Below, in pieces: positions 1-40,941 of a DNA stretch of 40,941 nt. The position numbers and the translations under genes are program-made. How positions within the stretch are numbered: the first letter of the stretch is position 1; each line of letters begins with the position of its first letter. The stretch comes from a virus (taxonomy: Duplodnaviria; Heunggongvirae; Uroviricota; Caudoviricetes), in the IMG/VR virus record IMGVR_UViG_2526164598_000016; one strand, written 5' to 3'. The notes under the pieces are model-generated. The model did no database searches. It was not told the origin of the DNA and saw nothing but the letters and a program-made list of their open reading frames with translations.

Positions 1-1131
1 TCAAATGACCAGTTTTTTCCATTCCTTACCGCGTGCGTCGTTGTAAATATCGGTCATTTTTTGATTCGAATGGCCCAGCAAAATTTTGGTATCAACCCCC
101 TGCTCTCTGAACAATCGCTCTGATAAAGATCTCTGCTCATGGAAAGAGGGAGGGGTGCCATTAGCACGCCAGTTGTAATCCACAGAATCCCGGGCTTTTT
201 TAAATGCAACGGTTAATGTTGCTGGCTTAACCATCCCGCCGCGCTTAGCTGTCCCTTTCGCGTGATGGTGGTGCAATAGCCACGGACTAAGAACGCAATC
301 GCGGCAGGATGACACCACATCATCCAGGGTGAGATTTAATTTATCGCAACGCAGAGCCAGAGGGATGGCAATCCGGGTTCCTGTTTTTTGCTGTTCGACA
401 TGAAGATAACCATCCCGGATATCCGAAAATTGCATTTTGAAAATATCTGAAAGGCGCTGGCCTGTCATCAGTGCCAGCAGCATACCGCGCTGTAAAAAGT
501 AACCATCCTTTTCCGCTGCGTTATAAATCATCATCCACTCATCAAAAGTCAGTCGCTGTCTTGATATCCGCACCTGCGGTTTTTTTGCCGATTCTGCAGG
601 GTTAAAGCCTGGCGGGACATCGCCCGTTTGCTGAGCTTCCCGGAAAACATCGATCAGTACTTTCCTGAAAATTTGTCCCATTCTGTTATGTCCTCTGGCC
701 TTGTACTCTTCCAGTACTGATACCACATCTTTTACGGTTATGGCATCTAACGGTCTGGTGCCAAAACGTTCATCAAATACCCTGAGAGGGGCCGCTTTCT
801 GTTTCAGCGTGTTGAGTTTGATCTCGCCGTTTTCATATCTTTCCTGTTGAATTTTTCTGTAATTATTCAGAAAAATGGTAACGGTTGATGAACCGCCGGT
901 ATCACTAATAATTTTCTCCTGCAGACTGAGCATTTGTTCCATTTGCTGCCGGGCAAGACGGCTGTTCGCTTCTGCTGCAATAGTTTCTGCCAGTTTCTGG
1001 TCAATACTGCCGAGACCGTGATTTTTGCCTGTTATGGGATGCCTGTAACGCCAGTAAACTTTGTTATTTCTTTTGTCAAAATACGGAGATAATCCCGGAA
1101 CATCGGTTTTATATTTTCGCGGGCGCGCCAT
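1..1131 (-). CDS. int: Tyrosine recombinase, lambda-family phage integrase
   Basis: 376-aa ORF; C-terminal region has the lambda Int catalytic layout (…HELRSL…LGH…Y…GREW…); stop codon is at window bases 1-3, so the gene is complete and att should lie just outside the window. Confidence 0.9.
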   Translation of the reverse strand: MARPRKYKTDVPGLSPYFDKRNNKVYWRYRHPITGKNHGLGSIDQKLAETIAAEANSRLARQQMEQMLSLQEKIISDTGGSSTVTIFLNNYRKIQQERYENGEIKLNTLKQKAAPLRVFDERFGTRPLDAITVKDVVSVLEEYKARGHNRMGQIFRKVLIDVFREAQQTGDVPPGFNPAESAKKPQVRISRQRLTFDEWMMIYNAAEKDGYFLQRGMLLALMTGQRLSDIFKMQFSDIRDGYLHVEQQKTGTRIAIPLALRCDKLNLTLDDVVSSCRDCVLSPWLLHHHHAKGTAKRGGMVKPATLTVAFKKARDSVDYNWRANGTPPSFHEQRSLSERLFREQGVDTKILLGHSNQKMTDIYNDARGKEWKKLVI

Positions 1132-1185
1132 CTTCCAGTATCCTCTTCAAAGCAGGGTGATCTGTGGCGATCACCTCCGGCTTGT

Positions 1186-1356
1186 TTACCATTCCGACAA
1201 AGCGAGCTTGCGGATCCACTCGCCAGCGTCTTCCAACTTTTTGGGGAGAGGAAATATCATTCCGGCTTTAGCGTATTTACTTAACGTACTCGGAGTAGGG
1301 ACCGGTTCACTGAATTCCTCTTTTGCCCACTCAGTGAGCAGAATAAGTCTTGCCAT
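1186..1356 (-). CDS. xis: Excisionase-like small DNA-binding protein (56 aa, below the ORF-track cutoff)
   Basis: Hand-translated minus-strand ORF MARLILLTEWAKEEF…GEWIRKLALSEW immediately upstream of int in the same orientation; position and size fit an excisionase; no search was run. Confidence 0.55.
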   Translation of the reverse strand: MARLILLTEWAKEEFSEPVPTPSTLSKYAKAGMIFPLPKKLEDAGEWIRKLALSEW

Positions 1357-1420
1357 GAGCGTCGTTCGCTAATCATGGTCGCCGCCACTATAGCTGGTGG
1401 GCAACGACCGGGGTTGAACA

Positions 1421-3892
1421 TTAAAAATCAGCCTGATTCGGGATCAGTTTTTGCCAGATAGCTGAAACGTATTTTGCCTGGTAACGGGCATCATCCAGCG
1501 CATTGTGGCGCTCACCTTCGAATGGGATAGCAGTTCTGGCATCGAAGTCTACGGCTTTCCCCAGCTCAACGATTGTGCGTACATCGCGATCGTTGCAGTA
1601 GCGCCACGGGCAGGGGATACCCTGTCGTTCGTATGAACGGCGCAAAATCGTGTTGTCGAAGTTGGCCCCATTACCCCAGACCTGAACAAAAAACTCACCG
1701 GAGTTTTCGTCGATAAATTCCCGCAATTGCAGTAGTGCATCATCTAACGGGATTTCATCGGTCATAATGGCAGACTGCGCTTCACGTGATTGCTTCAGCC
1801 ACCATTTAATGACGTCACGATCAATGACTCCGCCAGCAGTATCCAGATCGATGGTCTTGCTAAATTCTGGTCCCATATCTCCGGTTTGCGGATCGAAAAA
1901 TATTGCGCCTATTGAGATAATCGGGGCATCGGGATTTTTTCCCATGGTTTCAAGGTCGATCATTAGATGGTCACACGTCCTGCTGGTGGATGTGATAACG
2001 TGATGACCGTTCATCGTAATTAAGGGATCTGCCGTCTCGCCAGTTTCACTATCGCTGGCGTGATCCTGAGCGCTACCAGCATTCTCCTTGTGTGGATGTT
2101 CAGCGCCTTCCATTTCCTTCGGATCATTTTCCTGAACTTCAACCTGATTCTCTTCATCGAATGTTTCCTGGTATGTTGCGTCACCCATCACCGCGCCACA
2201 ATCAGGGCAGTTGCCGCCACCGCTTTGACCGCAGGCGGTGCAGACTTTTTCCGGTTCCTGTTGCGCTACTGGCTCAGGTTGTTTCGTTTCTGGCTCGTTT
2301 TGTTGCGTATTTGGGCTGTTTTGTTCCGCTTTCTGGTCGTTCTGTTCCGATTCTTGCTGGTTCTGGTTTACAGAATCGCGGGTTTCAATCCCCTTTACCC
2401 ATTTCGGATCATTCGGGTCGCTAATCCCTGCAACAAATTCTCCGCGAGAGGCAGCAAGCAACTTATCGGCGTCAGGCTGGCTGATATTGGCTGCCTGCAT
2501 AATTTTGTTTACTTCGTCAGCGGTAACTTTTACCGGCTCTGGTTGTGCGGTCGTGTCAGATGCACCAGTATTTTGTTGTGAACCTGAGTACGTGCCGTTT
2601 TTACGTGCGAAGTATTCCTCTTTTGTGATTTCCGTAGCTCCCAAGGCTAGTGCTTTTTCCAGACCAGAAAGTTTGTTTGCGCGACCGTATTTTTCGCCAT
2701 CCTTGTCGGTGAAGAGGAAGTAGAACGGCCCCTCACGCTCTACAGATGGTTCGACTTCCACTTTGCATTCGGTTTTTTCGTTGCCCGGAATTGCCGTTTC
2801 CACTGCATCAGTTTCTGGTACTGGCGACGAGAGAGTATCAGTTGCGCTCTGATTTCTTCCTTCATCTTCAAACACGCCCTTTGTAGTCAGGTATTCAGTA
2901 ATGTATTTGTTCAGTGCCACAGGGTCTTTGTGAATGTCGATCGGACGTTCACGGACAAGGCCAAAAATAGTCTGGCGGTCGTAGCGAAGGGCATCAGGCT
3001 GTTTGCGCATTGATGCCGAGATACGCTTCCAGTCTTCGCGGTCGTTGTCGATAACTTCATTTTTTGCCCAGCGATGGATGCTGCCGTCAATGTTTCCGGC
3101 ATCCACATCACCAGGCCAGAGAGCGTAGGCCAGTTCGTCATCCAGTGTTTTCCATGTCTGCTTGTATTCGCGATGAATGGCAGCAATGACCGGGCTGATT
3201 TTTCCTGTTGAATTTTCACTGTGCTGTTGATTGGTTCTGGCGCGGGCGAGATCAACAACAGACGTGTATTTTCCGGTTTCCTTGCGTTCACCTTCGCGAC
3301 GTTTTTTCCAGATGCGCATCTCTGCCTGAATTTCGGGCCATTTGGCACCAGGCTTACATTTATGCTTAACCCACCCGATGGCATGCAGCTTAAGCTCCGG
3401 ATACATGGCGTTAACTTCTGGCATTTTCATCAACGCTTCAACGATATGTCCGTCGAATGTTGCCATGTCTTCCTGCAACAATTCCTGTGCGCTAATAACC
3501 ATATCAACGGTGATGTTTTCACATGTGTCGAACTTAACCATGACAGCGTTCTGTACTTCAGGGGCCAGCTTGTCAAAAGTGACGTTCATCGGATCGGATT
3601 CAGTCTCAACCGGGACAAAGGAAGCAGACTCCTCATCCCAGCGGTTTTCCTGCATATATTCAGCATCCCAGGAATCGAGGGCAGGGCGGGGTATACCGGG
3701 TTTATCCTCGCAGACAAGAAATTTATAAGCGCAGTCCTGAGCAGCCGGATAATGCTCCAGGAATTGCCAGTGAAATTTTGCGCGGGCGCGACGTTCATCA
3801 CCGGCTTCAATGGCAGTGGCTACAGCGACGGCACCTTCTTCCTTTATTGCCTGTTCGTCCGGAATGGCGGCGCAAATAAAGACTTTACTCAT
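1421..3892 (-). CDS. ExoVIII-like prophage nuclease; C-terminal DnaQ-like (DEDDh) 3'-5' exonuclease domain, central acidic/Q-rich linker with a CxxC…CxxC zinc ribbon
   Basis: 823-aa ORF; C-terminus has IDLETMG…, …GNGANFD…, …HNALDDA… exonuclease motifs; middle has KVCTACGQSGGGNCPDCG; N-terminus resembles the enterobacterial exodeoxyribonuclease VIII N-terminal family (recalled). Confidence 0.8.
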   Translation of the reverse strand: MSKVFICAAIPDEQAIKEEGAVAVATAIEAGDERRARAKFHWQFLEHYPAAQDCAYKFLVCEDKPGIPRPALDSWDAEYMQENRWDEESASFVPVETESDPMNVTFDKLAPEVQNAVMVKFDTCENITVDMVISAQELLQEDMATFDGHIVEALMKMPEVNAMYPELKLHAIGWVKHKCKPGAKWPEIQAEMRIWKKRREGERKETGKYTSVVDLARARTNQQHSENSTGKISPVIAAIHREYKQTWKTLDDELAYALWPGDVDAGNIDGSIHRWAKNEVIDNDREDWKRISASMRKQPDALRYDRQTIFGLVRERPIDIHKDPVALNKYITEYLTTKGVFEDEGRNQSATDTLSSPVPETDAVETAIPGNEKTECKVEVEPSVEREGPFYFLFTDKDGEKYGRANKLSGLEKALALGATEITKEEYFARKNGTYSGSQQNTGASDTTAQPEPVKVTADEVNKIMQAANISQPDADKLLAASRGEFVAGISDPNDPKWVKGIETRDSVNQNQQESEQNDQKAEQNSPNTQQNEPETKQPEPVAQQEPEKVCTACGQSGGGNCPDCGAVMGDATYQETFDEENQVEVQENDPKEMEGAEHPHKENAGSAQDHASDSETGETADPLITMNGHHVITSTSRTCDHLMIDLETMGKNPDAPIISIGAIFFDPQTGDMGPEFSKTIDLDTAGGVIDRDVIKWWLKQSREAQSAIMTDEIPLDDALLQLREFIDENSGEFFVQVWGNGANFDNTILRRSYERQGIPCPWRYCNDRDVRTIVELGKAVDFDARTAIPFEGERHNALDDARYQAKYVSAIWQKLIPNQADF

Positions 3893-3984
3893 TTTGTTTT
3901 ACCTCATTACAGATTTAAGGGTGAACAAATCCCTGCCATTGCTGGCATATAAGAATGAAACCGGATATTTATTACGGAACTGTT

Positions 3985-4176
3985 TTAAAGACCTGCCGGG
4001 ATTTCGTTATTATCCTGGTGAATAACTTTATCGACCGGGTAACAGTTACCGGGAATTTTCTGTTCGGTTGCTGCAGTCACACACTCCTGCATTGTCCTGT
4101 GAACACTGACTGCAATATCAACTGGCTCTCCGGAAACAAGAAAAACTGTCAGAACAAGTGCAAATGCTGTATTCAT
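3985..4176 (-). CDS. Small protein (63 aa) with N-terminal hydrophobic signal/TM-like segment
   Basis: MNTAFALVLTVFLVSGEPVD…; the start ATG overlaps the stop of the upstream small ORF (ATGA overlap, plus-strand tcat at 4173-4176); lies directly upstream of the nuclease gene in the same orientation. Confidence 0.4.
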   Translation of the reverse strand: MNTAFALVLTVFLVSGEPVDIAVSVHRTMQECVTAATEQKIPGNCYPVDKVIHQDNNEIPAGL

Positions 4177-4361
4177 TGCCAGCATCCTTTTTGTATCGGA
4201 CGTAAACGGGCCAGCATTGAAAGAATGCATATTTTATTTAATAGCTCCCGTTCGTGTTTTCTCTTGTTAATGGCATCTTCAGTAAATACAGGGTTACTGA
4301 TAGTGACACCAATTTCAAAACAACCTTCAGACGTATTAACGTTTGGTAATAACGTTTCCAT
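4173..4361 (-). CDS. Small hypothetical protein (62 aa), translationally coupled to the downstream small membrane/secreted ORF
   Basis: ATG at 4361-4359 preceded by GAGGA about 8 nt upstream (reverse-complement reading); ATGA overlap with the next gene. Confidence 0.35.
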   Translation of the reverse strand: METLLPNVNTSEGCFEIGVTISNPVFTEDAINKRKHERELLNKICILSMLARLRPIQKGCWQ

Positions 4362-4927
4362 TATCGCGTCCTCAACAATGAATTTTGTGATGCGGTGCCT
4401 GGTGCCTCCAGGTGACGTTAACCAGTTAACAATTAACGCCGGATACAGAGAATCCACCCATAACACTGTTTTTGGTTTTAACTGTTCCGCGTGCGCTCAG
4501 CCGCATTCACCACATCACAAAATTCACTTTAAAAAGGGCGGCAGAGCAGTCACGGAGTAAAACTGATACCGCCAAACGTCACCAGAAAATTGATAACAGA
4601 GGGCGTTGCAGCGGGGTTGTCACTTAAGCGTATGGTCAACCTGACAACCCGGTGTCCTCAACGGGGGAAGGAATAACCCCGCCATACTTACCGCCGCGCC
4701 ATTTCGCGGATTGCCACAACCGGAAGCGCACGGTCGACGAAAATTTAACGACAGGCTATCTATGAACCAGCTACCTCGCCGTGCGCTTTCGCGTTATGGT
4801 CTGACTTTTCAGGGAAATATCCTTTCAGTAAACTGTCAGTGCCGGATTCTTATCCGTGTCCGGCGCACGACCACACGCTGTCACGAGAGGTCTCCATTCT
4901 CAACCAGTAACCTCAATGGAGGATAAA

Positions 4928-5122
4928 ATGTCAGAGCAGGAGTTAAAACTTGGTGCATGTTATTGTGTTCTCAAGGAGCTGGTACACATGCTTCCATCTA
5001 CTCAGTATCAACAGTTAGTTGGCAATTTAAATCAGCGAATCGAAGCTATGTTAAAATCTGATGGTTTTAATAACGTAGAAACGCTGATGCTAAAAAGATA
5101 TCTTGATGGATTAATCAGATAA
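4928..5122 (+). CDS. Small hypothetical protein (64 aa), plus-strand gene within a minus-strand early region
   Basis: ATG at 4928 preceded by GGAGGA (4917-4922); about 450 bp of non-coding DNA upstream; the 3' end overlaps the convergent minus-strand gene by 12 nt. Confidence 0.4.
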   Translation: MSEQELKLGACYCVLKELVHMLPSTQYQQLVGNLNQRIEAMLKSDGFNNVETLMLKRYLDGLIR

Positions 5123-5449
5123 CATTTTTTTACGGCGTTCATATTCGTTAATATTTATGAAGCCTGTTGCCAGAAGCAGTTCGTTAATTTCATGGTTGTT
5201 TGGCTGTTTCTGGCTCTTTGAGCTGGGATCTTCCACTTCTTTTTCTGCAAATTGTTTTGCTGTATCCTCTGTGCCATGGATATTTAAAGCTGTATCTGAA
5301 AACAGCCCAGTAAACGCATCGCGCACATTACGAGCCATATTATCAGTGTCTTTTTTTGTTACCGATTCCAATTCAAGTTCGTTCAGACGATGACGAAGTG
5401 TGTGTGCTGCAATCTCCTGGATTGAAGGAGGTAAATCTTTAAATTCCAT
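5111..5449 (-). CDS. Hypothetical protein (112 aa), acidic
   Basis: The internal ATG (MEFKDLPPSIQ…) has GAGG upstream; the ORF track extends 4 codons further to 5461. Confidence 0.45.
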   Translation of the reverse strand: MEFKDLPPSIQEIAAHTLRHRLNELELESVTKKDTDNMARNVRDAFTGLFSDTALNIHGTEDTAKQFAEKEVEDPSSKSQKQPNNHEINELLLATGFININEYERRKKMLSD

Positions 5450-5460
5450 CGTCAACCTCA

Positions 5461-5700
5461 TCAGTCAGTGTTTCTTGCTAACCAGCGATGCGCACCAGCT
5501 GCGGTTTTAAACGTTTTACTTTTGGTATACGTCATCGCGGTGAAGGTGCCGTCCTGGTTAGGGAACACACCGCATACCAGAGATTCGTTGTTGCCAAGAT
5601 TGAGCGTATCCATGTTGACCTCATTTCCCCTTAACGCCGGGGTAGCGGAACAAAAAACCTGCTGCGCTGTTATACAAAGTGTTCCCGCCGTCATGTTCAT
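5461..5700 (-). CDS. Small hypothetical protein, first gene of the leftward early transcript (alternative start at 5613 gives 50 aa)
   Basis: 79-aa ORF; both candidate ATGs (5700 and 5613) have GAGG-like SD; lies just downstream of the PL-like promoter/operator segment. Confidence 0.35.
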   Translation of the reverse strand: MNMTAGTLCITAQQVFCSATPALRGNEVNMDTLNLGNNESLVCGVFPNQDGTFTAMTYTKSKTFKTAAGAHRWLARNTD

Positions 5701-5780
5701 ACGCCTCGGGCTGGCTACTTAACCCCTGACCACTGCCGGGTAACTCGAAGTATTTCCCTGCGTTCTGTGGGGCGGGGTGG

Positions 5781-5830
5781 GTTGGTATTTTTAGTTTAAT
5801 AAACATTAAACTTAAGTCAAGTAAAAACTA
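5781..5830 (-). promoter_or_regulatory. Candidate leftward early promoter/operator (PL/OL-like)
   Basis: Contains TTGACT (reverse complement) and a segment that is an inverted copy of the PR/OR-like region at 6800-6860 (shared TACTTGACTTAA…GTTTATTAAAC and ACTAAACCG). Confidence 0.35.
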
Positions 5831-5904
5831 AACCGCGGGGCATAACAAACACAACGCTTTTGATAAAGTCGTTGCGGTTGTTATGTTTCTATTGGTAGTG
5901 AAAG

Positions 5905-6183
5905 TTAGGGAAACTGGCGTCTTGCGTGGATCACGTTTACTACTTCAACGCTTGATGTTGTTACGCGGTATAGAATTATATAGTTAGGGTGGGCTACAAT
6001 CTCACGCAAGCCAGGTACTCTGTCGCTTGGTGGGTATAAATACGGATGTTCGGATAACGGCAGCACACAACCCCTTAATCGCTGCCATAAGCGTTCAGCC
6101 GCATCTATGTCGAAACGAGCAATATAACTAGTTATATCATCTAGGTCGGTATCTGCGCTTTCAAGCCATAACACGGGTAACAT
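5905..6183 (-). CDS. RelE/ParE-family type II toxin (92 aa)
   Basis: MLPVLWLESADTDLDDITSYIA…VHARRQFP, typical ParE/RelE-fold sequence; start ATG sits 1 nt after the antitoxin stop (TAAAATG). Confidence 0.8.
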   Translation of the reverse strand: MLPVLWLESADTDLDDITSYIARFDIDAAERLWQRLRGCVLPLSEHPYLYPPSDRVPGLREIVAHPNYIILYRVTTSSVEVVNVIHARRQFP

Positions 6184-6184
6184 T

Positions 6185-6376
6185 TTACTGCTTGCTCCGT
6201 TCCTTACGCATCTTAGCAAAGCGTTCTGCCATTCTGCGCTCAACTTCGTCATGGGGAATTGCTGGGCGCGGATCTGCAAGGCTCGTTGCTACTTTCGCAC
6301 GCAGCCATTCGTTGTAACTGTTTTCTTGTTCAATGGTTTCAAATTCAGAAACCATTGGTGAAAGGGCTCTATTCAT
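6185..6376 (-). CDS. Cognate antitoxin (63 aa, ParD/StbD-like)
   Basis: Small acidic protein immediately upstream of and coupled to the toxin; GGAGG SD 6 nt upstream of the ATG at 6376. Confidence 0.75.
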   Translation of the reverse strand: MNRALSPMVSEFETIEQENSYNEWLRAKVATSLADPRPAIPHDEVERRMAERFAKMRKERSKQ

Positions 6377-6396
6377 GTTTCCTCCGGTTTTATAAC

Positions 6397-6675
6397 TCAG
6401 GCGCGGCGGCATTTTTGCGCCGCAATCCATCTCGCTATGAGATCTTCCATTGATTCTTTTTTCTGCTTTAACTCGCTGATTATCTGGCGTTGCTCATCCT
6501 CAGGGAAGGCTGAAAAAATCTGCAATAATTCCAGTTGATTAGACGTTAACCCTGCATGTGGTGGAGAAACCCCCGGTTGTTCTGCGTATTCCGCATCCAG
6601 ATACCCTTCCGGCATCCCGTATGTTTGCTCTATTCTTCTGGCAGCCTTTTCTCCAAACGAGGCTCTCCCACTCAT
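6397..6675 (-). CDS. Prophage repressor (CI-like recognition helix, DicA/RacR-like C-terminal region); the N-terminal part is displaced by a frameshift in an A7 tract (see findings)
   Basis: Frame continues upstream without a start codon as …KKEIRRLRLKEWFKDKTLPPKEKSYLSQLMSGRASFGEKAARRIEQ…; the only ATG (6767-6765) is one frame off across the A7 run; C-terminus has NQLELLQIFSAFPEDEQ. Confidence 0.6.
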   Translation of the reverse strand: MSGRASFGEKAARRIEQTYGMPEGYLDAEYAEQPGVSPPHAGLTSNQLELLQIFSAFPEDEQRQIISELKQKKESMEDLIARWIAAQKCRRA

Positions 6676-6788
6676 TAGTTGAGATAGGTAGCTCTTCTCT
6701 TTGGGTGGCAGAGTTTTATCTTTAAACCACTCCTTGAGACGTAAACGGCGAATTTCTTTTTTTGCATGTGGTAATTATCTTTAGTAAT

Positions 6789-6854
6789 CACTAAACAAGC
6801 AAATACTTGACTTAATGGTTTATTAAACACTAAACTCGCAAAAAAACACTAAAC
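6789..6854 (+). promoter_or_regulatory. Candidate PR/OR: three direct CACTAAAC repeats and a TTGACT -35
   Basis: CACTAAAC at 6789-6796, 6828-6835 and 6847-6854; TTGACT at 6806-6811; lies between the divergent repressor and Cro-like genes. Confidence 0.4.
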
Positions 6855-6864
6855 CGAGGAAGGT

Positions 6865-7167
6865 ATGACATTAAAAGAGTTTATTAAATCATTAAGGGTT
6901 GGTGATGCTAAGAAATTCGCGGCCAGACTTGGTGTATCGCCATCTTACTTATCGCAAATGGCGTCTGGACGAACAGCTATATCTCCAACCCGCGCCCTTA
7001 TGATCGAATCTGCGACGGAAGGCCAAGTAAGTAGGGCGGAGCTACGACCCCATGATTGGGAGCTTATTTGGCCTGAGTATGCGAGCGGCATTCGTTTGGG
7101 GCAAACACATGTAGTTCATGCTGAAGGTGATTGTAGTACATGCTTATCTGATGGAGTTGATTCATGA
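6865..7167 (+). CDS. Cro/YdaS-family HTH regulator
   Basis: MTLKEFIKSL…GVSPSYLSQMASGRTAISP…LRPHDWELIWPEY; resembles YdaS-type Cro proteins of Rac-like prophages (recalled); SD GAGGAAGG. Confidence 0.75.
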   Translation: MTLKEFIKSLRVGDAKKFAARLGVSPSYLSQMASGRTAISPTRALMIESATEGQVSRAELRPHDWELIWPEYASGIRLGQTHVVHAEGDCSTCLSDGVDS

Positions 7168-7589
7168 AAATCAAGCATGAACACATCCGCATGGCGATGA
7201 ATGTCTGGGCGCATCCGGACGGCGAAAAAGTACCGGCTGCGAAAATTACCAAAGCGTATTTCGAGCTGGGAATGACGTTCCCGGAACTGTATGACGACAG
7301 CCATCCGGAAGCCCTGGCCCGTAATACCCAGAAAATTTTCCGTTGGCTGGATAAAGACACCCCTGATGCTGTTGAAAAAATGCAGGCTCTGTTACCGGCG
7401 ATCGAAAAGGCGATGCCGCCTTTGCTGGTGGCCCGTATGCGCAGCCACAGTTCTGAATATTACCGTGAGATCGTCGAACGGAGGGATCGGCTGGTGAAGG
7501 ATGTCGATGATTTTGTTGCGTCAGCGGTTGTTTTGTATGACCAGATGAATCGCGGCGGCCCGGCAGGGAATGCTGTGGTGATGCACTAA
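7164..7589 (+). CDS. YdaT-like protein (141 aa)
   Basis: ATGA-coupled to the preceding gene; the position after the Cro-like gene and the sequence style match ydaT of Rac-like prophages (recalled). Confidence 0.65.
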   Translation: MKIKHEHIRMAMNVWAHPDGEKVPAAKITKAYFELGMTFPELYDDSHPEALARNTQKIFRWLDKDTPDAVEKMQALLPAIEKAMPPLLVARMRSHSSEYYREIVERRDRLVKDVDDFVASAVVLYDQMNRGGPAGNAVVMH

Positions 7590-7611
7590 AAGCACGGTGT
7601 TCGGGGGTTTT

Positions 7612-8574
7612 ATGAGCAGCAAACTTCATGGTCTTGTCTGGGAAGGGTGCGCCTTCACCGGCATGATCTTATCCAGGGTGGCGGTTATGGCCCGTCTTGC
7701 AGACTACAGCAATGACGAGGGTGTGTCATGGCCTGCCATTGAAACTATCCGGCGTCAGATCGGTGCAAGAAGTGAATCCACAGTGAAATCGGCTATTGCA
7801 GAACTGGCGAAAGAGGGCTGGCTGACGAAGGAAGAGCGTAAGGTCGGTGGGCGTAATGTAAGCAATATCTATCGGCTTAATGTGGAAAAACTCGAAGCAG
7901 CTGCGGCGGCGGCGCGTGAGTCATATAAACCGAAAAGAAAAATTAGCCCGGCAAAAAATGACCCGTTAACAGTTGACCCGTCAAATATTGACCCCTCAAC
8001 GGTTGACCCGTCAAATTTTGATGGATCAACTGTTGATAAAAAACTGCCGATTAGGGGGGCGATGATTGACCCCGATCCGTCAGTATTAAAACCTGATCCG
8101 TCAGATAAAAGATCTTCTTGTCCGGACGCTTCGCAACCGGACCCGCAGACGGCTGAACAGGATTTTTTAACCCGACACCCTGACGCGGTTGTGTTCAGTG
8201 CGAAAAAACGCCAGTGGGGAAGTCAGGAAGATTTGGTGTGCGCACAGTGGATCTGGGGACGAATCGTGAGTCTTTACGAGCAGGCGGCCAGCTATGATGG
8301 CGAGATCACTAGACCGAAAGAACCCAACTGGACAGCATGGGCCAATGACGTTCGCACAATGCGGATGCTGGATGGCAGAACTCACAGACAAATTTGTGAA
8401 ATGTTTGGGCGTCTCCAGCGGGATTCGTTCTGGGTAAAAAACATCATGAGTCCGGCAAAACTCCGGGAAAAATGGGATGAACTGGTTATCCGCCTGGGGC
8501 GTTCGCCTGCGCAGCGTTGCGTGAATCACATTTCTGAACCGGACACTGAAATTCCGCCGGGCTTCAGGGGGTAA
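7612..8574 (+). CDS. Replication initiation protein (O-like; N-terminal HTH, iterons inside the gene)
   Basis: ATG at 7612 with GGGGG SD (the ORF track begins at a GTG at 7597); N-terminal winged-helix-like region; embedded iteron array encodes the DPSxVDPSN peptide repeats. Confidence 0.7.
   Translation: MSSKLHGLVWEGCAFTGMILSRVAVMARLADYSNDEGVSWPAIETIRRQIGARSESTVKSAIAELAKEGWLTKEERKVGGRNVSNIYRLNVEKLEAAAAAARESYKPKRKISPAKNDPLTVDPSNIDPSTVDPSNFDGSTVDKKLPIRGAMIDPDPSVLKPDPSDKRSSCPDASQPDPQTAEQDFLTRHPDAVVFSAKKRQWGSQEDLVCAQWIWGRIVSLYEQAASYDGEITRPKEPNWTAWANDVRTMRMLDGRTHRQICEMFGRLQRDSFWVKNIMSPAKLREKWDELVIRLGRSPAQRCVNHISEPDTEIPPGFRG
7958..8020 (+). repeat. Iteron array (about 15-bp period, TGACCCGTCAA core), candidate replication origin
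   Basis: TGACCCGTTAACAGT / TGACCCGTCAAATAT / TGACCCCTCAACGGT / TGACCCGTCAAATTT in tandem, with degenerate copies following. Confidence 0.55.
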
Positions 8575-8614
8575 GTGTTAATTTCTGGTCATGAGGTAAT
8601 TTTCAGGAGGGCTT

Positions 8615-9037
8615 GTGGCAAAAGTTTTTACACAAGAAGAGCGGGAAAAAATTAAAGGGCTGATCGTGGAATTCGTACGCCTTAACGGACGAGGCACGAT
8701 TCGGCAGTTATCGGATGAAATTGGTGTCAGTCATGCGTCTGTCGGTCGTTTATGCATGGAGCTGGCCGCCAGTGGTGATGTTTACAATTCCGGTTACGGA
8801 GTATTCCCGTCTGAGCAGGCGCGCAAGGACTGGCAAAACGCCCGCAAAAAACTCTCAAGGGCAAAGCTGAAGAAACCATCTGTGGTTGATCCGGACCTTA
8901 TCTGGCTATTACCAGACGGCGAAATACGCCGCTACGACAGGCGTCAGAACATAATCTGTCGCGAGTGCCGGAAGAGCGAAGTTATGCAGCGCATATTGTC
9001 GTTTTATCAGGGTAATTTTCAGGAGGTAGCGCAGTGA
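8615..9037 (+). CDS. Hypothetical protein with probable HTH (140 aa)
   Basis: GTG start preceded by GGTAATTTTCAGGAGG; …IRQLSDEIGVSHASVGRL… HTH-like segment. Confidence 0.55.
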   Translation: MAKVFTQEEREKIKGLIVEFVRLNGRGTIRQLSDEIGVSHASVGRLCMELAASGDVYNSGYGVFPSEQARKDWQNARKKLSRAKLKKPSVVDPDLIWLLPDGEIRRYDRRQNIICRECRKSEVMQRILSFYQGNFQEVAQ

Positions 9038-9528
9038 GTGCACCGGCAACCATTCTTGATATGTGCTGTGGCAGCCGCATGTTCTGGTTCGATAAGAATG
9101 ACGACCGGGCGATATTTAGCGATATCAGAAAGGAAGAGCACACATTATGTGATGGACGAAGACTGATAATTAGCCCTGACCTGATAGCAGATTTTCGTGC
9201 ATTACCATTTGCAGACGCATCGTTTCCGGTGGTTGTATTCGACCCTCCGCATCTTGAGCGTGTTGGTGATAACGCCTGGATGGGAAAGAAATATGGACGG
9301 CTGAATAAAGATACCTGGCGTGATGATTTGCGGCAGGGATTTAAAGAAGCCTTTCGTGTGTTGCGGCCATACAGCGTTCTGATTTTTAAATGGAATGAAA
9401 CGCAAATACCTGTTCGCCAGATATTGGCACTGACCGACAGAAAGCCTGTTATCGGTCAACGAACAGGAAAGGGTGACAAGACCCACTGGATTATTTTTAT
9501 GAAGGAGGCGACCAGTGAGCAAGATTGA
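9034..9528 (+). CDS. Small phage DNA methyltransferase (SAM-binding motif I-like LDMCCGS, catalytic DPPH)
   Basis: 164-aa ORF with …ILDMCCGSRMFWF… and …VVVFDPPHL…; GTG start after the second copy of GGTAATTTTCAGGAGG. Confidence 0.65.
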   Translation: MSAPATILDMCCGSRMFWFDKNDDRAIFSDIRKEEHTLCDGRRLIISPDLIADFRALPFADASFPVVVFDPPHLERVGDNAWMGKKYGRLNKDTWRDDLRQGFKEAFRVLRPYSVLIFKWNETQIPVRQILALTDRKPVIGQRTGKGDKTHWIIFMKEATSEQD

Positions 9529-9697
9529 CTATCAAGAACTGCGCGAGGCGGCGGAACAGGCAACGCAAGATGAATGGGTAGCATATATTTTGCCGGGTCA
9601 TAACGCATTTATCCTGCGCGCACGTCTGAGGGTAGGCATTGCGGATACTTTATTGACTGGCCTGGCGTCTGTCAGGGGCGGGAGAGCATCAACATGA
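9515..9697 (+). CDS. Small protein with Ea22/Ead-like N-terminus (MSKIDYQELREAAE…)
   Basis: GTG start after GGAGG; N-terminus is paralogous to the starts of the genes at 10197 and 11622. Confidence 0.4.
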   Translation: MSKIDYQELREAAEQATQDEWVAYILPGHNAFILRARLRVGIADTLLTGLASVRGGRAST

Positions 9698-10200
9698 GCA
9701 TCAGAACCTACGCAGTGAATTGCAATGACGCATGGCTAAACACCGAAGGTGATGACATCTCCGGCTCATACGTTAAGTACAAAGACCATCAGGAAGTGGT
9801 TGCCGCTCTTGAGGCCAAGTGCGCGGCGCTGACAGCGGAGAATGCGGGAATAAAGTCTGCAATTCCAGAATCACGGGATATTGAGGATGACAATGACAAT
9901 ATGGATGACGTATCTCTCGCGGAAGACTTCGGGTTCAATCATGCAATAGAACGGATGAGGAGACAGATACCTGAAACGCCAACCACTGATGCTTTCCTGG
10001 CTGAAGTCCGGGCGCAGGGGGTGGATGCTGCTATAGAAGCTGCAAAAAATCTGGTGGCCCAAGAATATGAGTATAAGGATTTCAAAGCGGCGCAGAGTGA
10101 TTGCTGTATGCACCCTGGTTCAGACCTGGTAGGGAAGGTTGAAATGACTGAGTGGTTAGTTGACTTTGCTGCCCAGCTTCGCAAAGGAGGCAACCAGTGA
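9694..10200 (+). CDS. Hypothetical phage protein (168 aa)
   Basis: ATGA-coupled ORF. Confidence 0.55.
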   Translation: MSIRTYAVNCNDAWLNTEGDDISGSYVKYKDHQEVVAALEAKCAALTAENAGIKSAIPESRDIEDDNDNMDDVSLAEDFGFNHAIERMRRQIPETPTTDAFLAEVRAQGVDAAIEAAKNLVAQEYEYKDFKAAQSDCCMHPGSDLVGKVEMTEWLVDFAAQLRKGGNQ

Positions 10201-10844
10201 GCGAAATTAATTACCAGTCACTGCGTGAGGTGGCGGAACGTGCAATTCCAGCAATGGAACGCCTGTTAATGTTGCCAGCTGATGATGATTTGTTAAGTGA
10301 ACAGGAACTTAAAGATTACGGTGTGGATATTGATGCGCTCAATGCCTTCAAATTTCTGACCGGACCAGAAACCGTGCTGGCACTACTGGACGAACGGGAA
10401 AGAAACCAGCAATACATCAAACGCCGCGACCAGGAGAACGAGGATATTGCACTAACGGTTGGGAAACTGCGTGTTGAGCTGGAAGCCGCAGAGAAGCGCA
10501 ACGCAAAATTACAAAGCGAGAATGCATACATCCGCAACCGGTTCAAAGAGCTGGACCTGTTAATCGGGAAAAACATTCTGGTCATGCAGGCTGCGATTAT
10601 CGAATGGCAGGCAACTGGCGACGCTAAAAGCGGACTGGCATGGATTTATAACACACTGTTTGGCCTAGGCGAATTGCCGGACGAATCTGAGAAAGATGCT
10701 CAGGCCTACTTTAATCGCAAATATGCACCGATTGACGAAAAGCTCATGGAGCTTCACAAGTGGTTTTGGGAACAAAGTGAAGCCGAGCGCGCCGCTGGCA
10801 TTCGCATCAAAGGAGAGGAGCATGGAAATAAAACCAGAGGATGA
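10197..10844 (+). CDS. Ead/Ea22-like coiled-coil protein (215 aa)
   Basis: Starts MSEINYQSLREVAERA…; central coiled-coil-like region. Confidence 0.55.
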   Translation: MSEINYQSLREVAERAIPAMERLLMLPADDDLLSEQELKDYGVDIDALNAFKFLTGPETVLALLDERERNQQYIKRRDQENEDIALTVGKLRVELEAAEKRNAKLQSENAYIRNRFKELDLLIGKNILVMQAAIIEWQATGDAKSGLAWIYNTLFGLGELPDESEKDAQAYFNRKYAPIDEKLMELHKWFWEQSEAERAAGIRIKGEEHGNKTRG

Positions 10845-11178
10845 GTTAAGCAATATCGTTTTATTTCCGGTAAAAGAGGATGACCCTCGTAATCAGGTTA
10901 ATTTTCTTTATGAGCCATCGGAAAGACCATATTGCCATCACGCCTCTGTTCGGGTTGACGAAAAAGAGCGTCAGGTCCGCTGTAAAATCTGCGGTGCAGT
11001 TGTGGAGCCGTTTGACTGGATGCTCTCTGTGGCGAAAAGAGAAACCAGACTGGCAGATGATGTAAGGCTATTGCGCCAGGAGGAACAGGAAAGGCGGAAA
11101 AATATAGAAAAGTTAATTCAGATTGAGCGTAACGCAAAAGCGCGGATATGCAGGGCGACAAAATCCAGAACTGAATAA
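10822..11178 (+). CDS. Hypothetical protein with CxxC zinc-ribbon-like motif (118 aa)
   Basis: Internal ATG at 10822 with AAAGGAGAGGAG SD; …VRCKICGAVVEPF…. Confidence 0.5.
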   Translation: MEIKPEDELSNIVLFPVKEDDPRNQVNFLYEPSERPYCHHASVRVDEKERQVRCKICGAVVEPFDWMLSVAKRETRLADDVRLLRQEEQERRKNIEKLIQIERNAKARICRATKSRTE

Positions 11179-11273
11179 TTAAATTTAGCACTGTAAATAA
11201 AATCAAATCCTTAACCGGAGGGATTTCTGCACCCTCAGAACATCAGGAGGCCGTCCGAAAGGGCGGTAGTGAA

Positions 11274-11456
11274 ATGCGAAAATTCAAAATAATTATTGAA
11301 ACGGGAATAGCCGGTGGAGATTTCGAGGATGAATTCGAAGTGGATGATGATGCAACACCAGATGAAATACAGGATGAAGCTAAAGATATTTTCTTTAACT
11401 ACTGCAATTACTCATACCACGAAATAAAAGACGAAGAGGAAGAACAAAATGGCTGA
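11274..11456 (+). CDS. Small acidic hypothetical protein
   Basis: 60-aa ORF, very acidic. Confidence 0.4.
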   Translation: MRKFKIIIETGIAGGDFEDEFEVDDDATPDEIQDEAKDIFFNYCNYSYHEIKDEEEEQNG

Positions 11457-11625
11457 TTTTGGTTCAACTAAATATAACGCCAGTTTTGAAGAATGGCATG
11501 AACTGTTAATGGATTATGCAGAGTTACGCGGTGGAAGTGCCGCTGATGCTGAAGCATGGCGTGATGATTATGAAGCAGGGAAAACACCGGTCGAAGCATA
11601 TTGTGATGAGTGGGGCGATGAATGA
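11449..11625 (+). CDS. Small hypothetical protein (58 aa, not in ORF track)
   Basis: Hand-translated MADFGSTKYNASFEEWHELL…; overlapping start/stop with both neighbours. Confidence 0.4.
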   Translation: MADFGSTKYNASFEEWHELLMDYAELRGGSAADAEAWRDDYEAGKTPVEAYCDEWGDE

Positions 11626-11981
11626 GCGAGATTAATTATCAGGAAGGGCATGAAAAGGCAGGGCAGGCAAAACCAGTGGCATGGCGATATCGCTACGTGA
11701 AAAAAGGCGTTACAGACTTTCAGGGGAAGCAGTGGGTTGGTGACTGGAAATATGTCCCGACAAAAGAGGATTGCAACGACAGACCGAACTATGAAATTCA
11801 GGCGTTATTCACTGCCCCGCCTGTGCCACTGACACCAGAAGGATTGATTAAAGCAGTGCGTTTCTATGAACAGGTAAAGCGTGAGAATCCGCCAGTCGAA
11901 ACCGGAGCATGGAAAGACGCTGTTGACTGGGTGCTCAAAGAGGCTTGCCAGTCTGTAAACATTGGCATCAAAGGAGAGTGA
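11622..11981 (+). CDS. Hypothetical protein (119 aa) with MSEINYQ start
   Basis: ATGA-coupled; third gene with the shared N-terminal motif. Confidence 0.55.
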   Translation: MSEINYQEGHEKAGQAKPVAWRYRYVKKGVTDFQGKQWVGDWKYVPTKEDCNDRPNYEIQALFTAPPVPLTPEGLIKAVRFYEQVKRENPPVETGAWKDAVDWVLKEACQSVNIGIKGE

Positions 11982-11982
11982 T

Positions 11983-12246
11983 ATGGCAACTTTGACAAAA
12001 AAAGAACAAGCATGGTTGAGCGAATTACAGGACGTTCTTGATCGCTGTCCATCACCGAAAAAAATTGGTTTTTACACCATTGGCGATAAAAGCATTTACC
12101 TGTATGACCTGCGCCGCATGGATGAAATCATGGAGGCTCTTGATAATCGTTCGTCGATGGATTGGTGTGTTGCTGTTCATGATATGAATGCAGGGTTTGA
12201 TGAAAAGATTTTGTTCCCCTCATCAGTTGAAAGCACTGCGGGTTAA
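11983..12246 (+). CDS. Hypothetical protein (87 aa)
   Basis: ATG at 11983 with AAGGAGAG SD. Confidence 0.5.
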   Translation: MATLTKKEQAWLSELQDVLDRCPSPKKIGFYTIGDKSIYLYDLRRMDEIMEALDNRSSMDWCVAVHDMNAGFDEKILFPSSVESTAG

Positions 12247-12256
12247 GGAGTAACAC

Positions 12257-12424
12257 ATGACCACTATTACCAAAGAACGTATTGAATTGTTCATTAAAAA
12301 TCCGGTTGAAAACGGGCTTACCCGTGGTGAACAAATGGAACTGGCACGGATTGCGCTGGCATCGCTGGAAGCAGAGCCGGTTGTGTTCTGGTTTGAAAAA
12401 TATCAAGAAGGGGCTACGGCATGA
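12257..12424 (+). CDS. Small hypothetical protein (55 aa), paralogue of the next gene
   Basis: [12 protein letters not shown]…ALASLEAEP…; shares the start and the ALxSLxAEP motif with the 12421 gene. Confidence 0.45.
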
Positions 12425-12765
12425 CGACTTTTACCAGAGAGCAGTTAATAGCTCACGCAGAGGAGACTATTGAAGCACAGAGACTGTGCATACCGGGCAC
12501 AATCGACCATGACATCATCCGCACATATAAGATGGATATTGCTGTTCTGGAAATCGCACTGGTATCGCTGGCAGCAGAGCCAGCCGGTAAATTGCATGAA
12601 TACAAACCAGTGGGATATCAGCGTCTGGTCGATGAGTTAACCATGCTGGTAAAGCAGTTAACCTGGCAACTGAGGAAAGCGAAGCCAGACTGCAAATTAC
12701 CGGATAAGGCGATGAGTTATCTGGAGCGGAACGGACTGATAAGCGTGGAGGATATTTTACGATGA
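12421..12765 (+). CDS. Hypothetical protein (114 aa)
   Basis: [14 protein letters not shown]…ALVSLAAEP…; ATGA-coupled. Confidence 0.55.
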
Positions 12766-12842
12766 CCTGGCCTGAAGCATTAACAACGGTAGGAATTGCG
12801 ATGGCGGTGGCGCTGGTGGTGTATTCGATTTGCCGCTGGGGA
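12762..12842 (+). CDS. Possible 26-aa hydrophobic peptide
   Basis: [31 protein letters not shown]-coupled to the previous gene; very short, speculative. Confidence 0.25.
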
Positions 12843-12879
12843 TAAAAACGGTTTGCGGTAAAGCGAGAGTTAAGTAGAA

Positions 12880-13056
12880 TTGCTGCGGGTGCTTGAGGCT
12901 ATCTGCCTCAGGCATGAACACCAAAAGGCAGATAGAGAAAAGCCCCAGTTAACATTACGCGTCCTGCAAGACGCTTAACATTAATCTGAGGCCCAATCTA
13001 TGTCTCACAAATGTAGGTTAGCCTCTTACGTGCCGAAAGGCAAGGAGAAGCAGGCT
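12880..13056 (-). ncRNA. Candidate hok leader with antisense (sok-like) regulatory region
   Basis: Leader has complementary elements CTATCTGCC / GGCAGATAG and a TGAGGC…GCCTCA hairpin upstream of hok, as in hok/sok loci; antisense promoter not pinpointed. Confidence 0.3.
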
Positions 13057-13212
13057 ATGAAGCAGCAAAAGGCGATGCTAATCGCCCTGATCGTCATCTG
13101 TTTAACCGTCATGGTGACGGCACTGGTAACGAGGAAAGACCTCTGCGAGGTACGAATCCGAACCGGCCAGACGGAGGTCGCTGTCTTCACAGCTTACGAA
13201 CCTGAGGAGTAA
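13057..13212 (+). CDS. hok: Hok/Gef-family type I toxin (51 aa)
   Basis: MKQQKAMLIALIVICLTVMVTALVTRKDLCEVRIRTGQTEVAVFTAYEPEE matches the Hok family (TM helix, …TRK.LCE.R…EV.AF.AYE…). Confidence 0.8.
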   Translation: MKQQKAMLIALIVICLTVMVTALVTRKDLCEVRIRTGQTEVAVFTAYEPEE

Positions 13213-13282
13213 GAGACCCGGCGGGGGAGAAATCCCTCGCCACCGCTGATGTGTCAGGCATCCTCAACGCACCCGCACTTAA

Positions 13283-13308
13283 CCCGCTTCGGCGGGTTTT
13301 GTTTTTTC
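13283..13308 (+). terminator. Rho-independent terminator downstream of hok
   Basis: CCCGCTTCGGCGGG hairpin followed by TTTTGTTTTTT. Confidence 0.5.
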
Positions 13309-13379
13309 CTGGCATTCTGGTTTACAATTCGCACACCAGCCTGAACAACTGGCACCTGCTGCGCCAGCAGAGACAACCG

Positions 13380-13658
13380 ATGGCGCACGATACCAAATTA
13401 CACAATTCTGATAATTCAGCCGTCTTTGCCAGCAGGCGCGGACGGTGTTTTCACGCATTCAAATCTGACTGGTACCAGCATCCCCCATGCACTGAAGAAC
13501 AGGCCGAATGGCTCATTCAGTGTTACCGCAGGCGCGGATACGAGGTTAAAAAAGCCCTTAACCTCGACTACCGTCACTGGATAATCTCCGTCAGGCTTCC
13601 TTACTCTGAACGCCCACCGCGTCCGTCCCGCACATTCCAGCAACGCATCTGGAGGTAA
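13380..13658 (+). CDS. Hypothetical nin-region protein (92 aa)
   Basis: ORF truncated to the first ATG downstream of the terminator; weak SD. Confidence 0.45.
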   Translation: MAHDTKLHNSDNSAVFASRRGRCFHAFKSDWYQHPPCTEEQAEWLIQCYRRRGYEVKKALNLDYRHWIISVRLPYSERPPRPSRTFQQRIWR

Positions 13659-13659
13659 C

Positions 13660-14052
13660 GTGCGGGTATTACTTCGACCTGTTCTGGTACCGGAACTCGG
13701 GCTGGTGATCGTTAAGCCGGGCCGTGAATCCATGCCGGTATTCCACAATACCCGGGTACTGGTGGAGCCGGAACCGAAAAGCATGCGTAATCTGCCGTCC
13801 GGGGTCGTTCCTGCCGTTCGCCAGCCGCTGGCGGAGGATAAATCATTACTGCCATTTTTCAGCGACGAACGAGTGATTCGTGCTGCTGGTGGCGCTGGCG
13901 CATTGTCTGACTGGTTACTGCGCCATGTTAAATCCTGCCAGTGGCCACACGGCGATTATCACCACAGTGAAACCGTCATTCACCGTTATGGTACCGGCGC
14001 AATGGTGTTGTGCTGGCACTGCGACAACCAGTTGCGTGACCAGACCTCCTAA
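13660..14052 (+). CDS. Hypothetical nin-region protein with Cys/His cluster (…CQWPHGDYHH…CWHCDNQ…)
   Basis: 130-aa ORF, GTG start abutting the previous stop. Confidence 0.45.
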   Translation: MRVLLRPVLVPELGLVIVKPGRESMPVFHNTRVLVEPEPKSMRNLPSGVVPAVRQPLAEDKSLLPFFSDERVIRAAGGAGALSDWLLRHVKSCQWPHGDYHHSETVIHRYGTGAMVLCWHCDNQLRDQTS

Positions 14053-14091
14053 TCACTTGAGCAACTTGCTCACCAAAACCTGTCAGCATGG

Positions 14092-14709
14092 ATGATTGAC
14101 GTCATTCGTCACGCAATGAATGGCACACAGGAGCGTGAATTATCGCTGGCTGAATTATCCTGGTGGGCGGCCTGCAATCAGGTGGTGGATGCACTACCTG
14201 AGGCAGTAGCGCGTCGTTCGCTGGGATTACCAGCGGAAAAAATCCGCTCCGTATACCGTGAGAGTGACATCGTACCGGGAGAACAGACAGCCATCAGCAT
14301 ACTGAAGCAGCGCACAAAAAATATTGCGCTGCCACTTCACGTCCACCAGCAACAAAATCCACCACAGGAAAAGACGGTGGTCAGCATTGCCGTTGATCCG
14401 GAGTCTCCGGAATCCTTCATGAAACGACCTAAACGTCGCCGCTGGGTTAACGAGAAATACACGCGCTGGGTGAAGACACAGCCGTGTGCGTGTTGTGGTA
14501 AGCCAGCCGACGATCCCCATCACCTGATTGGTCATGGTCAGGGCGGAATGGGGACAAAATCTCACGATATTTTCACGCTACCGCTGTGTCGGGAGCATCA
14601 CAACGAGCTTCATGCGGATCCGCTGGCGTTCGAAGAAAAGCATGGCTCTCAGGTTGATTTAATTTTTCGTTTTCTTGATCACGCCTTTGCAACCGGCGTG
14701 CTCGGGTAA
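14092..14709 (+). CDS. DUF968-like protein with HNH-type motif (…CACCGKPADDPHHLIGHG…CREHHNELH…)
   Basis: 205-aa ORF upstream of rusA; family assignment from memory. Confidence 0.55.
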   Translation: MIDVIRHAMNGTQERELSLAELSWWAACNQVVDALPEAVARRSLGLPAEKIRSVYRESDIVPGEQTAISILKQRTKNIALPLHVHQQQNPPQEKTVVSIAVDPESPESFMKRPKRRRWVNEKYTRWVKTQPCACCGKPADDPHHLIGHGQGGMGTKSHDIFTLPLCREHHNELHADPLAFEEKHGSQVDLIFRFLDHAFATGVLG

Positions 14710-14721
14710 AAGAGGTTACTG

Positions 14722-15096
14722 ATGCGTATAGAGTTTGTTTTGCCTTACCCGCCGACGGTGAACACCTACTGGCGACGTCGTGGCAGCACATATTTTGTAT
14801 CAAAAGCCGGTGAGCGTTATCGCCGGGCTGTGGCGCTTATTGTTCGCCAGCAGCGGCTGAAATTAAGCCTGTCCGGAAGGCTGGCGATAAAGATTATTGC
14901 CGAGCCACCGGATAAGCGCCGCCGTGACCTGGACAATATTCTGAAAGCGCCGCTGGATGCGCTGACGCATGCGGGGTTGCTAATGGACGATGAGCAGTTT
15001 GATGAAATCAATATCGTTCGTGCTCAGCCAGTATCTGGTGGACGTCTGGGGGTGAAGATTTACCCCATAATGCTTGCAGGGCAGGTCAAAAAATGA
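14722..15096 (+). CDS. rusA: Holliday junction resolvase RusA
   Basis: MRIEFVLPYPPTVNTYW…RDLDNILKAPLDALTHAGLL.DDEQ…; characteristic RusA sequence. Confidence 0.9.
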   Translation: MRIEFVLPYPPTVNTYWRRRGSTYFVSKAGERYRRAVALIVRQQRLKLSLSGRLAIKIIAEPPDKRRRDLDNILKAPLDALTHAGLLMDDEQFDEINIVRAQPVSGGRLGVKIYPIMLAGQVKK

Positions 15097-15914
15097 AACT
15101 GGAAGATTTACCGAAATACTACTCCCCAAAATCCCCCGGCCTGACTGATGCATCGGCCTCAACGTCGAAAGATGCGCTGAGTATCACTGATGTGATGGCC
15201 GCGCAGGGCATGACACAGAATCGGGCTGAGATGGGGTTTTCTGCGTTCCTTGGGAAAATGGGCATTAGTATGAATGACAGAGAGCGGGCAACAGAATTGC
15301 TGACAGAATATGCACTCAGTCGGTGTGATCGCGTGGCGGCGTTAAGAAAACTCCCGGCAGAAATAAAACCGGTAGTGATGCGCATTATGGCTTCGTACGC
15401 TTTTGAGGATTATGCCCGTAGCGCAGCGAGTAAAAAGCAGTGCCCTTGTTGCTATGGGGAAAAATTTATTGAAAGCGTAGTTTTTACAAACAAGGTCCAG
15501 TATCCGGATGGTAAGCCGCCGGTATGGGCAAAGTGTACGAAAGGTGTGTATCCGTCTTACTGGGAAGAATGGAAAAAAGTCAGGGAGGTGGTAAAAGTTG
15601 CCTGTCCGGAGTGTGGCGGAAAGGGTGAGGTTTCCACCGCCTGTAAGGATTGCCGTGGGCGTGGTGTCGCCATTCATCGTGAAGAGTCGGTAAAACGTGG
15701 TATGCCTGTTATCAGAGACTGCCAGCGTTGTGGTGGTCGTGGCTGTGAAAGACTACCATCAACGGAGGCATTTAATGCCATATGCGAAGTGACGAGTGCT
15801 ATCACGCTTGATACGTGGAAAAAATCAGTGAAACGCTTTTACGATACGTTGGTGGTTCGGTTTGACATTGAAGAGGCATGGGCGGAGCGGCAGTTAAAGA
15901 GGGTAACGCGATAG
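15093..15914 (+). CDS. Q: Late-gene antiterminator Q (zinc-finger type)
   Basis: 273-aa ORF with CPCC…CPECGGKG…CKDCRGRG…CQRCGGRG Cys clusters, directly upstream of a PR'-like promoter and terminator. Confidence 0.8.
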   Translation: MKLEDLPKYYSPKSPGLTDASASTSKDALSITDVMAAQGMTQNRAEMGFSAFLGKMGISMNDRERATELLTEYALSRCDRVAALRKLPAEIKPVVMRIMASYAFEDYARSAASKKQCPCCYGEKFIESVVFTNKVQYPDGKPPVWAKCTKGVYPSYWEEWKKVREVVKVACPECGGKGEVSTACKDCRGRGVAIHREESVKRGMPVIRDCQRCGGRGCERLPSTEAFNAICEVTSAITLDTWKKSVKRFYDTLVVRFDIEEAWAERQLKRVTR

Positions 15915-15919
15915 TGTTG

Positions 15920-15947
15920 TTGATTTTTCCCGAATCTGTGGTAAATT
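15920..15947 (+). promoter_or_regulatory. Late promoter PR' (-35 TTGATT, 16-nt spacer, -10 TAAATT; qut region follows)
   Basis: TTGATTTTTCCCGAATCTGTGGTAAATTTGCTCTAACGATGGG closely resembles the lambda PR' -10/initial transcribed region (recalled). Confidence 0.6.
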
Positions 15948-15993
15948 TGCTCTAACGATGGGCGTTTTATGCCTGACGTTAGAAGATTTTTTA

Positions 15994-16018
15994 CACCCCG
16001 CCGCCTGGCGGGTTTTTT
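15994..16018 (+). terminator. tR'-like intrinsic terminator
   Basis: CCCGCC-GCCT-GGCGGG hairpin followed by TTTTTT. Confidence 0.6.
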
Positions 16019-16140
16019 ATGACTGAAATCGCGTCAGTACAGTAAACGCGCTGGTGGCGGTGAATACCTGTCTTTCAGCTTGCTGGCTTTTTCGACAAGA
16101 GTTATTGGTGTGTCACGTTAACCGGAAAAGGGAAAAAGAC

Positions 16141-16338
16141 ATGCTAAAACAGCAGGATATGACAGAAACCGCCAGAGTAGTGTTTAATGAATTAAGCGTT
16201 ACCGAACCGGCGACAGTCGGGGAGATAGCGCAGAATACTTACCTTTCACGCGAACGCTGCCAGTTAATACTGGCCCAGCTGGTTATGGCGGGTCTGGCAG
16301 ACTATCAGTTCGGTTGTTACAGACGCCTTCCGCAGTGA
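16141..16338 (+). CDS. Small winged-helix-like DNA-binding protein (66 aa)
   Basis: Internal ATG with AAAGGGAAAAAG upstream; …TVGEIAQNTYLSRERCQLILAQLVMAGL… HTH-like. Confidence 0.45.
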   Translation: MLKQQDMTETARVVFNELSVTEPATVGEIAQNTYLSRERCQLILAQLVMAGLADYQFGCYRRLPQ

Positions 16339-16348
16339 AGGCTTTTTT
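16325..16348 (+). terminator. Second intrinsic terminator, overlapping the small gene stop
   Basis: GCCTTC-CGCAGT-GAAGGC followed by TTTTTT. Confidence 0.5.
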
Positions 16349-16488
16349 ATTTGTGGTAAATGGGCGGCTGGTGGGTGTTAGGGGCACCCACCAGCCATCT
16401 GCTCATGCGTTGGGTTCACAAGCAAACCTCAGGCCCACTGCTTTGCGCAAAAGCAGAATGAGCCTATCAGAGACAGGCTTAATGATCC

Positions 16489-17538
16489 ATGCTTAATACT
16501 GTAAAAATATCCAGTTGTGAGTTAATCAACGCCGACTGCCTGGAATTTATCCGGTCGTTACCCGAAAATTCTGTTGACCTGATAGTCACGGACCCGCCGT
16601 ACTTTAAAGTGAAGCCTGAGGGCTGGGATAACCAGTGGAAGGGCGACGATGATTACCTGAAGTGGCTGGACCAGTGTCTGGCGCAGTTCTGGCGGGTGCT
16701 GAAACCTGCCGGAAGTCTTTACCTGTTCTGTGGTCATCGCCTGGCATCTGATATCGAAATCATGATGCGTGAACGCTTCAGTGTGCTGAACCATATTATC
16801 TGGGCGAAGCCGTCCGGACGCTGGAACGGATGCAACAAGGAAAGCCTGCGGGCGTATTTCCCCGCCACAGAGCGCATTCTGTTCGCGGAACATTATCAGG
16901 GGCCGTATCGTCCGAAAGATGCCGGGTATGCGGCGAAGGGCAGTGCACTGAAACAGCATGTGATGGCCCCGCTGATTTCTTACTTTCGTGATGCGCGCGT
17001 GGCCCTGGGGATAACGGCAAAACAGATTGCAGATGCCACAGGAAAGAAAAACATGGTGTCGCACTGGTTCAGTGCCAGTCAGTGGCAGCTACCGAACGAA
17101 AGCGATTATCTGAAATTACAGTCGCTGTTTGCCCGGGTGGCAGAAGAGAAACATCAGCGCGGTGAACTGGAAAAGCCCCACCACCAGCTGGTGGATACGT
17201 ATACGTCACTGAACCGGCAGTATGTGGAGCTGCAGAGTGAATATAAGCATCTGCGGCGGTATTTTGGTGTGACGGCGCAGGTGCCGTACACGGATGTGTG
17301 GACACATAAACCGGTGCAGTTCTATCCCGGGAAACATCCGTGCGAAAAACCGGCAGAAATGCTGCAGCAGATAATCAGCGCAAGCAGTCGTCCGGGTGAC
17401 CTGGTTGCAGATTTTTTTATGGGCTCAGGTTCAACGGTAAAAGCTGCACTGGCGCTCGGGCGTCGTGCGATTGGCGTTGAACTGGAGACCGGACGTTTTG
17501 AGCAGACAGTCAGGGAAGTTCAGGATTTAATCGTTTGA
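16489..17538 (+). CDS. DNA methyltransferase, beta-class N6A/N4C type (DPPY before the C-terminal FxGSGS motif)
   Basis: …LIVTDPPYF… near the N-terminus and …DFFMGSGST… near the C-terminus (permuted motif order). Confidence 0.85.
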   Translation: MLNTVKISSCELINADCLEFIRSLPENSVDLIVTDPPYFKVKPEGWDNQWKGDDDYLKWLDQCLAQFWRVLKPAGSLYLFCGHRLASDIEIMMRERFSVLNHIIWAKPSGRWNGCNKESLRAYFPATERILFAEHYQGPYRPKDAGYAAKGSALKQHVMAPLISYFRDARVALGITAKQIADATGKKNMVSHWFSASQWQLPNESDYLKLQSLFARVAEEKHQRGELEKPHHQLVDTYTSLNRQYVELQSEYKHLRRYFGVTAQVPYTDVWTHKPVQFYPGKHPCEKPAEMLQQIISASSRPGDLVADFFMGSGSTVKAALALGRRAIGVELETGRFEQTVREVQDLIV

Positions 17539-17587
17539 AACGGATGAGATTGCAGAATTAATTACGCACCATTATTATTCTGCTTCC

Positions 17588-17663
17588 GGCCCTTTAGCTC
17601 AGTGGTGAGAGCGAGCGACTCATAATCGCCAGGTCGCTGGTTCAAATCCAGCAAGGGCCACCA
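17588..17663 (+). tRNA. tRNA with CAT anticodon (Ile2/Met-type; ileZ-like of Stx phages)
   Basis: Cloverleaf by hand: acceptor stem GGCCCTT/AAGGGCC, anticodon loop CTCATAA, encoded CCA end. Confidence 0.85.
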
Positions 17664-17763
17664 TCACAAACCGCCATTAGCTTATCAGGAAGAGCAGACG
17701 ACACGATAACAGGGTTGTTGGTGCGGGGGCGGGTCCCCGATGGCGGTCCATTATCGGTATTCA

Positions 17764-17840
17764 GCGTTGTTAGCTCAGCCGGACAGAGCAATTGCCTTCT
17801 AAGCAATCGGTCACTGGTTCGAATCCAGTACAGCGCGCCA
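17764..17840 (+). tRNA. tRNA-Arg (anticodon TCT)
   Basis: Acceptor stem GCGTTGT/ACAGCGC, anticodon loop CTTCTAA, encoded CCA end. Confidence 0.85.
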
Positions 17841-17947
17841 TATTCATTCTTCCAGATTCCTTTCGGCAGAGCCTTATACTGAAATATACCTGGCTCAGGA
17901 TATTGTTGAAAATATTATATGTTTGTCAAAAATAAAAGTTCTGTTAA

Positions 17948-18304
17948 GTGTTGATTGAGTGTTTGTTATACGGTCTAATGGTTTTTTCAGCATTAAATAT
18001 TTATCATTCATATGGTGTGGGTAGAGTGAATATTGATGAGGCGTCGGGGTGTTTCATCCTTAGGCAGCGTATTGATATAGTCAATGCAGAACGAGCAAAG
18101 GCCTTCAGCCGTTTGACAGTTTTGTTCTGTACTCCTGATCGTCTTTCGGGAAGAGACGTTATTATTCTGAATAGTGATGCTATACAGAGGGTTTGCGATG
18201 AGTTCATGGTGGCTAATTCAGAATTATTTGCTCTTGTTCAGGAGTACAACAGAATAGCCAGGACCTGTGGTATGGATGAACTTCGGATTACTCATCTGGG
18301 GTAG
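17948..18304 (+). CDS. Hypothetical ORF in the cargo slot (118 codons from GTG; alternative ATG at 17978)
   Basis: Open frame only; no convincing SD; unknown product. Confidence 0.3.
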   Translation: MLIECLLYGLMVFSALNIYHSYGVGRVNIDEASGCFILRQRIDIVNAERAKAFSRLTVLFCTPDRLSGRDVIILNSDAIQRVCDEFMVANSELFALVQEYNRIARTCGMDELRITHLG

Positions 18305-18696
18305 ATACATATCTGGATTATCACCGGTTACGGTAAAAAGTGATTGCTTACTGTTTTTGTGAATGGCATTGCAGCAGCCGGATAATGTCAGTGCTGGCTG
18401 ACGGTGTGCTGGTGGCGGGTGTGGTGGTTGCTGCTTTCCCGTTGCTGAAAAAGAAAACGCCAGACTGTTAGCCGGGTATCAGTTAGCGGGAGAAATTTTT
18501 AAATACTTCACAATTCAGGCGGTTGACTGTTGTCTGGTTTGCGGGGAGTTTGTTAAAAGAAACTGGCATGGTGAATCCCCCTGTGCGGAGGGGCAATCAG
18601 CGAGTAGGTATATGGGATAATCGCGGATTCAGGTGCTGGTACTGAATTCACCGGGAGGCACCCGGCACCATGCAATGGCACATAGCGCCACTCTCC

Positions 18697-18731
18697 AGCC
18701 CCTCTCCGGAGGGGCTGTTTATATTGATTTT
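18697..18731 (+). terminator. Hairpin plus T-rich tract (plus-strand terminator-like) inside the cargo slot
   Basis: AGCCCCTC-TCCG-GAGGGGCT followed by GTTTATATTGATTTT. Confidence 0.45.
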
Positions 18732-18760
18732 GTCAGATGTGAGTAAACTCCTTATGGACT

Positions 18761-19087
18761 TTATTGTTTTAGCCCATAAGGACATATTTGCAGAGTGCAA
18801 CGGTTATTAAAGCATTCATTCAATACGTTATCTGTATTTGTAGGGCATTCCTGGCTGTTTTTGATTAAATTCCAGAATGTTTTATTGAATGGTACTACGT
18901 TGTAAATGGTTACAGGTAGCACTTTGTTATTGAGCATGATGCCTGTGTGAGTCAGTGTAAATATACTTTCAGGAGGTAAGAAAGCATCCGATTGATACCA
19001 GATTATTAATTTTATTTTACTCCATATGACTGAAAAAGATATTCCGCATGATGGCTGGATAACTGTATCAATCACAATCCACTTCAT
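18761..19087 (-). CDS. Hypothetical Cys-containing protein (108 aa) in the cargo slot, opposite orientation to late genes
   Basis: ATG preceded by AAGGA at 7-nt spacing (reverse-complement reading); AT-rich codon usage; four Cys in the C-terminal third. Confidence 0.35.
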
Positions 19088-19347
19088 TTAGTTTCCTTGT
19101 TTATGCCTTGCTGGTGATGTTCTGAAAAGTATAAATGATATTTTTGATTGTAAACCATAGAGCAGAATTATTTTTCTGATGTTGTTTATTGTTTATTTAA
19201 ATGCAGGGTGGTTTATATCTCGTCTTGTAGTTTATCCATGCATATCTGCTTGATGATGAGGTTTTTAATTAAGGTATGGTTTTGTGTTTTTTCTGTATTA
19301 CATGTCAGGTATTTTAAAGAATCATTTTTCAGATGGTGGAAAGAACC

Positions 19348-21201
19348 ATGGCATTTAAACACTATGATGTTGTCAGGGCGGCGTCGCCGTCAGATCTTGC
19401 GGAAAAGCTGACACATAAACTGAAAGAGGGCTGGCAGCCGTTTGGTAGTCCGGTGGCCATAACCCCTTATACCCTGATGCAGGCGATTGCAGCAGAAGGT
19501 GATGTGGTCGTCAGTGGTGCAACTGAGCCGGAGTGGTACTACGTCATCGTACTGGCCGGGCAGTCCAATGCCATGGCTTACGGTGAAGGGCTTCCGCTTC
19601 CGGATTCATACGATGCGCCCCATCCGCGCATTAAGCAACTGGCCCGTCGTAACACAGTGACTCCCGGTGGTGAAGTATGCGTATTTAACGACATCATTCC
19701 TGCTGACCATTGTCTGCATGATGTTCAGGATATGAGTACGATTAACCATCCCCGGGCTGACCTGAGCAAAGGGCAGTACGGCTGTGTCGGACAGGGCTTA
19801 CATATTGCCAAAAAACTGCTTCCGTATATCCCTAATAACGCGGGGATCCTGCTGGTACCATGCTGTCGTGGTGGTTCGGCATTCACCCAGGGCACGGAGG
19901 GGACATTCAGCGAGTCCACGGGGGCCAGTCAGGATTCGGCTCGCTGGGGAGTGGGTAAGCCGTTATATCAGGATCTGCTTTTCCGCACGAAGGCAGCATT
20001 GCAGAAAAACCCGAAAAACGTTTTGCTGGCGATATGCTGGATGCAGGGGGAATTCGATATGACGAATGCCAGTTACGCCCAGCAGCCAGCAGCATTTCTT
20101 GCAATGGTACAGCAGTTCCGTGCTGACCTTGCCGGGCTGGCGGCGCAGTGTCACGGTGGAAGTCCGGCATCAGTCCCCTGGATTTGTGGCGACACGACAT
20201 ACGCGTGGAAACAAGAACACGGTACGCAATATGAAGTGGTATATGGTGCATATAAAGGTAAAGAATCCCAGCAGATTTATTTTGTTCCCTTTATGACCGA
20301 TGGTAGCGGAGTTAATACACCGACAAACAACCCGTCAGAAGATCCTGATATTGTCGGGTCTGGTTATTACGGTTCGGCATCCCGAACGAACAAAAACTGG
20401 GTATCATCAAATCGCCCGACGCATTTCAGCTCATGGGCGCGTCGTGGCATTATTCCCGATCGTATGGCAACCGCTATTCTGAACGCAGCCGGGCGCACCT
20501 CAGCTTTCATCAGTGGTAAGGCACCGGAAATCAAACCCTCGCCCGGCGGCAACACGCCATCGGGGCCGTCTGAAGATGCATCCGTACGCACAATCTCCCT
20601 GTTGCCGACAGCCGGAGAGGCTGCTGCGCAGGGCTGGACCATTAAGGACGGCGGAATTCAGTTGTCGGGTGGTGTATTTAAGATCGCCAAGCAGAGCAAT
20701 AAAACCTGGTCCCTGATGCATCCGGTGGATGACGCAGTCTCCCTGCTGACACGGGGTGGCAGACTGAGCTGTAAGTTTCGACTGTCAGGCGCACTGACCA
20801 ACAACCAGTTCGGCCTGGGAATTTATCTGTATACCGATGTAGCGTTACCTGACGTCGTGGCGATGACCGGGACTGGTAACCCGTTCCTGATGTCGTTCTT
20901 CACCCAGACCACAGACGGCAAACTGAATCTGATGCATCACAAGAAAGCAGGAAACACAAAGTTGGGCGAGTTCGGGAATTACAGTAATGACTGGCAGACG
21001 CTGGAACTGGTGTTCACCGCCGGCAGTGCCACGGTTACTCCGAAACTGAATGGAGTGGCTGGCCCGGCATTCCAGGTCATAAAAGACAGTCTGACACTGG
21101 GGCTGAATGCGCTGACGCTGACGGATATTACCAAAAATGCAGCGTATGGCGTTGAGATAGAAAGTCTGGTGCTGGAGATAAATGCACCGGCATCATCATA
21201 A
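19348..21201 (+). CDS. nanS: NanS-p-like sialate O-acetylesterase (N-terminal DUF1737-like region, SGNH/SASA hydrolase core)
   Basis: GQSNA motif (…VIVLAGQSNAMAYGEG…); matches prophage nanS-p genes found downstream of stx (recalled); ATG at 19348 with GGAAAGA SD. Confidence 0.8.
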   Translation: MAFKHYDVVRAASPSDLAEKLTHKLKEGWQPFGSPVAITPYTLMQAIAAEGDVVVSGATEPEWYYVIVLAGQSNAMAYGEGLPLPDSYDAPHPRIKQLARRNTVTPGGEVCVFNDIIPADHCLHDVQDMSTINHPRADLSKGQYGCVGQGLHIAKKLLPYIPNNAGILLVPCCRGGSAFTQGTEGTFSESTGASQDSARWGVGKPLYQDLLFRTKAALQKNPKNVLLAICWMQGEFDMTNASYAQQPAAFLAMVQQFRADLAGLAAQCHGGSPASVPWICGDTTYAWKQEHGTQYEVVYGAYKGKESQQIYFVPFMTDGSGVNTPTNNPSEDPDIVGSGYYGSASRTNKNWVSSNRPTHFSSWARRGIIPDRMATAILNAAGRTSAFISGKAPEIKPSPGGNTPSGPSEDASVRTISLLPTAGEAAAQGWTIKDGGIQLSGGVFKIAKQSNKTWSLMHPVDDAVSLLTRGGRLSCKFRLSGALTNNQFGLGIYLYTDVALPDVVAMTGTGNPFLMSFFTQTTDGKLNLMHHKKAGNTKLGEFGNYSNDWQTLELVFTAGSATVTPKLNGVAGPAFQVIKDSLTLGLNALTLTDITKNAAYGVEIESLVLEINAPASS

Positions 21202-21332
21202 AAAGTGAGCCAGTCAAATGGAAGGTATCGTTAAACTCACCGGTAGTGTCAGTGGGTCGTCTGAGATGCCTGCATGAGTTATCAGAGCCATCAGTACTTA
21301 ACTGGTGGCTTTTTTTATTGTTGTCAGCTTCC

Positions 21333-21340
21333 GGATAACG
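21333..21340. repeat. Target-site duplication GGATAACG (left copy)
   Basis: Identical 8-mer directly flanks both IS ends (second copy at 23783-23790). Confidence 0.8.
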
Positions 21341-21411
21341 GTAAGCGTACAGCCTGAACCGTCTGGTCAGAATCTGACAAATTAGACAAAGTGGTGTCCA
21401 CCAAATAAGTA

Positions 21412-21813
21412 GTGGGAACCAAAGTGTCAGATATGCAGAAAAATGTGACTCCCGGCAGGCGAAAAGGCTGCCCTAATTATCCTCCCGAATTTAAACAGCA
21501 GCTCGTTGCTGCCTCCTGTGAACCCGGGATATCCATCTCAAAACTTGCTCTTGAAAATGGCATTAACGCCAATCTGTTGTTCAAATGGCGACAACAATGG
21601 CGCGAGGGAAAGCTGCTATTACCTTCTTCAGAGAGCCCCCAGCTACTTCCTGTGACTCTCGATGCAGCTGCCGAACAGCCAGAATCGCTCGCAGAGGACC
21701 CGGAAACCCTCAGTATCAGCTGTGAGGTAACGTTCCGGCACGGGACGCTCCGCTTCAATGGCAATGTCAGCGAAAAGCTCCTGACTCTGCTGATACAGGA
21801 ACTGAAGCGATGA
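21412..21813 (+). CDS. IS66 accessory protein TnpA (orf1); alternative ATG start at 21433
   Basis: HTH-containing small ORF typical of the first IS66 gene. Confidence 0.75.
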   Translation: MGTKVSDMQKNVTPGRRKGCPNYPPEFKQQLVAASCEPGISISKLALENGINANLLFKWRQQWREGKLLLPSSESPQLLPVTLDAAAEQPESLAEDPETLSISCEVTFRHGTLRFNGNVSEKLLTLLIQELKR

Positions 21814-22157
21814 TCCCGTTACCTTCCGGGACCAAAATTTGGCTGGTTGCCGGTATCACCGATATGAGAAATGGCTTCAACGGCCTGGCTGCGAAAGTAC
21901 AAACGGCGCTGAAAGACGATCCCATGTCCGGCCATGTTTTCATTTTCCGGGGCCGCAGCGGCAGTCAGGTTAAACTGCTGTGGTCCACCGGTGACGGACT
22001 GTGCCTCCTGACCAAACGGCTGGAGCGTGGGCGCTTCGCCTGGCCGTCAGCCCGTGATGGCAAAGTGTTCCTTACGCAGGCGCAGCTGGCGATGCTGCTG
22101 GAAGGTATCGACTGGCGACAGCCCAAGCGGTTGCTGACCTCCCTGACCATGCTGTAA
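21810..22157 (+). CDS. IS66 TnpB (orf2)
   Basis: [27 protein letters not shown]… typical IS66 orf2; ATGA-coupled to orf1. Confidence 0.85.
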
Positions 22158-22206
22158 ATCTCTTTATCCTGGTTGTCACAGAATAAGCCCGGTAAAATAC
22201 GGGCTT

Positions 22207-23745
22207 ATGAACGACATCTCTTCTGACGACATCTTCCTGCTGAAACAGCGCCTGGCCGAACAGGAAGCGCTGATCCACGCCCTGCAGGAAAAGCTGAGCA
22301 ACCGGGAGCGCGAAATAGACCATCTGCAGGCGCAGCTGGATAAACTCCGCCGGATGAACTTCGGCAGTCGTTCCGAAAAAGTCTCCCGCCGTATCGCACA
22401 AATGGAAGCCGATCTGAACCGGCTTCAGAAAGAGAGCGATACGCTGACTGGTAGGGTGTATGACCCGGCTGTACAGCGTCCGTTGCGTCAGACCCGCACC
22501 CGTAAGCCGTTCCCTGAATCACTACCCCGTGACGAAAAGCGACTGTTGCCTGCGGCGCCGTGCTGCCCGAACTGCGGCGGTTCACTGAGCTATCTGGGCG
22601 AGGATACCGCCGAACAGCTGGAGTTGATGCGTAGTGCCTTCCGGGTTATCCGGACGGTACGGGAAAAACATGCCTGTACTCAGTGCGATGCCATCGTGCA
22701 GGCACCTGCACCTTCGCGGCCCATCGAGCGGGGTATCGCCGGACCGGGGCTGCTGGCCCGCGTGCTGACCTCGAAGTATGCAGAGCACACCCCGCTGTAT
22801 CGCCAGTCAGAAATATACGGCCGGCAAGGTGTGGAGCTGAGCCGTTCACTGCTGTCGGGCTGGGTGGATGCATGCTGCCGGCTGCTGTCTCCGCTGGAAG
22901 AGGCGCTTCATGGCTATGTCATGACTGACGGCAAACTCCATGCCGATGATACCCCGGTCCAGGTACTGCTGCCGGGTAATAAGAAGACGAAGACCGGGCG
23001 GTTGTGGGCGTATGTTCGTGATGACCGCAATGCCGGGTCAGCGTTGGCACCTGCAGTGTGGTTCGCTTACAGCCCGGACAGAAAAGGCATCCATCCGCAG
23101 ACTCATCTTGCCTGCTTCAGCGGTGTGCTGCAAGCGGATGCGTACGCCGGGTTCAACGAGCTGTATCGCAATGGTGGGATAACGGAAGCTGCCTGCTGGG
23201 CTCATGCCCGCCGAAAGATCCACGATGTGCACGTCCGCATCCCGTCAGCACTGACGGAAGAAGCCCTGGAGCAGATCGGTCAGTTGTACGCCATAGAGGC
23301 GGATATAAGGGGAATGCCGGCAGAGCAGCGGCTTGCTGAACGTCAGCGAAAAACGAAACCGCTGTTGAAATCCCTGGAAAGCTGGTTGCGTGAAAAGATG
23401 AAAACCCTGTCGCGACACTCAGAACTGGCGAAAGCGTTCGCATACGCCCTGAACCAGTGGCCGGCGCTGACGTACTATGCAGATGATGGCTGGGCTGAGG
23501 CGGACAATAACATCGCTGAAAATGCGTTGCGGATGGTCAGTCTGGGCCGCAAAAACTACCTGTTCTTCGGTTCGGATCATGGAGGAGAGCGGGGAGCGCT
23601 GCTGTACAGCCTGATCGGGACGTGCAAACTGAACGGAGTGGAGCCAGAAAGCTACCTCCGCTATGTCCTTGACGTCATAGCCGACTGGCCGATAAACCGG
23701 GTCGGCGAACTGCTCCCCTGGCGCGTAGCACTGCCGACTGAATAA
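22207..23745 (+). CDS. IS66-family transposase TnpC
   Basis: 512-aa ORF with N-terminal leucine zipper, CxxC…CxxC zinc ribbon and DDE-type core, as in IS66 transposases. Confidence 0.9.
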
Positions 23746-23782
23746 CACATCCCCGTCAATACGGTTCTTGCTGCACGCTTAC

Positions 23783-23790
23783 GGATAACG
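23783..23790. repeat. Target-site duplication GGATAACG (right copy)
   Basis: Matches 21333-21340. Confidence 0.8.
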
Positions 23791-23801
23791 GGAGACGGGG
23801 T

Positions 23802-24017
23802 ATGTACCAGATGGAAAAAATCACAACAGGTGTGTCATACACCACGTCAGCGGTGGGAACGGGCTACTGGTTCCTGCAGTTGCTGGACAGGGTTTCCCCG
23901 TCTCAGTGGGCGGCAATAGGCGTGCTGGGGAGTCTGCTGTTTGGGCTGCTGACATATCTGACTAACCTGTATTTCAAAATCAGAGAGGACCGTCGTAAGG
24001 CTGCACGGGGAGAGTAA
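23802..24017 (+). CDS. S: Holin (lambdoid S-type, 71 aa)
   Basis: [29 protein letters not shown]…[15 protein letters not shown]; dual-start-like MYQM; GGAG SD at 23791-23794. Confidence 0.85.
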
Positions 24018-24021
24018 TTCA

Positions 24022-24372
24022 ATGACTCAAAACTATGAACTGATTGTGAAAGGGATCCGCAATTTTGAGAATAAAGTTACGGTAACTTTAGCGTTACGGG
24101 ACAAAAAACGCTTTGACGGTGAAATTTTTGACCTGGACATCTCGCTGGACCGTGTTGAAGGTGCCGCGCTGGAGTTTTATGAGGCAGCAGCCAGAAGGAG
24201 CATCAGACAGGTCTTCCTGGATGTTGCTGCCGGGTTATGTGAAGGGGATGAGCAGTCGCCGGAAAAGCGCCCCGTAATTTTAGAGGCGCAGAATGTGTGG
24301 ATAACCTACAAAGGAAAGCTACCAGGAAGAATTACTGGTTCTCTGAAGACTCCTCCGGAATCACAACCTTAA
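24022..24372 (+). CDS. Hypothetical protein (116 aa) between holin and endolysin
   Basis: ATG with GGAGAG SD; no assignable motif. Confidence 0.55.
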   Translation: MTQNYELIVKGIRNFENKVTVTLALRDKKRFDGEIFDLDISLDRVEGAALEFYEAAARRSIRQVFLDVAAGLCEGDEQSPEKRPVILEAQNVWITYKGKLPGRITGSLKTPPESQP

Positions 24373-24435
24373 GTCACTGACCGGAACAGATAAACCTGTC
24401 CGTGGGCAGAAACCGATAAATCCTGATAAATATCC

Positions 24436-24969
24436 ATGAACGCAAAAATCAGATACGGCCTGTCGGCTGCCGTTCTGGCACTGATTGCCGCTGGTGCGCC
24501 TGCGCCTGACATTCTCGACCAGTTTCTGGATGAAAAGGAAGGTAACCACACCACGGCATACCGTGATGGCGCGGGTATCTGGACCATCTGCCGCGGTGCC
24601 ATCCTGGTGGATGGCAAACCTGTCGTTCCGGGCATGAAGTTGTCGAAGGAAAAATGCGACCGGGTTAACGCCATTGAGCGTGATAAGGCGCTGGCATGGG
24701 TGGAGAAAAACATCAAAGTGCCATTGAGCGAACCCCAGAAAGCGGGGATCGCGTCATTCTGTCCGTACAACATTGGTCCCGGTAAGTGTTTCCCGTCGAC
24801 GTTTTACAGACGAATTAATGCTGGCGATCGCAGGGGAGCATGTGAGGCGATTCGCTGGTGGATTAAGGACGGTGGCAGAGACTGCCGTATTCGTTCAAAT
24901 AACTGCTATGGACAGGTCTCACGGCGTGACCAGGAGAGCGCGCTGGCGTGCTGGGGTATCGACAGATAA
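24436..24969 (+). CDS. R: SAR-endolysin (phage lysozyme with N-terminal signal-anchor-release segment)
   Basis: MNAKIRYGLSAAVLALIAAGAPAP… followed by a lysozyme-like core. Confidence 0.85.
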   Translation: MNAKIRYGLSAAVLALIAAGAPAPDILDQFLDEKEGNHTTAYRDGAGIWTICRGAILVDGKPVVPGMKLSKEKCDRVNAIERDKALAWVEKNIKVPLSEPQKAGIASFCPYNIGPGKCFPSTFYRRINAGDRRGACEAIRWWIKDGGRDCRIRSNNCYGQVSRRDQESALACWGIDR

Positions 24970-25127
24970 GCAGAATATTTTGCTGAAAATAAGGCATGGC
25001 CACGCGGGCGGATAACATGAAATCCTGCGAAGTGGCGAAACGTAAGTGAATAAAAGTAAAAACCCCGTTTGTTGGCACCAAGCGGGGTTTTGTGTTTCCT
25101 GACTCCGGAAAAGTCAAAGGAGAAAGT

Positions 25128-25265
25128 GTGTTTGATTTTAGCAAACTGATTCGGGAGATTCGAGTGGTGGCTGAAAAATTATCCACCTGGAAGTTCATTC
25201 TTATCTGGCTGGTGTTTGTGATTATGGCCTCCGGTTATTTCATCGGTCAGATACGCTGGTGGTGA
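25128..25265 (+). CDS. Possible 45-aa membrane peptide between R and Rz (not in ORF track)
   Basis: GTG start with AAAGGAGA SD; hydrophobic core WKFILIWLVFVIMASGYFIG; stop 1 nt before the Rz ATG. Confidence 0.35.
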   Translation: MFDFSKLIREIRVVAEKLSTWKFILIWLVFVIMASGYFIGQIRWW

Positions 25266-25266
25266 A

Positions 25267-25734
25267 ATGAACCGCGTACTGTGCGTGGTCATCATTGCCC
25301 TGCTGGTGGCCTGTGGTGCGCTTAGTCTGGGGCTGAATCATTACCGTGATAACGCCATAACCTACAAAGAGCAGCGCGATAAAAAAGTCAGTGAGCTGGA
25401 GCAGGCAAATGCAACCATTACTGATATGCAGCAGCGCCAGCGTGATGTTGCTGCACTTGATGCCAGATACTCGAGGGAATTAGCCGATGCGAGAGCTGAA
25501 AATGAAACTCTGCGCGCTGACGTTGCCGCTGGTCGTAAGCGCCTGCGGATCAACGCCACCTGCCCCGGTACCGTGCGTGAAGCCCCCACCACCTCCGGCG
25601 TGGATAATGCAACCGGCCCCCGACTGGCAGACACCGCTGAACGGGATTATTTCACTCTCAGAGAGCGGTTGATGCTGATGCAGAAGCAGCTGGAAGTGGC
25701 GCAGGAATATATCCGCACTCAGTGCCTGAAATAA
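25267..25734 (+). CDS. Rz: Spanin, inner-membrane subunit (Rz)
   Basis: N-terminal TM segment, coiled-coil-rich periplasmic domain, embedded Rz1 frame. Confidence 0.85.
   Translation: MNRVLCVVIIALLVACGALSLGLNHYRDNAITYKEQRDKKVSELEQANATITDMQQRQRDVAALDARYSRELADARAENETLRADVAAGRKRLRINATCPGTVREAPTTSGVDNATGPRLADTAERDYFTLRERLMLMQKQLEVAQEYIRTQCLK
25502..25672 (+). CDS. Rz1: Spanin, outer-membrane lipoprotein subunit (Rz1), embedded in Rz in another frame
   Basis: MKLCALTLPLVVSAC lipobox followed by a Pro-rich segment. Confidence 0.7.
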   Translation: MKLCALTLPLVVSACGSTPPAPVPCVKPPPPPAWIMQPAPDWQTPLNGIISLSESG

Positions 25735-25979
25735 GTTTTGCTGATGCGCGGTATTGTCGCCGTATCCCCGCATTAACAGAGACCGCAGCCCGACCGGGAG
25801 ACTCCTCTGCGCGAGTGTGCGGGGATAATCAAAAACGATACACACCGGGGTTTACCGCGTTAACGGAGCGCGGCGTTGTCCCCTCATAGTCGCCTGTCCG
25901 GTGCGATGGTGGAAGAAACCGGACTACATTGAAAATGATAACCATTATCATTTTTGCGGGTCCTTTCCGGCGATCCGGG

Positions 25980-26170
25980 CCGTTACGGGGCGGCGACCTC
26001 GCGGTTTTTCACTATTTATGAAAATTTTTCAGGGAAAATCGTGTCGGTACTTCTCGAATATAACTTTTTGTTTTTTTAATATTGCATTCATAAATGTCCG
26101 ACATGAAAGTGTCCGAAAATGCCTTTTTCTGGCGTTTTCATGTCGGGCCTTGTATTTGATAATGGGTTGT
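25980..26170 (+). other. cos site (cosN GGGCGGCGACCT at 25988-25999, followed by cosB-like terminase binding repeats)
   Basis: Exact lambda 12-nt cohesive-end sequence; downstream repeated GTCCGACATGAAA / GTGTCCGAAAATG / CGTTTTCATGTCGGG elements resembling R sites. Confidence 0.65.
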
Positions 26171-26173
26171 TCT

Positions 26174-26722
26174 ATGAAGGTTAATAAAAAGAGGCTTGCC
26201 GAAATTTTTAACGTGGACCCGCGGACGATTGAACGCTGGCAGTCTCAGGGGCTCCCTTGCGTCTCCAAAGGCAGTAAGGGCATTGAATCTGTATTTGATA
26301 CTGCCATGGCAATTCAGTGGTATGCGCAGAGGGAAACTGATATCGAAAACGAAAAGCTCCGCAAAGAACTGGCCGATTTGCGTGCGGCAGCGGAGTCAGA
26401 TTTACAACCCGGCACCATTGACTATGAACGCTACCGGCTCACAAAAGCGCAGGCAGATGCGCAGGAACTGAAAAATGCCCGTGAAGACGGAGTGGTGCTG
26501 GAAACTGAACTGTTTACCTTCATTCTGCAACGTGTGGCACAGGAGATTTCGGGGATACTTGTGCGTGTGCCGTTGACATTACAGCGTAAATATCCGGACA
26601 TTTCACCATCACACCTTGATGTGGTGAAAACTGAAATCGCGAAAGCCTCCAATGTTGCAGCTAAGGCCGGTGAAAACGTGGGCGGGTGGATCGATGATTT
26701 CAGACGCACAGAAGGCAGCTAA
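26174..26722 (+). CDS. nu1: Terminase small subunit
   Basis: [28 protein letters not shown]… co-linear with lambda Nu1 (recalled). Confidence 0.9.
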
Positions 26723-28622
26723 TGCAGCCGGTGCGATAGCTACAGGGCTTTTATCTCTCATTATTCCTGTTCCACTGACGACAGTTCAGTGGGCCAATAA
26801 ACATTATTACCTTCCTAAAGAGTCGTCTTATACCCCGGGGCGGTGGGAAACACTGCCGTTTCAGGTTGGCATCATGAACTGTATGGGCAACGATTTGATT
26901 CGCACTGTTAACCTGATTAAATCTGCCCGTGTTGGTTATACAAAGATGTTGCTGGGAGTGGAGGCTTATTTTATTGAGCATAAATCACGCAACAGCCTTC
27001 TTTTTCAGCCCACGGACTCAGCTGCTGAAGATTTTATGAAATCTCATGTTGAGCCAACGATAAGGGATGTTCCTGCATTGCTGGAGCTGGCTCCATGGTT
27101 CGGAAGAAAACACCGCGATAATACGCTCACCCTGAAGCGTTTTTCCTCCGGTGTGGGTTTCTGGTGTCTGGGGGGAGCGGCAGCAAAAAACTACCGTGAA
27201 AAATCCGTGGATGTGGTTTGTTATGACGAGCTTTCCTCGTTCGAACCGGATGTTGAAAAAGAGGGTTCGCCAACCCTGCTGGGGGATAAACGTATTGAGG
27301 GCTCTGTATGGCCAAAATCCATTCGCGGCTCGACGCCTAAAATCAAAGGCTCCTGCCAGATCGAAAAAGCCGCTAACGAGTCGGCACATTTCATGCGTTT
27401 TTATGTGCCCTGTCCGCACTGTGGGGAGGAGCAGTATCTGAAATTTGGCGATGATGCCTCGCCTTTCGGTCTTAAGTGGGAGAAGAATAAGCCAGAAAGT
27501 GTTTTCTACCTTTGTGAGCATCATGGCTGTGTGATCCATCAGTCTGAGCTTGACCAGAGTAACGGGCGGTGGATCTGTGAAAACACGGGCATGTGGACTC
27601 GTGACGGTCTGACATTTTTCAGCGCCGCGGATAATGAAATTCCGCCGCCGCGCTCCATCACATTCCATATCTGGACGGCGTACAGTCCGTTCACCACCTG
27701 GGTACAGATTGTCTATGACTGGCTGGATGCACTGAAAGATCCCAACGGCCTGAAAACCTTTGTGAACACCACGCTGGGCGAGACCTGGGAAGAGGCCGTG
27801 GGCGAAAAACTCGATCACCAGGTGCTGATGGATAAGGTTGTGCGTTACACGGCTGCGGTGCCTTCCCGGGTGGTTTATCTGACGGCGGGCATTGACTCGC
27901 AGCGAAACCGTTTTGAGATGTATGTCTGGGGATGGGCTCCGGGAGAGGAAGCCTTTCTGGTGGATAAAATCATCATTATGGGGCGTCCCGATGAGGAAGA
28001 GACGCTGTTACGTGTGGATGTGGCGATCAACAAAAAATACCGCCATGCAGACGGAACCGAAATGACCATTTCCCGTGTCTGCTGGGACACCGGGGGGATC
28101 GATGGCGAAATTGTCTATCAGAGGTCAAAAAAACACGGTGTTTTCCGGGTGCTGCCGGTAAAAGGTGCATCTGTTTATGGCAAGCCGGTGATCACCATGC
28201 CAAAAACCCGCAATCAGCGGGGCGTGTATCTGTGCGAAGTGGGGACGGACACCGCAAAAGAAATTCTCTATGCCCGTATGAAAGCCGATCCCACGCCTGC
28301 GGATGAAGCCACGTCGTATGCCATCCGTTTTCCTGATGATCCGGAGATTTTTTCGCAGACAGAGGCGCAGCAACTGGTGGCGGAAGAGCTTGTGGAGAAG
28401 TGGGAAAAAGGAAAGATGCGTCTGCTGTGGGATAACAAAAAGCGGCGTAACGAAGCGCTGGACTGCCTGGTGTATGCCTACGCGGCATTACGTGTGTCCG
28501 TGCAACGCTGGCAGCTTGATCTGGCTGTACTGGCAAAATCCCGGGAAGAAGAGACGACCCGGCCAACCCTTAAAGAACTGGCAGCGAAGCTGTCCGGAGG
28601 AGTGAATGGTTACAGTCGCTGA
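26694..28622 (+). CDS. A: Terminase large subunit
   Basis: Co-linear with lambda gpA from MISDAQ… (…[17 protein letters not shown]…); start chosen by alignment rather than the upstream ATG at 26652. Confidence 0.9.
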
Positions 28623-28812
28623 ACTGCAGGCGCTGCGTCAGGCGCGCCTTGATTTATTAACCGGTAAACGGGTGGTGTCTGTCCAGAAAGATGGTCGCAG
28701 AATTGAATATACGGCAGCTTCTCTGGATGAGCTTAACCGGGCGATCAATGATGCGGAGTCGGTACTGGGGACAACCCGCCGTCGCCGTCGTCCGCTGGGA
28801 GTGAGGTTATGA
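28606..28812 (+). CDS. W: Head-tail joining protein W
   Basis: 68 aa, …LLTGKRVVSVQKDGRRIEYTA… like lambda gpW. Confidence 0.85.
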   Translation: MVTVAELQALRQARLDLLTGKRVVSVQKDGRRIEYTAASLDELNRAINDAESVLGTTRRRRRPLGVRL

Positions 28813-30401
28813 AACGAACGCCTGTCCTGATTGATGTGAACGGCGTTCCGCTTCGGGAGAGCCTCAGCTACACCGGTGGCGGTGCAGGATTTGGCGGGCA
28901 AATGGCAGAGTGGTTGCCACCCTCGCAGAGTGCCGATGCGGCCCTGCTGCCCGCGTTGCGTCTGGGGAATGCCCGTGCAGATGATCTGGTGCGCAATAAC
29001 GGAATAGCGGCCAATGCGGTGGCCCTGCATAAGGATCACATTGTCGGGCATATGTTTCTGATTAGCTACCGTCCGAACTGGCGCTGGCTGGGGATGCGGG
29101 AGACCGCGGCAAAAAGTTTTGTCGATGAGGTGGAGGCGGCCTGGTCAGAATACGCAGAAGGGATGTTTGGTGAGATCGACGTGGAAGGGAAACGCACGTT
29201 TACGGAATTTATCCGTGAAGGTGTGGGCGTTCATGCGTTTAACGGCGAAATCTTTGTGCAGCCGGTCTGGGATACGGAGAGTACGCAACTGTTTCGTACG
29301 CGTTTTAAAGCCGTGAGTCCGAAACGGGTGGACACGCCAGGACACGGTATCGGGAACCGTTTTCTGCGGGCCGGTGTGGAGGTTGATCGATATGGCCGTG
29401 CCGTTGCGTACCATATCTGTGAGGATGATTTTCCTCGCTCCGGGAGTGGACGATGGGAACGGATCCCGCGTGAACTACCCACCGGGCGTCCGGCCATGCT
29501 GCATATTTTCGAGCCGGTGGAGGACGGGCAGACCCGTGGAGCCAATCAGTTTTACAGCGTTATGGAACGGCTGAAGATGCTGGATTCCCTGCAGGCAACA
29601 CAGCTTCAGTCGGCCATAGTGAAGGCGATGTATGCAGCGACGATTGAAAGTGACCTTGATACCGAAAAGGCCTTTGAATATATCGCCGGTGCGCCGCAGG
29701 GGCAGAAGGATAATCCGCTTATTAATATTCTGGATAAGTTCTCCACCTGGTATGACACGAATAGCGTGACGCTGGGCGGTGTCAAAATTCCGCACCTTTT
29801 CCCCGGTGATGATCTGAAACTTCAGACCGCGCAGGATTCAGACAATGGATTTTCGGCGCTTGAACAGGCGCTGCTGCGGTATATCGCCGCCGGTCTTGGC
29901 GTTTCCTACGAACAGTTGTCCCGTGATTACTCGAAGGTCAGTTACTCAAGTGCCCGCGCATCCGCCAATGAGTCGTGGCGCTATTTTATGGGGCGGCGAA
30001 AATTTATTGCGTCCCGGCTGGCCACGCAGATGTTTTCCTGCTGGCTGGAAGAGGCACTTCTTCGGGGGATTATTCGTCCGCCACGGGCACGGTTTGATTT
30101 TTATCAGGCGCGATCAGCCTGGTCACGGGCTGAGTGGATTGGAGCCGGAAGAATGGCCATTGACGGGCTCAAGGAGGTTCAGGAATCAGTGATGCGCATT
30201 GAGGCCGGACTGAGCACGTATGAGAAAGAGCTGGCGCTGATGGGCGAGGATTATCAGGACATTTTCCGCCAGCAGGTCAGGGAATCTGCAGAGCGGGAAA
30301 AAGCCGGACTCTCACGTCCGGTGTGGATAGCGCAGGCGTATCAGCAGCAGATAGCGGAGAGTCGCAGGCCGGAAGAGGAGACAACACCACGTGAGACGTA
30401 A
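28809..30401 (+). CDS. B: Portal protein
   Basis: 530 aa, lambda gpB position and size. Confidence 0.85.
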   Translation: MKRTPVLIDVNGVPLRESLSYTGGGAGFGGQMAEWLPPSQSADAALLPALRLGNARADDLVRNNGIAANAVALHKDHIVGHMFLISYRPNWRWLGMRETAAKSFVDEVEAAWSEYAEGMFGEIDVEGKRTFTEFIREGVGVHAFNGEIFVQPVWDTESTQLFRTRFKAVSPKRVDTPGHGIGNRFLRAGVEVDRYGRAVAYHICEDDFPRSGSGRWERIPRELPTGRPAMLHIFEPVEDGQTRGANQFYSVMERLKMLDSLQATQLQSAIVKAMYAATIESDLDTEKAFEYIAGAPQGQKDNPLINILDKFSTWYDTNSVTLGGVKIPHLFPGDDLKLQTAQDSDNGFSALEQALLRYIAAGLGVSYEQLSRDYSKVSYSSARASANESWRYFMGRRKFIASRLATQMFSCWLEEALLRGIIRPPRARFDFYQARSAWSRAEWIGAGRMAIDGLKEVQESVMRIEAGLSTYEKELALMGEDYQDIFRQQVRESAEREKAGLSRPVWIAQAYQQQIAESRRPEEETTPRET

Positions 30402-31896
30402 TCTTTCACACATTATTGCAGCAGCATTCAATGAACCGCTGCTTCTGGAGCCCGCCTATGCGCGGGTTTTCTTTTGCGCGCTGGGGCGCGAGATGGGGGC
30501 AGCAAGTCTTTCGGTACCGCAACAGCAGGTACAGCTTGATGCGCCCGGGATGCTGGCTGAAACGGACGAGTACATGGCCGGAGGTAAACGACCGGCCCGT
30601 GTTTACCGGGTGGTGAACGGTATTGCGGTACTGCCGGTGACCGGCACGCTGGTGCACCGGCTGGGGGGGATGCGGCCATTTTCCGGAATGACTGGCTATG
30701 ACGGCATTGTCGCCTGTCTTCAGCAGGCAATGGCAGATAGCCAGGTGCGGGGCATACTGCTGGACATTGACAGTCCGGGCGGGCAGGCCGCCGGCGCGTT
30801 TGACTGCGCTGACATGATTTACCGCCTCCGGCAGCAGAAGCCGGTCTGGGCACTGTGTAATGACACGGCCTGTTCTGCGGCCATGCTGCTGGCGTCGGCC
30901 TGCTCCCGACGGCTGGTTACCCAGACATCCCGTATCGGTTCCATTGGCGTGATGATGAGCCATGTCAGCTATGCCGGTCATCTGGCGCAGGCCGGTGTGG
31001 ATATCACGCTGATTTACTCAGGGGCGCACAAGGTGGATGGCAATCAGTTTGAAGCGTTGCCGGCAGAGGTTCGCCAGGACATGCAGCAGCGGATTGATGC
31101 GGCGCGCCGGATGTTTGCCGAAAAAGTGGCGATGTTTACCGGTCTGTCTGTTGATGCAGTCACGGGAACAGAGGCCGCTGTTTTTGAAGGTCAGTCCGGC
31201 ATTGAGGCCGGGCTGGCGGATGAATTAATCAATGCGTCGGATGCCATCAGTGTGATGGCCACGGCGCTGAACAGTAATGTCAGAGGAGGCACTATGCCGC
31301 AATTAACTGCAACGGAAGCCGCCGTGCAGGAGAACCAGCGAGTGATGGGGATCCTGACATGCCAGGAAGCGAAAGGACGTGAACAGCTTGCCACGATGCT
31401 GGCAGGGCAACAGGGCATGAGCGTTGAACAGGCCCGGGCGATTCTGGCCGCGGCGGCACCGCAGCAGCCGGTGGCATCCGCGCAGAGTGAAGCCGATCGC
31501 ATTATGGCGTGTGAAGAAGCGAACGGTCGTGAACAACTGGCGGCAACGCTGGCGGCGATGCCGGAGATGACGGTGGAAAAAGCCCGCCCGATCCTGGCGG
31601 CTGCACCACTGGCGGATGCCGGGCCCTCGCTTCGTGATCAGATCATGGCCCTGGATGAGGCAAAAGGGGCAGAAGCGCAGGCTGAAAAACTGGCGGCCTG
31701 CCCGGGAATGACCGTGGAGAACGCCCGGGCTGTGCTGGCTGCGGGATCAGGTAAGGCCGAACCGGTCTCTGCATCCACAACCGCCCTGTTTGAACATTTC
31801 ATGGCGAATCATTCACCGGCAGCGGTGCGGGGTGGCGTGTCACAGACGTCAGCAGACGGTGATGCGGACGTGAAAATGCTCATGGCCATGCCATGA
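30391..31896 (+). CDS. C: Head protease/scaffold (C with nested Nu3-like C-terminal region), containing a tandem triplicated module
   Basis: S49/ClpP-like core similar to lambda gpC; C-terminal three repeats of an IMGILTCQEAKGREQLA…ARAILAAA-type module. Confidence 0.8.
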   Translation: MRRNLSHIIAAAFNEPLLLEPAYARVFFCALGREMGAASLSVPQQQVQLDAPGMLAETDEYMAGGKRPARVYRVVNGIAVLPVTGTLVHRLGGMRPFSGMTGYDGIVACLQQAMADSQVRGILLDIDSPGGQAAGAFDCADMIYRLRQQKPVWALCNDTACSAAMLLASACSRRLVTQTSRIGSIGVMMSHVSYAGHLAQAGVDITLIYSGAHKVDGNQFEALPAEVRQDMQQRIDAARRMFAEKVAMFTGLSVDAVTGTEAAVFEGQSGIEAGLADELINASDAISVMATALNSNVRGGTMPQLTATEAAVQENQRVMGILTCQEAKGREQLATMLAGQQGMSVEQARAILAAAAPQQPVASAQSEADRIMACEEANGREQLAATLAAMPEMTVEKARPILAAAPLADAGPSLRDQIMALDEAKGAEAQAEKLAACPGMTVENARAVLAAGSGKAEPVSASTTALFEHFMANHSPAAVRGGVSQTSADGDADVKMLMAMP

Positions 31897-31932
31897 AGTC
31901 AGTGCTGACCATCAATATGAGGTTTTAACAAA

Positions 31933-32280
31933 ATGGTGACGAAAACCATCACTGAACAGCGTGCGGAAGTACGTATTTTTGCCGGTAATGATCCGGCTCA
32001 TACCGCCACAGGCAGCAGCGGGATTTCTTCTGCAACACCGGCTCTGACGCCCCTGATGCTGGATGAAGCCACCGGGAAACTGGTGGTCTGGGATGGACAG
32101 AAAGCCGGTAGTGCGGTTGGCATACTGGTACTGCCGCTTGAAGGCACAGAGACGGTGCTGACCTATTACAAGTCGGGGACCTTTGCGACGGAGGCAATCC
32201 GCTGGCCTGACAGTGTGGATGAACACAAAAAGGCAAATGCCTTTGCCGGCACAGCCCTGAGTCACGCGGCTCTGCCGTAA
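31933..32280 (+). CDS. D: Head decoration protein
   Basis: …GNDPAHTAT…TPLMLD…GILV…LTYYKSGTF… like lambda gpD. Confidence 0.85.
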   Translation: MVTKTITEQRAEVRIFAGNDPAHTATGSSGISSATPALTPLMLDEATGKLVVWDGQKAGSAVGILVLPLEGTETVLTYYKSGTFATEAIRWPDSVDEHKKANAFAGTALSHAALP

Positions 32281-32337
32281 CACGTTATCAGGCCACCATG
32301 GTGACCTGACTGATTTCTGAATGAAAGGAACTGATTT

Positions 32338-33366
32338 ATGGGATTGTTTACGACCCGCCAGTTACTCGGTTATACCGAACAAAAAGTGAAATTCCGTGCG
32401 CTGTTTCTGGAGCTGTTTTTCCGCCGTACGGTGAATTTCCACACCGAAGAGGTGATGCTGGACAAAATTACCGGAAAAACGCCGGTGGCGGCCTATGTCT
32501 CCCCGATCGTTGAAGGAAAAGTGCTTCGCCATCGCGGTGGTGAAACCCGCGTGTTACGTCCGGGCTACGTCAAGCCGAAACACGAATTTAATTACCAGCA
32601 GGCGGTTGAGCGCCTTCCTGGTGAAGATCCGGCTCAGCTGAACGACCCGGCCTACCGTCGTCTGCGTATCATTACCGATAACCTCAAACAGGAAGAGCAC
32701 GCCATTGTCCAGGTGGAAGAAATGCAGGCGGTGAATGCCGTGCTGTATGGCAAATACACCATGGAAGGGGATCAGTTTGATACTGTCGAGGTGGATTTCG
32801 GGCGCTCTGAAGGAAATAACATTGAGCAGGCTGACGGTAAAAAATGGTCTGAGCAGGACCGTGATACGTTTGATCCGACGCATGATATTGACCTCTACTG
32901 CGATCAGGCCAGCGGCCTTGTGAATATCGCCATTATGGACGGTACGGTCTGGCGTCTGCTGAATGGCTTTAAGCTGTTCCGCGAAAAACTGGATACCCGT
33001 CGCGGCTCAAATTCACAACTCGAAACGGCAGTGAAAGATCTGGGCGCAGTGGTGTCCTTCAAGGGGTATTACGGCGATCTGGCCATTGTGGTGGCGAAAA
33101 CGTCTTATGTGGCAGAGGACGGTACCGAAAAACGTTATCTGCCGGAGGGCATGCTGGTCCTGGGGAATACGGCGGCAGAGGGGATTCGTTGCTATGGTGC
33201 CATTAAGGATGCACAGGCGTTGTCTGAAGGAGTGGTGGCTTCTTCCCGTTACCCGAAACACTGGCTGACCGTGGGCGATCCGTCCTGTGAATTCACCATG
33301 ACGCAGTCCGCTCCGCTGATGGTGCTGCCGGATCCGGATGAGTTTGTGGTGGTACAGGTGAAATAA
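32338..33366 (+). CDS. E: Major capsid protein
   Basis: 342 aa, co-linear with lambda gpE (…YVSPIV.G.V…PGYVKPKHE…QSAPLM.L.DPDEFV.VQ). Confidence 0.9.
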   Translation: MGLFTTRQLLGYTEQKVKFRALFLELFFRRTVNFHTEEVMLDKITGKTPVAAYVSPIVEGKVLRHRGGETRVLRPGYVKPKHEFNYQQAVERLPGEDPAQLNDPAYRRLRIITDNLKQEEHAIVQVEEMQAVNAVLYGKYTMEGDQFDTVEVDFGRSEGNNIEQADGKKWSEQDRDTFDPTHDIDLYCDQASGLVNIAIMDGTVWRLLNGFKLFREKLDTRRGSNSQLETAVKDLGAVVSFKGYYGDLAIVVAKTSYVAEDGTEKRYLPEGMLVLGNTAAEGIRCYGAIKDAQALSEGVVASSRYPKHWLTVGDPSCEFTMTQSAPLMVLPDPDEFVVVQVK

Positions 33367-33417
33367 TCCGTGAGCGGGGGCGAAATGCCCCCGTGTCTTT
33401 TTTCACAGGAGGCTGAG

Positions 33418-33801
33418 ATGGCAACAAAAGAAGAAAATCTGAATCGTCTTCGTCAACTGGCTGACCTGCTGGGGCGCGAGGCGGATATGTCGGGGAGTGC
33501 TGCGGATATTGCTCAACGTGTGTCTGAGTGGGAAGAGGAGCTTGCTGTTTCCCCGGAGGGCATTATGCACTCTGATGAGAGCGGGGCTGATCAAAATCAC
33601 ACAGACGATGGTGAGCAGTTGAACAACACGGATGCTCCGGATGATGTTAAAGCCGTCCGGGTACGGAAGTGCCTGCAAGTAATGGGGTATTGCCCGGAGA
33701 CAGGTCGTCCCGTTGAGCTGGCGTTACGGGGTATGCGTGTTCTGGTGCCATCATCACTGGCAACGGCCATGATACAGCACGGAACGGCTGAATATGCGTG
33801 A
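33418..33801 (+). CDS. FI: DNA packaging protein FI
   Basis: ATG at 33418 with GGAGG SD; position between E and FII. Confidence 0.75.
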   Translation: MATKEENLNRLRQLADLLGREADMSGSAADIAQRVSEWEEELAVSPEGIMHSDESGADQNHTDDGEQLNNTDAPDDVKAVRVRKCLQVMGYCPETGRPVELALRGMRVLVPSSLATAMIQHGTAEYA

Positions 33802-34147
33802 TTTTCAGAATGCCTTTGATGCTGCCCTCGCCGGGGTAGACAGTACGATCGTTGAAGTGATGGGGCTCTGTGCGCAGTTCACCTCGGGGGCACAGTGTGG
33901 CAGCGAAGTTCAGGGGGTTTTTGATGATCCGGAGTCGCTGGGGTTTGCCGGTGGCGGGGTCCGTATTGAAGGAAGCAGCCCGTCATTATTTGTGCGGACG
34001 GATACGGTTCGTGCCGTGCGGCGTGGTGACACGCTGACCATTAATGGTGAGATATTCTGGGTGGATCGTGTTTCTCCGGATGACGGGGGCAGCTGTTATC
34101 TCTGGCTCAACCGTGGTCAACCACCCGCAGTTAACCGGCGACGATAA
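33794..34147 (+). CDS. FII: Head-tail connector FII
   Basis: 117 aa, …RGDTLTINGEIFWVDRVSPDDGGSCYLWLNRGQPPAVNRRR like lambda FII. Confidence 0.85.
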   Translation: MRDFQNAFDAALAGVDSTIVEVMGLCAQFTSGAQCGSEVQGVFDDPESLGFAGGGVRIEGSSPSLFVRTDTVRAVRRGDTLTINGEIFWVDRVSPDDGGSCYLWLNRGQPPAVNRRR

Positions 34148-34162
34148 ACGCAGGGTGAAATT

Positions 34163-34696
34163 ATGGCGATAAAAGGGCTTGATCAGGCGATTGACAATCT
34201 GAGCCGGGTTCGTAAAAACGCCATTCCGGCGGCTTCAGCAATGGCCATTAACCGCGTGGCCACAACGGCGATTAATCAGTCTTCATCACAGGTTGCCCGG
34301 GAGACAAAGGTTCGCCGGAAACTGGTTAAGGAACGGTCCAGACTGAAACGGGCGACGGTCAGAAATCCGAATGCCAGAATTATCGTTAACCGCGGTGATC
34401 TCCCTGTGATTAAGCTGGGGATCAGGATGCTGGGGCGTCGCCCGAACAGCATACTTAAAGCCGGTCAGCATCGGTATCAGCGGGCATTTATTCAGCGATT
34501 AAAAAATGGTCGCTGGCATGTCATGCAGCGTGTGGCCGGGAAAAACCGTTACCCCATTGATGTGGTGAAAATCCCGATGGCGGCCCCACTGAAACAGGCA
34601 TTTGATGAGAATGTTGACCGTATCCGGCGTGAACGCCTGCCTAAAGAACTGGCATACGCGCTGAAACAACAACTGAGGATTGCAATAAAACGATGA
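34163..34696 (+). CDS. Z: Tail completion protein Z
   Basis: MAIKGLDQAIDNLSR…QRVAGKNRYPIDVVKIPMA… like lambda gpZ. Confidence 0.85.
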   Translation: MAIKGLDQAIDNLSRVRKNAIPAASAMAINRVATTAINQSSSQVARETKVRRKLVKERSRLKRATVRNPNARIIVNRGDLPVIKLGIRMLGRRPNSILKAGQHRYQRAFIQRLKNGRWHVMQRVAGKNRYPIDVVKIPMAAPLKQAFDENVDRIRRERLPKELAYALKQQLRIAIKR

Positions 34697-35088
34697 AACA
34701 CACTGACATTCGTGCCGCAGTGCTGGATGCACTCGAGCAGCATGAACACGGGGCGACGCTGTTTGATGGTCGCCCCGTTGTTTTTGACGAAGAGGATTTT
34801 CCTGCGATCGCGGTTTATCTGACGGATGCAGAGTATACCGGTGAAGAGCTGGATGCAGATACCTGGCGGGCCACGCTGCATATTGAGGTGTTTTTACCGG
34901 CACAGGTACCGGATTCAGAGCTTGATCAGTGGATGGAAAGCCGGATTTACCCGGCGATGACCGCGATCCCGGCACTGGCAGGACTGATTACCACGATGGT
35001 TACGCAGGGCTATGAGTATCGTCGTGATGACGATATGGCGTTATGGAGTTCTGCAGATCTGACTTATTCCATTACATACGAGATGTGA
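34693..35088 (+). CDS. U: Tail terminator protein U
   Basis: 131 aa, [15 protein letters not shown]… like lambda gpU. Confidence 0.85.
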
Positions 35089-35095
35089 GGACGAT

Positions 35096-35848
35096 ATGGC
35101 AACACCAAATCCCCTTGAGCCGGTAAAAGGTGCCGGTACCACTCTGTGGGTTTACAACGGCAAGGGTGATGCTTATGCAAACCCGTTGTCAGACGATGAC
35201 TGGCAGCGACTGGCTAAGGTGAAGGATCTGACGCCGGGCGAGATGACGGCAGAATCCTACGATGATAACTACCTGGATGATGAAGACGCGGACTGGACCG
35301 CGACCGGGCAGGGGCAGAAATCTGCAGGTGATACCAGTTTTACGCTGGCCTGGAAACCGGGAGAGGAAGGCCAGAAAGGGCTTATAGGCTGGTTTGAAAG
35401 CGGCGATGTCCGGGCCTATAAAATCCGTTTTCCGAATGGCACGGTGGATGTGTTTCGTGGCTGGGTCAGCAGTATCGGTAAGGCCGTGACGGCGAAAGAA
35501 GTGATCACCCGCACGGTGAAAGTCACTAACGTGGGTAAACCTTCTGTAGCGGAAGAACGCAGCAAAATTACGCCGGTCAGTGCGATTAAGGTGACGCCGA
35601 CATCCGGTACGGTGGCAAAAGGGAAAACAACCACCCTGACGGTTTCTTTTGAGCCGGAAAGTGCAACCGACAAGACGTTCAGAGCGGTTTCCGCCGATCC
35701 GTCGAAAGCCACCATTAGTGTGAAAGATATGACAATTACGGTAAACGGCGTGGCGACAGGTAAGGTGCAGATCCCTGTGGTGAGCGGAAATGGTCAGTTC
35801 GCCGCAGTGGCTGAAGTCACCGTTACTGAAGCGGGCGCTGCAGGGTAA
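35096..35848 (+). CDS. V: Major tail tube protein V (with C-terminal Ig-like domain)
   Basis: 250 aa; lambda gpV position and sequence style. Confidence 0.9.
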
Positions 35849-35861
35849 ACGGAGGTAATAC

Positions 35862-36290
35862 ATGTTTCTGAAAACAGAACAATTTGAATATAACGGTGTG
35901 TCTGTCACGCTTTCCGAATTGTCTGCGCTGCAGCGTATCGAGCATCTTGCCCTCCTGAAACGGCGTGCAGAACAGGCAGAATCCTGCGGCAACCTGCAGG
36001 TAAGCGTGGAAGATCTCGTCAGAACCGGCGCGTTTCTGGTGGCGATGTCCCTGTGGCATAACCATCCACAGAAAACGCAGTCACCGTCAATGAATGAGGC
36101 CGTGATGAAGATAGAGCAGGAAGTGCTCACCACCTGGCCTGCCGATGCCATTGCCCGGGCGGAAGACGTGGTGTTGTGCCTGTCCGGGATGATCGAAGCT
36201 GTTCGTCCGGATACTGATATTACTGAAGTGGCGAAAAATAACACGCTGACTGATGATTTTTCTGCGGGAAAGTCTTCGACGGCGAGCTGA
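35862..36290 (+). CDS. G: Tail assembly chaperone G
   Basis: MFLKTEQFEYNGVSVTLSELSALQRIEHLAL… like lambda gpG. Confidence 0.85.
   Translation: MFLKTEQFEYNGVSVTLSELSALQRIEHLALLKRRAEQAESCGNLQVSVEDLVRTGAFLVAMSLWHNHPQKTQSPSMNEAVMKIEQEVLTTWPADAIARAEDVVLCLSGMIEAVRPDTDITEVAKNNTLTDDFSAGKSSTAS

Positions 36291-40941: not shown

Follow-up and report, generated by a model that had tools for sequence, protein, structure and literature searches.

The window (the whole stretch of DNA that was analysed, 40,941 nucleotides) carries an intact IS66-family element of 2442 bp at 21341-23782 on the + strand, with tnpA, tnpB and tnpC and with ends of the GTAAGCG type. It occupies the 150-bp spacer between nanS-p and the holin gene S of an intact-looking lambda-like prophage without stx (Table 1). 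The most fitting reading is that this is a recent insertion of an ISEc8/ISEc22-type element at an IS66 hot spot, co-oriented with the late operon, and that the late genes are probably still expressed by Q-dependent read-through with modest effects on the phage. A known IS in a prophage is a routine annotation; three hits on one base pair could reveal rules of target selection, and a dead phage is not to be assumed from an IS in an antiterminated late operon.

Table 1. Late-operon and insertion features, in window coordinates
Feature	Position	Strand	Basis or remark
Q, late antiterminator gene, 273 aa	15093..15914	+	PF03589 Antiterm, E 6e-51
Candidate late promoter PR'	15920..15947	+	TTGATT, 16-nt spacer, TGgTAAATT; inferred by eye
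Predicted intrinsic terminator, likely tR'	15997..16018	+	first of four from Q to S
Predicted intrinsic terminator	16325-16342	+	Q to S
Predicted intrinsic terminator	18696-18717	+	Q to S
nanS-p-type sialate O-acetylesterase, 622 aa	19333..21201	+	PF03629 (SASA), PF08410 (DUF1737), PF20350 (DUF6645)
Predicted native intrinsic terminator	21284..21316	+	11-12 bp stem, T7 run; ends 16 nt before target duplication
Flank TTATTGTTGTCAGCTTCC	21315..21332	+	resembles IS right end TTCTTGCTGCACGCTTAC, 12/18 in register
Target-site duplication, left copy	21333..21340		GGATAACG
Left terminal inverted repeat	21341..21362	+	GTAAGCGTACAGCCTGAACCGT
tnpA, accessory, helix-turn-helix	21412-21813	+	PF01527, NF047595
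tnpB, IS66 Orf2 accessory	21810-22157	+	PF05717, NF033819
tnpC, DDE transposase, 512 aa	22207-23745	+	PF03050 (E 6e-106), PF13817, PF13007, PF13005, NF033517
Recombination breakpoint interval of the chimera	23386..23403	+	informative-site pattern, IS columns 2046-2063; ISEc8-type left, ISEc22-type right
Right terminal inverted repeat	23761..23782	+	ends ...GCACGCTTAC
Target-site duplication, right copy	23783..23790		GGATAACG
GGAG, Shine-Dalgarno of S	23791..23794	+	
Holin S, class II (phage-21-type), 71 aa	23802..24017	+	PF04971, E 9e-33
Endolysin R (lysozyme)	24436..24969	+	PF00959
Rz spanin	25267..25734	+	PF03245

Boundaries and coding content of the element

The left boundary of the element lies at 21341 (GTAAGCGTACAGCC...) and the right boundary at 23782 (...GCTGCACGCTTAC). 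The element shows the characters of the IS66 family: consecutive tnpA, tnpB and tnpC genes, the last encoding a DDE transposase of about 500 aa, with all profiles above their curated cut-offs; imperfect inverted repeats of about 20-30 bp starting with 5'-GTAAGCG; and an 8-bp target-site duplication. The left repeat GTAAGCGTACAGCCTGAACCGT and the right repeat GTAAGCGTGCAGCAAGAACCGT match at 19 of 22 positions, and their first 8 nt are identical. The duplication is perfect (the chance that a given 8-mer is repeated is 1.5e-5), and GGATAACG is present in single copy in empty sites and on both sides of the IS here; 8-bp duplications also flank 14 other copies in IMG/VR loci. The boundaries, repeats and domains thus bear out the original prediction of a complete 2442-bp IS66-type element with GTAAGCG ends and a perfect 8-bp duplication. 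A copy of GGATAACGG within the IS (23177-23185) was considered and put down to chance.

The tnpA and tnpB genes overlap by ATGA, and TnpC is 97% identical to the TnpC of O157 ISEc8. The end of tnpC is 37 bp from the IS end and 57 bp from the start codon of S. Between the IS end and the GGAG of S lies nothing but the 8-bp duplicated copy, and the coordinates agree with the placement first proposed, between nanS-p and S with the right end 8 bp before GGAG; the 9 bp given elsewhere in that proposal is a mere counting difference. Identical copies at many loci, together with the intact open reading frames, suggest that this complete element is presumably active.

A recombinant of ISEc8 and ISEc22

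Copies that are 100% identical to the IS over its full length occur in ETEC H10407 and in further strains, and RefSeq labels them only 'IS66 family transposase', not ISEc8. The similarity changes along the element. Columns 1-2046 are 99.5-100% identical to ISEc8, so that the first ~2050 bp are ISEc8-type, and columns 2063-2442 are 100% identical to ISEc22, right inverted repeat included, which makes the last ~380 bp ISEc22-type. On this pattern of identity, the element is an ISEc8/ISEc22 recombinant and not plain ISEc8. The kinship with ISEc8 that had been suggested holds, and is closest over positions 1-2046.

The empty site and the age of the insertion

When the flanks are joined with a single GGATAACG, the resulting sequence is found in 1293 of 5426 complete E. 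coli genomes, and the best empty-site match is 99.7% identical over 1200 bp in one piece. The proposed comparison with related prophages thus finds the empty site to be the norm. Closer still are empty-site siblings among Logan contigs which encode an identical NanS-p and whose upstream flank shows a single mismatch over 2.7-3.7 kb. Because such near-identical sibling prophages have the empty site, the insertion is, on comparative grounds, recent, as had been supposed from the intact duplication and transposase genes; the identical copies elsewhere and the lack of this junction in the 5426 complete genomes agree with this.

The k-mers CCGGATAACGGTAAGCGT and ACGCTTACGGATAACGGGAG mark the junctions. 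An exact search found the window's own IS junction in none of the 5426 complete E. coli genomes, and the left-junction 30-mer was not found in IMG/VR. The right-junction 20-mer gave three chance matches in unrelated DNA in JGI metagenomes and none in GTDB representative genomes. No phage record was found with the IS at this site, and a look-up of the holin at 10 places revealed no further IS-bearing neighbourhood. The Logan contig L095 (run SRR096911) has the same left junction, with no mismatches and one 1-base gap over 3.6 kb. Multi-copy IS repeats often break or mis-join assemblies, and a repeated IS could in principle have been misplaced into the prophage; such an artefact is extremely improbable, since L095 comes from an independent assembly that carries the left junction and reads 29 bp across it, and a perfect 8-bp repeat adjoins both junctions, where the empty site has its sequence only once.

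Late transcription across the insertion

The arrangement around the insertion is that of a Q-antiterminated late operon, with Q, a promoter, a terminator and the lysis and morphogenesis genes on the same strand; S, R, Rz, Nu1 and A all lie on the + strand downstream of Q. The candidate PR', recognized by eye, was missed by the consensus promoter scan. In Stx-type lambdoid phages, Q antitermination lets transcription from PR' reach the late genes, the lysis genes among them (PMC7547250), and processive antitermination by lambda N and Q passes multiple terminators over long distances (PMC10325885). Because an intact Q gene lies upstream, late transcription in the present prophage is presumably Q-antiterminated. 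Antitermination also classically suppresses the polarity of IS insertions; a literature search on Q-mediated polarity suppression yielded no directly usable paper.

Upon induction, Q-modified polymerase from PR' would cross the IS as it presumably crosses the four native terminators, and the lysis and morphogenesis genes would therefore still be expressed, from Q-modified read-through of the IS. The late transcript would be lengthened by 2.4 kb, so that S, R, Rz and every gene after them would be reached about a minute later, and tnpABC would be co-transcribed. The extra 2.4 kb could also take the genome beyond the packaging limit; the window ends before the prophage does on the right.

The original prediction was of a different outcome, polarity on the holin, endolysin, spanin and possibly head and tail genes unless the IS supplies outward transcription. 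In the strong form of this view the IS blocks read-through from PR' and leaves these genes unexpressed, which would make the prophage lysis-defective and cryptic. Polarity is a classical property of IS elements in ordinary operons, and this one sits within the one late transcription unit, ahead of every lysis and structural gene. There is no convincing outward promoter at its right end, where a weak TTGACG-16-GATAAA is the sole candidate, and IS66 or IS1 copies in or beside S at other loci (L003, L009, L005) would fit a recurrent decay of the lysis module. Nevertheless, polarity of this kind is not supported here and appears unlikely. Q-modified polymerase resists terminators (PMC10325885), and Q is intact. 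Four predicted native intrinsic terminators precede S already, the one at 21284-21316 being conserved in empty-site relatives, and no such terminator is predicted for the + strand of the IS. The prediction covers intrinsic terminators; Rho-dependent termination inside the element would count against read-through. The IS genes point the same way as the operon, and translated open reading frames take up most of the element. The ribosome-binding site and start codons of S are untouched, and the duplication restores the original sequence between position -19 and the start codon of S. ISEc8 also lies inside the antiterminated operons of the lambdoid phages 1717 and Stx2a_F451, as known from their sequence records alone.

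A third possibility is that the element acts as a mobile promoter: transcription from the IS would leave its right end, and the lysogen would express S, R and Rz without Q. A tnpABC transcript should indeed run on into S, because no terminator lies between tnpC and S. However, a scan of both ends of the IS for outward or hybrid promoters detected nothing sigma-70-like at the tool threshold and, once the threshold was relaxed, a single weak candidate. The promoters of IS transposase genes tend to be weak, and constitutive expression of holin and endolysin would be counter-selected, yet the arrangement arose three times. Such a role for the IS is improbable.

If read-through by Q-modified polymerase prevails, the remaining effect on lysis may lie in the S leader. 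At the uninterrupted site a hairpin, CUUCCG/GAUAA/CGGGAG, is predicted over the ribosome-binding site of S, with GGAG within its 3' arm, and similar hairpins are found in other S leader alleles. The IS would sit in the 3' arm of this hairpin; the 5' arm is predicted to read CUUACG instead of CUUCCG, and IS nucleotides 23747-23757 are predicted to pair alternatively with 23794-23805. In these models the changed leader structure could alter the level of S translation; the structure z-scores, from -1.5 to +0.6 for these short leaders, are without statistical support. The S gene has in-frame ATG codons at positions 1 and 4. This dual-start motif is known for S21 (PMC9636201), but the extension in the present S, Met-Tyr-Gln, has no Lys or Arg, unlike the Met-Lys-Ser of S21, so that an antiholin role is no more than putative. 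The lysogen and its IS-free siblings would form a clean natural pair for testing how well Q antitermination tolerates a 2.4-kb foreign insert immediately ahead of the lysis cassette.

Three insertions at one base pair

Two further prophages carry an IS66-family element at the same site, in the same orientation and with the same duplication. In E. coli O157:H7 Balcarce_24.2 a different prophage holds an O157-type ISEc8, the only same-site insertion among the 5426 complete E. coli genomes; its sister O157 strains have the empty site, 99.9% identical over 1 kb. In IMGVR_UViG_638341084_000012 the element is ISEc22, and the sibling L072 is empty and 99.1% identical over 9.3 kb. Comparison of these loci indicates that the same base pair is a genuine hot spot, struck independently by three IS66 variants in three prophages.

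The similarity of the sites could instead reflect a single ancestral IS66 insertion that spread by homologous recombination and had its body overwritten by gene conversion between ISEc8 and ISEc22. Lambdoid prophages are highly mosaic, the two variants do recombine, the window IS being itself a chimera, and the window and the locus L006 agree perfectly in the last 397 bp of the IS plus the first ~270 bp of S. The 397 bp, however, are an ISEc22-type end common to all copies of both variants. Moreover, for every one of the three prophages with an insertion there is a near-identical sibling in which the site is empty. On the left of the IS the Balcarce flank departs from the window within 25-60 bp, on the right within 25 bp, and both flanks match O157 empty sites; none of the remaining O157 genomes in the set of 5426 complete genomes has a donor junction. 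One event spread by recombination thus has little probability, and independent insertion is the preferred reading.

The cause of the recurrence likely lies in the adjacent flank, which mimics the IS end. It matches the right end at 12 of 18 positions, compared with 1-7 of 18 at 15 other sites, and in the background a fraction of 3e-4 of 18-mers reaches 12 or more matches; the correlation was drawn post hoc from one site, and most sites are without such similarity. Neither the 15 other duplications that were verified nor 60 other, distinct right junctions yielded a target consensus beyond a slight surplus of G at position 1, and as far as we found no target preference has been described for ISEc8 or IS66. 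It is conceivable, though doubtful, that class II holin leaders are a specific IS66 hot spot through end mimicry, with a burst of transposase coupled to induction and the IS travelling in phage particles while the phage stays undamaged.

Comparison with known systems

The closest named relative is ISEc8 of O157:H7, annotated as 'insertion sequence:ISEC8' in Stx2 phage 1717 (FJ188381). It has the same length of 2442 bp, the same tnpA-tnpB-tnpC layout, the same ends and an 8-bp duplication; identity to the window IS is 97.5% overall and just ~88% over the last ~380-440 bp. ISEc22 (2441 bp, named after its RefSeq annotation) is 90.5% identical overall and 77-95% over positions 400-2000.

IS elements are likewise found in the late operon of Stx phages, as with IS1203/IS629 in the Q-S region (PMC10462455) and ISEc8 in Stx2a_F451. 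In Stx2a_F451, however, ISEc8 has the opposite orientation and lies between stx2B and nanS-p. None of these IS1203/IS629 and F451 cases is at the S leader, whereas the present insertion is, in a prophage without stx.

IS911 and IS30 insert next to sequences resembling their own ends. The recurrent target here is similarly adjoined by an 18-nt sequence that resembles the IS right end, in the same orientation and at 12 of 18 positions. End-adjacent insertion was not found described for the IS66 family, and the likeness to IS911 and IS30 consists here of a sequence correlation at one site.

Boundaries and setting of the insertion

A reading of the sequence from 21200 to 23950 places the left end of the IS66-family element (GTAAGCGTACAGCC) at 21341 and its right end (GCTGCACGCTTAC) at 23782, with the 8-bp sequence GGATAACG abutting both. 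The two ends match at 19 of their first 22 nucleotides, the first eight being identical, and a repeat finder independently recovered the terminal inverted repeat and a duplicated 9-mer. Three plus-strand open reading frames occupy most of the element, and the right-hand GGATAACG is the sole spacer between the element and the GGAG of the holin gene S. Boundaries and domains agree with every factual point of the original prediction: a complete IS66-type element of 2442 bp with GTAAGCG-type ends and a perfect 8-bp duplication, located between nanS-p and S, 8 bp from the GGAG. The surrounding genome is that of a lambda-like prophage, with no stx gene between Q and S.

Features of the prophage and of the inserted element (window coordinates)
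Feature	Position	Strand	Remarks
Integrase	1-1131		
ParE-family toxin gene	5905-6279	-	early/immunity region
RusA			
Q	15093-15914		PF03589
Candidate PR'	15920-15947		plausible; TTGATT, 16 nt, TGgTAAATT
Predicted intrinsic terminator	15997	+	after candidate PR'
Further predicted intrinsic terminators	16325, 18696, 21284	+	at 21284: 11-12 bp stem, T7 run, ending 16 nt before the target site
DNA methylase			
tRNA-Met(CAT)	17588-17663	+	downstream of Q
tRNA-Arg(TCT)	17764-17840	+	downstream of Q
STnc100 sRNA	18537-18726	+	Rfam, 132 bits; late region, between tRNAs and nanS-p; ends in predicted terminator 18696-18717
PmrD-like ORF	18761-19087	-	strand opposite to STnc100
NanS-p-type esterase gene	19333-21201		upstream of the IS
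GGATAACG, left copy	21333-21340		
IS66-family element	21341-23782	+	2442 bp
tnpA	21412-21813	+	PF01527, NF047595
tnpB	21810-22157	+	PF05717, NF033819; ATGA overlap with tnpA
tnpC	22207-23745	+	PF03050 (E 6e-106); IS66 zinc-finger, leucine-zipper and C-terminal domains; NF033517
GGATAACG, right copy	23783-23790		
GGAG of S	23791-23794		
S	23802-24017		class II phage-21-type holin, PF04971
ydfR (DUF1327/YdfR), R (lysozyme), Rz			downstream of S, in this order
Hairpin AAAACCCCG...CGGGGTTTT	25059-25091	+	strong, 13 bp, between R and Rz; no good T-run
Nu1/A terminase			lambda-type; head and tail genes follow

Identity of the element

The element is 97.5% identical to the O157 ISEc8 reference, which is likewise 2442 bp long, and its TnpC is 97% identical to that of ISEc8. 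The differences are unevenly spread: up to position 2000 each 200 bp has 0-2 mismatches, and the final 442 bp have 52. The diverging tail is identical to a second variant, named ISEc22 in RefSeq. In a three-way alignment the informative sites are of ISEc8 type through column 2046 and of ISEc22 type from column 2063 to the end (2442), which puts the breakpoint within 23386-23403 of the window. This clean switch identifies the element, by alignment, as a recombinant of ISEc8 and ISEc22, which later spread as a single unit. The original assignment to an ISEc8-related IS66 element stands. Full-length copies with 100% identity are found in ETEC H10407 (chromosome and plasmid) and other strains, copies of at least 99% identity in some 319 records, and related copies in 4061 of 5426 complete E. 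coli genomes. Given the identical copies in many genomes, the hybrid is a successful lineage.

Age and recurrence of insertion at the site

The empty site was sought with a 1200-bp query from which the element and one GGATAACG had been removed, a match requiring coverage of at least 80%. It was matched in 1293 of the 5426 complete genomes, the best matches being single-piece at 99.4-99.7%, and the alignment with E2348/69 shows a single GGATAACG and an uninterrupted join. The window's own junctions were found in none of these genomes. Of the Logan contigs selected because their NanS-p protein is identical to the window's, six have the empty site; in two of these, L094 and L092, the upstream flank shows a single mismatch to the window across 3.7 and 2.7 kb, respectively. 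Another contig, L095 (run SRR096911), matches 17803-21369 without mismatch and extends 29 bp into the element. The near-identical empty siblings and this junction show that the insertion is real, independently assembled and recent compared with the divergence of these prophages, as had been proposed.

Junction searches showed that the same site has been used elsewhere. In E. coli O157:H7 Balcarce_24.2 (NZ_CP076245.1, 1339-3780), an O157-type ISEc8 has the same position, orientation and GGATAACG duplication upstream of a class II holin gene in a different prophage, with another upstream gene and an RrrD-type endolysin. Many sister O157 strains carry its reconstructed empty site, at 99.9% identity over 1 kb (516 records reach ≥99%), and a junction that could have served as donor is in no other complete genome of the 5426, so that this insertion is a separate, strain-specific transposition. 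In IMGVR_UViG_638341084_000012 the right junction, orientation and duplication upstream of a class II holin gene are again the same and the element is ISEc22; an empty sibling, IMGVR_UViG_2534681774_000032, shares 99.1% identity with it over the 9.3 kb leading to the target. Three IS66 variants have thus struck one base pair in a single orientation, and each of the three prophages has an empty sibling, pointing to an insertion hot spot upstream of S. With random targeting, such coincidence at one base pair and orientation should occur far less than once in the sampled data, as an order of magnitude rather than a computed statistic.

No target consensus emerged from 60 other distinct right junctions and 15 other verified 8-bp duplications in IMG/VR and RefSeq loci. 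The 18-nt left flank of the duplication (TTATTGTTGTCAGCTTCC) sets this site apart: it agrees in register with the right end of the element (TTCTTGCTGCACGCTTAC) at 12 of 18 positions, a score of at least 12 being reached by only 3e-4 of the 18-mers in the rest of the window; the 15 other sites score 1-7. IS911 and IS30 are known to insert adjacent to end-like sequences, and by analogy the end-like flank may, tentatively, direct IS66 insertion here. The adjoining terminator or the leader hairpin of S are alternative determinants.

Expected consequences for late expression

The original prediction held the insertion to be polar on holin, endolysin, spanin and possibly head/tail genes unless the IS supplied outward transcription, which is probably overstated. 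In lambdoid phages, transcription of the late genes from PR', lysis genes among them, depends on prior modification of the polymerase by Q (PMC7547250), and processive antitermination carries polymerase past multiple terminators, independently of sequence and over long distances (PMC10325885). The route to S already crosses four predicted terminators, and the element, co-oriented with the late operon and mostly coding, adds no predicted plus-strand intrinsic terminator; no credible outward promoter was found in it. The duplication regenerates the 8 bp adjoining the GGAG, leaving S with its native sequence from -19 to the start codon. Suppression of insertion polarity by lambda N and Q is also a classical genetic result. 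Taken together, this anatomy leads us to expect that late transcription reads through. Q-modified polymerase would cross the extra 2.4 kb with a delay of about 1 minute at typical elongation rates, induction would bring strong tnpABC co-transcription, and translation of S might be changed.

In the native leader, a CUUCCG/GAUAA/CGGGAG hairpin is predicted to sequester the ribosome-binding site, and comparable hairpins are predicted in other S alleles, including the phage-21-type MKSMD allele. With the insertion, the predicted 5' arm is CUUACG, supplied by the IS end and carrying one A·G mismatch. A competing pairing is predicted between ACAUCCCCGUC at the right end of the element (23747-23757) and GACGGGGUAUGU, the S spacer and first start codon (23794-23805), which could mask that codon. 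The IS segment is identical in the same-site ISEc8 and ISEc22 copies; the S segment shows no difference in the ISEc22 case and a single-base difference in Balcarce. These folds are leads only, because they are not statistically distinguishable from shuffles.

Comparison with other insertions and known systems

Other insertions lie near holin genes. ISEc8 copies in NZ_CP144926.1 (4114-6555) and IMGVR_UViG_640753024_000008 (3135-5576) are within the 3' end of class II holin genes, with unequal flanking 8-mers in both, so that later rearrangement is likely. In NZ_CP027323.1 (strain 2013C-3033, 1357-3798) ISEc8 interrupts a DUF826 gene just upstream of S with the duplication ACTGAAAC. In NZ_CP117016.1 (strain MLI121, 2374-3071), and in strain E18, an otherwise near-identical lysis module has IS1 between S and ydfR, a further strike within ~50 bp of the holin gene. 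The copy in IMGVR_UViG_2534682252_000032 (3135-5576) joins the left flank of one insertion site (L013; CGAAAAAC) to the right flank of another (L014; GACATCAG), which indicates recombination between two IS copies, causing inversion or deletion.

The window case is ordinary in kind, another copy of a known element, at a site without description in the searched literature; the modestly novel result is only the recurrent same-site insertion. Stx phages are already known to carry IS elements in their Q-S region, among them one ISEc8 in Stx2a_F451 (PMC10462455), which is oppositely oriented and sits between stx2B and nanS-p. In phage 1717, where the annotation reads 'insertion sequence:ISEC8', the element is in the early right operon. 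Stx phages have ileZ, argN and argO at the position of the window's two tRNAs, which no stx genes follow. The holin, like S21 with its dual start, has ATG at codons 1 and 4 (23802-23813), but its three-residue extension, Met-Tyr-Gln, is without the positive charge responsible for the antiholin function of S21 71.
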